A DNA stretch of 64,000 bases. Origin: Alphaproteobacteria bacterium 43-37. Its GTDB lineage: Bacteria > Pseudomonadota > Alphaproteobacteria > 43-37. Under the pieces are notes generated by a model. It was not told where the DNA came from. It did no database searches and saw only the letters and a list, made by a program, of their open reading frames with translations. The stretch covers positions 25,523-89,522 of the forward strand of contig MKSY01000014.1 in NCBI GenBank assembly GCA_001897475.1. Direction: 5' to 3'. Position numbers and translations under genes: made by a program. Shown here one piece after another: positions 1 through 64,000 of this stretch. The first letter of the stretch is position 1. Every line of letters begins with the position of its first letter.

Positions 1-683
1 CGTGTCCAATATTGCTTTTTTTGAATACCGGCCTCAGTAACATCAAGCATTTCCCCAGGGCAAAGCTGTATCACATTCTCATAAATCGATAAGGGGGATG
101 GAACAAACCCAAATACTTTATAGCATTGCGCAGCTTGCGGATTGATCTTCAAAACAAGCTGAGGTAAAACCTTAAATGCCTTAAGTTCAGAGGCAAACGC
201 ACAAATTTTCTGGTCATAATAAACATAAAGAGGTTTGACCCCGAAACGATCTCGGACCAGGGTCATTTTGTTTTGAGCCACATCAAAAACACAAAAGGCA
301 AACATGCCATCCAGTTTTGACAGAGCCTCTTCGACACCAAAGGCCGCAATAGCCTCCAAAAGAACTTCTGTATCCGAAGTTCCAGCAAAACTAATCCCTG
401 CAGATTTAAGCTGATCACGAATACCTGAAGATTGATAAAGCTCACCATTGTATATCAGCACATATCGTCCACAATGGCTTGTCATTGGCTGAGCACCTGT
501 AGGGGATAGATCCACAGTCGCCAACCGCCTGTGTCCTAAAGCAACCTTATTGCTTTTATCGACCCACACTCCTTGCCCATCAGGGCCTCGGTGAGCAATG
601 GCCATAGCCATATTAGAAACAGCATCATGGAGACTGCCTTTAAAATCTGAATGAATAATCCAAATACCCGCAATACCACACAT
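1..683 (-). CDS. Asparagine synthetase (glutamine-hydrolysing)-like amidotransferase, N-terminal part; gene continues past the window start
   Basis: Reverse-strand translation from the ATG at 681-683 gives MCGIAGIWIIHSDF...GPDGQGVW, a class-II glutamine amidotransferase N-terminus (Cys2 nucleophile) typical of AsnB/WbpS-like enzymes in polysaccharide loci. The frame runs off the 5' edge of the window. Confidence 0.65.
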   Translation of the reverse strand, partial: MCGIAGIWIIHSDFKGSLHDAVSNMAMAIAHRGPDGQGVWVDKSNKVALGHRRLATVDLSPTGAQPMTSHCGRYVLIYNGELYQSSGIRDQLKSAGISFAGTSDTEVLLEAIAAFGVEEALSKLDGMFAFCVFDVAQNKMTLVRDRFGVKPLYVYYDQKICAFASELKAFKVLPQLVLKINPQAAQCYKVFGFVPSPLSIYENVIQLCPGEMLDVTEAGIQKKQYWT

Positions 684-803
684 GTAAGTTTATCCCAATC
701 TTTTCACGCACCCAATATGCCCGCAAATAGTTTCCTTGAGAATATCCATTCTTAACGGTACTATTAAGTTGGAAATCACATTTTACTTTTACAACAATTA
801 TCT

Positions 804-1664
804 ATGCTGCCTTTTGTCTCTGTTATTGTCACCTGTTATAATCGCGCAAATACCATTGAGCGTGCGATCAAAAGTGTATGCACCCAAATACATTCAAACA
901 TCGAGATCATCATTGTGGATGATGCCTCAACAGATAATTCGCTTGCTGTCATTGCAAGCATGCGTGACCCGCGCCTGATCTTTATTGCAAACTCTGCCAA
1001 CAAAGGCGTTGGAGGCGCTAAAAACGTTGGCATTCAAGCCGCAAAGGGTGACTACATCGCCTTTTTAGATTCCGATGATGAATGGCTCCCTGAAAAATTA
1101 GCCAAGCAACTTGCTTTTATCGGAAAAGGACAAAATCAAGTATGCTTTACAGAATGTTTTATCCAAAGGGAAGATGGCAAACAATTTTTAAGAACATATG
1201 AAAACTTTAAATCCTCATTAGAAGCCATTGCCTCAGGTGAGATGTACAATTTTGGCTCAACGTTACTCGCTCACCGCTCCTGCTTTGAATCCGTTGGTAT
1301 GATTGATGAGACACTTAAACGGTTTGAAGATCGCGCCTGGGTTCTTAAATATACCATTGAACATGGGGACTTCGTGGTCGTTCCTGAGCCTTTAGCTATC
1401 ATCTACAGTAGTGGTTGGCCAACTTACCAAGCCGTCCTTAGCTCTTGCGATGGATTTTGGGAGTTATCGCAAAGGCTGGTCCAGATATCAAAATACCGCT
1501 GTCTCATTCAAGGTAGCCTGGGCTATGAACGTGCCGTAGCTGCCTTCCGATCCGGGCAAAAATGGGCAGCTTTTAAAGTGCTTTTGAAAATTATGACTTA
1601 CTACCCTCAGTTTATTCCAGTCCTCTGGAAACGGCTTAAGCGCAAAATCAAGCAGAGGGGCTAA
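804..1664 (+). CDS. Family 2 glycosyltransferase
   Basis: 286-aa ORF. N-terminus VSVIVTCYNRANTIERAI with DDASTDNS and a DSDDEW (DxD-like) motif is the canonical GT2/GT-A signature. Confidence 0.75.
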   Translation: MLPFVSVIVTCYNRANTIERAIKSVCTQIHSNIEIIIVDDASTDNSLAVIASMRDPRLIFIANSANKGVGGAKNVGIQAAKGDYIAFLDSDDEWLPEKLAKQLAFIGKGQNQVCFTECFIQREDGKQFLRTYENFKSSLEAIASGEMYNFGSTLLAHRSCFESVGMIDETLKRFEDRAWVLKYTIEHGDFVVVPEPLAIIYSSGWPTYQAVLSSCDGFWELSQRLVQISKYRCLIQGSLGYERAVAAFRSGQKWAAFKVLLKIMTYYPQFIPVLWKRLKRKIKQRG

Positions 1665-2859
1665 AGCTCATTTTCGCCTTTTGATGAAAAACACCCGGAT
1701 TAATGCCGGACAACTTCTCAGTTGAATCCGGCCAAACGCTTAACGTTTGCAACCAAAGTTCTTCATCCATTATGTTATCGCCTGACTTAATCACCACACC
1801 AATGCCATAACTGTCTGGGAGCAGCAGCATGTCATCAACAGAAACCGTGCAAACACCTTTGCCAGGTACCTGGCCTTCTTGATTAAATGCATAACACACC
1901 AAAGGCTGTTTCTGAGCATTGTAGAATATGACTTCACACTGGAAATTGGGTATAGTTGAAAGATGTGAGTCTATTTGAACAACCACTTGCACCGCCCCAT
2001 GCTGCTCCACGCCTGCTACAGAAGCGCCACCTTGATCCAGAAGCGCTACATGTGTAATGGTAGCCTGCCTTAAGGCAGGGTCATGCTGTCTTACGTCTAA
2101 TCCTTTAGATTGAGCCATACTTTCGTAGTATAGCGGCATGATTTCTTGAGTAGCTCCATCGGCACGTACGGCGCCTTTTTCAAGCCAGATCAGTCGCTCG
2201 CAATGCCGAGCCAAAGCTTCCATTTGGTGACTCACAAAAATGACTGTGCGCCCTTCCCGCGCTACTGATTCAACACGCTCAAGGCATTTCTTCTGGAATG
2301 CCATATCACCTACTGCCAAGACCTCGTCAATAATAAGGATTTCTGGATCCAAGTGCGCAGCCACAGCGAAAGCCAGGCGAACCATCATACCACTGGAATA
2401 ACGCTTCACAGGGGTATCAAGGAATGCTTCAACACCAGAAAAATCGACAATTTCATCAAACTTTCTGGCTATATCTCTACGATGCATTCCCAGAATAGCA
2501 CCGTTAACATAAATATTTTCTCGACCAGTCAACTCTGGATGAAACCCAGTACCAACTTCCAACAAGGCACCCACACGATGATATAACTTAACTTCCCCAT
2601 CCGTCGGTTCTGTAATGCGCGTCAAAATCTTGAGCAATGTGCTTTTACCCGCCCCGTTATGGCCGATTAGACCCACAACCTGCCCTAGGGGAATCGAAAA
2701 AGAAACATCATTCAGGGCGTTAAAAATGACTGACTCTGGCTTCTTTTGAAACATGCCATAGACAGCTTCTTGCAACGCTCCTCTTAACGTAGCATGAGGC
2801 TGCTTTTTAAAAATCCGGTATTCCTTTGATAAACCTTCCGCTGAAATTGCTATGCTCAT
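1648..2859 (-). CDS. Polysaccharide/O-antigen ABC exporter ATP-binding protein (Wzt/KpsT-like) with C-terminal extension
   Basis: 403 aa. Walker A GHNGAGKST, ABC signature LSSGM, Walker B ILIIDE. About 150 extra C-terminal residues as in the Wzt carbohydrate-binding domain. Sits immediately downstream of an ABC-2 permease. Confidence 0.8.
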   Translation of the reverse strand: MSIAISAEGLSKEYRIFKKQPHATLRGALQEAVYGMFQKKPESVIFNALNDVSFSIPLGQVVGLIGHNGAGKSTLLKILTRITEPTDGEVKLYHRVGALLEVGTGFHPELTGRENIYVNGAILGMHRRDIARKFDEIVDFSGVEAFLDTPVKRYSSGMMVRLAFAVAAHLDPEILIIDEVLAVGDMAFQKKCLERVESVAREGRTVIFVSHQMEALARHCERLIWLEKGAVRADGATQEIMPLYYESMAQSKGLDVRQHDPALRQATITHVALLDQGGASVAGVEQHGAVQVVVQIDSHLSTIPNFQCEVIFYNAQKQPLVCYAFNQEGQVPGKGVCTVSVDDMLLLPDSYGIGVVIKSGDNIMDEELWLQTLSVWPDSTEKLSGINPGVFHQKAKMSFSPSA

Positions 2860-2901
2860 AGCTTAAATCCGATCCACATCATAGCTTAAATCCGATCCAC
2901 A
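2856..2901. repeat. Perfect 23-bp tandem duplication (tcatagcttaaatccgatccaca x2) at the wzm stop / wzt start junction
   Basis: Read directly: copy 1 at 2856-2878 carries the wzt start codon (rc ATG 2857-2859). Copy 2 at 2879-2901 carries the wzm stop codon (rc TAA 2886-2888). Each copy holds both signals. Confidence 0.8.
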
Positions 2902-3740
2902 ATTGTTTTCACGCGGGAGTTGAAAAAAACAAGGCCTCCAGCAAGGCACATCAAGATAACCAGGACGCTTATTAAAACAGCACCTACGTCCAGCGTTATA
3001 TTAAGTTTTGACAGCAAACACCAACGGAAGCCTTCTATGATTCCTACCAACGGATTGAGCTTGTATAACCACTGGTAACCCTCTGGAACCATGTTAACTG
3101 GGTACAATACTGGAGAAAGGTACAGGCTGATTTGGGCCATAAATGGCAACGCGTATTGGACATCTCGGTAAAGAGCATTGAGAATGGATAACCACAAGGC
3201 TATACTCAAGGCAAACAACACCATGAGCATCATAAAAAACGGCAAGAACATCACGGGCCAGCCCGGTGCTACTTTAAACCAAACCATAAGAGCCAACACG
3301 AGGATAAAAGTCACACTAAAATCCACCAAATGTGTCAGAACATTGGCAATAGGAGCCATAAGTCGTGGGAAGTAGATCTTAGATAGCATGCCACTTAACA
3401 TGACAAGGCTTGCGCTGCCTTGAGTAAAAGCCTGCTGGAAATACTGCCATGGTAAAAGAGCAACCGTGCAAAACAACACATAAGGTACATTTTGTGTTGG
3501 GATTTTCACAATTCGCCCTAAAATAAGTGTAAATATCGCCACCGTCAGCAATGGTTGCAATAAGGCCCAAACCACACCAATCGCGCTTTGTTTATAACGA
3601 ACTCGAATATCCCGTAATGTGAGGATTATCAAAAGCCAACGCATTGTCCATAGCTCACCAAAATCTGGCCAGGACCATCCACGGCTGGATTTTAAGATAA
3701 GCGGTTTTTCTAGTGACGGCTGAGCCATAATTAAATTCAC
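2886..3740 (-). CDS. ABC-2 type polysaccharide exporter permease (Wzm/KpsM-like)
   Basis: 284 aa with about six predicted TM helices and the ABC-2 family N-terminal pattern (LTLRDIRVRYKQSAIGVVWALLQPLL). Paired with the Wzt-like ATPase. Confidence 0.75.
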   Translation of the reverse strand: MNLIMAQPSLEKPLILKSSRGWSWPDFGELWTMRWLLIILTLRDIRVRYKQSAIGVVWALLQPLLTVAIFTLILGRIVKIPTQNVPYVLFCTVALLPWQYFQQAFTQGSASLVMLSGMLSKIYFPRLMAPIANVLTHLVDFSVTFILVLALMVWFKVAPGWPVMFLPFFMMLMVLFALSIALWLSILNALYRDVQYALPFMAQISLYLSPVLYPVNMVPEGYQWLYKLNPLVGIIEGFRWCLLSKLNITLDVGAVLISVLVILMCLAGGLVFFNSRVKTIVDRI

Positions 3741-4001
3741 AAATCAGAATGCTAACATTAGCTTCCTTTCTAACCTAAATTAGACCTCATTGCTATGAAT
3801 AAAATCCACTCCCAATGTTGTCTGCATAGCGCCTATTGAGCTTTAAAGATCGACAAGGACGAAAAAGAATACTCAACAACACTTTTGCCATCAAACTTTG
3901 TCCATAATGAGTTCAATACAAGCCGATTATTGACAAGGAATCTATTTCAATTTATGGATATGCAACCATAGTGTTTCAGTGCAAATGATCAGGAGAAGCC
4001 A

Positions 4002-4451
4002 GTGGCCCATGATAAAATTGTTGATGAGCACATCCTTTATCTTGTCCAGTCTGAACAAATCAGAGAGCAAGCAGATTTAACTCGACACTTAAAAGCCAAG
4101 GGGTTTGACGTTCCTCAGGCTACTTTGTCACGAAGGCTCAAAAAACTGGACATTGCAAAAGTTGGCGGCATTTACAAGCTTATCGAGAGCTCCACCACCT
4201 CTTTACCAGGCATCCTCTCATTCAACACAACTGACTCTGGCCTTATTGTTTTGCGTACCTTACCTGGGCAAGCTAATGCAGTAGCTTACATAATAGACCA
4301 GAGCTTTGTTGGCACACATTCCACAAACACCTCTGGGATTTTAGCAACGATAGCGGGCGATGACACCATACTCGTTATCGTGGATAAACAAGAAAACATT
4401 GACCAAGCGGTGCGGGCCTTAAAGAAAAAATTTCAGACTTTAAACAATTAA
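4002..4451 (+). CDS. argR: Arginine repressor ArgR
   Basis: 149 aa. N-terminal winged-helix region (QIREQADLTRHLKAKGFDVPQATLSRRLKKL) and C-terminal oligomerisation/arginine-binding motif GILATIAGDDTILVIV, which matches the ArgR GTIAGDDTIFV signature. Confidence 0.7.
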   Translation: MAHDKIVDEHILYLVQSEQIREQADLTRHLKAKGFDVPQATLSRRLKKLDIAKVGGIYKLIESSTTSLPGILSFNTTDSGLIVLRTLPGQANAVAYIIDQSFVGTHSTNTSGILATIAGDDTILVIVDKQENIDQAVRALKKKFQTLNN

Positions 4452-4801
4452 TCCTTACGCTCTCATCACAACCTTTGCGTTTTTTTGAAACCCAGAGTTC
4501 AAACATAATCATATATAGCCATAAGTAATTTTTACGAATTTAATTTTTTTGCCTCCCATATTAAGGATACACGGTAGGTACTTATGCTCAATATCTTGCG
4601 ATCAAATATCCAATTTTGCTTTTGAAATCGGAGAATCGTACTGAAAGTAAAAGAACTGTCTACCGTATTTCTTGCAATACACCTTGCCAATATTGAGTGT
4701 TAATAAATTTTGTTTTCTATGTTAACTTAATGTTAAGAGACTTAAGCTTTAATTATAAAAGAAATGGCGCAAGGAATAGCAAATAGTTTGGCGCGCCAGA
4801 G

Positions 4802-5626
4802 ATGGGTATACCAATGTTGATTGCGTTTGGCTATTTCTTAGCCGTTGCCGTAGGATTTTCACTTGGAGTTTTTGGAACTGGCGGCGCCATATTAACGATC
4901 CCTATTTTTGTTTACATATGGCAATTTCAGAATAAGCAAGCCATTGCTTCTGGATTTGTGATTGTCGTCTTGGTTGGCCTTATAGCTGCTTGGAAACACT
5001 ATAAAGACGGCCATATAAACTTCAAACTTCTTATTCTTTTTGCACCCACTGCCATGCTAGGGACATTCTTTGGGGTATCTCTTTCTCACGATATACCAGA
5101 TGGAATACAGCTTCTTATGCTTGCAATAGTGATGATTACATCCGCGTTATTGATGCTAATTCCATATCACACACCCGAAGAAGCTTCTGATGGCGATAGC
5201 TCCTTTAAGATTGCTCATCCTATTTTATTTTGCTTACTTGGCCTTTCGGTAGGCATCATTGTTGGCTTAGTAGGGATTGGAGGCGGTTTCATTATACTAC
5301 CTATCCTCGTCAGCTTAGTCCATGTTCCCATGCGGCAAGCCATTGGTACCACCCTCATGATCGCCATATTAAACGCTGCTGTTGGCGCGTTATCTTGCAT
5401 CCAGCATGTATCCATACCTTGGGAAAAAGTGCTAGCATTTGCTGCCATTGCTATCGCAGGCGGGGTAACGGGCGCCTATTTTAACTCCAAGCTTCCTGTT
5501 CCTATTTTACGCAAGGCTTTCGCCACAATACTCATCCTCGTCGCAAGCTTCATTGCCTATGAGAATGTGCTGTTTTTTGCAAAGGGCTGCATCTTTGCCG
5601 AAGTAGAACTTCCACCAACAAGCTAG
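4802..5626 (+). CDS. TauE/SafE family (DUF81) membrane permease, putative sulfite/anion exporter
   Basis: 274-aa polytopic membrane protein with two internally repeated halves and GxGGG-type motifs (GTGGAILTIPIF; GIGGGFIILPIL) characteristic of TauE/SafE. Confidence 0.6.
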   Translation: MGIPMLIAFGYFLAVAVGFSLGVFGTGGAILTIPIFVYIWQFQNKQAIASGFVIVVLVGLIAAWKHYKDGHINFKLLILFAPTAMLGTFFGVSLSHDIPDGIQLLMLAIVMITSALLMLIPYHTPEEASDGDSSFKIAHPILFCLLGLSVGIIVGLVGIGGGFIILPILVSLVHVPMRQAIGTTLMIAILNAAVGALSCIQHVSIPWEKVLAFAAIAIAGGVTGAYFNSKLPVPILRKAFATILILVASFIAYENVLFFAKGCIFAEVELPPTS

Positions 5627-5699
5627 TACTATCCACTCACTTTCAGAATGATTTTTCTTGTACCAAAGCTTCGTCTAAGCTAGGTTCACTTTGACAAAC

Positions 5700-5789
5700 G
5701 GAGGGATGCCGGAGCGGTTGAACGGGGCGGTCTCGAAAACCGTTGTGCACGCAAGTGTACCCAGGGTTCGAATCCCTGTCCCTCCGCCA
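5700..5789 (+). tRNA. tRNA-Ser (anticodon CGA)
   Basis: 90-nt cloverleaf GGAGGGATGCCGGAGCGGTTGAACGG...CCTCCGCCA with a long variable arm. Anticodon loop CU-CGA-AA. Encoded CCA end. Confidence 0.9.
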
Positions 5790-5911
5790 TGGTTTATCTT
5801 TAATCATGTCAAGAAACAAAGCGATAGCGAATCTTGATATGGTTTAAGTTTTGCCACATACAAAAATATCGTCTATTATTTACAACTAAATCAGCAAAAT
5901 GAGAATAAAAT

Positions 5912-6301
5912 ATGGCTTACATATGGGTTGCGATCGGGAGTGCACTAGGTGGTGCAGCACGGTATTGGTGCTCAGAACTTTTTACAGCCGCTGCAAAAAA
6001 GAATTTTCCTTGGGAAACAATTTTGGTGAACATCATTGGTTCGTTTATTATTGGACTCTTCGCATCTATCACAGAAAAACATTCATCATTGGTAACATTT
6101 AGCAGCCATGCAAAGCTTTTTATAACAGCTGGAATATGCGGAGGATTCACAACATTTTCTGCATTTAGCCTGCAAACATTAACCCTTCTTCAAAAAGGTA
6201 AAATTCTTGAGGCCAGCTTAAATATTTCTTTATCAGTAGTATTATGTCTCATTTTTGTTTGGCTAGGCTACGCACTTGGAGCTTTAGCCAGCCGCCTATG
6301 A
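5912..6301 (+). CDS. crcB: Fluoride ion channel CrcB/FluC
   Basis: 129 aa, four TM helices, N-terminus MAYIWVAIGSALGGAARYWCSELF and GFTTFSAFSLQT motif typical of CrcB. Confidence 0.8.
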   Translation: MAYIWVAIGSALGGAARYWCSELFTAAAKKNFPWETILVNIIGSFIIGLFASITEKHSSLVTFSSHAKLFITAGICGGFTTFSAFSLQTLTLLQKGKILEASLNISLSVVLCLIFVWLGYALGALASRL

Positions 6302-6320
6302 CTTAGGCTCCACCTTTTGT

Positions 6321-6394
6321 CGTCCTCCTCGCTCTTTTCTCTGTCACCCTCGCTCTTTTCTCTGTCACCCTCGCGAAAGCGGGGGGCCATATAT
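6321..6394 (-). repeat. Dispersed composite intergenic repeat, copy A (reverse orientation): header atatggccccccgctttcgcgagggtgacag plus 2 x 21-bp units
   Basis: The reverse complement reads tatatggccccccgctttcgcgagggtgacagagaaaagagcgagggtgacagagaaaagagcgagg, matching the headers at 8763, 40347, 40492 and 55557. Confidence 0.75.
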
Positions 6395-6422
6395 GACAAA
6401 GAAGGATAACTCACCCAGACCG

Positions 6423-6447
6423 CCACCACGGGTGGAGGTTTTTCGTT
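6423..6447 (+). terminator. Possible rho-independent terminator downstream of crcB
   Basis: Hairpin ccacc-acg-ggtgg followed by aggtttttcg on the plus strand. It is about 120 nt past the crcB stop, so the assignment is tentative. Confidence 0.3.
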
Positions 6448-6454
6448 ATGCAAC

Positions 6455-6491
6455 AAAAAGCACGCCTAAATTTAAAACTTAGGAGTGCTTT
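6455..6491 (-). terminator. Probable rho-independent terminator of rpmI-rplT
   Basis: On the minus strand, an imperfect long hairpin (aaagcactcctaa ... ttaggcgtgcttt) is followed by a TTTTTGTTG run, about 20 nt after the rplT stop. Confidence 0.45.
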
Positions 6492-6511
6492 TAAAAAGAA
6501 ATCAGCGCTAG

Positions 6512-6871
6512 TTAAGCAGCGATTGCAGTCTTAGCTTGAGCAACAAGATTTGCAAAAGCGTTTGGTGAATGAACCGCCAAATCCGCCATGACCTTCCTGT
6601 CAACTTCAATGCCAGCTTTAAGAAGGCCATTGATGAGCTGAGAGTAAGTTATACCATGTTGACGCGCACCTGCATTGATACGCTGGATCCAAAGAGCACG
6701 GAAAGTCCGCTTCTTAACCCGGCGATCACGGTATGCGTATTGCAGGCCCTTTTCAACCTTTTCTACGGCAATTCTAAAATTTGTTTTGGAACGCCCCCGA
6801 TAGCCCTTAGCCATCTTGAGGATTTTTTTGTGTCGTGCATGGGTGGTTACACCCCTTTTAACGCGTGCCAT
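6512..6871 (-). CDS. rplT: 50S ribosomal protein L20
   Basis: 119 aa [35 protein letters not shown]..., a near-universal L20 sequence. Confidence 0.95.
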
Positions 6872-6893
6872 GAGAAATTCTCCTTAATATCAA

Positions 6894-7094
6894 TTACAGG
6901 CCATAAGGCATAAGACGACGAATACGCTTGGCATCGGTCTCGTCCATGATCACGGTACCGCGAGCATTTCTCAAGAATTCGTTGCTACGCTTGCGCATAT
7001 TGTGCCTTTTACCAGCTTGGCCGACGATAATTTTCCCAGCGGCATTGGTACGGAAGCGTTTTTTAATTCCGCTCTTTGTTTTCAATTTGGGCAT
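6894..7094 (-). CDS. rpmI: 50S ribosomal protein L35
   Basis: [36 protein letters not shown]... (66 aa). Start set at the internal ATG 7092-7094 of the longer 101-aa ORF. Lies immediately upstream of rplT as in the conserved rpmI-rplT operon. Confidence 0.9.
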
Positions 7095-7441
7095 TTTTAT
7101 CTCCATAAAATCAACAACTCGTGCTTGCAGGCATACCCAATAAACATCGCCTGTTCGCAACGCATTCTTGCTTTTACACAAGCTGGTTTTAAAAAGCAAG
7201 CTGAATTCACTATTGCCTTTAAACCCATACGGTTATGGATGCAAAGAATGCTGAATGAAAAACACCGCACCTGTGAGTACTGAACTCGCCCCCATATAAA
7301 GAACATATGCAGTGCAGCCCACTCTTAATCACACAACAACAATTGAATCCTTCATCGGAAAATGCGATAAATAACGATGGTTCAAAGACAAATCGAGAGA
7401 TAGATGATGAAACACAAAAGTCTATACCCTATAGCCACTAG

Positions 7442-8701
7442 ATGAGTGACCACCGCCCCCTTGCAGAGCAACTGAGACCTGAGACACTCTTAGAAGTTGT
7501 TGGTCAGGAACACTTAACAAGTGAAAATGGCATACTTCACAGCATGATTGATCGCCCACAATCGCTGGTGTTTTGGGGGCCACCAGGCTGCGGGAAAACC
7601 ACGATTGCTAAAATTTTAGCAAAATCCTGGGACCCTTTTTGGGAGCCAATATCAGCTGTCACAGCGAGCGTTTCGGATCTCAAAAAGCAGTTTGAGCAAC
7701 TCAAGCGCGAAAAACGTTTTCGCTCTCATATACTTTTTATTGATGAGGTACATCACTTCAATCGTTCCCAACAGGACGCTTTCCTCCCCTACCTAGAAGA
7801 TGGAACAATTGTGATCATTGGCGCCACAACTCAAAATCCTTCCTTTGCGCTCAACCCCGCCTTTTTGTCTCGTGTTAGCGTGATTGCTTTTTCAACCCTC
7901 AATGCCTTTGCTCTGGATAAACTCTTGAGCGCTATTCGACAGAAAACAGGACTTCCACTACGATTAACAGCTGAGGCACACTCTGCCCTCACTCAATGGG
8001 CTAATGGCGATGGCAGGGCTTTTATCGGGCAAATTGAAAACCTGATTAATGCAGATTTTGGAAATAAAGACGAGATCACGCTAGATGACCTAACCAAAAT
8101 CATGCAACAACGCCCAAAATCCTATGACAAAACGGGCGATGATCACTTTAACCTTATCAGCGCCCTGCATAAAGCCATCCGCGGAAGCGATGTTGATGGT
8201 GCATTATATTGGCTAGCACGAATGTGTGTCGGCAGTGAAGATAGAGCCTACATCTTCAGACGGCTCACACGCTTAGCCAGCGAAGACATCGGCCTTGCGG
8301 ATCCACATGCCCTGCCGCAAGTCATTGCAGCATGGCAGGCATTCGAAAGGTTGGGTGAGCCTGAAGGAGACCTATGCTTGGCTCAAGCTGTCATCTACCT
8401 TGCAACCGCCCCTAAATCTAACGCAACCTACTTAGCTCAAAAAGCATCCTTGAGCTTGGCCAAGACTTCTGCCAATCTGCCGCCACCACTTTATGCCATG
8501 AATGCTCCCACTCAACTGATGAAAGACTTGAAGTATTCACAAGGGTATGTTTATGACCATGATCTGCCGGAGTGTTTTTCAGGCCTCAACTATTTCCCAG
8601 ATGACCTCAACCGGCAGGAGCTTTACACACCTGCTACTCGTGGGTTTGAGCGAGAAATCCAAAAACGTTTGGAGTATTGGAAAAAGCTAAGAGAAAGGTG
8701 A
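7442..8701 (+). CDS. rarA: Replication-associated recombination protein A (RarA/MgsA AAA+ ATPase)
   Basis: 419 aa. Walker A [9 protein letters not shown], Walker B LFIDEVH, the RarA-specific helical lid and C-terminal MgsA domain ([27 protein letters not shown]). Confidence 0.85.
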   Translation: [419 protein letters not shown]

Positions 8702-8748
8702 TGTTTCCAGGCCTCACTCCCCTGTCACCCTTTAAGGAGTGAAGCGAT

Positions 8749-8947
8749 GTAGGAATCCAGGTTTTTTATGGGCCCCCGCTTTCGCGAGGGTGACAGGGAA
8801 AAGAGCGAGGGTGACAGGGAAAAGCGGACACCCCTCATTGTCATTCCCGCAACCCTCCTTTTGTCTTCCCGGACACCTCCTTTTTGTCTTCCCGGGCACC
8901 ACACTTTTGTCTTCCCGCACTTGATGCGGGATCCAGGTTTTTTATTG
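8749..8947 (+). repeat. Dispersed composite intergenic repeat, copy B
   Basis: Left end ggaatccaggttttttatgggcccccgctttcgcgagggtgacag. Then 2 x 21-bp gggaaaagagcgagggtgaca units, 3 x ~22-bp cctccttttgtcttcccggaca units, and a right end cacttgatgcgggatccaggttttttattg. The 14-bp direct repeat atccaggtttttta sits at both ends. Confidence 0.8.
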
Positions 8948-9030
8948 TATAACATCCTGGATTACTTGCCTTCGGCAAATACCTAAAGGCCGCAACGTCT
9001 ACGTTTCATTTCAGCTCACAATAACCGCTT

Positions 9031-18104: not shown

Positions 18105-18929
18105 TTATCCCCTCAGGATGTTCAAGATGTCCTGTGGAGCTTGGTTTGCGCGGTTCAACATCTGATAACCAGCGCTTTGACGAATCAGCTGCACCGCAAG
18201 GTTTGCCATGCCTTCAGCAACATTCAGGTCAACGATGGCGCTGTTGGCTTGGACGAGGTTTTCTTTTGTAACCGACGCCACATTCAACGCGAATCCAAAA
18301 CGACTTTGAGCCGCACCAACCTGCGCACGGGCTGTGTTGATCGCAGCTTCTGCCGCGTTGATGAGACCAACAGCAGCTGTTGCGTTTGTCTGTGAGGTGA
18401 TGGTTCCACCCAAGGTTGTCGTTGCGTTCTGGCAGTCTGCAATTGTAACAGCAATGTAATCGTTAGTGGTGACACCCGTTGAGATTTGGATTTTCTTAGC
18501 GGAAAATGAGCCATCAAGCAATTTATTGCTGTTGTAAGAGGTTGAAACAGCGATACGGTCAACTTCGCTTAACAGAGATTGATATTCTGTGTTCAAGTCA
18601 GCCAAGTTTTGCGTTGACAACTGTTCAGACATCGCCTGAGTAGCCAGCTCACGCATACGAATGATGATTTCCGAGATCTGACCCATTGCAGATTCTGCTG
18701 TTTGAAGAGCGGCATCAGCGCTTTGGATGTTGATTAAACAGGAACCCATACCCTGGATCTGCCCCCTCAAAGAGGTGCTGATCGCCATGGATGCAGCATC
18801 ATCTTGGGCGCGAGCCACACGAAGACCAGAGGATACTGAGTACATTGTCTTGCTTGCCGTTCTAGAGGCTTCACCGATCAAGCGTGATGTTTGAAGGGCA
18901 ACGAGGTTGGTTTGAATACTACTTGTCAT
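18105..18929 (-). CDS. Flagellin (short, D0-D1 only), copy 2
   Basis: 274 aa. The first ~100 and last ~75 residues are nearly identical to copy 1, and the RBS/5' end is the same (caagtaggagaataaaaaATG). The central ~100 aa diverge. Confidence 0.9.
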   Translation of the reverse strand: MTSSIQTNLVALQTSRLIGEASRTASKTMYSVSSGLRVARAQDDAASMAISTSLRGQIQGMGSCLINIQSADAALQTAESAMGQISEIIIRMRELATQAMSEQLSTQNLADLNTEYQSLLSEVDRIAVSTSYNSNKLLDGSFSAKKIQISTGVTTNDYIAVTIADCQNATTTLGGTITSQTNATAAVGLINAAEAAINTARAQVGAAQSRFGFALNVASVTKENLVQANSAIVDLNVAEGMANLAVQLIRQSAGYQMLNRANQAPQDILNILRG

Positions 18930-19048
18930 TTTTTATTCTCCTACTTGGATTATTACGATTTTACTTTTTATTTTTTTGCCACATTCTTTGTGGCTTTTTC
19001 CATCAACGCAATTTTGTCAAAGCGCTGGCGAAACCCTGTATTATATAT

Positions 19049-20314
19049 TTACTTTTCGGCGACCTTTTTATGAGTTGCCTTAGTATTTTTGCTCTTAGAA
19101 GCCATAATTTTTGCGAGGAAGCTCTCAATTGTCGGAGCTACTCCCTCACGCCATTTACGACCACTAAAAATCCCATAATGCCCAGCACCTAATTGAAAAT
19201 ATTCCTGCTTTTTCGATTCGGGCAATGACGGCGTTAACTTAAGAATTGAAGATGTTTGTCCTACTGGTGATATATTATCCAGCTCACCTTCAATTGTTAA
19301 AATTGCAGTTTGCTTAATGTTTCCTAAATCAATCTTGTAACCACGCCAATGGAACTCATTTTGCGGCAACAGATGACGCTGGAAAATACGATCAATTGTT
19401 TGCAAAATAAAGTCTGCAGGCAAATCCATAACTGATCTGTATTCATCATAAAATTTTGTATGAGCCATAATTTTTTCACCACTGCCCTGAATAAGGTTCT
19501 CATAAAATTTTAGATGCGAATCAAGGTGCCTCTTCGGATCAAGTGACATAAACCCGCTCAACATAATAAACCCTGGGCATACACGACGACCCGCCCCCGC
19601 ATATGATGATGGAACAACCGTAATCATGTTTTGATCAAACCACTGAATGGAATGACTCTTGGCAAACTCATTGACTTGTGAAGGATTCACACGAGTATCG
19701 ATAGGTCCGCCCATCAGTACAATCGCATTAGGCTTTGGTGCCAAATTAAATTGCTCCGCTAAAACCGTTGAAATAACCACTGGTACGGTTGGCTGACAAA
19801 CGGCCACAACAACAAAATCTTGCTTTAAATGTTTATAAAAAGTGAGAAGAAGATCTATGTAACTATCTAAGTCAAAGGCCCCATCTTGAATAGGAATATC
19901 ACGCGCATTCTTCCATCCTGTTAAATACACATCATGGGTTTCTAAAAGCCTTAATACAGTATCTCTCAACAAGCTAGGGTAATGACCTGAAAGTGGCGCT
20001 ACGATTAGTAGCTTACGACCTTTATTGGATGTATCTTTAACAAAATGCACTAAACTGCAAAATGCTTGATCCAATTCATGAACTTCTTTTACCTTAATAT
20101 TTGAACCATCAGTGATCACTTGCTCGATATCATAGCCCGGTTGGCCATATTCACGCGTATCGCGTTCTAGTATTGTGCTAGCTCCCAGCAATTGCCTTGT
20201 GACGGAATTTGGATATTGCTGCAAGTGCTGTTGTAAGGCTTTTTGATATAGCTCAGCCATATCATGAACTGGCTTTAGTAGCCTTGCCCCCATCTGGTAA
20301 AAATAATACAGCAC
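19049..20314 (-). CDS. Intracellular poly(3-hydroxyalkanoate) depolymerase (PhaZ family, Cys-type)
   Basis: 421 aa. The overall pattern resembles R. eutropha PhaZa1. The nucleophile elbow carries Cys (VAVCQP) rather than Ser, as described for that family. Confidence 0.55.
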   Translation of the reverse strand: MLYYFYQMGARLLKPVHDMAELYQKALQQHLQQYPNSVTRQLLGASTILERDTREYGQPGYDIEQVITDGSNIKVKEVHELDQAFCSLVHFVKDTSNKGRKLLIVAPLSGHYPSLLRDTVLRLLETHDVYLTGWKNARDIPIQDGAFDLDSYIDLLLTFYKHLKQDFVVVAVCQPTVPVVISTVLAEQFNLAPKPNAIVLMGGPIDTRVNPSQVNEFAKSHSIQWFDQNMITVVPSSYAGAGRRVCPGFIMLSGFMSLDPKRHLDSHLKFYENLIQGSGEKIMAHTKFYDEYRSVMDLPADFILQTIDRIFQRHLLPQNEFHWRGYKIDLGNIKQTAILTIEGELDNISPVGQTSSILKLTPSLPESKKQEYFQLGAGHYGIFSGRKWREGVAPTIESFLAKIMASKSKNTKATHKKVAEK

Positions 20315-20423
20315 ACAAGCACCTATTGTTTTTCTGATAAGTGATCATGGCTTAACTGCCTCTAAAAAAGGCTAAAGTTTCGTTACAATTTTATTAAAAG
20401 GCAATATTTAGCCATTATTTTCA

Positions 20424-21032
20424 TCACAAAGCTGCCCATTTCTTGAGCTTTTGAACCATTTCATCCACTGACGTTGCATGTGTAAAATGACCGACAAAGC
20501 TCCCATCTGGGCTAAAAACGTAGAAAATAGATGAATGATCGATAAGATAATGTTCACTGCCATGCTCATTTTTTTGCTGAACAGCATAAACTTTGTATGC
20601 TTCTTTGGCCTGTTCAATTTGCGCAGGCTCACCTGTTAGCCCCCAAAAAGATGGATGAAAAGTTTTTAAAAATTTTTTTATTTCTTCAGGCTTATCTCTT
20701 TGTGGATCCACTGAGATAAACACGGGCTGAATACGACCTTGTAGTTCGGGCAAACGGGATAAAGCCTCAGAAAAACTATGCATTCCCATAGGGCAAACAT
20801 CTGGACAAAATGTATATCCAAAATAGATAACAGCATATTTTCCCAACAGATCCTTATCTGTTTTAATTTTTCTATTTTGATCTATAAGATTAAAGGGCCC
20901 ACCAATCTTAGCGGTACCAATTACCTTATCCATAGGCAACTGGCTTGGGACATTCTTTTTGGCGTAGATATAAAGCGCGGTTGCAATACCTGCGCTAGCG
21001 ACCAAGAAGACTTTTAAGAATTTGATATTCAT
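20424..21032 (-). CDS. senC: SCO1/SenC copper chaperone for cytochrome oxidase assembly
   Basis: Thioredoxin-like FGYTFCPDVCP motif and an N-terminal membrane anchor. Start set at the internal ATG 21030-21032, which has a perfect aaggag RBS. Adjacent to regB/regA as in Rhodobacter. Confidence 0.8.
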   Translation of the reverse strand: MNIKFLKVFLVASAGIATALYIYAKKNVPSQLPMDKVIGTAKIGGPFNLIDQNRKIKTDKDLLGKYAVIYFGYTFCPDVCPMGMHSFSEALSRLPELQGRIQPVFISVDPQRDKPEEIKKFLKTFHPSFWGLTGEPAQIEQAKEAYKVYAVQQKNEHGSEHYLIDHSSIFYVFSPDGSFVGHFTHATSVDEMVQKLKKWAAL

Positions 21033-21145
21033 TTTCGGCTCCTTTATTGAGGTTATCATTTATAGCAAACTTTACAAGCTGCCCTATTTTTTCACTTCTT
21101 CAATTTGCCACACAAACACATATTAAAATCTCATAAAAATAAAGT

Positions 21146-22438
21146 ATGATGTTTACTAGGAGAAAAGAAATCGAAACCTTATTTCATTATCGCCATAAGC
21201 TTTTAAGCTTAAAAACTATTACAACCTTACGGTGGATGGCAATCTGTGGGCAGCTGCTAGCTATTGTTTTCACATACGTGTGGCTTAAGTTTCCCCTTGC
21301 CATTGCTGAAATTACGGTTGTCATGTTGCTGTCTATTGCATTAAACGTTACAGCTTCATTGTTATGGAATAATGCCAAAGTACCCTTAAGCGAAACAAAG
21401 CTACTCATTTTCTTAAGCTTAGATACAATTTTTCTCGCGCTCCTCATTGGCTTCACGGGTGGCATTTTAAACCCATTTGTGCTCTTGCTTATTGGACCCG
21501 TTATCATGGCTGCCCTCGTACTTCAACACTCGTTATTGCTTTTCCATTTAAGCATTAGTATCATGTGTGCAAGCGTATTAGTTATCTGGCATTACCCACT
21601 TCCCTGGCCTGACAGCCTACATTTTCCGCCATTGTTGAAGTTTGGGTGGTGGCTGGCATTAACTTTGGCTATCGTTCTAACAGCAGGATACACTTGGCTT
21701 ATTTCTCAAGAATCGCAACAACTCAATAAAGCCCTCATTTCCATGAGCCATGCCCTTGAAAAGGAACAAAAAACAGCAGCCATTGGAACGCTTGCTGCAG
21801 CGTTTATTCATGAGCTTGGCACACCTCTTTCAACTATTATTCTTGTATCCAATGAACTCAAAAAGCTTTCTGAAAACGCTCATATCGATGATTTTAAGCT
21901 CCTCCATCAAGAGGCTCTCGCCTGCCAAGAAATCCTTGGTAAAATTGGCTCAGGAGATTTGACACCCAATAACCAAGCGGCCCCCTTTACCGTGGTTCCC
22001 TTTAAACAAATGCTCACAAACATTGTTAATACCCTAAACAACCCAGCACATATAACACTTGAGTTTTCCTATCTGACAGAAGATTCACCAGAGCCAATGA
22101 TCCGTCAGGTATTGGAAATCGAATATGCCTTAAAAAACCTTTTGCAAAATGCGTTAGAGCATGCAAAAAGCAAAGTTAAACTCCATTTGTCATGGGATAG
22201 CCAATCTCTTTCAATGGCCATTCACGACGATGGTCACGGATTTAGTGAGCATGTCCTCAAATACTTTGGCGAACCCTTTATTAGCGAGCACCAAACTAAA
22301 ACAGACACTCACCTCGGTCTTGGTTTATTCATTGCCAACACCCTCTTGACATATCTTGGTGCCCAGTTGGCCCTATCCAATGATAATGGCGCAAGATGCC
22401 ATGTTTATTGGGAAAGAAATCCAGAATATTTTGTCTAG
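21146..22438 (+). CDS. regB: Redox-responsive sensor histidine kinase, RegB/PrrB/ActS family
   Basis: 430 aa. N-terminal multi-TM region, H-box IHELGTPLSTI, and an HATPase region with DDGHGF. Paired with the RegA-like regulator. Confidence 0.75.
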   Translation: MMFTRRKEIETLFHYRHKLLSLKTITTLRWMAICGQLLAIVFTYVWLKFPLAIAEITVVMLLSIALNVTASLLWNNAKVPLSETKLLIFLSLDTIFLALLIGFTGGILNPFVLLLIGPVIMAALVLQHSLLLFHLSISIMCASVLVIWHYPLPWPDSLHFPPLLKFGWWLALTLAIVLTAGYTWLISQESQQLNKALISMSHALEKEQKTAAIGTLAAAFIHELGTPLSTIILVSNELKKLSENAHIDDFKLLHQEALACQEILGKIGSGDLTPNNQAAPFTVVPFKQMLTNIVNTLNNPAHITLEFSYLTEDSPEPMIRQVLEIEYALKNLLQNALEHAKSKVKLHLSWDSQSLSMAIHDDGHGFSEHVLKYFGEPFISEHQTKTDTHLGLGLFIANTLLTYLGAQLALSNDNGARCHVYWERNPEYFV

Positions 22439-22462
22439 CCTAATAACCAATGAGCAGGAACG

Positions 22463-23008
22463 ATGCAAAACGATGAGCTTTTAAAACCCAAACTTCTTAT
22501 TGTGGATGATAATATTGTATTCCTGGATCGCCTAGGAAAAGCTATGGAATCCAAAGGCTTTGTTGTAACTAAAGCCGAAAGCATAGCAACTTGTGAAGCA
22601 CTCCTTGCTCACGAGACATTTACCCACACAATTCTGGATATGAAATTAGAAGATGGTCATGGTTTAGACTTAGTAACCAAGCTCAAAAGCACTAACCCAG
22701 GCATTCGCATTATTATGCTCACCGCCTATGCGAACATCGCTTCAGCTGTAGCAGCAATAAAGCTTGGCGCCATTGATTATCTGCCAAAACCGGCTGATGC
22801 TGATCAAATTTATAAGGTTCTCATGGGCGAAAAGATTGACGAGCAACCTAATATAGACTCTGTCCCATCGCCCGATCGCATTCGCTGGGAATACATTCAA
22901 CGGTCATTTGAAGAATGCGATCATAACGTTTCAGCCACAGCCCGTAAGCTTAAGATGCACAGAAGGACGCTTCAACGAATTCTATCCAAGTATGCGCCTA
23001 AACCTTAA
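22463..23008 (+). CDS. regA: Response regulator RegA/PrrA/ActR family (REC + Fis-type HTH)
   Basis: 181 aa. REC domain with LLIVDDN...D...K, a short linker, and a C-terminal Fis-like HTH (NVSATARKLKMHRRTLQRIL). Confidence 0.8.
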   Translation: MQNDELLKPKLLIVDDNIVFLDRLGKAMESKGFVVTKAESIATCEALLAHETFTHTILDMKLEDGHGLDLVTKLKSTNPGIRIIMLTAYANIASAVAAIKLGAIDYLPKPADADQIYKVLMGEKIDEQPNIDSVPSPDRIRWEYIQRSFEECDHNVSATARKLKMHRRTLQRILSKYAPKP

Positions 23009-24483
23009 AGTTCGTCTGGACCTTTCTCACCTGAGGTGGCTCGGCTATCAACTGTTACTTTGCTAGACTGATCTGCATTCTGAATTTTGAAGTTCAGCAA
23101 TGCTTTTTTAAGCTCAAACTCCATTTGCCTGAATGATTTAACCTCATTATTTCTAGAGATTTGATCAACAATCCTAGTTTTATCATTCGCTGATGAAGAA
23201 AAAGTGAACTCTTGAGCTAACCTATCAAATTCCCTTCCTAAAAATCTCTGCTTTGTAGCTTGATCTGGCTCTAAGAATTTATGAACAGTAACTCTATCAG
23301 ATACACGTTTTTGAATGACTTCTAAGGATTCGCCTGGCTTTGATAATGGGCTATTGCCTGTCATAATAACTGGAATAAGTCGAAGGTCAATCTTGCGTCT
23401 TAAAAACTCACTGTAAACAGATTCTACAGATGAATCTAAAAATTCAACCATAATTTCTCCTGCAACGGAACCTTGGCGAAAAGTTGCTAAATCTCCATCG
23501 TTAATGATAATGACCGGATTGAGTGTTTTTGAGCGAATAAGACAGGTCACCAACTCTCCAGCAATATCCTCTGTACCATAAAATTTTTCTTTTGTTATGC
23601 CCGCCAGAGAAATCTCACAATAAGGCAAACCAACCAGTTTAGCGATATTGCGTGACGTGGTTGTTTTACCAGAGCCTTGCACACCATAAAAATACGAAAT
23701 AAGCCTATAATTAATTGGCGATAGAGGGTTCTCGTTCATGGCAATTATGTGCCGAACAAGCATTGTCATAGCAGCAAGCTGCGGCTTATCTAAAGTCCAC
23801 AAAGCTCCTTCTACTTCAGTGGCGCTGTATCTTCCCACCACTGTTTTGGTTTTTGGAAATGCGAAGCGATCGGCCAACCGATTTCTAGTGACAGCGGGGT
23901 GCTCAGCATTACCTGTCCTAAGATCGATAATCTCCTTTCCCCACCGAAGTATTGTGCTTTGATCATATTCATTCCCTGGCGCGCATGAGTGCATCATAAA
24001 TTGAGCCTCAAGCTCGTCTAAAGCCGTATCAAAAATTGATTGAGAACCAAACACACCTAAAGCAAATAAGCTACCCATTGTTGGCGCGCTCGAAGCAGTG
24101 CTTCCTATGACTTGTGAAGCGCCGGAAGCACAAATACCACCTAAAATTATAGCCCCTAAACCACCCGTTCCCACAAACCTCGCTACCCCGACTGCCGCCG
24201 TCCCAATAACAAAAATTGGCATAGCATGGTTCATGGCACTCGATACAAAAAGGGAACGCCCTGCAGCATTCCTGTGCATTTGAATATGCGCTAGAGCTTG
24301 CTCAAGTCGAGAAAAACTGCACATTTTTTGCTGAGAGAAAAATTCATTAATATCAATCTCAGAATAAACCAACCTTTGAAGGTGAGGGTCATAAGAATAC
24401 ACAGGGTTGCTCATTGTGGAAAAGATGCAAAATGCAACAAGGGCCTTCTTGATGTGTTTTTTAATTTCGAATTTTAATTTCAT
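23005..24483 (-). CDS. Signal-peptide-bearing AAA+-like P-loop ATPase of unknown function (paralog 1)
   Basis: 492 aa. Hydrophobic N-terminus (KKALVAFCIFSTMS), a Gly-rich hydrophobic segment (residues ~90-150), Walker A YFYGVQGSGKTT, Walker B NPVIIINDGD, and sensor-1-like IMTGNS. Paralogous to 48912..50426. Confidence 0.5.
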   Translation of the reverse strand: MKLKFEIKKHIKKALVAFCIFSTMSNPVYSYDPHLQRLVYSEIDINEFFSQQKMCSFSRLEQALAHIQMHRNAAGRSLFVSSAMNHAMPIFVIGTAAVGVARFVGTGGLGAIILGGICASGASQVIGSTASSAPTMGSLFALGVFGSQSIFDTALDELEAQFMMHSCAPGNEYDQSTILRWGKEIIDLRTGNAEHPAVTRNRLADRFAFPKTKTVVGRYSATEVEGALWTLDKPQLAAMTMLVRHIIAMNENPLSPINYRLISYFYGVQGSGKTTTSRNIAKLVGLPYCEISLAGITKEKFYGTEDIAGELVTCLIRSKTLNPVIIINDGDLATFRQGSVAGEIMVEFLDSSVESVYSEFLRRKIDLRLIPVIMTGNSPLSKPGESLEVIQKRVSDRVTVHKFLEPDQATKQRFLGREFDRLAQEFTFSSSANDKTRIVDQISRNNEVKSFRQMEFELKKALLNFKIQNADQSSKVTVDSRATSGEKGPDEL

Positions 24484-24676
24484 AAATCCTAAGCATCAGA
24501 CATAAAAGGGAAATCTATGCAATTTTTAACGGCAGGATGGAACAAAAACCATTGACAATTCGGAATATTAAATATGCAAAAACCAAATTTTATATTTTTT
24601 GAAACAATTAGCTTTCAAAAAAATCTAAGGAAATTTAAGGAAAAAAATTTCTCACGGATGAAAATGCAAAGGTATT

Positions 24677-25183
24677 TTATAGCGGCTCATCCGGTAAGAA
24701 ATAGTTTTTTATGTGAGCACAGTGGCTTTTTAACTGATTCCATTGCCCAATCTTCAGCTCTAACTGCACCAAACAGGCTGGAGCCAAAGGTGTCACATGC
24801 CGCAAAAGAGGATCATCATGCGTTAACTGCACAAGCACTTGCTCTAAACCAGGATTGTGACCGACCACCAGTACACTGCTGAACTTATCATCCAAACAGC
24901 TCACCTTACTCAGGATTAATTGGGGTGAAGCCATATAAAAATCATCATCATAAATAACTTTAACAAAGCTAGGTAAAGCTTTTAATAGGCCCTCTAATGT
25001 TTCACGAGTTCTCCTCGCAGGTGAGCAAATCACAAGATCAGGAGAAATCTGCGAATCATTAAATTTTTCAGACAAAATCGTGACGGTTTGTCTACCTAAT
25101 AATGTAAGAGGGCGATCAAAATCATCAAATTGCGGGTCAAGATAAGCCGCCTTCCCATGTCGAAGAACGAGGAGTTCTTTCAT
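24677..25183 (-). CDS. sixA: Phosphohistidine phosphatase SixA-like (histidine phosphatase superfamily)
   Basis: 168 aa. N-terminal LVLRHGKA (RHG catalytic motif) and a small single-domain size. Confidence 0.6.
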   Translation of the reverse strand: MKELLVLRHGKAAYLDPQFDDFDRPLTLLGRQTVTILSEKFNDSQISPDLVICSPARRTRETLEGLLKALPSFVKVIYDDDFYMASPQLILSKVSCLDDKFSSVLVVGHNPGLEQVLVQLTHDDPLLRHVTPLAPACLVQLELKIGQWNQLKSHCAHIKNYFLPDEPL

Positions 25184-25299
25184 GCTGATTTCCTCAAAAC
25201 CTAAGTCAACCTTCCAAAATCACACAAATATTAATAAATATTTAAACCCATTAATATAAGGTAACTTAACGAAACAAATGATTTTTGTGAAGGATAAAT

Positions 25300-27390
25300 A
25301 TGCGTCGCTTGAGCGATTCCAAACTGGTGGAAAACAGTGAACTCTTGGTTTTCAACCAAGATGTCTCTTGGCTATCTTTTAACCTTCGCGTACTCAATGA
25401 AAGTACTGACGAGAGACACCCACTGCTTGAGCGTCTAAAATTCCTTGCTATTGCAGGCGCAAACCTAGATGAATTTTACCGCGTAAAAGTTAGCCGCATC
25501 AAAAACCAGCGGGCTGAAATTCCCAATCATACAAATCGTACACAATTTAAAGAAATATATAATCAGGTCATTGAAGCCACAAAAAACCTTTTCAAACAAA
25601 AAGATATTTCATTTCGAGCGCTACTTGATGAACTCAAAACACAAAATGTTCAACTTGTCGTCACACAAGATGATTTAAATGGAATAAATTCAGGTGCCCT
25701 GAGTCAAGCTTTTGAAAAAATCAAGCCATTACTCACCCCATACGTCATCGACGCAGTCCATCCCTTTCCTTTTATACCCAATCAATCTCTAGGATTTATT
25801 GCAAACGTAAAGATGGTTCGTCATAATAAAAACCAGATGATTCTGGTTTCGGTTCCAAATACTCTTCCACGCTTTATTTGGCTTGAGGACAGCAAGCCTA
25901 CGGCCATCAGCATTGATATGCTCATATACCACCACCTGAATGTTATATTTCCCGAAACGACCATAACAGATTTTGGCTCTTTTCGGTATCTAAGAGCGGC
26001 AGATATTCCAGCTCAAGACACGGAGGTTGAGGATGATGCCGTTTTAAAAGAGCAGTTTGAAAAGATGCTGAATCAAAGGCGCTTCGGTGAAGGTGTGCAG
26101 CTTATACTAAGCGCTGGCCTGCCAAAAAAAATTAAGCAATATCTCGTCAACCACTTAGACATACCACCCGAATTATCCTTTGAATCCGACCTATTCATTG
26201 GCTACAGCGATTTATTTGAAGTTACCGGATATGATGCGCCAACGCTAAGATACTCAGCATTTCAACCACTCGCCTGTCCATTTATCACAACCAAAAATAT
26301 CAATATTTTCGAAAGGCTAGACAAGGAAGAATTACTTATTCATCACCCTTATGATAGCTTCGACACAGTTGTCATGTTTTTAAAATCAGCAGCTCAAGAT
26401 CCTCAGGTTAAGGTCATTAAGCAAACACTCTATAGGACAGGGTTGAACTCCACCATAGTCGATGCGCTTATTGAGTGCGCGCAGGCAGGAAAGACTGTTA
26501 TAGCTCTTATTGAACTTAAAGCTCGTTTTGATGAAGAAGTTAATTTGAAATGGGCAAAAGTTATGGAGAGCGCAGGCATCCAAGTTTTTTATGGCGTTCA
26601 AGGGTTTAAAACCCACGCCAAAATGACCTTAATTTTAAGACAAGATAAACAAGGCGCGGTCCGCCCATATGTCCATATTGGGACAGGCAATTATAATCAA
26701 AACACAGCTCGAATTTATACGGATATCTCTTACTTTACCTCTAACTGTGAAATTGGGCAGGATGTCATTTCAATTTTCAATGGCTTAACATCAAACATTG
26801 CCCCAAAAGACCTTAAGCAACTCATCTTATCACCCTCTATGCTGCGTAATAAACTTTACGCTCTGATTAATCAGGAAATTACCAACGCGAAAGCGGGTAA
26901 ACCCGCACAAATATGGGCTAAGATGAATGCGCTAGTTGATCCAGGAATCATCAGCAAGCTTTATGAAGCATCTTCAGCCGGTGTAGATATCCAGCTGATT
27001 GTCAGAGGCATGTGCTGTTTGGCACCCGGCGTGAAGGGCTTATCTGAGCACATTCAGGTCAAAAGCATCATTGGAAGGTTTCTAGAACATTCGCGCATAT
27101 TTTGTTTTGCAAATGGCGCAGTTTTGCCATCTGCTCAAGCCGAAGTATATATTTCCTCAGCGGACTGGATGCCAAGGAATCTTGATCGTCGGATAGAAAT
27201 TATGACTCCAATTCAAGATCCAAAACTTAAAAGCACGCTTTTAAATCGCATCATGCTTTCAAACATTAAGGATACGGCTAATAGCTGGACTTTGGGCTCA
27301 GATGGCCGTTACACCCACTCAAAGCTTGATGGAAAGAAATTCAGTGCGCATAATTTCTTTTTAGAAACCTTGATGGAAAAATCTAAGTAA
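25300..27390 (+). CDS. ppk: Polyphosphate kinase 1
   Basis: 696 aa. PPK1 N-domain plus two PLD-like C-domains, with THAKMTLI and HSRIFCF histidine motifs. Confidence 0.9.
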   Translation: MRRLSDSKLVENSELLVFNQDVSWLSFNLRVLNESTDERHPLLERLKFLAIAGANLDEFYRVKVSRIKNQRAEIPNHTNRTQFKEIYNQVIEATKNLFKQKDISFRALLDELKTQNVQLVVTQDDLNGINSGALSQAFEKIKPLLTPYVIDAVHPFPFIPNQSLGFIANVKMVRHNKNQMILVSVPNTLPRFIWLEDSKPTAISIDMLIYHHLNVIFPETTITDFGSFRYLRAADIPAQDTEVEDDAVLKEQFEKMLNQRRFGEGVQLILSAGLPKKIKQYLVNHLDIPPELSFESDLFIGYSDLFEVTGYDAPTLRYSAFQPLACPFITTKNINIFERLDKEELLIHHPYDSFDTVVMFLKSAAQDPQVKVIKQTLYRTGLNSTIVDALIECAQAGKTVIALIELKARFDEEVNLKWAKVMESAGIQVFYGVQGFKTHAKMTLILRQDKQGAVRPYVHIGTGNYNQNTARIYTDISYFTSNCEIGQDVISIFNGLTSNIAPKDLKQLILSPSMLRNKLYALINQEITNAKAGKPAQIWAKMNALVDPGIISKLYEASSAGVDIQLIVRGMCCLAPGVKGLSEHIQVKSIIGRFLEHSRIFCFANGAVLPSAQAEVYISSADWMPRNLDRRIEIMTPIQDPKLKSTLLNRIMLSNIKDTANSWTLGSDGRYTHSKLDGKKFSAHNFFLETLMEKSK

Positions 27391-27411
27391 AGCAACTGGT
27401 AAGCACAAAAT

Positions 27412-28887
27412 ATGCATACACTAACCAAGTCCGCATTTGCTGTCATTGACATTGGATCAAACTCACTGCGACTAGTTATATTTAAAGAATTAAGCCGCCA
27501 TCCTCTCAAAATATTGGATGACAGCGTCATGTGTCGCCTAGGGGAATTAGATGATCAGTGGAATCTCAAAGACGAAAACTTAAGCCTAAGTTTTGAAACC
27601 ATCAACCGATTTAAACGAATTTGTGATACATTAAAAGTCAAACAAATTCACACCCTTGCCACAGCTGCAATCCGACTTGCCGCAAACAAAGACGTATTCT
27701 TAACGTATTGCAAAGAACAATTTGGCATAAATGTCAACGTTATCACAGGAGAAGAAGAGGCAAAACTTGCAGCCAATGGCGTTTTAAGTGCTTTCGAAAA
27801 ACCGCATGGCATTGTCGCGGACCTTGGTGGAAGCAGCTTAGAATTAACCCGAATGAACAAAGGACGCTTATGCGAGAAAATCAGCCTGCCAGTTGGTCCT
27901 CTTAATTTAAACACTTATACAACGCCCAGCCGTAAACAAGACTTCCTACACAAGCATTTAGCGGCAGCTAAGCCTCTTTTCACTGCCCCCATAGATACAC
28001 TCTACTTAGTTGGCGGTTCAACACGAGCCATTGCAAAAGCTTATATGGAAAAAGAGCGCTACCCTATTGAAATTATACATGGGTATGAAATGACAAAGGC
28101 ACAAGCCGTTGATGCTCTTTCGTGGCTACAATCCAAAAACCCAGAAGAGCTCGCTAAACTCCCACCGCGTGTAAGCCGGCGCAAACACCTGCTTCCAAGC
28201 GCGGCTCAGGTTATCAACACGCTCATTGAATCCGTAAATCCAAAAAATATTACCATTAGCGGATATGGACTAAGGGAAGGTTTTGTATTCTCCCTTCTGA
28301 CACAAGAAATTAAGAATGAAGACATACTAGCAACTTCTTGCCACACATTGATTAACTTTGAACAGGAGCTAACCCCTCTTTATCATCAACTTTCCGCATG
28401 GGCACAACCAGCCGTCTTCCACTCCTCATTTGATCAGGATCGTTACAAACGACTTTTGGATGCTATAGCCATCCTCAATAACATTGGCTGGGGTGCATTC
28501 CAAGAATATCGGGCCGAATATTCTTTCAAAAAAATCCTTCATTCCCCATGGATTATGTGCACTCATAAAGAACGCATCATCATTGCGCTAGCCCTTTTTT
28601 ATCGTTATGATGGCAAGAAAAAGGACCTAACCCTTCAACCCTATTTAACCTTAATTACGCCCGAAGAGCACTTATTCGCTCAAACTGCTGGCCTTATCAT
28701 GCGCTTTTATGCCTTGCTATTCGACAACATTCCGGCAACCATCAGTTTATTCTCCTATCAGATTTATGACAAAACGTTGCATATTCAAGCTCCGCCAGGG
28801 CTCATCCTTGAAGGACGCCTCAAAGGATTAGAAAAATCTTTTGCTAAACTTCTCAAGCTCAAGTTAAAATTCGACTTTGTTGAATAA
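27412..28887 (+). CDS. ppx: Exopolyphosphatase / guanosine pentaphosphate phosphohydrolase (Ppx/GppA), long form
   Basis: 491 aa. N-terminal AVIDIGSNSLRLVIF actin-like ATPase fold plus a C-terminal extension. Immediately downstream of ppk. Confidence 0.8.
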   Translation: MHTLTKSAFAVIDIGSNSLRLVIFKELSRHPLKILDDSVMCRLGELDDQWNLKDENLSLSFETINRFKRICDTLKVKQIHTLATAAIRLAANKDVFLTYCKEQFGINVNVITGEEEAKLAANGVLSAFEKPHGIVADLGGSSLELTRMNKGRLCEKISLPVGPLNLNTYTTPSRKQDFLHKHLAAAKPLFTAPIDTLYLVGGSTRAIAKAYMEKERYPIEIIHGYEMTKAQAVDALSWLQSKNPEELAKLPPRVSRRKHLLPSAAQVINTLIESVNPKNITISGYGLREGFVFSLLTQEIKNEDILATSCHTLINFEQELTPLYHQLSAWAQPAVFHSSFDQDRYKRLLDAIAILNNIGWGAFQEYRAEYSFKKILHSPWIMCTHKERIIIALALFYRYDGKKKDLTLQPYLTLITPEEHLFAQTAGLIMRFYALLFDNIPATISLFSYQIYDKTLHIQAPPGLILEGRLKGLEKSFAKLLKLKLKFDFVE

Positions 28888-28901
28888 AACTTTAAGCTTA
28901 A

Positions 28902-29177
28902 GTGGTGTGCAATATGACCCGTCGCGACCAAATTTCCCAATCCCTTACTCACGCTTTCAGCCCATTTGTTCTTGAAGTGATCGATGAATCACACAAACAT
29001 GCAGGCCATAGTGGCGTTCCAGAAGGCAGTTCAGAAACCCATTTTAAAGTCAAAATAGGCGCGGAGAAACTCTCAACTCTCTCGCGTGTTCAAGCGCATA
29101 GGTTGATTAATGATGTTCTTAAATCCTTTTTTGAGGAAGGCTTGCATGCATTGAGCATCGAGATTATGGTAAGCTGA
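28902..29177 (+). CDS. BolA family protein
   Basis: 91 aa. DESHKHAGH ... SRVQAHRLIN matches the BolA helix-turn-helix signature. Confidence 0.7.
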   Translation: MVCNMTRRDQISQSLTHAFSPFVLEVIDESHKHAGHSGVPEGSSETHFKVKIGAEKLSTLSRVQAHRLINDVLKSFFEEGLHALSIEIMVS

Positions 29178-29358
29178 TCTCATTATTGCTTAGAACAAAT
29201 TCATCCTTCATCACATATCGCCACAAGGTTTCCTGCCCGCCACCACGAATACCTATACGCTTTGTAATATCGCTCAGCTTTGTTAAAACCTTTAGGAATT
29301 ATAAACTTTTTTTGGTAGCTTATCAGGCAACAGGGTTACAATACCATCAGAGGCAAAG

Positions 29359-30708
29359 TTGCTAAGAAGAGCCTTTAAATACCTAATTATTTTGGCAATC
29401 ACTTTATCAAGCCCTCCTGTCTTAGGGCAAATTGTTACAGCCATTCGAGCCAGCCAAGAGCAAAATAAGATGAGGCTCGTTTTTGATTTATCAAAAGAGG
29501 CGACATATAGTGTTTCTCCCAATAAACGAGAATTGATCATTAAAATTCCTAAGATTCAATCTCACCAAATAACAGCAGAAAAATTGGGACAGATTCAAGA
29601 GCAGTATCATGAGTTTGTTCAGGCTATTCATTTTAAAACACTTAAAGGAGGCCTAAAAATAAGATTAATCTGCAAGCCACATGTTTCCCTTGTATATCAT
29701 TCCTGCCTAAAAAAAGACCACAAGTTCAACAAACCGCCTCGCATCATCTTGGATTTCATGCTCAATCCCCCTAACAAAAAACTTGCTAAAGCAATCACTC
29801 CTAAACTTTCCATGCAGGAAGCCTGGGATTCACAGATCACCCGAATCTTAACACAATCTGCACCTGCGCCCACATCTCAATCGCTTCCAGAACAACCACA
29901 GGTAGTAGACACGCCCAAAAATATACCTTTGCCCATACAAGAGCAGGAAGTGAGAAAGCAAGAAACTTATGACTTATCCTTGCCGAAAGAAAAACCTCTG
30001 TATCTTGTTGTTCAACCCAAGCCAAAACCTTTGATTGTCATTGATCCTGGCCATGGTGGTGAAGACCCTGGTGCCATAAGCCCCACGGGCGTTCAAGAGA
30101 AAAATGTTACGCTTGCTATTGCGACCAAACTTCAACAAGACCTCCTCAAAACCGGACAATTTAGAGTCAGTCTAACACGCACAACGGATGTGTTCGTCTC
30201 ACTTGCTGAAAGGCTTGACTATGCCAAAAGACAACAAGCGGATTTATTCATTTCAATTCATGCTGACAGCCACCCAGATCCAAAAATGCATGGCTTATCT
30301 ATTTATACGCTATCTAAAACAGCCTCAGATAAAGAAGCTGAAAACCTAGCGCGAAGAGAGAACAGTGCAGACCAAATTAAAGGGATAAGGCTCCACCATG
30401 AAAATGTTGAGGTCGCTAATATTCTCATTGACCTAACTCAACGCGAAACCTCTAATCGCTCTAGACTCTTTGCCAAAACGCTTATTGATGTGTTCCGCAA
30501 TAAAAAATACCGCAACCTCATCCCCAGCCCCAACCGCGCTGCTGCTTTTGTGGTTCTTAAAGCACAAGATATACCATCTGCGTTGGTTGAGATGGGCTAC
30601 CTTTCCAACAAATCAGATGTTACATGGCTCAGCCAAACCCAATCCCAGAATGAACTGGTGAGAGATTTAGGGCAAACTATCCAAACTTATTTTTCGCGCA
30701 TTCCATAA
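29359..30708 (+). CDS. amiC: N-acetylmuramoyl-L-alanine amidase (AMIN + Amidase_3), AmiC-like
   Basis: 449 aa. Signal peptide, N-terminal AMIN-like beta domain, Pro/Gln-rich linker, and catalytic domain IVIDPGHGGEDPGA...SIHAD...E. Confidence 0.75.
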   Translation: MLRRAFKYLIILAITLSSPPVLGQIVTAIRASQEQNKMRLVFDLSKEATYSVSPNKRELIIKIPKIQSHQITAEKLGQIQEQYHEFVQAIHFKTLKGGLKIRLICKPHVSLVYHSCLKKDHKFNKPPRIILDFMLNPPNKKLAKAITPKLSMQEAWDSQITRILTQSAPAPTSQSLPEQPQVVDTPKNIPLPIQEQEVRKQETYDLSLPKEKPLYLVVQPKPKPLIVIDPGHGGEDPGAISPTGVQEKNVTLAIATKLQQDLLKTGQFRVSLTRTTDVFVSLAERLDYAKRQQADLFISIHADSHPDPKMHGLSIYTLSKTASDKEAENLARRENSADQIKGIRLHHENVEVANILIDLTQRETSNRSRLFAKTLIDVFRNKKYRNLIPSPNRAAAFVVLKAQDIPSALVEMGYLSNKSDVTWLSQTQSQNELVRDLGQTIQTYFSRIP

Positions 30709-30716
30709 TTTATGCA

Positions 30717-32129
30717 TTAGGACATTTGGTCCTGGATTCGCCCCAATGATTCCTCTCGGCCCAAGACATGCATAACTTCAAAAAGGCTTGGGGACGATGA
30801 TGAGCCCGTTAGCGCAGCCCTGAGTGGCTGGGCAACTTGCCCTAACTTAAGACCTAATTGCTCAGCTAATGCTTTCATTTGCAGCTCCAAGGAACTCTCA
30901 TCCCAGCTCTTAAGAGAAGAGAGGCTCTCATGAATCTGAGCTAAAAGATTCGAAGATGCACCCTGCAGCAACTTTTGGGCCGCTTCAGAAATAGGAATAG
31001 GACGAGGCAAGAGGTAAAACTGCGCTGACTCAGCCAGTTCACATAATGTCTTCGCACGAATTTTGAGCCCAGGCATCCCCTTCAAAAGACGCTCCCGACC
31101 AATAGATGAAACGATGACTTTCAAAGATGGCAGCAATCTCTCAAGCAGCTGTACATCATCCATTTCTTTAAGGTAATGGGCGTTTAGATGCGTTAATTTT
31201 GCTAAATCCAATCGAGAAGGCGCTTTACCAATCCCATCTACATCAAACCAAGAAATGGCTTGTTCTCTTGAGATGATCTCGTCATCGCCATGCCCCCAAC
31301 CAAGCCGAAGTAGGTAATTACATAAAGCTTCTGGCAAAAACCCCATGTCTTTATATGCATCAGCAGCCAAAGCTCCATGACGCTTAGATAACTTTGCGCC
31401 ATCTGGTCCATGGATCAACGGGATATGTGCAAACTGCGGGATATCCCAACCCATGCTTGCATAAATTTGATACTGCCGGAAAGTGTTGGTCAAATGATCA
31501 TCGCCACGAATAACATGCGTAATAGCCATATCGTGGTCATCCACCACGACCGAAAGCATATACGTTGGCGTTCCATCGGCTCTCAACAGAACCATATCAT
31601 CCAATTCTTGGTTTTGAATGGTAACAGGCCCCTGCACCAAATCATGAACGGTTGTTGTTCCATCCCTCGGCGCCTTAAGGCGGATAACAGGTTTTACTCC
31701 AGCTGGAGCCTCTTTTGGATCCCGATCTCGCCACACACCATTGTATCTTGGAGGGCGGTTATTGCGACGAGCATCCTCGCGCATGATTTCCAGCTCCTCG
31801 GGCGAACAATAACAGTGATAAGCCTTACCCTGCTTCAGCAATTCATGAGCTACTTCTACATGCCTGGGGCTTCGAGCAAATTGGAAAACAGGCTCTTCAT
31901 CCGCTTGGATATCCAACCACTTTAAGCTATTAAAAATAGTTTGGACAGCTTCTTCTGTTGAACGAGCACGGTCGGTATCTTCAATCCTCAGCAAAAATTC
32001 TCCGCCATGATGACGCGCAAACAGCAAATTAAAAAGAGCTGTTCTGGCACCGCCAATATGCAAATACCCTGTTGGAGAAGGCGCAAATCGTGTAATGACT
32101 GTCATAGGGTTCACCCTTATCAACTTCAT
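30717..32129 (-). CDS. gltX: Glutamate--tRNA ligase
   Basis: 470 aa. Class-I HIGH motif PSPTGYLHIGGARTA and KMSKS-like KLSKR. Confidence 0.9.
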   Translation of the reverse strand: MKLIRVNPMTVITRFAPSPTGYLHIGGARTALFNLLFARHHGGEFLLRIEDTDRARSTEEAVQTIFNSLKWLDIQADEEPVFQFARSPRHVEVAHELLKQGKAYHCYCSPEELEIMREDARRNNRPPRYNGVWRDRDPKEAPAGVKPVIRLKAPRDGTTTVHDLVQGPVTIQNQELDDMVLLRADGTPTYMLSVVVDDHDMAITHVIRGDDHLTNTFRQYQIYASMGWDIPQFAHIPLIHGPDGAKLSKRHGALAADAYKDMGFLPEALCNYLLRLGWGHGDDEIISREQAISWFDVDGIGKAPSRLDLAKLTHLNAHYLKEMDDVQLLERLLPSLKVIVSSIGRERLLKGMPGLKIRAKTLCELAESAQFYLLPRPIPISEAAQKLLQGASSNLLAQIHESLSSLKSWDESSLELQMKALAEQLGLKLGQVAQPLRAALTGSSSSPSLFEVMHVLGREESLGRIQDQMS

Positions 32130-32144
32130 TGAATTGGCGATAAA

Positions 32145-34184
32145 GTGCGACGATTTTCAAACTTTTGCAAGACACTTTGCTTCACAACTGTTTCTGTTAA
32201 TGATGTCATTTTCTTTATTCCTATCTGTTTAGGTGTAGGAGCCACCTTATTTTTCTGGGCACCTTTCACTGCTATTTCAATAAAAATGCCTCTTTTGATC
32301 ACAGCCTGTGCTTGGTCATTTATTTGGATGTTTCGTAAAAAAACAATTATCCCCCTTGCTCTAATCATTCTTTTAACCTGCATTGGCACCCTATTGACAT
32401 CCATACGCACAACATGGGTTTCAACCCAGCACCAAATGCTGTCAACCCCTATCAAAAAAGCTCATGTAGTTGGCCAAATACTAGAAATTGAAAAAACCAC
32501 AAAAGGGTATCGTTATCTTGTGAAAGTTCATCCAAGCTCACAATTTCAAGAGGAAAAAGTGCCCTTAAAAAATATTCGTGTATCCTCACAGCTACGCACT
32601 AACAATTTGCACATTGGTGATCAAGTGACCTTTGACGCCACACTTTTACCCATATCAGGAGCATTAGCACCACAAGGATACAATTTTAGGAGACAAGCCT
32701 TCTTCCAAGGCTTAAGCGCAACTGGCTTTGTCTGGGGAAAAATGCGTGTAACACAACCTAACGAAGGGTTACCTTTATCCATCAATGCGTTGCGGCATAC
32801 CATCCAAAAACGCTTGGACGAACACATTTTTGACAAACAAATTGCTAGCATTGCGACAGCTTTGATCACATCGGAAAGATCCGGTATCAATGATGAGACC
32901 AACCAAATCTTCAACCGCTCGGGTCTGGCTCATATTTTATCTATATCTGGTCTTCATTTTAGCATTTTAGCTGGGCTGGTTTTCCTTTTCTGCCGCCGTT
33001 CCTTAACATTGATCCCCTTTTTAGCTTATAGATATGACCTTAAAAAGATCGGCGCTATCGTTGTCATGGCATCAGCTATTACTTACGCTTTGATTGCTGG
33101 GATGAATGTCCCAGTTATGCGCTCCTTGATCATGATTATGATGGTCATGGTGGCTATTTTGTTTGACCGAGAGCCGTTCACACTGAGGTTAGTCTCTTTT
33201 GCAGCTACCGTGATCTTAATGTTCACCCCAGAGGCTGTTATAACGGCAAGCTTTCAAATGTCCTTTGCCGCCGTCATTGCTCTTGTATCTTATTATGAGC
33301 ACGAGAAAGAAAAAGTGAACATTATCCCCAACAACGTTTGGTGGCGATATATTATCACCCCAACCAAAGCGGTTATCATCACGACAACCTTAGCCACGAT
33401 TGCAACAGCTCCTTTTACCATCTTACACTTTGGTCGTATTACTCTTTATGCAGTTATAGCTAATGCTCTAGCCATTCCACTCACCGCTATGGTCATTATG
33501 CCAGCTGTCTTAATGTTTTTTTTGCTTTTTCCTTTCAACCTTGATTATCTAGCGGCTTTCTTCCTTGAAAAAGGCATTACGTGGTTGATAGAAATCGCCC
33601 GGTTTGTCAGCAACATTCCTTATTCCATATGGATATGCCCACCTCTTTACCCATGGGCTGAAAATTTATTTCTGACAACTTTTATCGCTGGAGGCCTCTG
33701 TTGGGCAATTGGCAAAAACCGCGTTAGACAAATTGGCAGTACCCTTGCCCTCTTATCCTTTGGACTTACCATATTTGCTAAGCCATATGATATTATTTGC
33801 CAAAAGGAACCTTTTGTTCTGGCTTATTCCTCTGGCAAGCAAGCAACCTTTATTGGTGCAACTTCTCAGTTTCTCATCAACCAATGGTCTAAGGCTTTGG
33901 GCTTAGATGAAAAGCATATCAATGTTGTTCCATTATGTCAGAATAACCATGCCCAAATCAGAAGCAGCGGATCTTCGAAAGGAGCTAGCCCTTGCTTGTA
34001 TTTTAGCGATCAAAAACCACTAAGAATTGGTGAAATTAAAGTCAGCCAACAGCCTGATGGCATCCTCGTACAGACTTTAGAGCAGGAGCATCTAATAAAT
34101 GACGAGTGCCCCAAAATAGCTTTATCAAGGGATGGGAAAAGATTGAAAAAAACATGTTTACCCCACTCTACCTTTTCTTGGTAG
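32145..34184 (+). CDS. comEC: ComEC/Rec2 family membrane protein (no obvious C-terminal metallo-beta-lactamase domain)
   Basis: 679 aa. N-terminal DUF4131-like region and a polytopic competence domain (GLAHILSISGLHFSIL). Shorter than the canonical ~750-800 aa ComEC. Confidence 0.6.
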   Translation: MRRFSNFCKTLCFTTVSVNDVIFFIPICLGVGATLFFWAPFTAISIKMPLLITACAWSFIWMFRKKTIIPLALIILLTCIGTLLTSIRTTWVSTQHQMLSTPIKKAHVVGQILEIEKTTKGYRYLVKVHPSSQFQEEKVPLKNIRVSSQLRTNNLHIGDQVTFDATLLPISGALAPQGYNFRRQAFFQGLSATGFVWGKMRVTQPNEGLPLSINALRHTIQKRLDEHIFDKQIASIATALITSERSGINDETNQIFNRSGLAHILSISGLHFSILAGLVFLFCRRSLTLIPFLAYRYDLKKIGAIVVMASAITYALIAGMNVPVMRSLIMIMMVMVAILFDREPFTLRLVSFAATVILMFTPEAVITASFQMSFAAVIALVSYYEHEKEKVNIIPNNVWWRYIITPTKAVIITTTLATIATAPFTILHFGRITLYAVIANALAIPLTAMVIMPAVLMFFLLFPFNLDYLAAFFLEKGITWLIEIARFVSNIPYSIWICPPLYPWAENLFLTTFIAGGLCWAIGKNRVRQIGSTLALLSFGLTIFAKPYDIICQKEPFVLAYSSGKQATFIGATSQFLINQWSKALGLDEKHINVVPLCQNNHAQIRSSGSSKGASPCLYFSDQKPLRIGEIKVSQQPDGILVQTLEQEHLINDECPKIALSRDGKRLKKTCLPHSTFSW

Positions 34185-35349
34185 ATTTTCGGCCATCTAC
34201 ATAAGCTAACCAAAATGCAAATGGCAGTTTAATGATTAATGCAAAAAAGATAACATACGCCACATTTAGGTTAGATTTCATGCACCAAAGCGCGCAAACG
34301 CCATAAAGGGTGCTCAAACAAGTGTAAACACTGGTAGTGGCAGTTTGGCTTAAGTACAAACGAGACAGCCGGTGGAATAGGTATTCCTTATGGGGTTTGA
34401 AAATGTTCTTCCCTTGAAACAACCTGTAGATCAGTGTGAAAGATGCATCAAAAATAAATGGAAACAAAATAGCAGGTAACGCATAAGGCGAATAGAATGC
34501 CGGCTCAGACTCACCCACAAGAACTGTCAAGATGCTCAAAGAAACACCCAAGGTTTGGCTGCCAATATCTCCTAGAAATATGGTAGCTTTGGGAAAGTTA
34601 AAAGCAAGAAAAGCAGATACGCCAGCAATTAAGCCAAGAGCAAGAACGGATGCCTCATAATGGTGATGTATGCCCGTAAATCCTAAGATAAATAAACATA
34701 CGACTAGCGTGACGTTACCTGCTAATCCATTTAGGCCATCCATAAAATTGAAGGCATTGGTGAAAAAGACAATCCACAAGAATGTAAGAGGAATAGAAAA
34801 AGAGCCAAGCTCAACGATGTCCACGAGTGGGATTTGCAACTTTGTAAATGTCACGCCTTGCGCCACAATGATACAAGCACAGAAAATTTGGGCAGCCCCA
34901 CGAATTGATGCAGGTAAACGGCGCCAATCATCAAGCAAACCAATGGCTGCCATGACAGATATCACCACCAAAAAACTAACCCAAACATGCCTTGGGTATT
35001 TTGCTATGCCTAAATCTAAATACCCCATAACCAAAATAGTCAAAGCCATAAGCACATATATGGCAAGCCCACCAGCCCTTGGTGTTGGCACTGTATGGGA
35101 AGACCTGTGTTCAGGAACATCTGCCAAATTAATGTGGATCATGAGTTTAATCAGAAGGCTGGCAAAAACAACAGCTGCGAAGATCAGCATAAGCCGCTTT
35201 TGCGGATCGCATAAAGCAACGACCCAATCGCTCGAATGCACATAAGCCGCAAAATCAGCTCCGTTTAAGCTGAATAAATAGCTAGCTACAAAAGGGACTA
35301 TACCCATGTAAACAATTTTTTGGATGATTTGTTGTGTGCGACGCTTCAT
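34168..35349 (-). CDS. Glycosyltransferase family 4 polyprenyl-phosphate HexNAc-1-phosphate transferase (WecA/MraY superfamily)
   Basis: 393 aa. 10-11 TM helices, NAFNFMDGLNGLA (DDxxD-type Mg site) and the VFxGDxGS motif. Confidence 0.7.
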   Translation of the reverse strand: MKRRTQQIIQKIVYMGIVPFVASYLFSLNGADFAAYVHSSDWVVALCDPQKRLMLIFAAVVFASLLIKLMIHINLADVPEHRSSHTVPTPRAGGLAIYVLMALTILVMGYLDLGIAKYPRHVWVSFLVVISVMAAIGLLDDWRRLPASIRGAAQIFCACIIVAQGVTFTKLQIPLVDIVELGSFSIPLTFLWIVFFTNAFNFMDGLNGLAGNVTLVVCLFILGFTGIHHHYEASVLALGLIAGVSAFLAFNFPKATIFLGDIGSQTLGVSLSILTVLVGESEPAFYSPYALPAILFPFIFDASFTLIYRLFQGKNIFKPHKEYLFHRLSRLYLSQTATTSVYTCLSTLYGVCALWCMKSNLNVAYVIFFALIIKLPFAFWLAYVDGRKSTKKR

Positions 35350-35368
35350 AAAAAGCCTAATATTAAGC

Positions 35369-35442
35369 TGGCTGGGGGACCTGGATTCGAACCAAGGTTC
35401 TCGGAGTCAGAGTCCGATGTTCTACCGCTAAACTATCCCCCA
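35369..35442 (-). tRNA. tRNA-Gln (anticodon CUG)
   Basis: The reverse complement TGGGGGATAGTTTAGCGGTAGAACATCGGACTCTGACTCCGAGAACCTTGGTTCGAATCCAGGTCCCCCAGCCA folds as a cloverleaf. Anticodon loop CU-CUG-AC. Confidence 0.85.
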
Positions 35443-35558
35443 TAAACTTAAAACTTAAGTTTTTGTCCTAAAATTGGAGTTTATGGAAATGAGGCTGTTT
35501 TGCAAGAAAGTTTTTTGATATTATCAAATTAATTTGAGAATTATCGGAATAGAGAAAA

Positions 35559-36521
35559 GTGATACACCCATTGGCAAAGCAAAAAGATTTGAAACACTTT
35601 GCCGCAATAGACCTAGGAACAAACAGCTGCCGTCTACTTATTGCAACCCCAACAACGGCAGGTTTTAAGGTTGTTTTTGCCTTCTCACGCATGGTTAGGC
35701 TTGGCGAAGATCTAGCCCAGCATCAGCGAATCCTTGAGGGGCCCATGAATCGGACCATTCTTGCACTAAAGTTTTGCGCTGAAAAAATGTCCGAATTCAA
35801 TGTTGAGCACTACAAAGCTGTGGCAACAGCCGCCTGCCGCATGGCTGAAAATCGCGATGAATTCATTGAGCGAATTCATCAAGAATCTGGACTCACAGTA
35901 GATGTGATCGATGAGTCTACCGAAGCTGAGCTTTCGCTTTTCGGATGTTCCGGGCTTTTAAAACCCCAATACCCTTATGCCATCGTATTTGATATAGGTG
36001 GCGGAAGCACAGAGGTTATATGGGTTAGCCACTCTACCAAGGGTTCACCCACTATTATTGATTATGTTTCAGTACCCATTGGTGTCATCAATCAAGACCT
36101 CAATCAACTAACTGCCAAGACAATCTTGGCACCCATGGAGCACATGTTTGAGAAGCTTTCAGCCAAAAATAATATCTCCTCATATCTAGCTCAAGACCAA
36201 GTACAAATGATTGGAACCTCGGGAACAGTAACAACATTAGCCGCCATAGATATGAATCTCAAAAAATATGACCGAAAATATATTGATGGCGTTATGGTTT
36301 CCTCAAATCGCCTTTTAAGTATCATTGACCAACTCTACCAAATGTCTAACGATGAAAAACTTGCACATTCATGCATAGGTCATTCTCGGGCCGATCTTAT
36401 TATTCCTGGGGCAGAAATATTTAAATGTATCCATCATTTCTGGCCCGTCAAAAATCTTATTATTGCCGACAGAGGTGTTCGCGAAGGCATCCTTATGAAA
36501 ATGCTTCAATCTTCAACTTGA
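35559..36521 (+). CDS. Ppx/GppA family phosphatase, short form (second paralog)
   Basis: 320 aa. AAIDLGTNSCRLLIA and DIGGGSTE motifs of the Ppx/GppA ASKHA fold. Lacks the C-terminal HD-like extension of the 491-aa copy. Confidence 0.7.
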   Translation: MIHPLAKQKDLKHFAAIDLGTNSCRLLIATPTTAGFKVVFAFSRMVRLGEDLAQHQRILEGPMNRTILALKFCAEKMSEFNVEHYKAVATAACRMAENRDEFIERIHQESGLTVDVIDESTEAELSLFGCSGLLKPQYPYAIVFDIGGGSTEVIWVSHSTKGSPTIIDYVSVPIGVINQDLNQLTAKTILAPMEHMFEKLSAKNNISSYLAQDQVQMIGTSGTVTTLAAIDMNLKKYDRKYIDGVMVSSNRLLSIIDQLYQMSNDEKLAHSCIGHSRADLIIPGAEIFKCIHHFWPVKNLIIADRGVREGILMKMLQSST

Positions 36522-36587
36522 TTTGCCATTTGCAAAAATGTTAAACACATACCCAGAAGCAACTGCACTAAGGGTTTAGCCCCCCCA

Positions 36588-37283
36588 ATGAGATCACGTA
36601 CACCAACTGTTAAGCTTAAAAATGCGCGAAAGCATTCGGCTTCCTCTCAAAAATGGCTTTTGAGGCAGTTGAATGATCCATACGTCCATGCATCAAAACA
36701 AAAGGGGTATCGATCCCGCGCTTCCTTTAAATTGCTAGAAATTGATGAAAAATTTAAGCTCTTTCATGCTAACGCGCGTGTTCTAGACCTTGGATGCGCT
36801 CCAGGAGGCTGGCTTCAAATTGCGATGGAGAGGTTAACAAAAAACGGCGCTATTGCGTTGCAACCAGGGCAAATCGTTGGCGTAGATCTACTGGATGTGG
36901 ATCCAATCCCTAACGTAACGATCATTAAGGGTGATTTTTTGGATCCCGACATTGCCGCCAACGTTATGTCTTCATTAGGAGGCCCTGCAAGCGTCGTCCT
37001 AAGTGATATGGCAGCTTCTTCAACCGGGCATGCTTCAACAGATCACCTTCGCATTATGGCTTTGCTAGAGGCTGCCTATGAATGCGCCGTAACTGTTTTA
37101 GAACCAGGAGGCGCTTTTGTAGGCAAGGTTTTGCAAGGTGGAACAACTAATGAGCTATTGGTTAAATTGAAGCAATCATTCAAAAAGGTTTCACACTTTA
37201 AGCCAAAAGCCAGCCGCAAAGATTCCGCAGAAACTTATGTTGTTGCCTTACATTTCAAGGGGCAGGCTTCAAATGCATCCTAG
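36588..37283 (+). CDS. rlmE: 23S rRNA (uridine2552-2'-O)-methyltransferase RlmE/FtsJ
   Basis: 231 aa. RSRASFKLLEIDEKFKLF and SAM-binding VLDLGCAPGGW. Confidence 0.85.
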   Translation: MRSRTPTVKLKNARKHSASSQKWLLRQLNDPYVHASKQKGYRSRASFKLLEIDEKFKLFHANARVLDLGCAPGGWLQIAMERLTKNGAIALQPGQIVGVDLLDVDPIPNVTIIKGDFLDPDIAANVMSSLGGPASVVLSDMAASSTGHASTDHLRIMALLEAAYECAVTVLEPGGAFVGKVLQGGTTNELLVKLKQSFKKVSHFKPKASRKDSAETYVVALHFKGQASNAS

Positions 37284-38586
37284 TGGACACACACAAGCTG
37301 TCATCGAGTTACTGAACGCTGTTGAACTTCAAAACCACCTACCTGCCGATGTGCAGCTTAGACATTATTTCAGCCATAGACGCTATATCGGGTCAAAGGA
37401 TAAAAAGGCCATAGCTAATATGTATTACGCTATTATTCGTAATATTGGCCTATATGATTGGCTTCTATCGAGATTTAAGACCTTTGAGAACATACATCGG
37501 GCACGTGGCTTTGTGCTGCTACATCTACTGAGCCTTGGTAGCACTTCTTCTTCCATTCAAGAATTGTTTTCAGAAAAACAATATGCTCCAACTCTACTAA
37601 CTAACGCTGAGCTTAGCTTCATTAAAACTGACTATCATGCCAACTTAAATAACTGCCCAAAATCCATCCGATGTGGGCTACGCGATGCAATCTACTTATT
37701 ACTTACTCAAGAGTATGGATCTCAAGCAGACGCGCTTATCCAAAGCTTAAATCAGGAAGCATCTTTTGATTTTAGGGTTAATCCATTAAAAATGACACGA
37801 AAAGCAGCGCTCACTAAACTCAAAGAGCAAGGTATTACAGCAGAAATTATGCCGTATTCGCCATTTGGCTTGAGGATGGAAGGCCGAGTGAGCCGGGAAG
37901 TTTTGGAAAAAATTGGGCCAGGCATGATCGAAGTTCAAGATGAGGCCTCTCAGTTGGCAGCATGCTTGAGCTTAGCAAGACCAGGGCAACGTATTCTTGA
38001 TCTTTGCGCTGGCGCCGGTGGAAAAACGCTTCTAATGGCCGCTAACATGCGTAATAAGGGGCAAATCATAGCTTGTGATGTCTCTGCTTCGCGGCTCAAA
38101 AACGCATCTGCCAGATTAAAGAGAGCCGGTATTTTCAACACGACCACACGCGTTATTAGCAATCATAAGGACCGATGGCTGCAAAGACAGAATGAGGCTT
38201 TTGATTGTGTTTTTGTTGATGCACCTTGCAGTGGCTCTGGAACATGGCGAAGAAACCCTGACCTTAAATGGAAAACAACACTTGAAGGAGTGCAGCAAAC
38301 CGTCAGCTTGCAACGAAGCATCTTACAACGTGCGGCCCAAACCGTAAGGCCCGGAGGTCGTTTGATCTATGCAACATGTTCGCTCTTTAATATGGAAAAT
38401 GAAGCTCAGGTTGATTGGTTTTTAGAGCAAAACAAAGATTTTACCCTCCTGCCCATATCCAAAGTTTGGGAAGACTCTTTTGGTGAATCTTACCCGTTTG
38501 AGAATGAATCCTACTTTAAAGTAAATCCCCATCAAAACAAGATGGATGGCTTTTTTGTCGCAGCCTTGCAAAAACACGAAAAATAG
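37273..38586 (+). CDS. rsmB: 16S rRNA (cytosine-C5)-methyltransferase RsmB/Sun family
   Basis: SAM-binding DLCAGAGGKT, catalytic DAPCSGSG and TCS motifs. Start set at the internal Met; the ORF overlaps the rlmE end. Confidence 0.7.
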   Translation: MHPSGHTQAVIELLNAVELQNHLPADVQLRHYFSHRRYIGSKDKKAIANMYYAIIRNIGLYDWLLSRFKTFENIHRARGFVLLHLLSLGSTSSSIQELFSEKQYAPTLLTNAELSFIKTDYHANLNNCPKSIRCGLRDAIYLLLTQEYGSQADALIQSLNQEASFDFRVNPLKMTRKAALTKLKEQGITAEIMPYSPFGLRMEGRVSREVLEKIGPGMIEVQDEASQLAACLSLARPGQRILDLCAGAGGKTLLMAANMRNKGQIIACDVSASRLKNASARLKRAGIFNTTTRVISNHKDRWLQRQNEAFDCVFVDAPCSGSGTWRRNPDLKWKTTLEGVQQTVSLQRSILQRAAQTVRPGGRLIYATCSLFNMENEAQVDWFLEQNKDFTLLPISKVWEDSFGESYPFENESYFKVNPHQNKMDGFFVAALQKHEK

Positions 38587-38912
38587 CGTTGGCACCTTAA
38601 CTAAACATATTATGTAATGCCTTTAAGAGGCGACGAAAGCATAGATCAAATGATCAGTTTTGAGAAAAATTTGGGCAAAATGGACCGGCTTGCCCTCAAA
38701 GGTAAAATTTTATATTAAATTTAACATTTGTTTGCTTTTTGGCAGCTATAGTTAACGTTTATCCAAATTTAAGAAACAACTAGAATTGTTGCTTTATTGC
38801 AACACGGCAATCAAAAAAAACCATGGAAAAATGATTTTTATTGTTTGATTAACGATGTAACGACATCCTAAAGCCATGGAAAATTATCAACAGATTAAGG
38901 GATGAACATCAA

Positions 38913-40250
38913 ATGAAGAAAGTTCTACTCGGGGGAACAGCAGCATTCGGATTGCTTTTAGCATCACATGCAATGTCCCAAGATGCCGCGCCCAAGTCAA
39001 CAGCTGCAAAGCTGACGATCAGCGGTTCAACATCATTTCACGTTTCAGCATTTAGCCAAGACGCACACACAGCAGGCGGCAGTGCTCAGGGTTTTGCCAA
39101 TAGCGTAGACCCAGTCGGTAAAGGTCAAGGTTACAACTTCTCACAAGACGATTCAAACCTTGACTTCACATTCTCCGGCAGCACAGATTCTGGCATTGAT
39201 TACCTCGGCCGTATTAACTTCACAGGCCAATCAGGTTCAAGCACAGTTGCTAACAACTACTCAGTTCGCAGCCGCGTTCGTCAGAACTACGTTCAGTTGT
39301 CCGCTTGGGGCGCAACCATTCAAGGTGGTGCTCTTTGGGGTGTTGAAACAACCACTATCTCTGACGGCAGCGCCGTTATGCGTGGCGACGGTGGTTTCGG
39401 CAGTAACTGGTCAAGCCGTTTTAACGAGCCATTCAATACCAGCGGCTCAACTGGTAACATGCTTTATGGCGCCTATCTTGCTGGAACCAGCAACACGGGT
39501 AACAAAATTAACTTGATCACCCCAACTGTATTTGGCTTCCACTTGTCCGCAAGCTTAACACCAAACACATCACACACCGGTGACATGTATCACAATAACA
39601 ACTCTAACACTCAAGGCAAGCAAGCTAACTTTAATGCCGGAACAGACACTGGCATATCTGGCAGCTGGGCAACTCCTTACTTCGATGTTGGACACCAAGC
39701 TTATGCGATCTCTTACAACGACCACTTCGGTCAGTTTAACGTCGCATTGTCTGCGGCAACCGTTTTGTCAAACGACACACGGACCAGCACACCAACGGCA
39801 TCGACTGACTTGGCTAGCACCTACAACAAAACCAAAGGCTACTACGTTGGCGGTTTGTTCAGCGCTTATGGTTTTGACTTAGGCTTAGGCTTCTATGACA
39901 ACAAGAACACTGGTGTTACCATTGCTGATAGCAACAATGGCCGCAATGGTGGTAAAGTCTGGAACGTCGGCCTCGGTTGGTCCATGGACCAATGGGCACT
40001 TGCTGTTGGCTACTTGAACGGTAAGCGCAACAACGGTAAAAAGAACGACTTCCTTGATGTTAACACACAATCCAAAGCTGACATCTACTCTCTCACAGCA
40101 GATATGAAGTTGGCTGACGGTTTGACCGTTTATGGTGATTTGAACTACGCTAAAATGACAGATGGTTCAGTTAGAGATGCCGCAAATGGAACAGCAAAAG
40201 CTACCAATAAAGGTACAGTCTTCTTGCTCGGTACACGCGTAAACTTCTAA
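38913..40250 (+). CDS. Outer-membrane porin (Rhizobiales Porin_2/RopA-Omp2-like beta-barrel)
   Basis: 445 aa. Signal peptide MKKVLLGGTAAFGLLLASHAMSQ, Gly/Ser/Thr/Asn-rich alternating beta-strand pattern, C-terminal ...TRVNF. Long AT-rich leader and a strong terminator suggest high expression. Confidence 0.6.
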   Translation: MKKVLLGGTAAFGLLLASHAMSQDAAPKSTAAKLTISGSTSFHVSAFSQDAHTAGGSAQGFANSVDPVGKGQGYNFSQDDSNLDFTFSGSTDSGIDYLGRINFTGQSGSSTVANNYSVRSRVRQNYVQLSAWGATIQGGALWGVETTTISDGSAVMRGDGGFGSNWSSRFNEPFNTSGSTGNMLYGAYLAGTSNTGNKINLITPTVFGFHLSASLTPNTSHTGDMYHNNNSNTQGKQANFNAGTDTGISGSWATPYFDVGHQAYAISYNDHFGQFNVALSAATVLSNDTRTSTPTASTDLASTYNKTKGYYVGGLFSAYGFDLGLGFYDNKNTGVTIADSNNGRNGGKVWNVGLGWSMDQWALAVGYLNGKRNNGKKNDFLDVNTQSKADIYSLTADMKLADGLTVYGDLNYAKMTDGSVRDAANGTAKATNKGTVFLLGTRVNF

Positions 40251-40264
40251 TTATCGCCTGTTAC

Positions 40265-40298
40265 AAAAAAAGGGGGAGCTTCGGCTCCCTTTTTTTTA
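40265..40298 (+). terminator. Rho-independent terminator of the porin gene (bidirectional A-run/T-run)
   Basis: aaaaaaagggggagc-ttcg-gctcccttttttttt: a GC stem with a tetraloop and a 9-T tract. Confidence 0.8.
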
Positions 40299-40329
40299 TA
40301 ATGAAAAACTCAACCTACGGCAAGGATCT

Positions 40330-40745
40330 ACAGGATCCAGAACTTATATGGCCCCCCGCTTTCGCGAGGGTGACAGCCCCCTCATTGTCTTGCCCGCACA
40401 CCTCCCTTTGTCTTTCCGCAACCCCTCTCTTTGTCTTGCCCGCACACCATTTTTTGTCTTCCCGGACGCAGATCCGGGATCCAGGCATTTATATGGCCCC
40501 CCGCTTTCGCGAGGGTGACAAGTGAGAGTACGGGGATGACAGGGAAGAAGTGCGAGGGTGTCAGGGAAAAGAGCGAGGGTGACAAGTGAGAGTGCGAGGG
40601 TGTCAGGGAAAAGAGCGAGGGTGTCAGGGAAAAGAGCGAGGGTAACAAGTGAGAGCGCGAGGGCGACAGGAAAAAGAGCGTGGCAGTGGAAAAGTGTGAG
40701 TGTGGCTGGCAGTGGAAAAGTGCGAGGAGGACAGGCTGGCTCCCG
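40330..40745 (+). repeat. Dispersed composite intergenic repeat, copy C: two headers plus ~22-bp units x4 and a ~10-unit array of 21-bp tandem repeats
   Basis: Header ggatccagaacttatatggccccccgctttcgcgagggtgaca at 40332, then 4 cctttgtcttKcccgcaca units. A second header at 40473. At 40511-40745 a tandem array alternates gagggtgtcagggaaaagagc and gagggtgacaagtgagagtgc. Confidence 0.8.
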
Positions 40746-40810
40746 TAATGGCGGCGCGTACAGGCCCTCGGCCTTAATGCCGAGAAAGATGCATGAACAA
40801 AGTAAGGGCC

Positions 40811-42091
40811 TTAACTGCCCACGGTATTTGCTTCAACGTTTGCCCCAAAAATTTGGATGTTCCGAGTCCGCTTCATTTCCCTCATGAGCCTTTGGGCCAT
40901 TTGAGACATCTTCTGGTCGATCAATGACTCCTTAGCCTGCTCACGCGTCGGAACTTGCGGTTTAAGCTCATTGATTTTACAAACTGCCATCGATAGCATA
41001 ACACGCCCTGCATTAATAGCAGGAGTTAGCTGTTCAGCAGGCATTTGCTTTAAGATATCTAAAAGCTTTGGGTTAAGACGATTTGGATGAACATGCTCAT
41101 TCAATGTAACTTGAATTCTTTGCGCATACTGCTCTTTGACTTTCTTTTCTCTCATCGAACAGGACATTTTTTCTTGGCGGATTTTATGAATCAGCTCAGC
41201 GGCAGCACGCGCTTCATTTTCAGAAGAAAATGGAATTGCCAATTGCAAAAGGCTGTATTCTACAGTATCACTAGGGTGCCTAAAGAAAACATAGTATCCA
41301 CCCTGGCCACGAACGGGCTGTGAAAGCTGCCCTTCCTTCAATCCTAAAATTGCACTTTCCAAAACCGGCTCAAATACTCCTTTAATTATCTGCCCGATGA
41401 GGCCACCTTGGGCTGCACTAGCAGATTTTGACAAATGCCTCGCCAATTCAGGGAATCGAGCACCTTGCTTGAGCCTTTCTAAAGCTGTCGTTGCCTCTTT
41501 AAGAGCCAAAGCATCTTGTGAGGGCGATTCAACAGGGAAAAACATTTCTGAAATCGTATGAATCCCCACTAAAGCTTGAGCTTCTGCATTTTTAATAAGA
41601 GCATCAACCTCAACATTGGAAACTAGGTTTTCACGGCTTCTTACAGATTGCGATACCAACTCACCCCATACCATTGACGCATGCACTTGATCCAACACAA
41701 TGTATTCTGGAACATTGAGCTTAGCCGCAATCTTAAGCAGATCACCAGCCGCCATACCTTCCCGCTGTTCAATACTGGCCAACCCTCGCATGATATCCGC
41801 CTTTGTGGGCTGAATGCCGCGCTCTTTTGCCTCAATAATTTGCAGGCGCTCTTCAATCATCTTTTTTAGGACTTTTTCACGCAATTGAGTTCGCGCTTCA
41901 GAAGTATCTGGCATACCAGATGTGTGAATCACATATGTAAGCCTTAGATTTAAATCCACCTCAGTAATGGGTGTGTCATCTACACTTGCGGCCACAGTAA
42001 GATCTGCAGCTTGAAGCGTGTATGAACTTAAGCAAAAGACAACGCATACGATAAAATAAAAACATTTTGCGGGAAAGGATTTCACGTTCAC
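40811..42091 (-). CDS. surA: Periplasmic chaperone / peptidyl-prolyl isomerase SurA-like
   Basis: 426 aa. Signal peptide, SurA_N-like helical region, one parvulin-like segment. The neighbouring lptFGD genes support the call by context. Confidence 0.5.
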   Translation of the reverse strand: MNVKSFPAKCFYFIVCVVFCLSSYTLQAADLTVAASVDDTPITEVDLNLRLTYVIHTSGMPDTSEARTQLREKVLKKMIEERLQIIEAKERGIQPTKADIMRGLASIEQREGMAAGDLLKIAAKLNVPEYIVLDQVHASMVWGELVSQSVRSRENLVSNVEVDALIKNAEAQALVGIHTISEMFFPVESPSQDALALKEATTALERLKQGARFPELARHLSKSASAAQGGLIGQIIKGVFEPVLESAILGLKEGQLSQPVRGQGGYYVFFRHPSDTVEYSLLQLAIPFSSENEARAAAELIHKIRQEKMSCSMREKKVKEQYAQRIQVTLNEHVHPNRLNPKLLDILKQMPAEQLTPAINAGRVMLSMAVCKINELKPQVPTREQAKESLIDQKMSQMAQRLMREMKRTRNIQIFGANVEANTVGS

Positions 42092-42249
42092 GACTAGCCC
42101 CTAAAACATATTTGTCACTGGCAATTTATGTTATTTCTGGCATCTTTCAAAGTCATTTTTTTAAATTTAACCATACGCAACAATTTGTTTTTTGCAGAAT
42201 GCTAAAATTTGTTATGGTGCTTTGAATAATCAGTTGCAGGCCAGCATTT

Positions 42250-43344
42250 ATGAACACACTAAACAGGTACATTTTTAAACAGCTTGTCTTAAGCACAATC
42301 ACTATTACCATAGTGTTAACGCTGATCATATGGCTTACACAATCACTCAAATCCATTGATGTGGTGATTAATCATGGCGCATCATTAGGTGATTTGATCA
42401 TGCTTGTGTCACTACTTTTACCTGACATTCTTATGATTCTCCTCCCAATAAGTTTATTTTTGGCCAGCCTCATTGTCTTAAATAGACTTATTACTGATCA
42501 TGAAATTTTGGTTATGAACACCGTAGGCCTCAGCCCGTTTCAAATTTCACGCCCTTTTATCCTAATGGCCTCTCTTGTAAGCGCGACCTTATTCAGCATT
42601 AGCCTTTATTTTTTACCCATCTCATTTCATCAATTTAAAAACTTACAGTTCTCATTTAACAACCAATACAAAGCGGCTCTGATACAAGAAGGTGAGTTTA
42701 TTAATTTCAGCAAAGTCACCCTATACGTTCAAGATAAAGATCTAGATGGTGAAGTTAGGGGTGTCTTTATTTTTGACAACCGAAACCCTGATTTTCCAGT
42801 GACATTCACCGCTGCTTCTGGTCAAATCATGGAAGGAGAGCACGGCCCAAGGATTTTATTATTTGATGGAACCCGACAAGCCAAGGATCAGCGCACAACA
42901 GGTATGACCTTTTTAACATTTCAAGAGTATATTCATGAGTTCAAACAACCCGAAAAAATGACACATGATCGAATCAAAAAACCTTCGGAGTGTTTCATTT
43001 GGGAGTTGTTTAACCCAGACCTTGCTCCAGATCAAATCGAAATGATTCACCGCATGCGCGTGGAAGGCCACCAAAGGATTATCACACCGCTGCTCCCCAT
43101 TATTTTTATACTCATAGGCCTAACCTTTATTTTGCACACACCTCATACACGAGTGCATAGGTTTATTCCTTTTGCATGGGCAAGCGTAACTGTTTCCATA
43201 GTACAAGTTTCCATCATCGGCTCTTTGCAGTACGCTGGAAGCCAAAGAATCTTCATAATTATCGCCTACATTTTGCTACTTTTGCCTGTGGGCTTGAGTG
43301 CCTATATTTTTAAGCTTTTTGAAGGTAGACCCTCAATCAAATGA
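42250..43344 (+). CDS. lptF: LPS export ABC permease LptF (YjgP/YjgQ family)
   Basis: 364 aa. 6 TM with a large periplasmic loop. First of two tandem YjgP/YjgQ genes upstream of lptD. Confidence 0.7.
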   Translation: MNTLNRYIFKQLVLSTITITIVLTLIIWLTQSLKSIDVVINHGASLGDLIMLVSLLLPDILMILLPISLFLASLIVLNRLITDHEILVMNTVGLSPFQISRPFILMASLVSATLFSISLYFLPISFHQFKNLQFSFNNQYKAALIQEGEFINFSKVTLYVQDKDLDGEVRGVFIFDNRNPDFPVTFTAASGQIMEGEHGPRILLFDGTRQAKDQRTTGMTFLTFQEYIHEFKQPEKMTHDRIKKPSECFIWELFNPDLAPDQIEMIHRMRVEGHQRIITPLLPIIFILIGLTFILHTPHTRVHRFIPFAWASVTVSIVQVSIIGSLQYAGSQRIFIIIAYILLLLPVGLSAYIFKLFEGRPSIK

Positions 43345-44432
43345 CACCCAACACACCACTCACTCTCAATGGTTATTTGATCAAGCTATTTGCTAAATGG
43401 CTTGGAATTACAACCATTAGCATCAGCAGCATCATTTTTATCTTTGACCTGATTGAAACACTAAGACGTAGTGCAGGGAAAGGAATTAGCTTTAGCACAA
43501 GCCTACACATGGTTTTCTTAAAACTTCCTAGCACATTCTTGGACCTAACTCCTTTTGTTATTTTAATTACCACTTGGATTGTCTTTTTTAGACTTATGCG
43601 AGCCCAAGAACTTATCGTTATGCGAATGTCGGGCCTTTCTGTCTGGCAAGTTTTGTCTCCCATTCTCATTTTTGTATTTGTTTTAAAAATCTTAGATCTG
43701 TTTCTACTCAACCCTCTTGCCGCAGGCTTGTATGCTAACTTTGAACGAATTGAAAGCCGCAAAATTTATCAACGCGCTGATCAAATTACCCTCAGTACCA
43801 ATGGCCTGTGGGTTCGCCAAGCGGATCATCATGGCCAGTTTATTCTCCATGCCAGAGACATTGATAACCGCATTTTGAATGAGATCACTATTTTTGAATT
43901 TGATGAGAAAGGCCGCTTTACACGACGATTTGATGCGAAGACAGGTTCTTTTGCCATCGGGAAGCTTGAACTTAAAGGAGTTATGTCTTCTCGGCCCAAT
44001 ACACGAGAAGAACACTATGATAGTTACATGTTTCTGTCCGATCTGACATATGAACAAATCCAAGAAAAAAGCGCTCACCCAAAAACCATTTCTTTTTGGA
44101 CTCTTCCAGAATTCATTAAATTTTTAGACAAATTAAAACTTTCAACGTACAAATACAGGCTGCATTGGCATTCTTTGATCGCAAACATATTTTTAGTTTT
44201 AGCAATGGTTATCCTAGCTGCTGGAGGAATTTTCTTTCAACTGGGGCGTCAAACAGTCATGCGGCACCTCGTTATCACCATCGGACTAGGCTTTAGCATT
44301 TTTTTCATAAGTGATGTATCTTATTCGTTGGGTAGAGCAGCAACTGTTCCTATTCTCTTAGCTGCATGGGCTCCTGTTCTAATAAGCATCCTTGTCGGCG
44401 GCACAATGATTTTGTACGCTGATGAAGTTTAA
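43341..44432 (+). CDS. lptG: LPS export ABC permease LptG (YjgP/YjgQ family)
   Basis: 363 aa. Same architecture as lptF, with a 4-nt overlap. Confidence 0.7.
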   Translation: MTPNTPLTLNGYLIKLFAKWLGITTISISSIIFIFDLIETLRRSAGKGISFSTSLHMVFLKLPSTFLDLTPFVILITTWIVFFRLMRAQELIVMRMSGLSVWQVLSPILIFVFVLKILDLFLLNPLAAGLYANFERIESRKIYQRADQITLSTNGLWVRQADHHGQFILHARDIDNRILNEITIFEFDEKGRFTRRFDAKTGSFAIGKLELKGVMSSRPNTREEHYDSYMFLSDLTYEQIQEKSAHPKTISFWTLPEFIKFLDKLKLSTYKYRLHWHSLIANIFLVLAMVILAAGGIFFQLGRQTVMRHLVITIGLGFSIFFISDVSYSLGRAATVPILLAAWAPVLISILVGGTMILYADEV

Positions 44433-44453
44433 GGGCTTATAAAAGTTATATTT

Positions 44454-46703
44454 ATGGAAAATTCTTTGTCGTTTGGGTTCAAAAAATTGTACGCAATACT
44501 CATTTTGATCATGGGGCTAGTTCTCTGGCAGGAAACCCAAGCAAAGCCTCTTCTTGAAATGGCAAAGCATGAGAAGGTCATCATTGAAGCAGATAGCATC
44601 ATGATAGATCGTGAAGCAGAAATGCTTACAGCATTAGGCAATGTTTCCATTGCTCAAGGCACGCAGTTCGTTCAAGCGGATCGTATTGACTACCACAAGA
44701 AAATCGGCGAAGTGGTTGCCACCGGCAATGTGTATATGCTGGATACTAATGGGCATACGCTAAAGGGCGAAAAAGTCGTTCTCAAAAGCGAACTAAAGGA
44801 AGGATTCATCCATAAAGTTGGATTGTTAATGAGCGATAACTCTCGTCTCATAGCAGAAGATGGTGAACGCCTCCCCTTTGAAAACACCCAACTCACCAAT
44901 GTTAGCTATACACCTTGTAACATTTGCCGCAAAAATCCTACAAAGCCACCACTTTGGTCTGTATCAGCCAAACGAGTGACCCAGAATGGCGCTAAGCAAT
45001 ATATTACCTATAAACACGCGGTGCTCAAATTTAGGAATTTACCAATTCTTTACACCCCTTTTCTCCGGCATCCAGACCCCAGCATCAAAAGGCAAAGCGG
45101 ATTCCTAACGCCAGCAACTTCTCTTTCTAAAAATTTTGGCTTTTATCTATCCACTCCTTATTTTTGGAATTTAGGCCCAAGTCACGATATGACATTAACG
45201 CCTCATATCATGACATGTTATGGCCCTATTCTGGGTGTTGAATACCGTCGCCATTTTGGCAATGGGGATATGATTTTGAATAACAGTATTGGAAATGTTA
45301 AAAGAGCGACAGATCCACAGGCATCTCCTCAACCGAAAGACCGCATTCTTCGCTGGCATATCGACGGCAAAGCACGGTTTGACGCCACTCAGCACTGGCG
45401 TTGGGGTGTGGACATCCAAAGAGCAAGTGATTCAACTTATCTTAAGAATTTTCGATTCTTCAAACTTGAGAATAAAAACAGCCTTAACTCTAAGCTATTT
45501 GCTGAAAGCTTTCATTCCAGAAATTATTCCAATATTTCCACAAGTTGGTTTCAGGGCTTAAGTGACCAATATCAAAAGGATTATATTCCACTTGCACTTC
45601 CCGAAATTGACCTAAATCTTATGGGTGATCCAAAAGCTTTGCTCAATGGACACTGGTTTTGGGATACAAATAGCCTCGCCCTCCATCGACGCGCAGGTAC
45701 ACAAACCCAACGGCTTATTTCTAGGCTTGGATGGCAGCAACAAAACATATCACCTCTTGGGGACGTGTATACCCTCACTTTAGCCATGCGCAGTGATCTA
45801 TATCATATCCGAAAATTTAACCCAAATGATCCAACTTATATACCATCATCTGGCCCCTCACAGAATCAATCAAGTCCAGAACTTCCCAGCATCGTTAATA
45901 ATACTTTTGTCGGGAGAGCTTTACCTCAAGCCGCGATAGATTGGCGATATCCTTGGTACCAAATGTTTCAAAAAAGCAATACGATTACTCTTCAACCCAT
46001 CCTTGGCTTTGTGGCAGCACCACTCATAAGATCAAAACCACAAATTCCCAATGAAGATAGCCGTCTATTTGATTTGGATGATAGCAACTTATATAGCCAA
46101 AACCGCTTTGCCGGCTATGACCTGCTAGACAGTGGCTCTCGCTTTAATTACGGTGGCGAGGCCGCATGGCAGAATCTTAAAGGTGGGAATGGTCAAATCT
46201 TTCTAGGCCAATCCTATACCCTTAAACCCCAAGCCTTTTTACCTGACCATACGGGTCTCAAACAAAACCACTCAGACTATGTCGGAAGGGTCTATTTAAA
46301 CCCGACACCAATCCTTGATTTAAAATATAAATTTAGAGCCAACAAAGAAACATTACGACTCATGAGAAGCGATATGGGCGCCTCAGTAGGGCCAGAGATG
46401 ATCAAACTAAGAGCTGATTACTTTTATTTCGTTAAAAATATTGGAACGGGCGATCTGAATGATCGAGAACAAATCCGCTTAGAGATAGCCGCTCGCCCAT
46501 TCGAACAGTGGTCCTTCAAAGTACACACGGCTCGTGACCTAACCGGTAATGGCAAGTCTCTAGAACATGCCGCTCATATTGAATATAAAAACGAGTGCAT
46601 AACAATCTCAAGCGGCATATACAGCTCATTTTATTACGATCAAGAAGTTAAAGCTGATAAAGGCATTATCTTCCGAATCGCATTGAAAAACTTAGGGGTA
46701 TAA
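44454..46703 (+). CDS. lptD: LPS-assembly outer-membrane protein LptD (OstA)
   Basis: 749 aa. Signal peptide, N-terminal OstA/LptA-like jellyroll (VIIEADSIMIDREAEMLTALGNVSIAQG), large C-terminal beta-barrel. Confidence 0.75.
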   Translation: MENSLSFGFKKLYAILILIMGLVLWQETQAKPLLEMAKHEKVIIEADSIMIDREAEMLTALGNVSIAQGTQFVQADRIDYHKKIGEVVATGNVYMLDTNGHTLKGEKVVLKSELKEGFIHKVGLLMSDNSRLIAEDGERLPFENTQLTNVSYTPCNICRKNPTKPPLWSVSAKRVTQNGAKQYITYKHAVLKFRNLPILYTPFLRHPDPSIKRQSGFLTPATSLSKNFGFYLSTPYFWNLGPSHDMTLTPHIMTCYGPILGVEYRRHFGNGDMILNNSIGNVKRATDPQASPQPKDRILRWHIDGKARFDATQHWRWGVDIQRASDSTYLKNFRFFKLENKNSLNSKLFAESFHSRNYSNISTSWFQGLSDQYQKDYIPLALPEIDLNLMGDPKALLNGHWFWDTNSLALHRRAGTQTQRLISRLGWQQQNISPLGDVYTLTLAMRSDLYHIRKFNPNDPTYIPSSGPSQNQSSPELPSIVNNTFVGRALPQAAIDWRYPWYQMFQKSNTITLQPILGFVAAPLIRSKPQIPNEDSRLFDLDDSNLYSQNRFAGYDLLDSGSRFNYGGEAAWQNLKGGNGQIFLGQSYTLKPQAFLPDHTGLKQNHSDYVGRVYLNPTPILDLKYKFRANKETLRLMRSDMGASVGPEMIKLRADYFYFVKNIGTGDLNDREQIRLEIAARPFEQWSFKVHTARDLTGNGKSLEHAAHIEYKNECITISSGIYSSFYYDQEVKADKGIIFRIALKNLGV

Positions 46704-46718
46704 GTCAAAAGAGCATGG

Positions 46719-46964
46719 TTACTGGGAATGGTTTTGTTTTCTAAGTGCCCGGATAACTTGACGAGGAAACTTCATTTGCCCCTCGGAGGAACCCTTCTTT
46801 CTTGGAGTATGTTTGACACCATCAAGCATCTTGAGTAATTCTTGACGACAATATCTTAATTTGAGCAGCTCTTTAGCATCGTCACGATCTTGAACATGCA
46901 TATAGCCCATTTTAATTTCGATGAGATCCAATAAAATCTCAATTGACTGTGGCGAGAGTGACAT
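46719..46964 (-). CDS. Small hypothetical protein (81 aa), basic C-terminus
   Basis: ORF only. It is convergent with lptD. I recognise no motif. Confidence 0.25.
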   Translation of the reverse strand: MSLSPQSIEILLDLIEIKMGYMHVQDRDDAKELLKLRYCRQELLKMLDGVKHTPRKKGSSEGQMKFPRQVIRALRKQNHSQ

Positions 46965-47105
46965 TATTTTCTACCTTTTTATGTTCTGCTTCACACTCAG
47001 AATAGCCTTTGGAATTTAAAAAAATGTAAAGTGATTATTGATTATCCGTTTACAAAACAATTATTTCATAAAAAGATTCACCCAAAGATTAGATTGGAAT
47101 ATCAG

Positions 47106-47579
47106 ATGCTAACAACACCAGAAGTCGTTGAAGAACTTAGAAAAATCAAGGTCGGGCGCCTATTATGCATAGACTGGGGATCTAAGAATATTGGCATAGC
47201 TATGAGTGACGAGACTCAGTTAATTGCTAGCCCTCACTCAATATTAATTCATAAAAATAAACAGTCGACTCTCCAGGCCATCCAGAAAGATATTCTTCAA
47301 TGGAATATTCAAGCCGTCATCATTGGCTTGCCCCTTCATATGGACGGACGTTTTGGTGATGCGGCAATAACAGTCACCAAATTTAAAGACGATTTGGAGA
47401 AAACCATTGCTCCAATACCGATATTTCTCTTCGATGAGCGCTGGACTTCAAAAGCTATCGAGTCAGAGCTTATCAAGGCAGACGTCTCTCGCTCAAAAAG
47501 AAAGGCGGTTGTTGACAAGTTAGCCGCATGTTACCTTCTTCAGGGGATCTTGGAGGCATTGCGAACCAATAAGGGGTAA
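47106..47579 (+). CDS. ruvX: Holliday-junction resolvase-like RuvX/YqgF (pre-16S rRNA nuclease)
   Basis: LLCIDWGSKNIGIAMSD (RNase H-like fold with catalytic Asp) and GLPLHMDG motif. Start set at the internal ATG 47106. Confidence 0.8.
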   Translation: MLTTPEVVEELRKIKVGRLLCIDWGSKNIGIAMSDETQLIASPHSILIHKNKQSTLQAIQKDILQWNIQAVIIGLPLHMDGRFGDAAITVTKFKDDLEKTIAPIPIFLFDERWTSKAIESELIKADVSRSKRKAVVDKLAACYLLQGILEALRTNKG

Positions 47580-47583
47580 CACG

Positions 47584-48915
47584 TTGTTTTCTTCAGTAAT
47601 ATGGGCGCTACCCTTTACCGGCATTATACTCTCTATGGCTATATGCCCACTGATTGCACCACGCTTATGGTCACAGCATTATGGCAAAATTATTGCCGCC
47701 TGGTGTTTTGGGCTTTTGGCCTTTGTTTTTATCATTAGTGGATGGAAACCAACTTTTTCCCTTAGCTTGCACTCTTTAAATGATCACTACCTTCCTTTCA
47801 TCATACTTGTAGCTGGCCTATATAGCATTGCAGGGGGAATCAAAATTAGGATCCAAACACCTGGAACCCCTCTTTCAAACACAATTTTCTTAGGGCTGGG
47901 CAGCCTACTTGCAAGCGTTCTTGGGACAACTGGTGCAGCCATGGTCTTAATTCGCCCGTTCATGGAGATGAATGCACATCGCAACATTCGCCGTCACCAA
48001 ATCATGTTCTTCATCTTTTCCGTTGCCAATATTGGGGGCAGCCTCACACCAATCGGCGATCCACCTTTATATATTGGCTTTTTGCAAGGAGTGCCATTTT
48101 TCTGGACAACGCTTCATTTATTATTTCCATTTCTAGCCATTTTCATACCGTTAATGATAATTTTTTACTGGGTAGATTTTTATTTTTACCGCAAGGAAGA
48201 TCCTATAACAGAGCGCTTTCATGGCGAATATGCACCAGCTTCTAAAGAAAGGCTCATTGAAATTGATGGTATACCAAATATCTTGGCTATACTCGGCGTA
48301 ATTGCCTTAGTAATCATCTCAAGCCTTTGGCCACAAAAGTTTGTCACCTGGTCTGATTGGACCGTTGGTGACGCCATTCGAAATATTGGCATCATCATCA
48401 TTGCGCTCTCATCTTACAAATTAACCTCTCCGTTAATTCGCATTGATAATAACTTTGATTGGCACCCTGTCCAGGAAATCGCCAAAATTTTTGCTGGTAT
48501 TTTTATCACTGTCACCCCTGTTATTGAAATGCTTAAGCTGGGTAACAATGGCCCATTTCATACCTTATCTGCTTTTTTGATGCCTAATGGAGCCCCAAAG
48601 AATAATGGCTTTTTCTGGATAGCTGGCGGGCTATCAGCTTGGCTTGATAACGCCCCAACCTATCTTGTTTTCTTTCACTTTGCTGGTGGTGATGCCGGAA
48701 CACTAACCACCACATTTGCTAAAACGCTCACAGCCATTTCTGCTGGGGCCGTTTTCATGGGCGCTTTGACATATATTGGGAATGCTCCAAATTTTATGAT
48801 CAAATCAATTGCCGAAGAAAGCGGCATAAAAATGCCTAGCTTTTTTGGTTATATAGCTTGGTCAGCGGTGATTCTATTGCCCCTACTTTGGCTGGTTAGC
48901 TTCTTTTTTTCCTAA
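47584..48915 (+). CDS. Polytopic membrane permease, ArsB/NhaD-like ion transporter superfamily (tentative)
   Basis: 443 aa, ~11-12 TM helices, internal repeat, GDPPLYIGF motif. The family assignment is by resemblance only. Confidence 0.35.
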   Translation: MFSSVIWALPFTGIILSMAICPLIAPRLWSQHYGKIIAAWCFGLLAFVFIISGWKPTFSLSLHSLNDHYLPFIILVAGLYSIAGGIKIRIQTPGTPLSNTIFLGLGSLLASVLGTTGAAMVLIRPFMEMNAHRNIRRHQIMFFIFSVANIGGSLTPIGDPPLYIGFLQGVPFFWTTLHLLFPFLAIFIPLMIIFYWVDFYFYRKEDPITERFHGEYAPASKERLIEIDGIPNILAILGVIALVIISSLWPQKFVTWSDWTVGDAIRNIGIIIIALSSYKLTSPLIRIDNNFDWHPVQEIAKIFAGIFITVTPVIEMLKLGNNGPFHTLSAFLMPNGAPKNNGFFWIAGGLSAWLDNAPTYLVFFHFAGGDAGTLTTTFAKTLTAISAGAVFMGALTYIGNAPNFMIKSIAEESGIKMPSFFGYIAWSAVILLPLLWLVSFFFS

Positions 48916-50426
48916 AGCTCACCTTTGGGTTGGCTATCTTGAGAAGAGCTTTTATGCTCAGCGTGATGCGGCACTTTAGCTAACATTTCTTGGGCTTTCC
49001 TAAGCTGTTTAAAATACACCCTCTTGGTATCTTCAATCACCACCCTCATGCCCATATCCTGTGCAGACTCTGGTACACTAGTGGTGGTGTTCCAATTCGC
49101 AAAATACTCATCAACCAATGATTGCATTGTTTCGAGAGTCACGATGCCATTTGAAGGATATTGCTTCATAAGAGTTGGAACAAAAGTATCTTTAAGATAC
49201 TTTTTACGATAATTATCATCAAAGCCCTCAAACTTGAGTGTATGTACCCGCTGTTCAAAAGCCTCGACAGGACTATCTTTTTTCATAATCCGGCTGTTAC
49301 CACTGTAAATGAACATCATATTGCCAATATCAATCTGGTTTTCCAAAAATTGATCTTTAACAGACCGCATTTCAGGATCATTGAGCGACAAGACAAAACC
49401 CAGCATTGGGCTTCCAGGAGTATTAAGCTCCCAGTCAGCATCGTCCAAGATAATAACAGGATTTAACACAGCCGTATCGATCAAGCATTGCGCCAACAAA
49501 CCAATATTAGTACTTGAACCCAGCAAATCTTCTACTTTTTTGCCTGACAAGTTGATGGTGCAAGACTTGCCACCAATTGCTCGAGCCAGAGCATTAGCCG
49601 CTTGGGTTTTACCAGTTCCTGGTTTTCCATAAAAATACAGTGAAACCTTTCGTCCAATGGTTGGGTCAGTATTTTGGCTTTGAATAACATGGCGGAAAGC
49701 AATATCTTTGAGATCTTCAATTAAATCTGGATTAAGACCTACGAGGCTATCTTCAAGCGTCTTAGGGTTATAGACTAAACTTGTCAGATTCTGAGGCATT
49801 TTCAAAACATTAAACATTTGTTTGACGCCGTTACTATCCTCCTTTTGACCTCTACGAACCAAAAACAAATGATTAGCTAATTTTTCACGTAAGACAGGTG
49901 GCAATTTATGCCATTGCCAAGCTAGGAGCACTTCATAATCTGATAAAAGATCTTCTTCAACAAATGGCTTACACGAAGCTTCAGGCAGTATGGATCCTCC
50001 AACTTTGCATATCCCTGTACCTATACCGGAAGCCACAAGGCGGATATTTTTTGAAAGCTTATTAGGCAACTCCATCGTCCAAGCTGATTGCGCTACAAAA
50101 AAGCTAAACGCTTGCCCAAACGCCTGATTCGCCGGCAATTGAAAAGTAACCCCAGCCACTACCATAAAAAACGCACACAACTCAGCTGTATCAGCGCCAA
50201 GCTTCAAAATGGCCCCATTAAATCTTTGGTTACGCAAAAAATCTTTAGCTTCATCAATTGAGCTTAGACTCTGTGGAGAAGCATAAAGTGATTGTGCACT
50301 GAGAAATTCGTATCGTTGATCATAATAAGGGCTATCTTGAGCGCCTTGCTTATCATTAGCATAAGCCCCCTCACTCAATGCCATTGCTAAAACAGACACA
50401 GCAATCCTAGTTGTTTTCTTGATCAT
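48912..50426 (-). CDS. Signal-peptide-bearing AAA+-like P-loop ATPase of unknown function (paralog 2)
   Basis: 504 aa. Signal peptide MIKKTTRIAVSVLAMALSEGAYA, hydrophobic Gly-rich mid-region, Walker A YFYGKPGTGKTQ, Walker B NPVIILDDAD, sensor-1-like IYSGNS. Same architecture as 23005..24483. Confidence 0.5.
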   Translation of the reverse strand: MIKKTTRIAVSVLAMALSEGAYANDKQGAQDSPYYDQRYEFLSAQSLYASPQSLSSIDEAKDFLRNQRFNGAILKLGADTAELCAFFMVVAGVTFQLPANQAFGQAFSFFVAQSAWTMELPNKLSKNIRLVASGIGTGICKVGGSILPEASCKPFVEEDLLSDYEVLLAWQWHKLPPVLREKLANHLFLVRRGQKEDSNGVKQMFNVLKMPQNLTSLVYNPKTLEDSLVGLNPDLIEDLKDIAFRHVIQSQNTDPTIGRKVSLYFYGKPGTGKTQAANALARAIGGKSCTINLSGKKVEDLLGSSTNIGLLAQCLIDTAVLNPVIILDDADWELNTPGSPMLGFVLSLNDPEMRSVKDQFLENQIDIGNMMFIYSGNSRIMKKDSPVEAFEQRVHTLKFEGFDDNYRKKYLKDTFVPTLMKQYPSNGIVTLETMQSLVDEYFANWNTTTSVPESAQDMGMRVVIEDTKRVYFKQLRKAQEMLAKVPHHAEHKSSSQDSQPKGEL

Positions 50427-50561
50427 AATTGTTTGCTCAGCCTAATGGTAAAAAACAAGCAATACACAAAGGTCAAAATATGTCCATCATTTTTTGGAAG
50501 CACACAACGCCTTGATTGCATATAGGGCAAGAATAGAATATACCATTAACTGCTTAGCGAT

Positions 50562-51551
50562 TTGTTAAATGTGGCACTTATGACAACACTTATCACCGGA
50601 GCAGCCGGTTTTATTGGTTACCATGCTTGTCTGACCCTTCTTAAAAAAGGCGAAGATGTGGTTGGGATTGATAGCCTCAATGACTACTATAGCCCTTTGT
50701 TAAAGCATGCTCGCCTAGAAAACTTAAAAAAATTCAAGCAGTTTTCCTTTCATCATTTAGCCATGGAAGATCATTCAGCGATTTTCAAAGTGATCCAAGA
50801 TCTTCCTTCTGATCTTAGTATCACCCATCTAGCAGCTCAGGCTGGTGTGCGTTATTCCCTCAAAGACCCTTATGCCTACACAACCTCAAATGTGGATGGG
50901 CACTTGAGCCTCTTGGAGGCTTGCCGGCATCATGGCCGCATTCGGCACTTGGTTTATGCCAGCACATCATCAGTGTATGGGGCTAACACAAAGCTTCCAT
51001 TCGCCGTAGAAGACCGCACTGACTCGCCCATCTCTTTATACGCCGCAACAAAAAAATGCGGAGAACTTATGAGTCATGCCTACGCTCACTTATTTGACAT
51101 TCCTACCACCGGCCTGCGATATTTTACGGTGTACGGGCCATGGGGCAGGCCTGATATGACGGCCTTTACATTCACAAAAGCTATTTTAGCTGGTGAAGTA
51201 ATAACTGTTTTTAACCACGGCGATATGCGGCGAAATTATACCTATATTGATGATATCATCGACGGCACACTTTTATGCCTTAACGCGCCACCCCAAGGCT
51301 CACCAAAACATGCGTTATACAACATTGGGCATTATCGCTCTGAATCCTTAATGGATTTTATTCATATACTGGAGGAAAAGCTGGGGAAAAAAGCCCTACT
51401 TCAGTTTGCTGATATTCAGCCAGGGGATGTCAAGGAAACAATAGCAGACATACGCCCCGCTCAAGATGATTTTGGGTATTCACCAAAGGTGGACCTTAAA
51501 GACGGACTTGAACAATTCTCACGTTGGTACCTGGAGCATTATTCATCATGA
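50562..51551 (+). CDS. NAD-dependent nucleotide-sugar epimerase (extended SDR; UDP-glucuronate/UDP-GlcNAc 4-epimerase-like)
   Basis: TGAAGFIGYH Rossmann motif, the catalytic S...YAATKK (YxxxK), and ~330 aa length. Confidence 0.8.
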   Translation: MLNVALMTTLITGAAGFIGYHACLTLLKKGEDVVGIDSLNDYYSPLLKHARLENLKKFKQFSFHHLAMEDHSAIFKVIQDLPSDLSITHLAAQAGVRYSLKDPYAYTTSNVDGHLSLLEACRHHGRIRHLVYASTSSVYGANTKLPFAVEDRTDSPISLYAATKKCGELMSHAYAHLFDIPTTGLRYFTVYGPWGRPDMTAFTFTKAILAGEVITVFNHGDMRRNYTYIDDIIDGTLLCLNAPPQGSPKHALYNIGHYRSESLMDFIHILEEKLGKKALLQFADIQPGDVKETIADIRPAQDDFGYSPKVDLKDGLEQFSRWYLEHYSS

Positions 51552-51880
51552 CAAACGTTATTTCAATTAACCCACTTGAAGCAAAATCTCTTCTAGATCA
51601 GAAAAAAGCCCTATTAGTGGATGTCCGCGAAGATAGTGAGTTTCAAGAAGAGCGTATATCTGGCTCTATTCATTTACCGCTAAGCTCCATGAAAATAGAC
51701 GATTTCCAAGCATTGCCCATTGTTGATGAGCAGATTCTCATTATCCATTGTCGCTCAGGAATGAGGTCTGCAAAAGCATGCGCACACCTTCAAGAAAACA
51801 ACTTTCATATTCAAGCAGTTAATTTAGCCGGCGGTATTGTAGCTTGGCAGCAGTCAGGTTTAAGTGTGGCTAAAGGTTGA
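51548..51880 (+). CDS. Rhodanese-domain sulfurtransferase
   Basis: 111 aa. Active-site loop IIHCRSGMRSAKA. ATGA overlap with the epimerase stop. Confidence 0.7.
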   Translation: MTNVISINPLEAKSLLDQKKALLVDVREDSEFQEERISGSIHLPLSSMKIDDFQALPIVDEQILIIHCRSGMRSAKACAHLQENNFHIQAVNLAGGIVAWQQSGLSVAKG

Positions 51881-51964
51881 TAATGCGCCGCATGAAACTC
51901 CAAATTTTTTAATATGAAAATGATAAAAATTTGACATCATTTTTCAATAGCCATATAGTAATAG

Positions 51965-52358
51965 GTGAGAGGGTCGGGCAGTTGCTACAGGAATTGCATT
52001 GAGCAGACTTAAGCTCCTGTAGAGGAAAGTCCGGGCTCCAGAGAGACAAGGTGCCGGGTAACGCCCGGCGAGGGTGACCTTAGGGAAAGTGCAACAGAAA
52101 ATATACCGCTTGGGCTCGTCTCAAGTAAGGGTGAAATGGTGCGGTAAGAGCGCACCGCACTGGCGGTAACGTTAGTGGCAGTGTAAACCCCACCTGGTGC
52201 AAGATCAAATAGGCGTATGGCGCTGCAACCAGCAGCAGGCAAGTCTCTCAGCCACATACGCGGGTAGATCGCTAAAGGTCCATAGCAATATGTACCTCAG
52301 ATGAATAGCTGCCGGCCTGAAAATGGCCACAGAACCCGGCTTACAGATCCTCTCAGTT
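51965..52358 (+). ncRNA. rnpB: RNase P RNA (bacterial type A)
   Basis: Universally conserved blocks read directly. GAGGAAAGTCCGGGCTCC (P4 5' strand), GCCGGGTAACGCCCGGC, AGTGCAACAGAAAA, GGTAAGGGTGAAATGGTGCGGTAAGAGCGCACC, GTAAACCCCACCTGGTGCAAG, ACAGAACCCGGCTTA (P4 3' strand). Ends pair as P1 (tgagagg / cctctca). Confidence 0.85.
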
Positions 52359-52483
52359 ACTAGCTCATACTAGCTCGTGATTTTTTGCAGATTATTTAAA
52401 ATGCTTAACATAAGTTCAGGAAAAGTGAGCTTCACATAAAACTTTATTCAAAAGCTTTTTGCACGCGGGCGCCCTGAATAAGG

Positions 52484-53731
52484 TTATCCTTGAACAATCA
52501 TGCACTCAAGGCCAGATTTTTTAACCTGAGAGCAACTTTGTTTGGCTTGCACTTGCGTCATGTTAACAAACTGTGCCTTATAAATTTTTTTACGTTTTCC
52601 TGCAGCAGCAACATGAGGCGTACGTTGTTTACGCGTTAATACAGTGATTTTTGATCCTGCTTTTCTGAGAGCTGCTTGAGCATCTTTTGCCCGACCAAAT
52701 GCACCCACCTGAATCCGCCACTTACTTTTTGTGGCTGAGGCTTTCATAACTGAAACTTTTTTGCCAGCAGTCGCTTTGGCCTTCTTAATTTCAACAGCTG
52801 GGGCAGCCTTTCTTTTCTTGCCCTGAGGCGATGATACATCCTGATCTGCCGCATCTATAAGGTCAGCAATTTGAACATATTGTGTTTTCATCAGCTTTGG
52901 TGCTTTTGTTCCCTCAACGCCAAACCCCCAAGATAACAATTGTTTCATGCGACGATCACGCCAATGCCGATTCTCTCCGCCAACAACAACGCCTATCAAC
53001 CTCTGATTACCATGCTTGGCTGACGCGGCAAGGTTAAATCCAGCAGCATTAGTAAAGCCAGTCTTAATACCATCGATCACAATGGGCCCATTTCCGTAAC
53101 CAATAACTTCTCCCAAGAGATGGTTATGATTTCGATGAGAAGCCCCTTGGTATGTAAAAACTTTGGTTGCAAAATGCCGGTAATAGCGCGGAAAATGCTT
53201 AATCAATGACTGAGAAAGGCGTGCCATATCGCGAGCTGTTGATACTTGCTGGCTGTTTGGCAATCCAGAGGCATTTCGAAAAATGGTTCGACTCATGCCA
53301 AGATGCCTTGCTTGACTCGTCATCGTCACCGCAAATTGCGCTTCTGTTCCGGCTAAAGTTTCAGCCAAAACAACAGAGGCATCATTGGCAGACTTTGTAA
53401 TCAACCCTAAGATAGCGTCTTGAACACTAATAGCTCGACCGGCTCGAAGCCCAAGCTTGCACGGCGCTTGATTGGCGGCATGCCTCGAGATAGGAAGCTT
53501 TTGATTTAAGGTTAACGTGCCATTTTCTAATGCCTGAAATGTTTTGTAGAGCGTCATCATTTTAGTCAAAGATGCTGGGGCAATAATTTTATCTGGGTTT
53601 TCCTGGTGAATAACACTCCCCGTTGCCGCATCCATTACGATAGCTGCATATTTGGCTTCAAGAGGCTGAGCCAACAAAAATAACCCCACGACAAAGATTA
53701 TGACCCGATTAATAACGCACCTTCTTGACAT
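52484..53731 (-). CDS. D-alanyl-D-alanine carboxypeptidase (PBP5/6 class) with C-terminal SPOR domain
   Basis: Signal peptide, SxxK active site ASLTK, SxN and KTG (GIKTGFT) motifs. C-terminal WRIQVGAFGRAKDAQAAL is SPOR-like. Confidence 0.75.
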   Translation of the reverse strand: MSRRCVINRVIIFVVGLFLLAQPLEAKYAAIVMDAATGSVIHQENPDKIIAPASLTKMMTLYKTFQALENGTLTLNQKLPISRHAANQAPCKLGLRAGRAISVQDAILGLITKSANDASVVLAETLAGTEAQFAVTMTSQARHLGMSRTIFRNASGLPNSQQVSTARDMARLSQSLIKHFPRYYRHFATKVFTYQGASHRNHNHLLGEVIGYGNGPIVIDGIKTGFTNAAGFNLAASAKHGNQRLIGVVVGGENRHWRDRRMKQLLSWGFGVEGTKAPKLMKTQYVQIADLIDAADQDVSSPQGKKRKAAPAVEIKKAKATAGKKVSVMKASATKSKWRIQVGAFGRAKDAQAALRKAGSKITVLTRKQRTPHVAAAGKRKKIYKAQFVNMTQVQAKQSCSQVKKSGLECMIVQG

Positions 53732-53947
53732 AAACCCTCCAAACCCCTCAGAAAGCAAGGGTATTGAACCACAATTTTCTCTTAAAACATAGTATAAATT
53801 TGCCTAAATTTATTGTTTCTCAGATATGGTTAATATTCCATTAAACACGGACGCATTTTGATAAAGCGCCGTTGTTAGTTTTGCTAGGCAAGATCAACGT
53901 GGTAAGCTATAGTCATGTCAAAACTAGTTACAGGGAGAAAATTAACT

Positions 53948-54937
53948 ATGAAGCGTTTCGCAAGCCTTCTCTTGGCAATGGGTTGCAGTTTGGTTTTAAC
54001 TCAACATGGTCATACTGCTGACTCCGCAACAACCACCCCATCACCTCAAACCAATTCATCCAATCTTGATTTGCACGCCAATATGATTAACGGCGATAGC
54101 AAACAAAAAGGCACAAAGACCACTTCTTCGGACACAGCAACCCTTAGCAGTGACAGCGTGAGCACACTCAAAGCAGCAACAAAAAAAGTTGACGGCTCGC
54201 TGGATAACTATGTCAAAACGCTTGATGACGCGACGAAGAACAACGCTGACGTCAAGAAAGCGCTTGAAACACTTAAGGCACTCCAAAGCCTTCGTACTCA
54301 AGCTCTTGATAAGTTATCGCAAACGCCCACACTTAAATCTTCGGATATTCAAAGTTTGCATAGCGCCGAAGATACAAATGCCGCCATTAGCGCACTCAAA
54401 GATGACAACGATGAACGCAAAAAAGCCAAAGCTGCTTTGTCAACAGCACTTGTGGATTTTAAAGACACCCTTGATAAAGCAACTCGCTCAATTACCAAGC
54501 AAGCTTCTTCGGCAACAACCGACCCAAAAGCTGCTGCGAAACAAAGCAATCATGATGCCATGGTCGACCATCATAACGAGTTAGCAGATCATATTGAAGC
54601 ACTTAGAAAACTACTTGAAGAAAAAGAAGACGTCACAAGTGATCATCATCATGCGCTAGAGTTTCTCGAAGAAGAGCATGAGAGAAGAGCAGCCATTCTT
54701 CAAAAGGCTCAATCTGAGAATAGGCCAATCACACAAGCTGAAGCGGCTGAGATCCAAAAGGCTAACAATAGCCTTCATGTCGCCCTAGGTTTACTCCCCC
54801 AAGACACACCTGAGGAACAAGCATTGAGTGACAAAATTATTGCGGCCCACTCAGATTTAGTTGATCAAGCTGACCATCATGAAGATTTGCATGCAACCGA
54901 TTCTTTGCCCTCTGCGGGTAACAGCTCAAGTAAATAA
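53948..54937 (+). CDS. Secreted low-complexity protein, Ser/Thr/Ala/Lys/Asp-rich with His-rich acidic C-terminal segment
   Basis: Start at the internal ATG 53948, which has a gggaga RBS. Signal peptide MKRFASLLLAMGCSLVLTQHGHTADS. Coiled-coil-like KALETLKALQSL repeats. HHNELADHIEALRKLLEEKEDVTSDHHHALEFLEEEHERR. Confidence 0.45.
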   Translation: MKRFASLLLAMGCSLVLTQHGHTADSATTTPSPQTNSSNLDLHANMINGDSKQKGTKTTSSDTATLSSDSVSTLKAATKKVDGSLDNYVKTLDDATKNNADVKKALETLKALQSLRTQALDKLSQTPTLKSSDIQSLHSAEDTNAAISALKDDNDERKKAKAALSTALVDFKDTLDKATRSITKQASSATTDPKAAAKQSNHDAMVDHHNELADHIEALRKLLEEKEDVTSDHHHALEFLEEEHERRAAILQKAQSENRPITQAEAAEIQKANNSLHVALGLLPQDTPEEQALSDKIIAAHSDLVDQADHHEDLHATDSLPSAGNSSSK

Positions 54938-54963
54938 ATAAGCTGCTTCCCATTCAAGATTGT

Positions 54964-54990
54964 GCCCCTCGACATGAGGGGCTTTTTTTG
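54964..54990 (+). terminator. Rho-independent terminator
   Basis: gcccctc-gacat-gaggggc followed by TTTTTTT. Confidence 0.75.
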
Positions 54991-55040
54991 TGATGGCACC
55001 ACCTTGATTACTCGCAATTGTGGTTCTTTTCTCATCTCTT

Positions 55041-55187
55041 CCTTGCACACCGCCCTTTGTCTTTCCCGCGCACCTCCTTTTGGCCACCCCGGATGCCTCC
55101 TTTTGTCTTTCCCGCGCACCTCCTTTTGGCCACCCCGCACACCCCTCTTTGTCTTTCCCACACTTGATGCGGAACCCAGGCTTTTAT
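55041..55187 (+). repeat. Dispersed composite intergenic repeat, copy D (left half, interrupted)
   Basis: 2 x 43-bp ccctttgtctttcccgcgcacctccttttggccaccccg units, then cacttgatgcggaacccaggcttttat. This is the same right-end module as copy B. Confidence 0.7.
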
Positions 55188-55548
55188 CACTGCTGTCCGG
55201 GGAAAATAGAAGAGGAAGATCATGAGAATGCCCAAGAGAGTTGTTTGGTTAGTATAGGTACAGTTTTGGGAGGTTTTAAGGTGGGCTGAGAAAAGAGGCT
55301 TGTTCTGATTAGCACGCTCACATCTTTGATTTTAAAGCTTTTGCGATAACGAATCGGCCTGGTGGTGCTCAACGATGGACTGAAACGAGCGACGCGGAAG
55401 GCTCTTTAAAAGTTGAACGAATATGCTAGATTGGTACACGGAGCTGCTCCTGTTCAAAATGAAGTTTTAACACCCTCATTTTAACAGCAATCAAAGAGCA
55501 GCTCTATCCTTTTTAACCCTCATACTCTATTTTCCCCGGACAGCAGTG
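55188..55548. mobile_element. MITE-like non-autonomous insertion (361 bp) with 22-bp terminal inverted repeats
   Basis: TIR-L cactgctgtccggggaaaatag (55188-55209) and TIR-R ctattttccccggacagcagtg (55527-55548) are exact reverse complements. Flanks gcttttat / gctttttat look like an 8-9-bp target-site duplication. The insertion splits a repeat-family header that is contiguous at 40480-40503. Confidence 0.5.
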
Positions 55549-55646
55549 AGGCTTTTTATGGCCCCCCGCTTTCGCGAGGGTGACAGGAAAAAGAGCGAGG
55601 GTGACAGGAAAAAGAGCGAGGGTGACAAGAAAAAGAGCGAGGGTGC
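55549..55646 (+). repeat. Dispersed composite intergenic repeat, copy E (right half: header plus 4 x 21-bp units)
   Basis: aggctttttatggccccccgctttcgcgagggtgacaggaaaaagagcgagggtgacaggaaaaagagcgagggtgacaagaaaaagagcgagggtgc. Confidence 0.75.
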
Positions 55647-55706
55647 TTCTATGAAGAGTGTCAAGCATAATTTGGGATGTTCCGCCATAATTCATTCTTT
55701 TTAATG

Positions 55707-55798
55707 AGGCCAATAGCGCAATAGGATGACGCTGAGGTAACATGGATGAAAACGAGGCCAATAGCGCAATAGGATGACACTAAGGTAACATGGATGAA
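55707..55798 (+). repeat. 2 x ~45-bp direct repeat upstream of the sulP-like transporter gene
   Basis: gaggccaatagcgcaataggatgacRctRaggtaacatggatgaa occurs at 55707-55750 and 55754-55798, separated by 3 nt, with 2 mismatches. Confidence 0.7.
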
Positions 55799-55896
55799 GC
55801 AGAACTCATTTATTTTCCAACAAAAAACCAACGCAGTCCCGTGACAAAACAACATTTTGTGACTAATATAATTTTTAATAAATCTTATATGGCGCA

Positions 55897-57570
55897 ATGA
55901 TGAATTTCTTTGATTTTGTCCCAAAATCCATTAGCAGCCTTTCAAAAGGCTATTCCCTCGCGATGTTCCGCGGTGATTTTATGGCGGGCCTTACGGTTTC
56001 CATCGTTGCACTCCCACTTGCCATGGCCCTTGCCATTGCTTCTGGTACCACACCAGAAAAGGGGTTGTTTACAGCCATTATTGCAGGATTCTTGATTTCT
56101 CTTTTAGGTGGAAGCCGCCACCAAATTGGTGGGCCGACAGGTGCTTTTGTTGTCATTATTTATAATGTTATCGCTCAATTTGGTTACGAGGGGCTAGCCA
56201 TTGCCACCGTTATGGCTGGGATCATGCTTTTGATTGCTGGCATTTTGAAAGTGGGTACAATCATCCGTTTCATCCCCCAACCCGTTGTCACTGGATTCAC
56301 ATCCGGCATTGCTATTGTTCTTTTTACTGGACAAATAAAAAGCCTGTTGGGCCTCAGCATCGAAAATATGCCTGCTGACTTTGTTGATCGATGGGTTGTC
56401 TATTGGCAACACATACAAACAATTCATTGGCCTACCCTCATGATTGGCGGCGTTTCACTTGCCATTTTGTTTGTGTTGCAATCTTTAAAGGTAAGACTCC
56501 CATCATTTCTCATTGTCATGACGTTAGGAGGTGGGATTGTCTGGCTCTTTGGGGTCCCAGTTGATACCATTGGTTCTAAATTTGGCCAGATCCCAAAAAC
56601 TTTACCTGTACCATATTTTCCACATATTACATGGGAGAAGATTGTTCTCCTCCTTCCTTCTGCCTTCACAATCGCTTTCTTAGCTGGGATTGAATCTCTA
56701 CTCTCAGCTATGATCGCCGATGGTATGACAGGCAGACGACATCGGCCCAATGCTGAACTATTAGCCCAAGGTGTAGCTAATATTGCCTCTGTATGTTTTT
56801 GCGGGATACCCGCCACTGGAGCCATTGCTCGCACTATCACAAACATTCGCTCCGGCGCACAAACACCTCTAGCGGGCATAATTCATTCGGCGTTGCTCCT
56901 GTTATTCATGTGGTTCTTATCACCCATTGTTGGCTGGATCCCTCTCACCTCTCTTGCTGCCGTAATGATCATAGTAGCATGGAACATGAGCGAGATTGAA
57001 CATTTTCGTTATCTCATGTCAGCCCCTAAAAGTGATCGTGCTGTTTTGTTGATCACGTTCTTTTTGACCATCATGGTCGATCTGACAATCGCTGTCCAAG
57101 TTGGCATCACGTTAGCTGCATTACTCTTTATGAAGCGCATGAACGACGTTACAGCCATTCAAACAGGCGTATCCATTTTGAAAAGTACCGCGAATGAGAA
57201 AACTGACAGCCTTCCACCCAAAATGCCAGAGGGCGTAGAGGCTTTTCAAATAACGGGACCTTTCTTTTTCTGTGTGGCCAACCGGCTCAAGGATGAGTTA
57301 GCAAAAATCCGCGGGATCCCTAAGGTATTTATCCTCCGCATGCGTCATGTCCCTACCATGGATGCCACTGCGGCTCATACGCTACTCAGTTTCATCAAGA
57401 AAAGCCAACAACGCGGTACTCACGTTATTTTTGCAGCCGTCCAAGAACAACCGCTCAAAGTAATGAAACAAATGAAGATTCATAAGCTAATTAGCCCCGA
57501 AAACTTTGTTAGTTCCACAGTTGATGCCATTAAGAGAGCCCAAAAAATCTTAGAAAGCGAGAAGACTTAA
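55897..57570 (+). CDS. SulP family inorganic anion transporter with C-terminal STAS domain
   Basis: 557 aa. Polytopic N-terminal domain with SulP motifs (GLTVSIVALPLAMALAIASG) and C-terminal STAS fold. Confidence 0.85.
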   Translation: MMNFFDFVPKSISSLSKGYSLAMFRGDFMAGLTVSIVALPLAMALAIASGTTPEKGLFTAIIAGFLISLLGGSRHQIGGPTGAFVVIIYNVIAQFGYEGLAIATVMAGIMLLIAGILKVGTIIRFIPQPVVTGFTSGIAIVLFTGQIKSLLGLSIENMPADFVDRWVVYWQHIQTIHWPTLMIGGVSLAILFVLQSLKVRLPSFLIVMTLGGGIVWLFGVPVDTIGSKFGQIPKTLPVPYFPHITWEKIVLLLPSAFTIAFLAGIESLLSAMIADGMTGRRHRPNAELLAQGVANIASVCFCGIPATGAIARTITNIRSGAQTPLAGIIHSALLLLFMWFLSPIVGWIPLTSLAAVMIIVAWNMSEIEHFRYLMSAPKSDRAVLLITFFLTIMVDLTIAVQVGITLAALLFMKRMNDVTAIQTGVSILKSTANEKTDSLPPKMPEGVEAFQITGPFFFCVANRLKDELAKIRGIPKVFILRMRHVPTMDATAAHTLLSFIKKSQQRGTHVIFAAVQEQPLKVMKQMKIHKLISPENFVSSTVDAIKRAQKILESEKT

Positions 57571-59372
57571 AGCGGCTGGCAAGCATCCCAGAGCCACTGC
57601 CTCAGCGAGCTTTCCTCTTCCTTCAAGTGTGGAGATAAATCCTCCCATACAGTCGTATGGTACGCATCTAGCCAGTTAATTTCATCTTGAGCTAATAAAG
57701 ATACCTCTATTAGATGCTTATCAATGGGAACTCGGGTCAAGGTTTCAAAGCAAAGCATGGGAGCATCAGTTAATTGATAAATTTGAGTAGGATGAGGCTG
57801 AACGACCATTAAACTTTCAATGCGAATGCCAAACTCATCATTTTTATAATACCCAGGCTCATTAGACACAATCATTCCGACCTCTGCCACATGAGGATAC
57901 CGAGCTGAAGCACCAATGTAAAGTGGTGTTTCATGAACATAAAGATAAGAGCCAACACCATGGCCAGTGGCATGCTGATAGTCATATCCTTTCTGCCATA
58001 AATATTGCCTGGCCAAAATATCCAGATGGTACCCTCTAACACCTTCTGGGAAAACAATGGTCGATAATGCGATGTAACCTTTAAGCACTCTTGTATAGGC
58101 TTCTTTTTGTTCTTCAGTCGGCTGACCAACAGATATTGTGCGAGTTACATCTGTTGTCCCACAAAGGTAATTCCCCCCCGTGTCCATAAGTAATATTCCA
58201 TTGCCACCAATGAGCTTTGATTCGCCCTGGGTTGGTCGATAGTGAATCAAGGATGAGTTGGAGCCAAAGCCTATTATTGGGCTGAAACTAGGGGTTTTAA
58301 ATAAAGGAGATAGCCGGCGAAACTTTGTATACATTTCACCAAGATCAAACTCGTCTATCTTCCCAATGTTTTGTTCAGCCCAAAAAATGCTTCGGATAAT
58401 TGCCAAGCCATCATGAATATGAGTTAGACGCGCACCATTAACTTCAATTGGATTTTTTTTAGCTCTAGCTACAGCTGAAAGATCATCAATGATTTTAATC
58501 GTAATAGTTGGGCTGCTTATCTCAACTTCTACGGCAAATGGTGTTTCTAAAGGATCGTAACCAATAGACAATTTTTGCTCTGAAAAGTCTTTTAATCTTT
58601 TAGAAAATTCTTGCAAAGACTTCGTAACCACAGACCCGCCCCAATAATGCTTAAGGTCTTGAAGGCCATCTCGATCATCGACAAATAGCTCAACGGGCCC
58701 TTCTTGCGGCACAATTAAATAGCTAAATACAATGGGCACAGTATCGCTATCTTGACCTCTCATGTTTAAAAGCCAAGCAATAGCATTTAAATTTGAGTAA
58801 ATGTAATAATCTAGGCTCAGCTTTTGTATATCTTTTTTTAGCGCATCTAATTTGTCGGTGAATTCTTTTCCAGCGTAACACTGTGGATGCACAACGGCTT
58901 TGGAATGAGGGGCAGATGGTCGATCGATCCATAACTCGTCTATTGGGTTATTTTCCACAACAACAAATTGACCACCCGCACTGCAAACAACGTTCTCTAA
59001 TTTTCGCCCTCTAGCCACACTCCAAACCCATGGGTAGCACCCTACCTGTTCTTCAGGTTGAAGATGCTTTGATAAATAGTCAAAGATATTAGACTCAGAA
59101 AGATCATAAACATGGAAAGCTTTATCAAGCTGCTGTTTTGCTTGATTAGAATAACGACTATCAGCAAAAAATATGGCACGCTCTAGGCCAATAAGAACTT
59201 CCCCCATTGTACCAGTGAAGCCAGAAACCCAATTCAACCTTTGTCCATTTGAAGGAACATCTTCATTTAAGAATTCGTCATACGCATTAACGATGAAATA
59301 CGATAACCCAAATTGCCTCATCCACTTGCGAAGCAATTCTAACCTTTGAACATATATTTTCTTATCACCCAT
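57567..59372 (-). CDS. Xaa-Pro aminopeptidase (M24B, long three-domain APP type)
   Basis: 601 aa. C-terminal pita-bread fold with metal ligands (HATGHGVG, ...E...E). Two N-terminal creatinase-like domains. Confidence 0.7.
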   Translation of the reverse strand: MGDKKIYVQRLELLRKWMRQFGLSYFIVNAYDEFLNEDVPSNGQRLNWVSGFTGTMGEVLIGLERAIFFADSRYSNQAKQQLDKAFHVYDLSESNIFDYLSKHLQPEEQVGCYPWVWSVARGRKLENVVCSAGGQFVVVENNPIDELWIDRPSAPHSKAVVHPQCYAGKEFTDKLDALKKDIQKLSLDYYIYSNLNAIAWLLNMRGQDSDTVPIVFSYLIVPQEGPVELFVDDRDGLQDLKHYWGGSVVTKSLQEFSKRLKDFSEQKLSIGYDPLETPFAVEVEISSPTITIKIIDDLSAVARAKKNPIEVNGARLTHIHDGLAIIRSIFWAEQNIGKIDEFDLGEMYTKFRRLSPLFKTPSFSPIIGFGSNSSLIHYRPTQGESKLIGGNGILLMDTGGNYLCGTTDVTRTISVGQPTEEQKEAYTRVLKGYIALSTIVFPEGVRGYHLDILARQYLWQKGYDYQHATGHGVGSYLYVHETPLYIGASARYPHVAEVGMIVSNEPGYYKNDEFGIRIESLMVVQPHPTQIYQLTDAPMLCFETLTRVPIDKHLIEVSLLAQDEINWLDAYHTTVWEDLSPHLKEEESSLRQWLWDACQPL

Positions 59373-59378
59373 ATTATA

Positions 59379-60269
59379 TTATGCACCGCAATATTTTACA
59401 CACATTGTGCTCCAACCATACATCCTAAAAATAAATAACGTTTTAAAACCTATTAAACGATACATATCAAGAACCCATTTTTCTTGGGAAGTAAGGACAC
59501 CCGATAGAACAACTTTCGTTCCAACCCTAACAACGTTATGCATATCCAACGCCATTTGTCTTAGAGGCTTTGCGAGAATATTAGCCACAATCACATCATA
59601 CGGGCCTTTCTCAAGAATCCAACGGCTTTTAAAGCCAGAGACTCTATCAATATAAAAAGAGGCTTGATTTCTCCTCATATTAATGCGAGCCACCCTCACA
59701 GCTTCTGGATCAATATCCCCAGCAAAAACAGACGCGCTAGGCCATAATTTATGCGCCGCTAACGCTAAGATGCCGGTACCACACCCCATATCTAATATTT
59801 TATGGCAATGTGTATTTGACTTTATCCTTTGCAACGCCTTTAAGCAACCTGATGTTGTTGCGTGTTCACCTGATCCAAAAGCCGTGGCAGCATCTACCCA
59901 AAGTGGAATTACCCCACATGGTTTTGGACTATAACGATCATGACTACCATAAATGTAAAAACGGCCGATCTGCAACGGCGGGGTTGCTTTAGCATAAATC
60001 TCGAGCCAATTAACGAGAGCCTGCGTTTTGGATTCTATGATGCAATCAGCATCATTTTGTAAGCTTGTGATTAAGTGTAGTGAGCTTAGGCAATCCTTAA
60101 AACTTTCTTCGTTACCATAAACACCTTGAAAATGAACCATTTGGTCATCATCAAACAACTCCCACGACATCGACAATGCATCAACATCCAGGGCATCCAA
60201 GTACAGGTCCATTTTTTCAACAAAGGTTCTTAAATCAATTTGAAAAAGCATACCATCAGCCATGTACAA
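59379..60269 (-). CDS. prmA: Ribosomal protein L11 methyltransferase
   Basis: 296 aa. SAM motif ILDMGCGTGILALAA and PrmA-like termini. Confidence 0.8.
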   Translation of the reverse strand: MYMADGMLFQIDLRTFVEKMDLYLDALDVDALSMSWELFDDDQMVHFQGVYGNEESFKDCLSSLHLITSLQNDADCIIESKTQALVNWLEIYAKATPPLQIGRFYIYGSHDRYSPKPCGVIPLWVDAATAFGSGEHATTSGCLKALQRIKSNTHCHKILDMGCGTGILALAAHKLWPSASVFAGDIDPEAVRVARINMRRNQASFYIDRVSGFKSRWILEKGPYDVIVANILAKPLRQMALDMHNVVRVGTKVVLSGVLTSQEKWVLDMYRLIGFKTLFIFRMYGWSTMCVKYCGA

Positions 60270-60270
60270 T

Positions 60271-62460
60271 TTAGGCTTTCTCTAGATAGCTGGCCAAAAC
60301 TTTCTTTTCGCCAGCATGGTCAAATATCACTGTTACATGCTCGCCCATTGAAATGCTCACAATGCCATATCCAAACTTCTGGTGGAAAACACGCTGCCCT
60401 TCAATGAAGGCCGGTTCGTCAAAATATTCTATTTCGGCAGCACTCTTGGGTGCAGATTGAAAAAATTGACGGCCCATAGCAAAAGTCGAGGCTGACCTGT
60501 TGTCCCTTTTTCCCCAGGACACACTTGTTTGCACTCGCTCAATATGCTCTTCTTTCAACTCCTCAATAAAGCGCGATGGAAGGTTAGACTGCCATAAATT
60601 ATGAACCCTACGATTAGCCGCGAATGTAATATACAGCCTCTTCTTTGCTCGAGTAATTCCAACGTAGGCCAACCGCCGCTCTTCTTCGAGTCCTTGGGAA
60701 CCTTTTTCATCTAATGCACGTGGATGAGGGAATAGGCCTTCCTCCCATCCAGCTAAAAAGACTGTATCAAACTCAAGTCCTTTCGCGCTATGAAGTGTCA
60801 TAATACTAACCATCTCTTCATGGATAGCGGTGTTATTTTCCATTACCAAACTGACATGCTCTAAAAATTCTGTGAGCGAAGAGAATTCTTGCAAAGCCGT
60901 CACAAATTCTTTCAAGTTTTCGATTCTTCCGGGAGCATCAGGCGAGGTATCCTCATCCCACATACGAATATACCCAGATTCTTGAAGAATAATCTCAGCT
61001 AATTGAGAGGGGTTTAAGTCTTGGGCCAAAACTTGCCACTGCTCTACCTGCGCGATAAATGCTCTCAGAGCATGACGCGTAGCTCCTTTCAACTCATCGG
61101 TCTCAACAATGCGTTTGGCAATTTCCATGAGCGAAAGGTTGGCATGACGTGCGGTAGTTTGCAAAAGTTGGACGCTTGTTGCACCAATCCCACGTTTGGG
61201 GACATTAATAACTCTTTCAAAAGCTAAGCTATCATTACTTTGTGCTACGAGTCGCAAATAAGCTAAAGCATCCCGAATTTCTTGCCGCTCATAAAACCTT
61301 AGCCCCCCAATGACTTTGTACGGGATCCCTAATTTCAAGAAGCATTCTTCAAATTCACGTGTTTGAAAGCCTGCTCGAATCAAGATTGCCATATTGTTAA
61401 GGCTAACGCCATTTCGCTGACATGCCTCGATTTCATCACTTATATAGCGTGCTTCCTCGCCTCCATCCCAGTGACCCGAGACATACACTTTATCCCCACC
61501 ATCATTTTGGGTCCACAATGTTTTCCCCAAGCGATCTTTATTGCTAGCAATCAGGTGGGATGCAAGGCCAAGGATATGTGGCGTCGATCGGTAGTTTTGC
61601 TCCAAGCGAACGACTTTTGCGTCAGGAAAATCCCGCTCAAACTTCAAGATGTTTCCAACCTCAGCCCCCCGCCATCCATAAATGGACTGATCATCATCCC
61701 CTACGCAGCACATATTCGCACCGCCTTGCGACAAAAGCCTCAGCCATAAGTATTGTGCAATATTCGTGTCTTGATACTCATCAACCAAGATAAACTTAAA
61801 TTGGTTGGCATAGCGGCTTAAAACATCAAGGTTTTCTTGAAATAATGTCAAAACATGGAGAATCAAATCACCAAAATCAACAGCATTTAATCGCTTTAAC
61901 TCTGATTGATATTCAACATACAACTGGGCTAATGGGTCACTTCCCCCACTTTCTTGCTTCGCTACTTGTGCACTCGTTAACCCGCGATCTTTCCAACGTT
62001 GAATCACAGATAGAACGAGCCTAGAGGCAAGCTGCTTTTCATCAATCCCTTTTGTTTTCAAGATTTGCTTGATCAATCTTAACTGATCATCAGAGTCTAA
62101 AATAGTAAACTGGGGTGTAAGATCCAACTTCTCAGCATGAATTCTTAAAATTTTTGCCCCAATAGAATGGAACGTTCCAAGCCACAATCCTTGAGCATAA
62201 GGCCCAACCATACTGCCCAACCGTTCACGCATCTCATTGGCCGCTTTGTTTGTAAAAGTGACTGCCAAAATTTGAGAAGCAAAAGCAGCTCTTTGGTTCA
62301 ATATATGCGCTATTCGTGAGGTTAAAACTCGTGTTTTACCTGTACCAGCTCCCGACAAAACCAACAACGGGCCAGAAAGATACCCGACAGCCTCCAGCTG
62401 CTCTTGGTTAAGTCGTAAATAATCATTCTCATTTTGGCTCAATGGTATATTTTGCAACAT
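60271..62460 (-). CDS. uvrD: ATP-dependent DNA helicase, UvrD/Rep/PcrA family
   Basis: 729 aa. SF1 motifs I (AGAGTGKT), II (VDEYQDT), QNYRS, TLHSAKGLEFD, VGITRAKK. Confidence 0.85.
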   Translation of the reverse strand: MLQNIPLSQNENDYLRLNQEQLEAVGYLSGPLLVLSGAGTGKTRVLTSRIAHILNQRAAFASQILAVTFTNKAANEMRERLGSMVGPYAQGLWLGTFHSIGAKILRIHAEKLDLTPQFTILDSDDQLRLIKQILKTKGIDEKQLASRLVLSVIQRWKDRGLTSAQVAKQESGGSDPLAQLYVEYQSELKRLNAVDFGDLILHVLTLFQENLDVLSRYANQFKFILVDEYQDTNIAQYLWLRLLSQGGANMCCVGDDDQSIYGWRGAEVGNILKFERDFPDAKVVRLEQNYRSTPHILGLASHLIASNKDRLGKTLWTQNDGGDKVYVSGHWDGGEEARYISDEIEACQRNGVSLNNMAILIRAGFQTREFEECFLKLGIPYKVIGGLRFYERQEIRDALAYLRLVAQSNDSLAFERVINVPKRGIGATSVQLLQTTARHANLSLMEIAKRIVETDELKGATRHALRAFIAQVEQWQVLAQDLNPSQLAEIILQESGYIRMWDEDTSPDAPGRIENLKEFVTALQEFSSLTEFLEHVSLVMENNTAIHEEMVSIMTLHSAKGLEFDTVFLAGWEEGLFPHPRALDEKGSQGLEEERRLAYVGITRAKKRLYITFAANRRVHNLWQSNLPSRFIEELKEEHIERVQTSVSWGKRDNRSASTFAMGRQFFQSAPKSAAEIEYFDEPAFIEGQRVFHQKFGYGIVSISMGEHVTVIFDHAGEKKVLASYLEKA

Positions 62461-62465
62461 AATGT

Positions 62466-62663
62466 TTAAGATGATTGTTCTGATAAATCTTTAGTCACCA
62501 AAACATACTTTCGGCTACAATACGGGCAAACAACCTCTCCAGATTTCTCAAGGGTGAGATAAACAGCAGGATGCCCAAGCGCACCTCCTCCACCGTTACA
62601 TCTTACCGTTTTATCAAGCACCTGAATTTCTTCAAAAGGGTGCTGTACCGTGCTCACACTCAT
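62466..62663 (-). CDS. zf-CHCC-type zinc-finger small protein
   Basis: 65 aa. HPAVYLTLEKSGEVVCPYCSRKY matches the H..C.YC zf-CHCC pattern common in alphaproteobacteria. Confidence 0.5.
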   Translation of the reverse strand: MSVSTVQHPFEEIQVLDKTVRCNGGGGALGHPAVYLTLEKSGEVVCPYCSRKYVLVTKDLSEQSS

Positions 62664-62755
62664 ATTACTATTTCCAACTTGTACGTTCTTAACTCTTATT
62701 TTAACGATATCTTTGCATCTTACACAAGTTTAGAGTATAAGCCATAAAAAGATAT

Positions 62756-62832
62756 GCACCCGTAGCTCAGCTGGATAGAGTGCTGCCCTCCGAAGGCAGA
62801 GGTCGTGAGTTCGAATCTCGCCGGGTGCGCCA
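62756..62832 (+). tRNA. tRNA-Arg (anticodon CCG)
   Basis: GCACCCGTAGCTCAGCTGGATAGAGTGCTGCCCTCCGAAGGCAGAGGTCGTGAGTTCGAATCTCGCCGGGTGCGCCA. Anticodon loop CU-CCG-AA. Encoded CCA end. Confidence 0.9.
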
Positions 62833-62957
62833 AAGGCTCAGCTTCAAAATATTAGCGGCAATGTAAGTCAATTTACTGACATGCATCTAATTTTGCTTTT
62901 TATTTTCGAGAGAAACCCGCATTATATTAGCAGTAAAAGCTTCGTAAGCAAAGAACA

Positions 62958-63914
62958 ATGGTCAAAGAAATGCGTCAAAAACCAATTTTCGTCCTAATGG
63001 GCAGTGAGGAGTATTACTACCTCATTGAAACCAATATCAAGCAACTCCGCACCATTTATCCTGATGCTGAAATCGTTGTGTATGCCTGGGGTCCAAACCC
63101 ATTGATCCTCACGAATGAGCGCAACGTCACTATCATTGATTGGCGAGAGCGGGTGGAAGATACTGAAGATCTCCTCTCCATCTACACCAAAGAGGATATA
63201 AAAAAACTTGCCATTGCCTTTAATCAGCGCACACCACGTGGCATTATGCAGAGGATACGCAAAGCATTTATTAAAAGGTTTCCCAGCTCTTGGGTCACAC
63301 AAAACATGCAAAAAAAAGCATTGGTCTATGAAAACATGCTGATGCAGAAAGTGCGATGCTTGATGGCCGCGTCAGACCTTTATCCAGCTCGATCCCTCAT
63401 GTTTCTGGATGCCGATGCCTTTGTCTTTGAGAATATTGATGAGCTTTTTGATCACGATGCTGATGTTATGCTATCAATAGTTAGGCCTGAAAAAGTGGAA
63501 TGGACGTATAACCTTTGCAACGTGTTAACCGTAGGCGTGATGTATTTTAGTGACCATAAAAAAGTCCGAGATTCCCTGTTTAGAGAATGGTGGCCTGCCA
63601 CGCAAAAATGCACCGAATTTTGCAAAGAGCAGTCCGCGTTAGTCAGGCTTCTTGCGACGAAAACCCAAACGCTTTTTAAGAAAGATGCTAAAGAGTTTGT
63701 TCCTTTTGGCAGCACAGACATTCGATTTTGGATCGTAGATGCAGATATCTATAACCACCATGAACTTTACAATATTGCCCATTGGCCCGATGAAACCATC
63801 CCCTATGCGAAGATTTACCATTTTTCAAACATGGCTCAAGACCGCACAAGACTTCAAAATGCCCTCCAGCGTGTGCGTGATCATCGCATAAAACCAAAAT
63901 CTGGCCGCACCTAA
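62958..63914 (+). CDS. Hypothetical protein, possibly a GT-A-like nucleotide-sugar transferase (DxD motif)
   Basis: 318 aa, soluble, LMFLDADAFVFENIDELFDHDADVML resembles a DxD sugar-nucleotide binding site. I recognise no family with confidence. Confidence 0.3.
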   Translation: MVKEMRQKPIFVLMGSEEYYYLIETNIKQLRTIYPDAEIVVYAWGPNPLILTNERNVTIIDWRERVEDTEDLLSIYTKEDIKKLAIAFNQRTPRGIMQRIRKAFIKRFPSSWVTQNMQKKALVYENMLMQKVRCLMAASDLYPARSLMFLDADAFVFENIDELFDHDADVMLSIVRPEKVEWTYNLCNVLTVGVMYFSDHKKVRDSLFREWWPATQKCTEFCKEQSALVRLLATKTQTLFKKDAKEFVPFGSTDIRFWIVDADIYNHHELYNIAHWPDETIPYAKIYHFSNMAQDRTRLQNALQRVRDHRIKPKSGRT

Positions 63915-64000
63915 CCCATATGAACCCTAATGAATGAGCCCCCCTACCTTACTCTTGCGAATGCCCAAGTCTCCTATGGAGATAAAATTATATTCTCTGA

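Follow-up and report, generated by a model that had tools for sequence, protein, structure and literature searches.

Composite repeats in four intergenic spacers

In the stretch of 64,000 nucleotides analysed here (the window), four spacers carry composite repeats, and each of these loci is situated downstream of coding sequence. The neighbouring genes, assigned with Pfam, agreed with those of an initial annotation of this DNA: CrcB and ribosomal protein L20, MgsA/RarA and cytochrome c1, porin and SurA, and an unassigned ORF and SulP. The repeats are built from two types of short hairpin, R and L, each with an upstream TGTC tag, and from tandem arrays of half-site units (wings) next to the tag. 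The features of the window are listed below by coordinates, strand, description and basis; SRM denotes the Ssn-related motif, and TRF denotes Tandem Repeats Finder.

6318..6362, plus: R wing, two half-site units (TGTC, 5' half-stem and linker) directly upstream of the solo R hairpin; arrays; 87% pyrimidine on the tag strand
6363..6390, plus: solo R-type SRM, CGTC-1-like REP hairpin; SRM pattern and header search
8740..8762, plus: degenerate L-arm remnant (tail …GGAATCCAGG) facing the next hairpin; read from the sequence, fails the SRM pattern
8768..8795, minus: R-type SRM hairpin; header search and SRM pattern
8796..8827, minus: R wing, about 1.5 units of 21 bp; TRF
8838..8907, plus: L wing, three 22-23-bp units (TGTC, TTCCCGSA and linker); TRF
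8908..8936, plus: L-type SRM hairpin; SRM pattern, DNA fold -8.3 kcal/mol, z -3.0
40320..40339, plus: degenerate L-arm remnant (…GGATCCAG); read from the sequence
40348..40375, minus: R-type SRM hairpin number 1, without a wing; header search and SRM pattern
40377..40454, plus: L wing, about 3.5 units of 23 bp; TRF, unstructured alone as single-stranded DNA (z +0.4)
40455..40484, plus: L-type SRM hairpin with a 6-nt loop, CGCAGA; SRM pattern, part of the dimer's three-way-junction fold (DNA z -3.6 for each strand)
40493..40520, minus: R-type SRM hairpin number 2, heterodimer with 40455-40484 across an 8-nt spacer; header search, fold and SRM pattern
40521..40735, minus: R wing, about ten units of 21-22 bp in the order A-B-B (63-bp period), decaying distally; TRF, z about 0 alone, 79% purine on the plus strand
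55041..55149, plus: L wing, about five units of 23 bp; TRF
55150..55180, plus: degenerate L-type hairpin with stem mismatches; fold, fails the SRM pattern
55188..55548, no strand: 361-bp MITE-like insertion in the dimer spacer; perfect inverted ends and target duplication
55558..55585, minus: R-type SRM hairpin; header search and SRM pattern
55586..55645, minus: R wing, three units of 21 bp; TRF

The header ATATGGCCCCCCGCTTTCGCGAGGGTGACA matched the window five times at three or fewer mismatches (6363 on the minus strand; 8766, 40346, 40491 and 55556 on the plus strand), and 100 shuffles gave no match. Arrays with a 21-bp unit were found by Tandem Repeats Finder at 6327-6374, 8784-8824, 40509-40680 (8.1 copies) and 55574-55645, and arrays with a 23-bp unit at 8838-8919, 40381-40464 and 55045-55163; a second repeat search put the 21-bp and 23-bp arrays into the same families. 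With five headers against none expected, and with arrays at the places where they had been annotated, these repeats form a genuine dispersed, composite, intergenic family. Further copies were present elsewhere: the window and the metagenome loci together held 46 non-redundant headers and 110 hairpin elements. In addition, the porin-surA spacer was base-for-base identical in three independent assemblies (ENA, JGI and NCBI GCA_017308305.1), and two short-read contigs terminated within the header; thus, the feature did not arise in assembly, and it occurs more than once in the genome, since contigs that stop in the header are the expected behaviour when a repeat is longer than the k-mer of the assembler.

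The five places listed initially were all real; however, 55041-55187 and 55549-55646 turned out to be a single element split by the 361-bp insertion. The ends of this MITE-like insertion are 24-nt perfect inverted repeats (55187-55210 and 55526-55549), and about 10-11 bp of the target (AGGCTTTT(T)AT) are duplicated. This is a second mobile element in the lineage, which appears to insert into hairpin loops.

Read on the TGTC strand, the header is the R arm, TGTC-ACCCTCGC-GAAA-GCGGGGGG-CCAT, in which an unpaired tag precedes a stem of 8 nt with a 4-nt loop, and a CCA tail follows; an A·G mismatch and a T·G pair in the stem imply modest stability as DNA for a stem of 8 bp. The L arm occurs in two forms, TGTC-TTCCCGCA-CTTGA-TGCGGGAA-CCCAGG (written TGTC-TTCCCGCA-CTTGA-TGCGGGAT-CCAG for the copy at 8908-8936) and TGTC-TTCCCGGA-CGCAGA-TCCGGGAT-CCAGG. 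The string gRatccagg, which had been noticed in front of the header, was indeed present and proved to be the tail of this second hairpin, the partner arm. The composite is thus a head-to-head heterodimer of an R and an L hairpin, with the tags outside, the tails inside and a spacer of 6-9 nt. Such dimers were found at the second, third and fourth loci of the window (B, C and D), and most of the 46 headers had, by eye, an L arm 6-9 nt away. As single-stranded DNA, the core dimer formed a pair of hairpins, with the two tags base-paired to close the structure (DNA z -3.6 for each strand).

The wings repeat one half of this structure. The 21-bp unit of the R wing consists of the tag, the 5' half-stem and a 9-nt linker (TGTC ACCCTCGC TCTTTTCCC on the tag strand), and the 22-23-bp unit of the L wing has the same construction (TGTC TTCCCGCA CACCTCCTTT). 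The similarity between unit and hairpin ended exactly at the stem-loop boundary, and the linker TCTTTTCCC was not derivable from the hairpin sequence. The wings were 76-87% pyrimidine on the tag strand and formed no structure alone as single-stranded DNA (z 0 to +0.9). Unit length ranged from 17 to 26 bp, with a mode of 21 in the R wings and mostly 21-23 in the L units. For the largest array, an effective period of 42 bp had been proposed; the units follow the order A-B-B, and the higher-order period is therefore 63 bp (TRF, 89% matches). Likewise, the units on the other side of the header, put at 22-43 bp, measured 20-24 bp with a mode of 22-23. The concern that the repeats contaminate annotations was not borne out, as four spurious ORFs from the region of the largest array were absent from a collection of 15 billion proteins (exact-sequence look-up), and gene callers had left the porin-surA spacer empty.

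At the porin locus, relatives with 72% and 63% porin identity had different neighbours and no element, and in a relative with 82% porin identity the spacer was 366 bp as against 560 bp. Because the neighbours differ in the first two and the comparison with the third is one of spacer length, the orthologous porin loci gave weak evidence of an empty site.

SRM/CGTC hairpins and a candidate partner nuclease

The initial annotation recognised no named family; nevertheless, the header and its partner arm fit both the published definition of SRM/NTS and the description of CGTC-tagged REPs. The Neisseria version of the motif, the NTS CGTCATTCCCGCGMAVGCGGGAATCYRG, and its relatives, the Ssn-related motifs, flank the gene of a single-domain GIY-YIG protein of about 94 aa, SsnA (Chenal et al. 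2025, Nat Commun, PMC11893778). SsnA binds the hairpin as single-stranded DNA only and on the tagged strand only, not as duplex or RNA, and cleaves a few nucleotides upstream of the hairpin tag (PMC11893778); by our reading of the published 37-nt and 28-nt oligonucleotides, the cut lies 3 nt 5' of the tag. According to Di Nocera et al. (2013, PMC3733652), CGTC-tagged REPs consist of an unpaired CGTC/TGTC (or CCTC) tag, a stem of 8-9 bp around a loop of 4-5 nt, and a 3-nt CCA-like tail; most are head-to-head dimers, often heterodimers, and they lie between genes that are convergent or co-directional. The same authors equated CGTC-1 with dRS3 of Neisseria and RPE-6 of Rickettsia and reported no associated transposase for the CGTC repeats (PMC3733652).

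The degenerate SRM pattern, HGTCWYN(0-2)YYVSBRHN(0-5)WNVSBRGN(0-2)RNCYNB (PMC11893778), hit the window seven times, whereas 50 dinucleotide shuffles averaged 0.14 hits and never exceeded one; the seven sites were exactly the five headers and the L arms at 8908-8936 and 40455-40484. Both arm types have the order TGTC-stem-loop-stem-CCA, with a directional upstream tag and a cytosine right after the palindrome, as in the SRM hairpin. They also show the anatomy of CGTC-tagged REPs (R: TGTC, 8-nt stem, GAAA, CCA; L: TGTC, 8-nt stem, CTTGA or CGCAGA, CCAG), with the 6-nt L loop and the R-stem mismatches as minor departures, and the arrangement in head-to-head heterodimers downstream of ORFs. The header and partner arm are therefore a head-to-head CGTC/TGTC REP pair, from the family that comprises dRS3/NTS of Neisseria, RPE-6/RPE-4 of Rickettsia and SRMs at large. 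Rfam 15 returned no match on the elements at the gathering threshold for the whole window, and chance-level matches only at E <=10 for the locus, and, as a search string, the sequence turned up nothing in the literature but a Neisseria primer.

A motif search followed by phmmer over the fetched loci identified P0011, a 98-aa single-domain GIY-YIG protein encoded in the lineage loci L123 and L136 (Pfam PF01541, E 2e-15, residues 3-77). An exact look-up assigned it to contig JAFKFD010000103.1 of GCA_017308305.1, the MAG in which the porin locus of the window is also found, and it was present as well in JGI sample 3300003757, which contains the contig of the window. In locus L149, the P0011 gene (3001-3297) is preceded by a winged head-to-head dimer (SRMs at 2757-2784 and 2791-2820) and followed by an R arm with wings (SRM at 3368-3395); the GIY-YIG gene is thus flanked on both sides by a motif identical to that of the window, in the SRM-ssnA-SRM arrangement. 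In the binned MAG the nuclease gene lies on another contig than the window, and what connects the two is the binning, co-occurrence in the same metagenomes and the identical motif. Y7, Y18 and E65 of P0011 have the same spacing as Y6, Y17 and E64 of N. meningitidis SsnA (CAX49033.1), the catalytic residues mutated in published work (PMC11893778). At E <=1e-10 the protein had 491 relatives, and among 120 listed most were 93-110 aa long; the match in the PDB was a weak one to UPF0213. P0011 is a putative member of the SsnA clade, cd10448.

The motif is not confined to this lineage. In a scan of one genome per species, the exact 21-mer CCCCGCTTTCGCGAGGGTGAC was found in at least 102 stretches from about 14 phyla (taken from record titles), namely Pseudomonadota (alpha, beta and gamma), Bacteroidota, Chloroflexota, Cyanobacteriota (Sericytochromatia), Nitrospirota, Patescibacteria, Bdellovibrionota, Planctomycetota, Hydrogenedentota, Acidobacteriota, Elusimicrobiota, Gemmatimonadota, Margulisiibacteriota and Desulfobacterota. 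The usual layout in these other phyla was CGTCATTCCCGCGAAAGCGGGAATCCAG, the canonical NTS in the place of the partner arm, followed by about 30 nt and then CTGGACCCCCGCTTTCGCGAGGGTGACG, and the stem of the partner arm showed compensatory changes between species. An Ssn homologue lay within 50 nt of the 21-mer in three cross-phylum loci (L022, L024 and L098). The lineage-specific header, in turn, was found in 39 metagenome stretches, and one of these contigs matched a contig of the MAG of the window at 100% identity over 4.4 kb, which indicates that the metagenome contigs represent the same population.

High-copy inverted doublets of short, imperfect palindromes are also characteristic of REPINs and of the BIMEs of E. 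coli, and the REPIN-RAYT system resembles the present one in that the repeat flanks a single-copy gene for the cognate nuclease and is recognised in single-stranded DNA. Mobilisation of REPIN-type elements by a RAYT, an IS200/IS605-like HUH tyrosine transposase, is nevertheless extremely improbable as an explanation here: the tag is TGTC/CGTC, not GTAG, the gene flanked by the motif encodes a GIY-YIG protein instead, and no RAYT gene with CGTC repeats on its flanks is reported in the literature (PMC3733652). Moreover, E. coli RayT as a query detected no homologue at E <=10 in the fetched loci, comprising about 390 kb of this lineage, whose genome is incomplete, and 720 kb from other phyla.

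Polarity, variation and origin of the half-site wings

At least one unit lay directly upstream of the tag in 42 of the 46 R arms and 49 of the 64 L arms, with up to ten units in a row, and at control positions 400 nt away units were found in 1/40 and 0/55 cases. The polarity of the wings is strict: across the window and metagenome loci, 91 of 110 elements carried units on the tag side, compared with 5 of 110 on the tail side. The tag side is the one on which SsnA cuts in Neisseria. Beside the same 21-mer in other lineages, units occurred in 7/105 cases versus 3/95 in the control, and the wings appear from these comparisons to be essentially absent there and specific to the lineage studied here. 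No description of half-site wings was found in PMC11893778, in PMC3733652 or in full-text literature searches. The half-hairpin arrays, their one-sided polarity and their variation in unit number are what is novel here, and they constitute a lineage-specific variant of a named family.

Neighbouring units were often identical in blocks of one to three (loci L115, L127, L128 and L132), a local homogenisation that indicates local amplification. The number of units also varied between assemblies: L119 and L142, which represent one locus in two assemblies, were 99.4% identical over 5.1 kb, and the sole indel was one 23-bp unit of the L wing, which could in principle be an assembly difference. In the first unit, anchored by the hairpin, the T-run of the linker was at least as conserved as the half-stem; thus, there was no sign of selection on individual half-stem copies. 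For an origin of the first unit by simple slippage, the microhomology was 2-5 nt only.

These observations bear on the proposal of the initial annotation that 21-bp units, equal to two helical turns, present reiterated binding sites on one face of the helix. The modal R-wing unit does have this length, and the units keep a recognisable 12-nt core, as iteron-like duplex binding sites would. However, the variable unit length means that helical phasing is not kept, copy number runs from 0 to 10 and differs between assemblies, and the core, including the half-stem, is no better conserved than the linker. In addition, the neighbours are unrelated housekeeping genes with no replication or regulator gene associated, and the one protein known for the family binds single-stranded and not duplex DNA (PMC11893778). 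We therefore consider iteron-like sites very unlikely.

Could the wings be direct scars of nuclease action? An Ssn nick upstream of the tag would prime strand-displacement synthesis, after which the hairpin flap would be religated, or a collapsed fork repaired out of register, and each event would add a hairpin-proximal unit and push the older units outward. Arrays confined to the side on which SsnA cuts (PMC11893778), the end of unit-hairpin similarity at the stem-loop boundary and the structure-free wings are all consistent with such scars, as are proximal R units that are closer to the hairpin than distal ones (10.5 versus 9.25 of 12 positions; Wilcoxon p 0.019). This gradient is weak, however, being weaker still in the L arms (p 0.10) and partly due to the unit-calling threshold; the identical blocks in the interior of arrays speak for ordinary slippage throughout the array, and other lineages that have the motif and the Ssn gene have no wings. 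An origin of the wings as scars thus seems to us rather unlikely. The broader idea that the wings are in vivo footprints of Ssn, laid down by a nuclease-driven polar array generator, in which half-stems may re-pair with the 3' half-stem and so shift the cut in 21-bp steps, we hold to be similarly doubtful.

A role at the RNA level would have the hairpins stabilise or terminate the 3' ends of transcripts of convergent genes, with the CU-rich and GA-rich wings pairing into a long stem. Such a role was argued for REPs of this kind by Di Nocera et al. (PMC3733652), and it suits the location of all four loci downstream of coding regions, the R-arm T·G pair, which would be G·U in RNA, and the fold of the minus-strand composite RNA, which beat shuffles (z -3.3). 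In contrast, the plus-strand RNA fold was not significant (z -1.8), no Rfam match was obtained, and SsnA does not bind RNA (PMC11893778). Upstream of the element, the porin is already served by a canonical intrinsic terminator, the only clear one in a scan of 40200-40900, an interval with no promoter-like site. Furthermore, L units of 22-23 bp facing R units of 21 bp imply that a long wing-wing pairing would drift out of register. Overall, we judge a function in RNA to be unlikely, slightly more so than nuclease scars. Wing-wing pairing was also considered as the reason for the arrays and was rejected, as the wings are unstructured alone, L and R units are unequal in length and the advantage of the composite fold over shuffles is modest.

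Taken together, the repeats of this lineage are probably nuclease-linked SRM/CGTC hairpin dimers with lineage-specific half-site arrays whose length changes locally. On the basis of homology with N. meningitidis SsnA, we propose that each arm would fold when the DNA is single-stranded, that the nuclease of the lineage would bind the hairpin on the strand carrying 5'-TGTC, and that it would cut a few nucleotides upstream of the tag, which is inside the first wing linker. The elements may occupy neutral dead space between convergent or tandem genes, and their persistence there is probably that of a semi-selfish or a domesticated partner of the nuclease. The element as it spread seems to have included at least one unit, and the arrays would then gain and lose whole units locally, presumably by unequal or slipped-strand recombination, a process that nuclease nicks might stimulate. 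The exclusively tag-side position of the wings makes such stimulation plausible; nevertheless, because the wings are absent in other lineages with the motif and the gene, and because the hairpin does not account for the linker, we regard it as improbable that nicks drive the change.

Relation to known repeat systems and implications

Composite dispersed intergenic elements with one module that varies in copy number between loci occur in the pneumococcus as BOX, in which the variable module is no half-hairpin and is enclosed by two end modules; BOX has no known sequence relation to the elements described here. The closest relatives of the present repeats are the SRM/NTS-SsnA system and the CGTC REPs. 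With the former (PMC11893778) they share the directional hairpin, the upstream xGTC tag, the C after the palindrome, many intergenic copies, a small single-domain GIY-YIG gene with the motif on both sides and, in other phyla, the canonical NTS as the usual partner arm of the 21-mer. They differ from it in the tandem half-site units on the tag side of almost every element, in the dimer spacer of only 6-9 nt and the imperfect R stem, and in the host, an uncultured alphaproteobacterium of 43% G+C. With CGTC-1/-2, dRS3/NIME and RPE-6/RPE-4 they have in common the tag, the 8-bp stem, a 4-5-nt loop, the CCA tail and the prevalence of head-to-head heterodimers, and with CGTC REPs also the alphaproteobacterial bias and the sites between convergent or co-directional genes (PMC3733652). 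In those REPs, however, clusters are rare and reiterate the whole element (PMC3733652), whereas the arrays here repeat half a hairpin, and loops of 6 nt occur among the L arms.

For a long time, CGTC-type REPs remained an orphan family; the link to the Ssn single-strand nucleases was made only in 2025. To this picture the lineage adds a one-sided half-hairpin array on the side that is cut in Neisseria, length variation by whole units between populations, and a second mobile element that appears to insert into the loops. In practical terms, the repeats break short-read assemblies exactly inside the header. If the arrays do record nuclease action, they would make Ssn activity in uncultured bacteria readable from sequence and offer biochemistry a concrete set of substrates.

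A MITE-like element and its insertion sites

A MITE-like element occupies one of the SRM (Ssn-related motif) composites of the window, and copies were also present in fetched loci outside it:

55188-55548: MITE-like element, 361 bp; copies also in L119, L122, L124, L140, L142, and L145

The inverted ends of this element are CACTRCTGTCCGGGGAAA, of which 24 nt are perfect in the window copy; the copies share 92-98% identity, and insertion duplicates 10-11 bp of target. In particular, all five distinct insertion sites that were seen fall within SRM composites, the head-to-head dimers of R-type and L-type hairpins. Three of the five are centered on a hairpin loop, where the duplicated target is GCACTTGATGC or CGCGTATGCG; the window copy interrupts the dimer spacer, and at the remaining site the insertion point is a unit of the wing, the tandem half-hairpin array. 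SRM hairpins appear to be the target of the MITE-like element. IS1397 targets the REP loops of E. coli; the apparent hairpin targeting by the MITE-like element is similar, with SRM hairpins here in place of REP loops.

In addition, L119 and L142, two assemblies of one locus, were near-identical apart from seven substitutions, all of which lie within 56 nt (L119 1254-1309) inside the MITE copy. Gene conversion could account for this cluster, as could the mixing of different MITE copies during assembly.

Other repeats and RNAs of the window

A second short dispersed motif directly adjoins several SRM composites of the lineage and looks like a terminator hairpin; the window holds a single copy:

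6422-6444, minus strand: (T)ATAACGAAAAACCTCCACC-N4-GGTGGAGG; also in L128, L131, L139, and L140

Two tandem repeats and a gene pair were also observed, the first repeat located between an SRM wing and the start of the sulP gene, and the second at the junction of the minus-strand ORFs 1648-2859 and 2886-3740:

55706-55798: 48-bp tandem repeat (GAGGCCAATAGCGCAATAGGATGACACTAAGGTAACATGGATGAAAAC), 1.9 copies, 95% identical
2856-2901: perfect 23-bp tandem duplication (TCATAGCTTAAATCCGATCCACA x2)
16950-17774 and 18105-18929, minus strand: adjacent 274-aa ORFs

The two 274-aa ORFs look like a tandem gene duplication, with 84% identity over 300 nt (16949-17248 vs 18104-18403), 1155 bp apart, and several shorter repeats common to both. 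Four ordinary housekeeping RNAs were also observed in the window:

51966-52359: bacterial RNase P RNA class A (314 bits)
5700-5789: tRNA-Ser(CGA)
35369-35442: tRNA-Gln(CTG)
62756-62832: tRNA-Arg(CCG)

Assembly breaks and nested hairpins

Two independent short-read (Logan) contigs, L004 and L005, both end at the same base within the header, the R-type arm (…GCGAGGGTG; window 40372), which indicates that the repeat fragments the short-read assemblies of this organism.

In other lineages, the hairpin of the 21-mer, the core of the header, was nested within another hairpin of the same family, both in L073, L084, and L105 (Dehalococcoidia OZ244817.1) and in L011, L031, L065, and L074 (Gammaproteobacteria and Nitrosomonadales MAGs). 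Examples are GGATTCCCGC followed by the inner CCCCGCTTTCGCGAGGGTGACGTTC and then TTTCGCGGGAATGAC, and ATTCCCGCCTTC[…]AGGGAAT. These arrangements suggest that the hairpins were inserted into, or partly duplicated within, the loops of pre-existing elements.

Follow-up and report, generated by a model that had tools for sequence, protein, structure and literature searches.

The window, meaning the whole stretch of 64,000 nucleotides that was analysed, carries two genes, here called p1 and p2, whose products share an unusual architecture made up of a signal peptide, a hydrophobic segment and an AAA+ module. This architecture had been pointed out in an earlier note on the same DNA and is upheld here, and both open reading frames have exactly the coordinates given there. 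Their features are as follows.

48912..50426 (-), p1, whole ORF including the stop codon; 504 aa, predicted exported-type Lon-like AAA+ protein
50358..50426 (-), p1 residues 1-23, predicted Sec-type signal peptide MIKKTTRIAVSVLAMALSEGAYA, ending AYA before N (sequence and heuristic scan)
50259..50357 (-), p1 residues 24-56, conserved N-motif (RYEFL..LY, invariant Y39; alignments, AF2 pLDDT 91-92)
50076..50201 (-), p1 residues 76-117, hairpin of two hydrophobic helices (76-96 and 101-117) joined by the loop LPAN
49677..49949 (-), p1 residues 160-250, helical region equivalent to the LonA three-helix bundle preceding the AAA module (Lon 'LPW' = P211)
48972..49676 (-), p1 residues 251-485, LonA-type AAA+ alpha/beta domain and helical lid (profile search, Foldseek)
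49605..49628 (-), p1 Walker A GKPGTGKT (267-274)
49500..49520 (-), p1 residues 303-309, remnant of pore loop 1 (alignment with Lon)
49485..49562 (-), p1 C289 to C314, clade-specific co-varying cysteine pair (family alignment)
49440..49457 (-), p1 Walker B VIILDD (324-329), with Asp in place of the catalytic Glu
48915..48971 (-), p1 residues 486-504, disordered tail ending KGEL (48915-48926; AF2 pLDDT about 50)
23005..24483 (-), p2, whole ORF including the stop codon; 492 aa, paralogue of p1
24394..24483 (-), p2 residues 1-30, predicted Sec-type signal peptide MKLKFEIKKHIKKALVAFCIFSTMSNPVYS (sequence and heuristic scan)
24028..24252 (-), p2 residues 78-152, hydrophobic region rich in Gly/Ala, its two lobes adjoining (19-mers at 87 and 109, Kyte-Doolittle (KD) 1.71 and 1.61)
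23662..23685 (-), p2 Walker A GVQGSGKT (267-274)
23497..23514 (-), p2 Walker B VIIIND (324-329), with Asp to Asn and Glu to Asp replacements
23008..23019 (-), p2 C-terminal PDEL (sequence)

The two products shared 32% identity and 50% positives over 177 aa (BLASTP, E = 4e-23; p1 residues 245-415), a likeness far exceeding that of a common P-loop, which bears out the proposal that they are true paralogues. The Walker A and Walker B motifs were as previously described (YFYGKPGTGKT and NPVIILDDAD in p1, YFYGVQGSGKT and NPVIIINDGD in p2), whereas the sensor-1 pattern (Y/T)(S/G)GNS had been misread, the correct form being (Y/M)(S/T)GNS (IYSGNS in p1, IMTGNS in p2). Alignments of the N-terminal half revealed that Y39, E165, R191/G193 and P211 were also kept.

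Both genes lie within conserved housekeeping/envelope neighbourhoods, that of p1 including Lpt genes, SurA, a porin and a D-Ala-D-Ala carboxypeptidase, and intact p1 orthologues with 47% identity and conserved synteny were found in two other genomes. A word-indexed protein search with p1 retrieved these two orthologues only, and the same search with p2 retrieved no orthologue. The four-nucleotide convergent stop overlaps reported earlier were present, as cTAAag with a CitMHS-type permease (p1) and as tTAAag with a response regulator (p2), and the overlap of p1 with the permease was kept at both orthologous loci (2/2). The idea that the overlap shapes the C-terminal tail was rejected, as it sets only the third base of a Leu codon.

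A Lon-derived ATPase module and its family

The module had been taken for a generic AAA+ domain, a claim now corrected, since the profile search, Foldseek and the motif map indicated that it is LonA-derived in both proteins. LonA/LONP1 were the top matches of the PDB profile search from Walker A through the lid (E = 3e-14), and Lon was every top match in Foldseek. Like p1 and p2, LonA (human LONP1, bacterial Lon) has a homologous three-helix bundle, AAA+ alpha/beta domain and lid, in sequence as well as in fold, and the Walker A, sensor-1 Asn, Arg finger and sensor-2 Arg all align. In contrast, p1 and p2 lack both the LAN N-domain and the Ser-Lys protease domain, carry DD or ND in Walker B, and begin with a predicted signal peptide, continue with a hydrophobic hairpin and end in a KDEL-like tail. 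The Lon segment TY(V/I)GAMP is deleted from pore loop 1, which according to the motif and deletion map against Lon is six residues shorter and retains no aromatic residue in p1 303-309. Pfam searches of p1, p2 and 62 family members gave no match to the LAN domain (PF02190) and none to the M41 zinc protease domain; the Ser-Lys protease domain (PF05362, Lon_C) was likewise without a match, both proteins ending about 20 residues past the lid. A role as anti-phage defence ATPases was considered and discarded, the PADLOC matches being at P-loop level only (about 20 bits or less).

Sensor-1 N377, the Arg finger R393 and sensor-2 R461 were invariant in the clade formed around p1 and p2, and were kept in at least 50 of the 52 other members. 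Both proteins satisfied the Walker A consensus GxxGxGK[ST], and neither fitted the Walker B consensus hhhhDE with its catalytic Glu. Within the clade the Walker B pair was DD in five sequences, NE in two, ND in two and EE in one; in the other members it was DE in 35/52. A Walker B so degenerate could be compatible with a total absence of ATPase activity.

The earlier note had described the family as duplicated in this genome; it is no local duplication and is widespread in metagenomes. It counted 490 representatives at E <= 1e-10, and Pfam and NCBIfam held no model dedicated to it. The only organism named among the family clusters was the host-associated Endozoicomonas (two clusters), and one member was located amid ankyrin-repeat genes on a 1.52-Mb contig. 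A protein search with the 62-sequence family profile gave mostly Lon, and a scan of the genome collection yielded, among the matches listed, ordinary Lon genes and no family member. We tentatively regard p1 and p2, with a confidence that falls slightly short of even, as paralogues that have diverged within a hitherto undescribed family of LonA AAA+ derivatives, protease-less and predicted to be Sec-exported.

Predicted signal peptides, hydrophobic hairpin and carboxy-terminal tails

The signal-peptide-like starts previously ascribed to both proteins were confirmed on inspection, each with an n/h/c layout (MIKKTTR-IAVSVLAMALS-EGAYA before N in p1, MKLKFEIKKHIKK-ALVAFCIFSTM-SNPVYS before Y in p2). 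The signal peptide of p1, with an uncharged run of just 11 aa, was conserved in the orthologues P0002 and P0003. Hydrophobic runs of 11-12 residues at the two N-termini, and of 11-14 residues across the clade, are too short to span a bilayer as a TM helix. A home-made heuristic (positive n-region, h-region of 7-15 residues, small residues at -3/-1) was passed by 72 of the 90 family members of ~500 aa, as against none of 15 Lon/other controls; by the same heuristic a signal-peptide-like start was missing in about 20% of the family members. That p1 and p2 might be lipoproteins was rejected, no lipobox being seen on inspection.

The N-motif, of ~30 aa, reads 'Y..F...LYDQ' across the family. The AF2 model of p1 used here was built on a 62-sequence alignment, an earlier model from four sequences having been poor in the N-terminal part, and its fold was very confident, with helices H57-96 and H101-117, the long helix running into the hairpin. 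The two hairpin helices had family mean KD values of 1.0 and 1.15, with 4-7% charged residues. The hydrophobic segment described earlier exists but is of moderate hydrophobicity, the best 19-mers (p1 81-99, KD 1.61; p2 87-105, KD 1.71) being borderline TM-grade and situated where FtsH has TM2. Between signal peptide and ATPase, the close orthologues P0003 and P0009 had no 19-mer with KD >= 1.2 and 35/62 members had none with KD >= 1.6; a TM-grade segment was found in 27/62, and clearly so at about residue 76-100 in P0016 (1.97), P0022 (1.97) and P0011 (1.77).

Of 152 family hits, 10 had tails ending in [ED]L and 142 had not; the ten, which comprise nine distinct proteins and a fragment, are exactly the hits that lie nearest to p1 and p2. 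The ten closest hits ended in KGEL, KSEL, IQEL, PDEL, KKEL, HEDL, KDEL, GEEL (twice) and REDL, preceded by linkers that were unconserved and rich in indels. Counted by clade, the [ED]L end was present in 8/10 members inside and 0/52 outside (Fisher p = 1.3e-8, phylogeny not corrected for). The KDEL receptor reads Leu at -1, an acid at -2 and a variable residue at -4, with which the ten clade tails agree (PMC8248988). Canonical tails of the [KRH][DE]EL type were those of P0011 (KDEL), P0010 (HEDL) and P0028 (REDL); non-canonical ones were KGEL (p1), KSEL, IQEL and KKEL, lacking the acidic -3, and PDEL (p2), lacking the basic -4. C289 and C314 were both present in 13 sequences, both missing in 45 and single in four, so distributed that a disulfide, formed in an oxidising compartment, is possible.

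A further protein of the window, p3, combines the same kinds of ends.

13328..14143 (-), p3, unrelated 271-aa protein with predicted signal peptide MKKNLFASVLSLLFIACCFTEVVAQ and C-terminal EEEL (sequence)

No TM segment was apparent when the p3 sequence was read, it had no family match, and a metagenome scan with it returned no relative. ORFs ending in [ED]L numbered 3 of 59 in the window, p3 among them, and a signal peptide together with an [ED]L end was absent from the roughly 25 genes that flank the window, indicating that this combination is not general.

The earlier note had placed the proteins outside the cytoplasm, naming as grounds against this a module belonging to a well-characterised cytoplasmic family and the lack of a secretion signal: the module does fall firmly within such a family, whereas the secretion-signal-like start is present. 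The case for an extracytoplasmic location was strengthened by the signal-peptide-like starts of ~80% of members, the lack of a TM-grade second segment in close orthologues and the KDEL-like tails, which, as read from sequence, suggests that the ATPase modules of p1 and p2 are extracytoplasmic.

Proposed location and alternative explanations

The explanation that we prefer, while holding it at somewhat less than an even chance, is that p1 and p2 are exported Lon-derived nucleotide-binding proteins, predicted to act outside the bacterial cytoplasm and plausibly in the secretory pathway of a host. They would cross the inner membrane via Sec and then lose the signal peptide; the ATPase module would remain extracytoplasmic because the chain, owing to the hairpin, would pass the membrane an even number of times, and because a TM-grade segment is entirely missing from several orthologues. 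Once released from the bacterial cell, they would present their free ...(D/E)L carboxy-terminus to the KDEL receptor of a eukaryotic host, which would keep them in, or return them to, the ER or a compartment derived from it; ATP is present there, and the hairpin would tether them to the membrane. Since nucleotide binding and inter-subunit sensing are kept, the threading loop is lost and the catalytic pair is weakened, they would most likely work as a slow, torsin-like nucleotide-dependent switch or remodeller, and an unfoldase would be unlikely. Also in favour of this explanation are the EEEL end of the signal-peptide-bearing p3, the member amid ankyrin-repeat genes, the Endozoicomonas clusters and the secretin, patatin and phytase genes beyond the window; against it stand the borderline TM-grade segments of p1 and p2, the non-canonical tails, the family members with no signal-peptide-like start, the flanking genes lacking the combined ends and the ordinary gene content of the window.

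A more specific proposal, which we consider rather doubtful, is that p1 and p2 are torsin counterparts in the host ER lumen or an ER-derived symbiont vacuole, using host lumenal ATP and a membrane hairpin, and that a Sec signal peptide plus xxEL serves as a lineage-wide address label (p1, p2 and p3). Torsin, the only AAA+ protein that eukaryotes have in the ER lumen, has a Clp/Hsp100-D2-like AAA+ module without an Arg finger, a trait that p1 and p2 do not have. Sec-exported toxins with KDEL-type ends, which direct retrograde transport to the host ER, include cholera toxin A (KDEL), E. coli LT (RDEL) and Pseudomonas exotoxin A (REDLK). They resemble p1 and p2 in joining an N-terminal Sec signal peptide to a C-terminal KDEL-like signal, but are AB toxins with ADP-ribosyltransferase domains, whereas the cargo of p1 and p2 is an AAA+ module and several of the tails are non-canonical.

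ATP is not available beyond the bacterial cell, which is why bacterial AAA+ machines count as strictly cytoplasmic, and all those known to us are indeed so; this favours the main alternative, which we judge unlikely, namely an FtsH-like bitopic inner-membrane protein. An uncleaved N-in anchor would then keep the Lon-like ATPase in the cytoplasm, the sole place with ATP, to act on membrane/envelope substrates; residues ~24-75 would be a small periplasmic domain, ~76-100 TM2, and the ...EL end a cytoplasmic docking motif, of a kind that AAA+ proteins commonly have at the C-terminus. The hydrophobic segment at about residue 76-100 recurs in many members, some of them TM-grade, as this layout expects. 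However, the N-terminal runs of the clade are too short for the anchor, P0003, P0009 and the 35/62 members fall below the respective KD thresholds of 1.2 and 1.6, and the conserved hydrophobic element consists of two adjacent helices, giving an even topology. The KDEL-like pattern, the EEEL of the soluble, signal-peptide-bearing p3 and the cysteine pair would also be left unexplained. Among published proposals, the one closest to a bacterial AAA+ protein outside the cytoplasm concerns phytoplasma FtsH/AAA+ paralogues, some of which are predicted to expose their ATPase to the host cytoplasm (PMC6981957). These are membrane-associated AAA+ proteins like p1 and p2, but of the FtsH type, with TM anchors, usually a zinc protease and no KDEL-like tail, in bacteria without an outer membrane.

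That the proteins are exported but retained in the periplasm or envelope of the bacterium itself, serving as a scaffold or chaperone that binds nucleotide and perhaps does not hydrolyse it, is quite unlikely, although this view draws on the same export evidence as the preferred host-directed explanation, agrees with the housekeeping/envelope neighbourhoods of both genes and is suited by the degenerate Walker B. Membrane association would be through the hairpin, and the ...EL end would be read by a bacterial partner instead of a host receptor. We are aware of no bacterial system, for sorting or for docking, in which a C-terminal (D/E)L is recognised, and the tails, with variable -4/-3 positions, a fixed acid-Leu and a disordered linker, look like ligands of the KDEL receptor. 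A free-living cell has no ATP in its periplasm, which sits badly with the invariance of Walker A, sensor-1, the Arg finger and sensor-2; an intracellular bacterium could draw host ATP through porins. That p1 and p2 are functionless, decaying or neutral Lon fragments with common features inherited by chance is very improbable, for despite the degenerate Walker B and the lost pore loop their ORFs are intact, synteny is kept in two other genomes at 47% identity, the nucleotide-binding residues are invariant, the AF2 fold is very confident and family members number hundreds.

If the preferred explanation of export towards a host is true, a large undescribed Lon-derived AAA+ family with export signals would break the cytoplasm-only rule, and torsin would gain a bacterial functional analogue. 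The clade with the ER-retrieval tag would point to a new host-directed class using the general secretory pathway and not type III/IV injection.

The content of the window is ordinary housekeeping and flagellar genes. Just beyond it lie a secretin, a signal-peptide patatin and a signal-peptide PTP-like phytase, the secretin being accompanied by pseudopilin-like genes about 5 kb past the window.

Paralogy and Lon ancestry of p1 and p2

The two genes were located on the same strand:

48912..50426 (-): p1, ORF of 504 aa
23005..24483 (-): p2, ORF of 492 aa

An earlier note, made by reading the sequence, had placed both ORFs exactly right and had claimed for each a 4-nt end overlap with a convergent neighbour, which was present at both stop codons (cTAAag for p1, with a CitMHS-type permease; tTAAag for p2, with a response regulator). 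The paralogy that it proposed was borne out by a BLASTP match (32% identity over 177 residues, E = 4e-23) and by scattered positions retained in multiple alignments of the N-terminal half (Y39, E165, R191/G193 and P211), indicating that p1 and p2 are true, old paralogues. Two p1 orthologues (47% identity) occupied the same genomic position as p1, in the gene order epimerase, AAA, permease (with the same overlap), RuvX and LptD. The window (42.7% GC) has a housekeeping gene content, comprising the bc1 complex, haem synthesis, Lpt genes, polyphosphate metabolism and flagellin genes. Two other paralogous pairs were seen in it: tandem 274-aa flagellins with almost identical N- and C-termini, adjoining FliD and FliS (16950..17774 and 18105..18929, (-)), and Ppx/GppA phosphatases, one of which adjoins polyphosphate kinase (27412..28887 and 35559..36521, (+)).

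Pfam returned only a weak, generic AAA match for p1 and p2, and endopeptidase La was the top partial match in NCBIfam. When the four closest sequences were made into a profile and searched against the PDB, LonA/LONP1 chains matched at E = 3e-14, from upstream of Walker A through the end of the lid; the structure model, based on a 62-sequence alignment, was confident (mean pLDDT 89.5, pTM 0.83). Walker A, the sensor-1 Asn (N377), the Arg finger (R393) and the sensor-2 Arg (R461) were retained with respect to Lon sequences, whereas six residues of pore loop 1 were deleted, the substrate-gripping tyrosine among them, and the LAN N-domain and the protease domain were absent by Pfam. The Walker B pair was changed from DE to DD in p1 and to ND in p2, a degeneration confined to the p1/p2 clade (the members nearest p1 and p2), DE being mostly kept elsewhere in the family. 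On these comparisons the p1/p2 ATPase is a stripped-down Lon module, sharing its ancestry with the ATPase of LonA, three of whose four defining features have no counterpart in p1/p2.

N-terminal region and the side of the membrane

The central question for p1/p2 is on which side of the membrane the ATPase lies. At the N-terminus, p1 and p2 each have a basic stretch, a short hydrophobic run (11 residues in p1, bounded by R7 and E19; 12 residues in p2) and a small-x-small site, with cleavage predicted after AYA and before N in p1, and after VYS and before Y in p2. The signal region is followed by a conserved motif (RYEFL...LY in p1) and then by a 40-residue helix, whose second half (76-96) forms with helix 101-117 a hydrophobic hairpin in the structure model. 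Across 62 family members the hairpin helices had mean Kyte-Doolittle (KD) values of 1.0 and 1.15 with 4-7% charged residues, and the helices flanking them were polar.

A positive N-terminus with a hydrophobic stretch leaves the downstream part outside the cytoplasm, cleaved or uncleaved, and an odd number of additional membrane passes is needed to return an ATPase to the cytoplasm. Such an FtsH-like arrangement, unlikely on balance, remains a serious rival because p1 and p2 carry borderline hydrophobic segments (one in p1, KD 1.61; two in p2, KD 1.71 and 1.61) and some relatives carry clear ones. However, in the region after the signal stretch the close orthologues P0003 and P0009 had no 19-mer above KD 1.2, and 35 of the 62 members had none above KD 1.6; this paucity of TM-grade 19-mers, together with a conserved hydrophobic element that is a hairpin of two helices, favours an extracytoplasmic ATPase. 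The proposed layout of p1/p2 is like that of torsin (predicted signal peptide, hydrophobic segment, AAA+ without threading loop, putative lumenal position), of which they are not homologues. The closest published idea to the outward-facing bacterial AAA+ proposed here is that of the phytoplasma FtsH paralogues, predicted to be extracellular (PMC6981957).

C-terminal tails and a possible host-directed route

Ends of the form [ED]L were found in 10 of 152 family matches, exactly those nearest p1 and p2: KGEL (p1), KSEL, IQEL, PDEL (p2), KKEL, HEDL, KDEL, GEEL (twice, one sequence being a fragment of the other) and REDL. These fell in a single group of ten in the neighbour-joining tree, with two exceptions to the tail inside it (QDCS and RQGL), and none of the 52 members outside had such an end (Fisher p = 1.3e-8, a statistic that ignores shared ancestry). 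In these tails, Leu at -1 and an acid at -2 were fixed, -3 was loose and -4 was often K, H or R; the stretch before the tetrapeptide was unconserved, indel-rich and disordered in the model. The KDEL receptor reads mainly the "DEL" tri-carboxylate and the free carboxyl end, -4 being a variable "passkey" (PMC8248988). The clade-specific tail is accompanied by a cysteine pair: C289 and C314 were both present in 13 family members, both absent in 45 and single in 4, a co-occurrence that hints at a disulfide and hence at an oxidising compartment. A Sec signal and a KDEL-type end are paired in cholera toxin, LT and exotoxin A; we know of no precedent for this pairing on an AAA+ protein.

As a mechanism, p1 and p2 would be exported through Sec with cleavage of the signal peptide and then released from the bacterial cell, whereupon the host KDEL receptor would capture the ...(D/E)L end and keep the protein in a compartment that contains ATP, either the ER itself or a vacuole derived from it, with the hairpin giving membrane association. 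Retention of nucleotide binding and of inter-subunit sensing, combined with loss of the threading loop and a weakened catalytic pair, suggests that the proteins act as slow, nucleotide-dependent switches or remodellers rather than as unfoldases. The earlier note had described the pair as AAA+-like ATPases of unknown function that look like an effector or envelope-remodelling system; this interpretation is supported in part. The proteins are Lon-derived, and the reading with most support, drawn wholly from sequence, is that they are exported and face a host. Overall, that p1/p2 are exported and host-directed comes near to an even chance while falling short of it, and the specific ER-retrieval version is rather unlikely. 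That the protein is exported yet remains in the bacterial envelope seems quite improbable.

The clade member with the HEDL end (P0010; L093, 390-6127) stands directly after a phage-type integrase, and a HlyD-like adaptor and a C39-peptidase ABC exporter lie immediately downstream.

Family members and flanking genes

Searched exhaustively with a profile, a set of 1.84 billion representative proteins yielded 3896 matches at E <= 1e-3, of which 490 reached E <= 1e-10 and 23 reached E <= 1e-30; the best were mostly ~450-600 aa long with Walker A around residue 260-290. Among longer relatives, which had two or three AAA modules, the Lon protease domain was kept in some. Neither Pfam nor NCBIfam had a model covering the family other than generic AAA and partial Lon models, and literature searches turned up no description of it. 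A simple heuristic for signal peptides was passed by 72 of 90 ~500-aa members (median hydrophobic run, 13 residues) and by none of 15 Lon or other controls. The ~20% of ~500-aa members without a predicted signal peptide start at the motif "Y.GVFD..IYDQ", which stands right after the signal peptide in those bearing one. Nearly all members came from metagenomes, and the only organism names recovered were two Endozoicomonas, a genus of animal symbionts. One member (P0036; L088, a 1.52-Mb contig, 8067-12317) has three ankyrin-repeat genes around it, along with large ORFs that matched no family, a setting like that of the effector-rich regions in endosymbiont genomes. In another metagenomic genome (L092, 6246-17352), a 391-aa AAA gene and a pair of ~1200-aa genes with several AAA modules plus Lon_C come after a canonical Lon gene; at least one of the pair (P0023) has a signal-peptide-like start, and the two may encode exported Lon proteases.

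Three of the 59 window ORFs of >= 100 aa ended in [ED]L, namely p1, p2 and an unrelated third, p3, all with signal-peptide-like starts:

13328..14143 (-): p3, 271 aa, predicted signal peptide MKKNLFASVLSLLFIACCFTEVVAQ, "DHNCC" motif, C-terminal EEEL

No match to p3 was obtained in Pfam, PADLOC or PDB, and no TM segment was seen on reading its sequence by eye. The ~20 kb flanking the window contained one more [ED]L end, on a cytoplasmic-looking HTH/DUF1488 protein without signal, so the background of such ends is not zero. The flanking genes were:

L091 6243-7888 (~2-4 kb past the window's left end): HipA-type toxin with the HTH/DUF1488 partner, which ends KTEDL
L090 13840-16797 (~5-9 kb past the window's right end): secretin (PF00263), then two prepilin-like ORFs
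L090 18630-20813: patatin phospholipase and PTP-like phytase, both with signal-peptide-like starts

In intracellular bacteria, patatins and PTP-like phytases are frequently directed at the host. Both ORFs after the secretin have prepilin-type N-termini (..EAFGL(V/I)E..), and the three genes could form a type II secretion or pilus module which, if so, would provide a possible route across the outer membrane.

What the first reader, a model, noticed from the sequence alone, without database searches (positions are those of the whole stretch)
55188..55548. MITE-like insertion caught inside a repeat-family copy (22-bp perfect TIRs, putative 8-9-bp TSD)
The header (GA/GG)tccaggcWtttat|(at)ggccccccgc is contiguous at 40480-40503 and 8930-8945. 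At 55171-55570 the same header is split by 361 bp. That block is bounded by exact inverted repeats, cactgctgtccggggaaaatag at 55188-55209 and its reverse complement at 55527-55548. The flanking sequence gcttttat | gctttttat is duplicated, as expected for a target-site duplication. The element has no ORF beyond a few codons, so it would be non-autonomous and depend on a transposase elsewhere. The intact-site versus filled-site comparison inside one window is strong internal evidence of real mobility.
Basis: seen in the sequence. Interest (0 to 1): 0.6.

Follow-up and report, generated by a model that had tools for sequence, protein, structure and literature searches.

The report
IS4-derived MITE inside a REP-like repeat
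A 361-bp non-autonomous transposon (an internally deleted IS4-family insertion sequence) has inserted into a palindromic intergenic repeat of an uncultured alphaproteobacterium; it is a real mobile-element insertion, but of an ordinary, already known kind.

Summary
Window 55188-55548 is a 361-bp element with perfect 23-nt terminal inverted repeats. It is flanked by a 10/11-bp target-site duplication (AGGCTTTTAT / AGGCTTTTTAT) and splits a repeat-family header that is contiguous at three other window sites. At least four further loci in the same species ("Alphaproteobacteria bacterium 43-37", not Coxiella) carry copies that are 92-98% identical. These copies end exactly at CACTG...CAGTG, and two have perfect 11-bp duplications (GCATCAAGTGC).

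The minus strand holds the in-frame remnant of an IS4-family transposase: about 36 N-terminal DUF4372 codons fused to about 36 C-terminal codons. This ORF is 72 codons in the other copies and frameshifted here, and it is evolving neutrally. The element is therefore an internal-deletion derivative of an IS of about 1.3 kb.

The 20-nt end CACTGCTGTCCGGGGAAAAT occurs exactly in more than 120 stretches of genomes from several phyla. There it bounds two full-length 1.3-kb IS4 elements and many short lineage-specific MITEs. In Proteobacteria these mostly sit in REP-like palindromes with 10-bp duplications. All copies in this species lie inside one REP-like mosaic repeat.

I found no intact partner transposase, only a 5'-truncated relic. 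Verdict: a new member of a known kind, of modest interest.

The parts
55188..55548 (-). The MITE itself: 361 bp here, 360 bp in all other copies. Strand is that of the transposase remnant.
   Evidence: Copies at L125, L127, L128/L129 and L130 align to exactly this span at 92-98% identity, and their flanks are unrelated to the window's.
55188..55210 (+). Left terminal inverted repeat, CACTGCTGTCCGGGGAAAATAGA. It lies at the 3' end of the transposase remnant (the IRR position), but here it carries the IRL-type sequence.
   Evidence: Other copies have the variant ...GGGGAAAGTTGAG at one end.
55526..55548 (-). Right terminal inverted repeat (the IRL position, upstream of the remnant's start codon).
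   Evidence: In the full-length relatives L088 and L092, the ...GGGGAAAAT end is the one upstream of the transposase start.
55178..55187 (.). Left copy of the target-site duplication, AGGCTTTTAT.
   Evidence: The sequence is single-copy in intact headers.
55549..55559 (.). Right copy of the target-site duplication, AGGCTTTTTAT (one extra T in the T-run).
55220..55439 (-). Remnant transposase ORF: about 36 N-terminal DUF4372 codons fused in frame to about 36 C-terminal codons. It is 72 codons in other copies. In the window an extra A at about 55352 breaks it into the 41-aa and 50-aa ORFs.
   Evidence: Pfam PF14294 DUF4372 gives E 7.7e-8 and 32.9 bits (cut-off 25) for the L001 version. The C-terminal half is 72% identical to the C-terminus of P0124. 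The indel is seen. Codon-position counts of 6/8/7 indicate neutral evolution.
55020..55187 (+). Left part of the host REP-like mosaic repeat: a 23-nt tandem array (TRF 55045-55163), a degenerate hairpin TCCCACActtgaTGCGGAA at 55159-55177, and the left half of the header.
55549..55650 (+). Right part of the host repeat: the right half of the header, GGCCCCCCGCTTTCGCGAGGGTGAC (55560-55584), and a 21-nt tandem array (55574-55645).

Best explanation
The 361-bp block is a MITE. It is a non-autonomous derivative of an IS4-family insertion sequence of about 1.3 kb (IS4Sa-like; ISGme2 and ISPosp4 are the nearest named relatives of the full-length elements that share its ends).

A single internal deletion removed about 1 kb, including the whole DDE catalytic domain. 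What remains is both TIRs, the 5' untranslated region, the first ~36 codons and the last ~36 codons plus the 3' end.

The deleted derivative then multiplied in this species by ordinary DDE transposition, supplied in trans by a transposase that recognises the conserved CACTGCTGTCCGGGG... ends. Staggered target cuts 10-11 bp apart gave the duplication.

Its targets are the central, hairpin-bearing part of a REP-like mosaic repeat. This matches what elements with the same ends do in other Proteobacteria.

Shown: the anatomy, copy number, boundaries, TSDs, parentage and association with the repeat. Inferred: mobilisation in trans, recognition of the target by the transposase, and present inactivity.
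For: The TIRs are perfect and unique in the window. The 10/11-bp duplication abuts both ends, and the reconstructed empty site is colinear with an intact paralogue.

There are five distinct loci in the same species, with identity confined to 55188-55548. The loci are the window, L127, L128=L129, L125 and L130. L129, L130 and the window's SulP gene (L134) all come from MAG GCA_017308305.1. L125 encodes P0002, which is annotated 'Alphaproteobacteria bacterium 43-37'.

Two loci have perfect 11-bp TSDs, in the opposite orientation relative to the host repeat and 7 bp away from the window's site, so these are independent insertions. All copies share the same deletion junction.

The remnant matches DUF4372 and aligns to both the N- and C-termini of full-length transposases. 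The 3' 140 nt of the element are 76% identical to the 3' end of a truncated IS4 transposase relic with IRR in the same species.

The full-length ISs with the same 20-nt end are L092 (1328 bp, 9-bp TSD) and L088 (1324 bp). Their transposases score 273 and 259 bits on NF033592 'IS4 family transposase'.

The ends CA......T and a TSD of about 10 bp fit the IS4/IS4Sa rows of Table 1 in PMC2266710. Contigs L002 and L003 break inside the element, as assemblers do at repeats.
Against: No intact cognate transposase was found for this lineage. A word-indexed search of 5.8 billion proteins returned only 72-aa MITE ORFs. A full HMMER scan of 1.84 billion representatives gave only fragments.

No empty-site allele of this exact locus was found in any assembly, so the filled-versus-empty comparison rests on paralogues.

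The window's TSD is imperfect (a one-T difference). The insertion lies beside a degenerate hairpin rather than within it.

L127 and L128 share the same TSD. Some copy gain could therefore come from duplication of host repeat plus element rather than from transposition. L125 lacks a matching TSD.
Confidence: 0.9

Rival explanations
1. The block is ordinary unique intergenic DNA that happens to lie between the right half of one host repeat and the left half of another. The inverted arms would then be a local hairpin (for example a regulatory or terminator structure), not transposon ends.
For: Host repeats do occur as half units elsewhere, at 6315-6391 and 40495-40740. The element folds better than shuffles, with z = -5.3, although that is due almost entirely to the terminal arms.
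Against: Four further loci carry the same 360 bp with exactly the same ends in different flanks, two of them with perfect 11-bp duplications. The interior encodes a transposase remnant. The same 20-nt end bounds full-length ISs elsewhere. There is no Rfam match.
Confidence: 0.02
2. The element is real, but its spread in this genome owes more to the host REP-like repeat than to transposition. After one or two insertions, element plus repeat would have been copied together by recombination, gene conversion or propagation of the repeat. The apparent target preference would then be hitch-hiking.
For: L127 and L128 have the same TSD, GCATCAAGTGC. L125 and L127 share 60 nt of identical right flank and the same element variants. 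L125 has no matching TSD. The IRL- and IRR-type ends are shuffled among copies, which points to recombination or conversion.
Against: The window copy sits at a different position in the host repeat, with a different TSD and the opposite orientation. L130 and the left junction of L125 are different again, giving at least four distinct left junctions. In unrelated genomes, elements with these ends are also found in REP-like palindromes with 10-bp TSDs. There are 155 unique flanks with a strong consensus, and 15 of 44 pairs have perfect 10-bp repeats. This argues that the transposase chooses the target.
Confidence: 0.15
3. It is a member of the Coxiella burnetii MITE families QMITE1 or QMITE2. 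The window's G+C content, the size of the element and the repeat-rich context suggested this at first sight.
For: G+C is about 43%. QMITE1 is 300-400 bp with 21-28-nt TIRs.
Against: The window's genes are found only on contigs of an uncultured alphaproteobacterium, 43-37. QMITE1 has 2-4-bp direct repeats and is palindromic throughout, with a predicted dG of about -190 kcal/mol. This element has a 10/11-bp TSD and only its ends pair, with a dG of -60 kcal/mol. QMITE2 is 150-190 bp.
Confidence: 0.01

Closest known systems
IS4 family, IS4Sa-like clade: ISGme2 (Geobacter metallireducens), ISPosp4 (Polaromonas sp. JS666), and the unnamed full-length ISs in L092 and L088
   Same: The end sequence matches: CACT(G/A)CTGTCCGG..., with the 20-mer exact at the IRL of L088 and L092. 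The ends start 5'-CA with T at position 9. The TSD is 9-11 bp. The transposase N-terminus is of DUF4372 type and the C-terminus has the ...NQL..F.. motif.
   Different: Those elements are autonomous, 1314-1328 bp, with a 389-398-aa DDE transposase. This one has lost about 1 kb, including the catalytic domain. Its remnant is only distantly similar in sequence to those transposases. No close full-length parent was found.
ISRm22 of Sinorhizobium meliloti (IS4 family, IS4Sa subgroup), a REP-targeting IS (Tobes and Pareja 2006, PMC1525189)
   Same: It is an IS4-family element whose copies all lie inside REP palindromes, inserted at the axis of the palindrome. Recombinant copies with mismatched direct repeats are also seen. 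The copies at L127 and L128, and most proteobacterial elements with this TIR, behave the same way.
   Different: ISRm22 is autonomous and is reported with 6-bp direct repeats. I did not test its sequence relationship to this element. The Sinorhizobium hits to the L092 transposase were annotated ISRm16, at about 34% identity. The window copy sits beside the hairpin, not in it.
QMITE1 / QMITE2 of Coxiella burnetii (Wachter et al. 2018, PMC5896051)
   Same: These are bacterial MITEs of a few hundred bp in an intracellular-type genome. QMITE2 contains a REP that is itself a target for another mobile element (IS1111), so it shows the same kind of nesting of mobile element within repeat.
   Different: The organism, the sequence and the parent family differ. 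QMITE1 has 2-4-bp DRs and is a long palindrome. In Coxiella the MITE is the target, whereas here the MITE is the invader.
Other REP-specific ISs: IS1397/ISKpn1 (IS3 family) and ISPpu9/ISPpu10/ISPa11 (IS110 family)
   Same: They insert preferentially into repetitive extragenic palindromes (IS1397/ISKpn1 from my own knowledge).
   Different: They belong to different transposase families with different chemistry. IS110 elements use a DEDD enzyme and make no TSD of this kind.

Membership tests
MITE (miniature inverted-repeat transposable element) | Terminal inverted repeats | tested here: met
   23-nt perfect TIRs at 55188-55210 and 55526-55548.
MITE (miniature inverted-repeat transposable element) | Target-site duplication directly abutting both ends | tested here: met
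   AGGCTTTTAT / AGGCTTTTTAT in the window. GCATCAAGTGC, 11/11, at L127 and at L128/L129.
MITE (miniature inverted-repeat transposable element) | Small size and no functional transposase gene | tested here: met
   The element is 360-361 bp. It holds only a 72-codon fusion of the two transposase ends, which lacks the DDE domain, is frameshifted in the window and is evolving neutrally.
MITE (miniature inverted-repeat transposable element) | Several copies with the same boundaries at different genomic sites | tested here: met
   Five loci in the same species at 92-98% identity, with identity ending exactly at the TIRs.
MITE (miniature inverted-repeat transposable element) | A cognate autonomous element with matching ends, able to mobilise it, in the same genome | tested here: inconclusive
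   Matching ends occur on full-length ISs in other phyla (L088, L092). In this species I found only a 5'-truncated relic (L136/L137). All assemblies are fragmented MAGs, which often lose multi-copy ISs.
IS4 family (IS4Sa-like) derivative | Ends of the IS4Sa pattern (CA------T) and a TSD of about 8-10 bp (IS4 family about 10 bp) | tested here: met
   CACTGCTGT... has CA at positions 1-2 and T at position 9. The TSD is 10-11 bp here, and 9-10 bp in relatives. Compared with Table 1 of PMC2266710.
IS4 family (IS4Sa-like) derivative | Homology of the coding remnant to IS4-family transposases | tested here: met
   DUF4372 gives E 7.7e-8. The C-terminal half is 72% identical to the C-terminus of P0124, which carries PF01609 DDE_Tnp_1. 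The 3' 140 nt are 76% identical to that relic's 3' end including the IRR.
IS4 family (IS4Sa-like) derivative | DDE catalytic triad and YREK motif | not testable with these tools
   The catalytic region is deleted from the element. The TIR-sharing full-length relatives pass NF033592 at 273 and 259 bits against a cut-off of 115.
REP-targeting insertion elements | Insertion inside a repeated extragenic palindrome at a defined position | tested here: inconclusive
   Met for L127 and L128: the TSD is the centre of TTCCC-GCATCAAGTGC-GGGAA. It is also met as a consensus over 155 flanks in other genomes. The window copy is inside the host repeat but 7 bp to one side of a degenerate hairpin. Copies in non-proteobacterial genomes lie in AT-rich, non-REP flanks.
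Coxiella QMITE1/QMITE2 | Coxiella host; QMITE1 has 2-4-bp DRs and a palindrome along its whole length; QMITE2 is 150-190 bp | tested here: not met
   The host is alphaproteobacterium 43-37. The TSD is 10/11 bp. Only the ends pair.

The most novel reading that the evidence does not exclude
The nearly invariant 20-nt end CACTGCTGTCCGGGGAAAAT may mark a cross-phylum superfamily of IS4Sa-type elements, seemingly not described as such. Its members would repeatedly decay into lineage-specific MITEs with unrelated interiors. In Proteobacteria their transposase would read a conserved REP hairpin (CGTCATYCCSGC-N4-GCSGGRATGACG type) as its target and cut 10 bp apart around the axis. The window's mosaic repeat would then be this organism's version of that widespread REP, and the MITE a tracer of a structure-specific targeting mechanism in a DDE transposase.
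Probability: 0.3. Interest if true: 0.5.

Novelty: new member of a known kind. Interest (0 to 1): 0.3.

Why it matters
For this genome, it explains a 361-bp interruption in the 959-bp spacer upstream of a SulP transporter gene. It also flags a repeat that breaks short-read assemblies of this organism.

More generally, it adds one well-documented case of two things. The first is a MITE whose origin by a single internal deletion of an IS4-family element can be mapped to within a codon or so. The second is an IS4-type element that lands in REP-like repeats.

The wider observation could be useful to people who study target choice by DDE transposases. The same 20-nt end occurs across several phyla, usually on short orphan elements inside a conserved palindrome. 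It extends known behaviour (ISRm22) and does not overturn anything.

Tried and rejected
1. Coxiella QMITE hypothesis. G+C content, size and repeat context prompted it. I rejected it after reading PMC5896051 and finding the window's genes only in alphaproteobacterium 43-37.
2. Other copies within the window. There are none: blastn of the element against the window finds only itself.
3. Rfam. Nothing scores at gathering level in the element, and the one sub-threshold hit has E 0.44.
4. Promoter and terminator scan. Counts are not above the shuffles, so I make no functional claim.
5. Close autonomous parent. The word-indexed protein search returned only three 72-aa clusters. The exhaustive HMMER scan returned only fragments. 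NCBIfam found nothing for the 72-aa remnant.
6. Empty-site allele in a related strain. All assemblies that carry the identical SulP gene are either filled or break at the repeat. The next-closest SulP orthologues are 68% identical and not syntenic.
7. Selection on the 72-aa ORF, as a possible TIR-binding regulator. Substitutions are spread 6/8/7 over codon positions 1, 2 and 3, so there is no sign of purifying selection.
8. Link to ISRm22 by sequence. The plasmid search returned ISRm16 rather than ISRm22, so the relation to ISRm22 is an analogy only.
9. Literature search for the TIR string. No relevant paper turned up.
10. L018's 1575-bp 'pair'. It encloses an unrelated transposase ORF (by eye an rve/IS481-type integrase; not run against any profile), not the cognate IS4 transposase, and is probably a nested insertion or a chance pairing.

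Full report
**Observation**

Window 55188-55548 is bounded by exact inverted repeats. The repeat finder reports 24-nt arms, 100% complementary, at 55187-55210 and 55526-55549.

The flanks read ...GGAACCC AGGCTTTTAT | CACTG...CAGTG | AGGCTTTTTAT GGCCCCCCGC....

The header of the surrounding repeat family is uninterrupted at 40480-40503, and also at 8753-8775 and 40333-40355. If the element and one duplicate are deleted, the locus aligns colinearly on both sides with the intact paralogue at 40430-40560.

**Organism**

The G+C content of about 43% and the repeat-rich look suggested Coxiella and its QMITEs, so I read that paper. The neighbouring SulP gene (55897-57570), however, is found only on metagenome contigs of an uncultured alphaproteobacterium. 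These are KANT15-1 scaffold_355 and a contig labelled Alphaproteobacteria_43_37_sp001897475.

QMITE1 has 2-4-bp direct repeats and is palindromic over its whole length. This element has a 10/11-bp duplication, and only its ends pair. The Coxiella families are excluded.

**More copies**

An element-specific 24-mer found three further copies on JGI contigs. The 72-aa protein search led to two more loci in MAG GCA_017308305.1. After merging the same locus seen in different assemblies, there are five distinct loci:
- the window (also seen as L001 and L004);
- L127;
- L128, which is the same locus as L129;
- L125;
- L130.

Identity is 92-98% and stops exactly at CACTG and CAGTG, which fixes the element at 55188-55548. 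All other copies are 360 bp. The window has one extra A at about 55352.

L127 and L128 each have a perfect 11-bp duplication, GCATCAAGTGC. L125 has mismatched flanks, as expected for a recombinant. L130 runs off its contig.

The loci belong to one species. L129, L130 and a contig carrying the window's SulP protein (L134) all come from GCA_017308305.1. L125 encodes P0002, which is annotated as Alphaproteobacteria bacterium 43-37. Contigs L002 and L003 start inside the element, which is typical of assembly breaks at repeats.

**What the element is**

The gene call on L001 at the equivalent place is a 72-aa product with PF14294 (DUF4372). I confirmed this match at E 7.7e-8 and 32.9 bits against a cut-off of 25. 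DUF4372 is the N-terminal domain of a large group of IS4-family transposases.

The 72 residues align to full-length transposases at their first ~50 residues and again at their extreme C-terminus. An exhaustive HMMER scan found P0124, a 125-aa C-terminal transposase fragment, 72% identical to residues 36-71 of the remnant.

P0124 is encoded in the same species (accessions; loci L136 and L137). There it is followed by an IRR ending ...CCCCGGACAGTAGTG. The last 140 nt of that relic are 76% identical to positions 221-360 of the element in ORF orientation, which places the deletion junction at about codon 36/37.

The element therefore consists of the IRL, a 5' UTR of about 86 nt, about 36 N-terminal codons, about 36 C-terminal codons, a short 3' tail and the IRR. 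About 1 kb, including the DDE domain, has been lost.

Among the copies, substitutions fall 6/8/7 on codon positions 1, 2 and 3. The ORF is thus a neutral relic, and in the window it is frameshifted.

**Family**

The hosts include:
- Gammaproteobacteria (Dyella, Dokdonella, Lysobacterales);
- Betaproteobacteria (Rhizobacter, Neisseria, Viridibacterium);
- Alphaproteobacteria;
- Lentisphaeria;
- Bacteroidota;
- Acidobacteriota;
- Bdellovibrionota;
- Desulfobacterota;
- Omnitrophota.

Two loci hold full-length elements. L092 is 1328 bp with a 9-bp TSD, and L088 is 1324 bp. Each has a 395-398-aa transposase that scores 273 and 259 bits on NF033592, 'IS4 family transposase'.

The nearest named relatives of those transposases are ISGme2 and ISPosp4, at about 58% identity. 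Their ends are CACTACTGTCCGGTT... and CAGTAGTGTCCGGTT..., and their TSDs are 9 bp. IS4Sa itself is a distant hit.

The ends fit the IS4Sa row of Table 1 in 'IS4 family goes genomic' (CA------T, DR 8-10 bp, 1150-1750 bp). They also fit that paper's statement that IS4-family members make duplications of about 10 bp.

Most other occurrences of the end are pairs 140-650 bp apart, that is lineage-specific MITE-like elements. Their interiors share nothing with this one beyond the ends.

**Target**

All five loci in this species lie inside copies of one mosaic repeat. That repeat consists of a 23-nt tandem array, a hairpin (TCCCGCA-cttga-TGCGGGA at 8913-8931), the header GGATCCAGGYTTTTAT, the module GGCCCCCCGCTTTCGCGAGGGTGAC, and a 21-nt tandem array.

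In the window this repeat covers roughly 1 kb of 64 kb. Five of five insertions falling there by chance is very unlikely, although selection against genic insertions inflates the contrast. This is my estimate, not a tool result.

At L127 and L128 the duplicated 11 bp is the centre of the hairpin, TTCCC-GCATCAAGTGC-GGGAA. There the element is in the opposite orientation relative to the repeat than in the window.

In the window the hairpin is degenerate (TCCCACA...TGCGGAA), and the insertion lies 7 bp to its right, in CCC-AGGCTTTTTAT-GG.

Across the other genomes, 155 unique flanks of the conserved end give the consensus CGTCATYCCSGCGWWSGCS|CACTG, which is half of a REP-like palindrome. Of 44 pairs, 15 have perfect 10-bp direct repeats whose non-palindromic centre is in direct orientation, so they are duplications and not longer TIRs. 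Copies in Bacteroidota, Lentisphaeria and Omnitrophota lie in AT-rich, non-palindromic flanks.

REP targeting by an IS4-family element is already known for ISRm22. All ten of its copies lie at the axis of S. meliloti REPs, and some are recombinants with mismatched repeats.

**Mechanism**

I propose a DDE cut-and-paste (or copy-out) reaction supplied in trans. An IS4-type transposase would bind the conserved ends through its N-terminal domain. Staggered cleavage 10-11 bp apart would follow, at a target favoured by the REP hairpin or its sequence.

This part is inferred from family knowledge and from the anatomy; nothing here tests it. No intact partner was found in this species or anywhere close in sequence. 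The only resident relative is 5'-truncated and sits next to IS5-type genes. The family may therefore be fossil in this lineage, or the partner may be missing from fragmented MAGs.

**Function**

I found no evidence that the element has been co-opted. There is no Rfam family. Promoter-like and terminator-like sites are not above the shuffles. The fold is dominated by the terminal stem.

The element lies in the 959-bp spacer between the terminator of the 340-aa ORF (54964-54990) and the SulP start (55897).

**Verdict**

It is a new member of a known kind: an IS4-derived MITE inserted into a REP-like repeat. The cross-phylum conservation of the end, and its association with one palindrome type, is the only aspect that goes beyond routine annotation.

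Noticed in passing
window 6315-6391 (-), 8753-8945, 40333-40740, 55020-55650: This is a REP/BIME-like mosaic repeat family. It has 23-nt tandem arrays (TTGTCTTCCCGCAAACCTCCTTT) and 21-nt tandem arrays (GCGAGGGTGACAGGGAAAAGA) that are loosely inverse to each other. They are joined by a short hairpin and a GGATCCAGGYTTTTAT header that can flank a unit on both sides. Array copy number varies from 2 to 8. The GCGGGAATGACG-type core resembles REPs seen around the same TIR in other Proteobacteria.
   Followed up: partly
L005-L124 (GTDB genomes); e.g. L005, L017, L050, L072, L079 (336 bp); L010, L019, L042, L043 (213-215 bp): The exact 20-nt end CACTGCTGTCCGGGGAAAAT bounds many short, lineage-specific MITE-like elements in several phyla. 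Full-length IS4 transposase genes lie next to it in only 2 of 120 loci. The complete genomes of Dokdonella sp. MW10 and Dyella nitratireducens show only short copies among the hits.
   Followed up: partly
element ends: window 55188-55215 and 55520-55548; L127, L125, L128, L130: There are two end variants, ...GGGGAAAATAGAG and ...GGGGAAAGTTGAG. They are distributed in all combinations: the window has A/A, L127 has B/A and L128 has A/B. This suggests conversion or recombination between the two ends, or between copies.
   Followed up: no
window 55329, 55352, 55387 vs L001: All three differences between the window and the KANT15-1 contig over 2.2 kb fall inside the element, while the flanks are identical. 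This is consistent with gene conversion among copies, or with assembly consensus drawn from several copies.
   Followed up: no
window 55706-55798: A 48-bp unit (GAGGCCAATAGCGCAATAGGATGAC...) is tandemly duplicated, 1.9 copies at 95% identity, about 100 bp upstream of the SulP start codon. It is unrelated to the MITE or the host repeat.
   Followed up: no
L136 1-2645 / L137 (same species, other locus): This region looks like an IS graveyard. A 5'-truncated IS4-type transposase relic with its IRR abuts one partial and one full-length (382-aa) gene with DUF772 + DDE_Tnp_1 (IS5-type by my reading of that domain pair). Both contigs end about 240 bp upstream of the P0124 gene.
   Followed up: partly
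L018 4453-6027 (Neisseria sp. HSC-16F19): A pair of the conserved ends 1575 bp apart, with a perfect 10-bp TSD (CGCGTTCGCG) in an ATTCCCGCGTTCGCGGGAAT palindrome, encloses a 369-aa ORF that is not the IS4 transposase. By eye it looks like an rve-type integrase; I did not run it against any profile. It may be a second IS nested in a MITE.
   Followed up: no
window 51966-52359; 5700-5786, 35372-35442, 62756-62829: There is an RNase P RNA (class A, 314.6 bits) and three tRNA genes. These are ordinary housekeeping features of the window.
   Followed up: no
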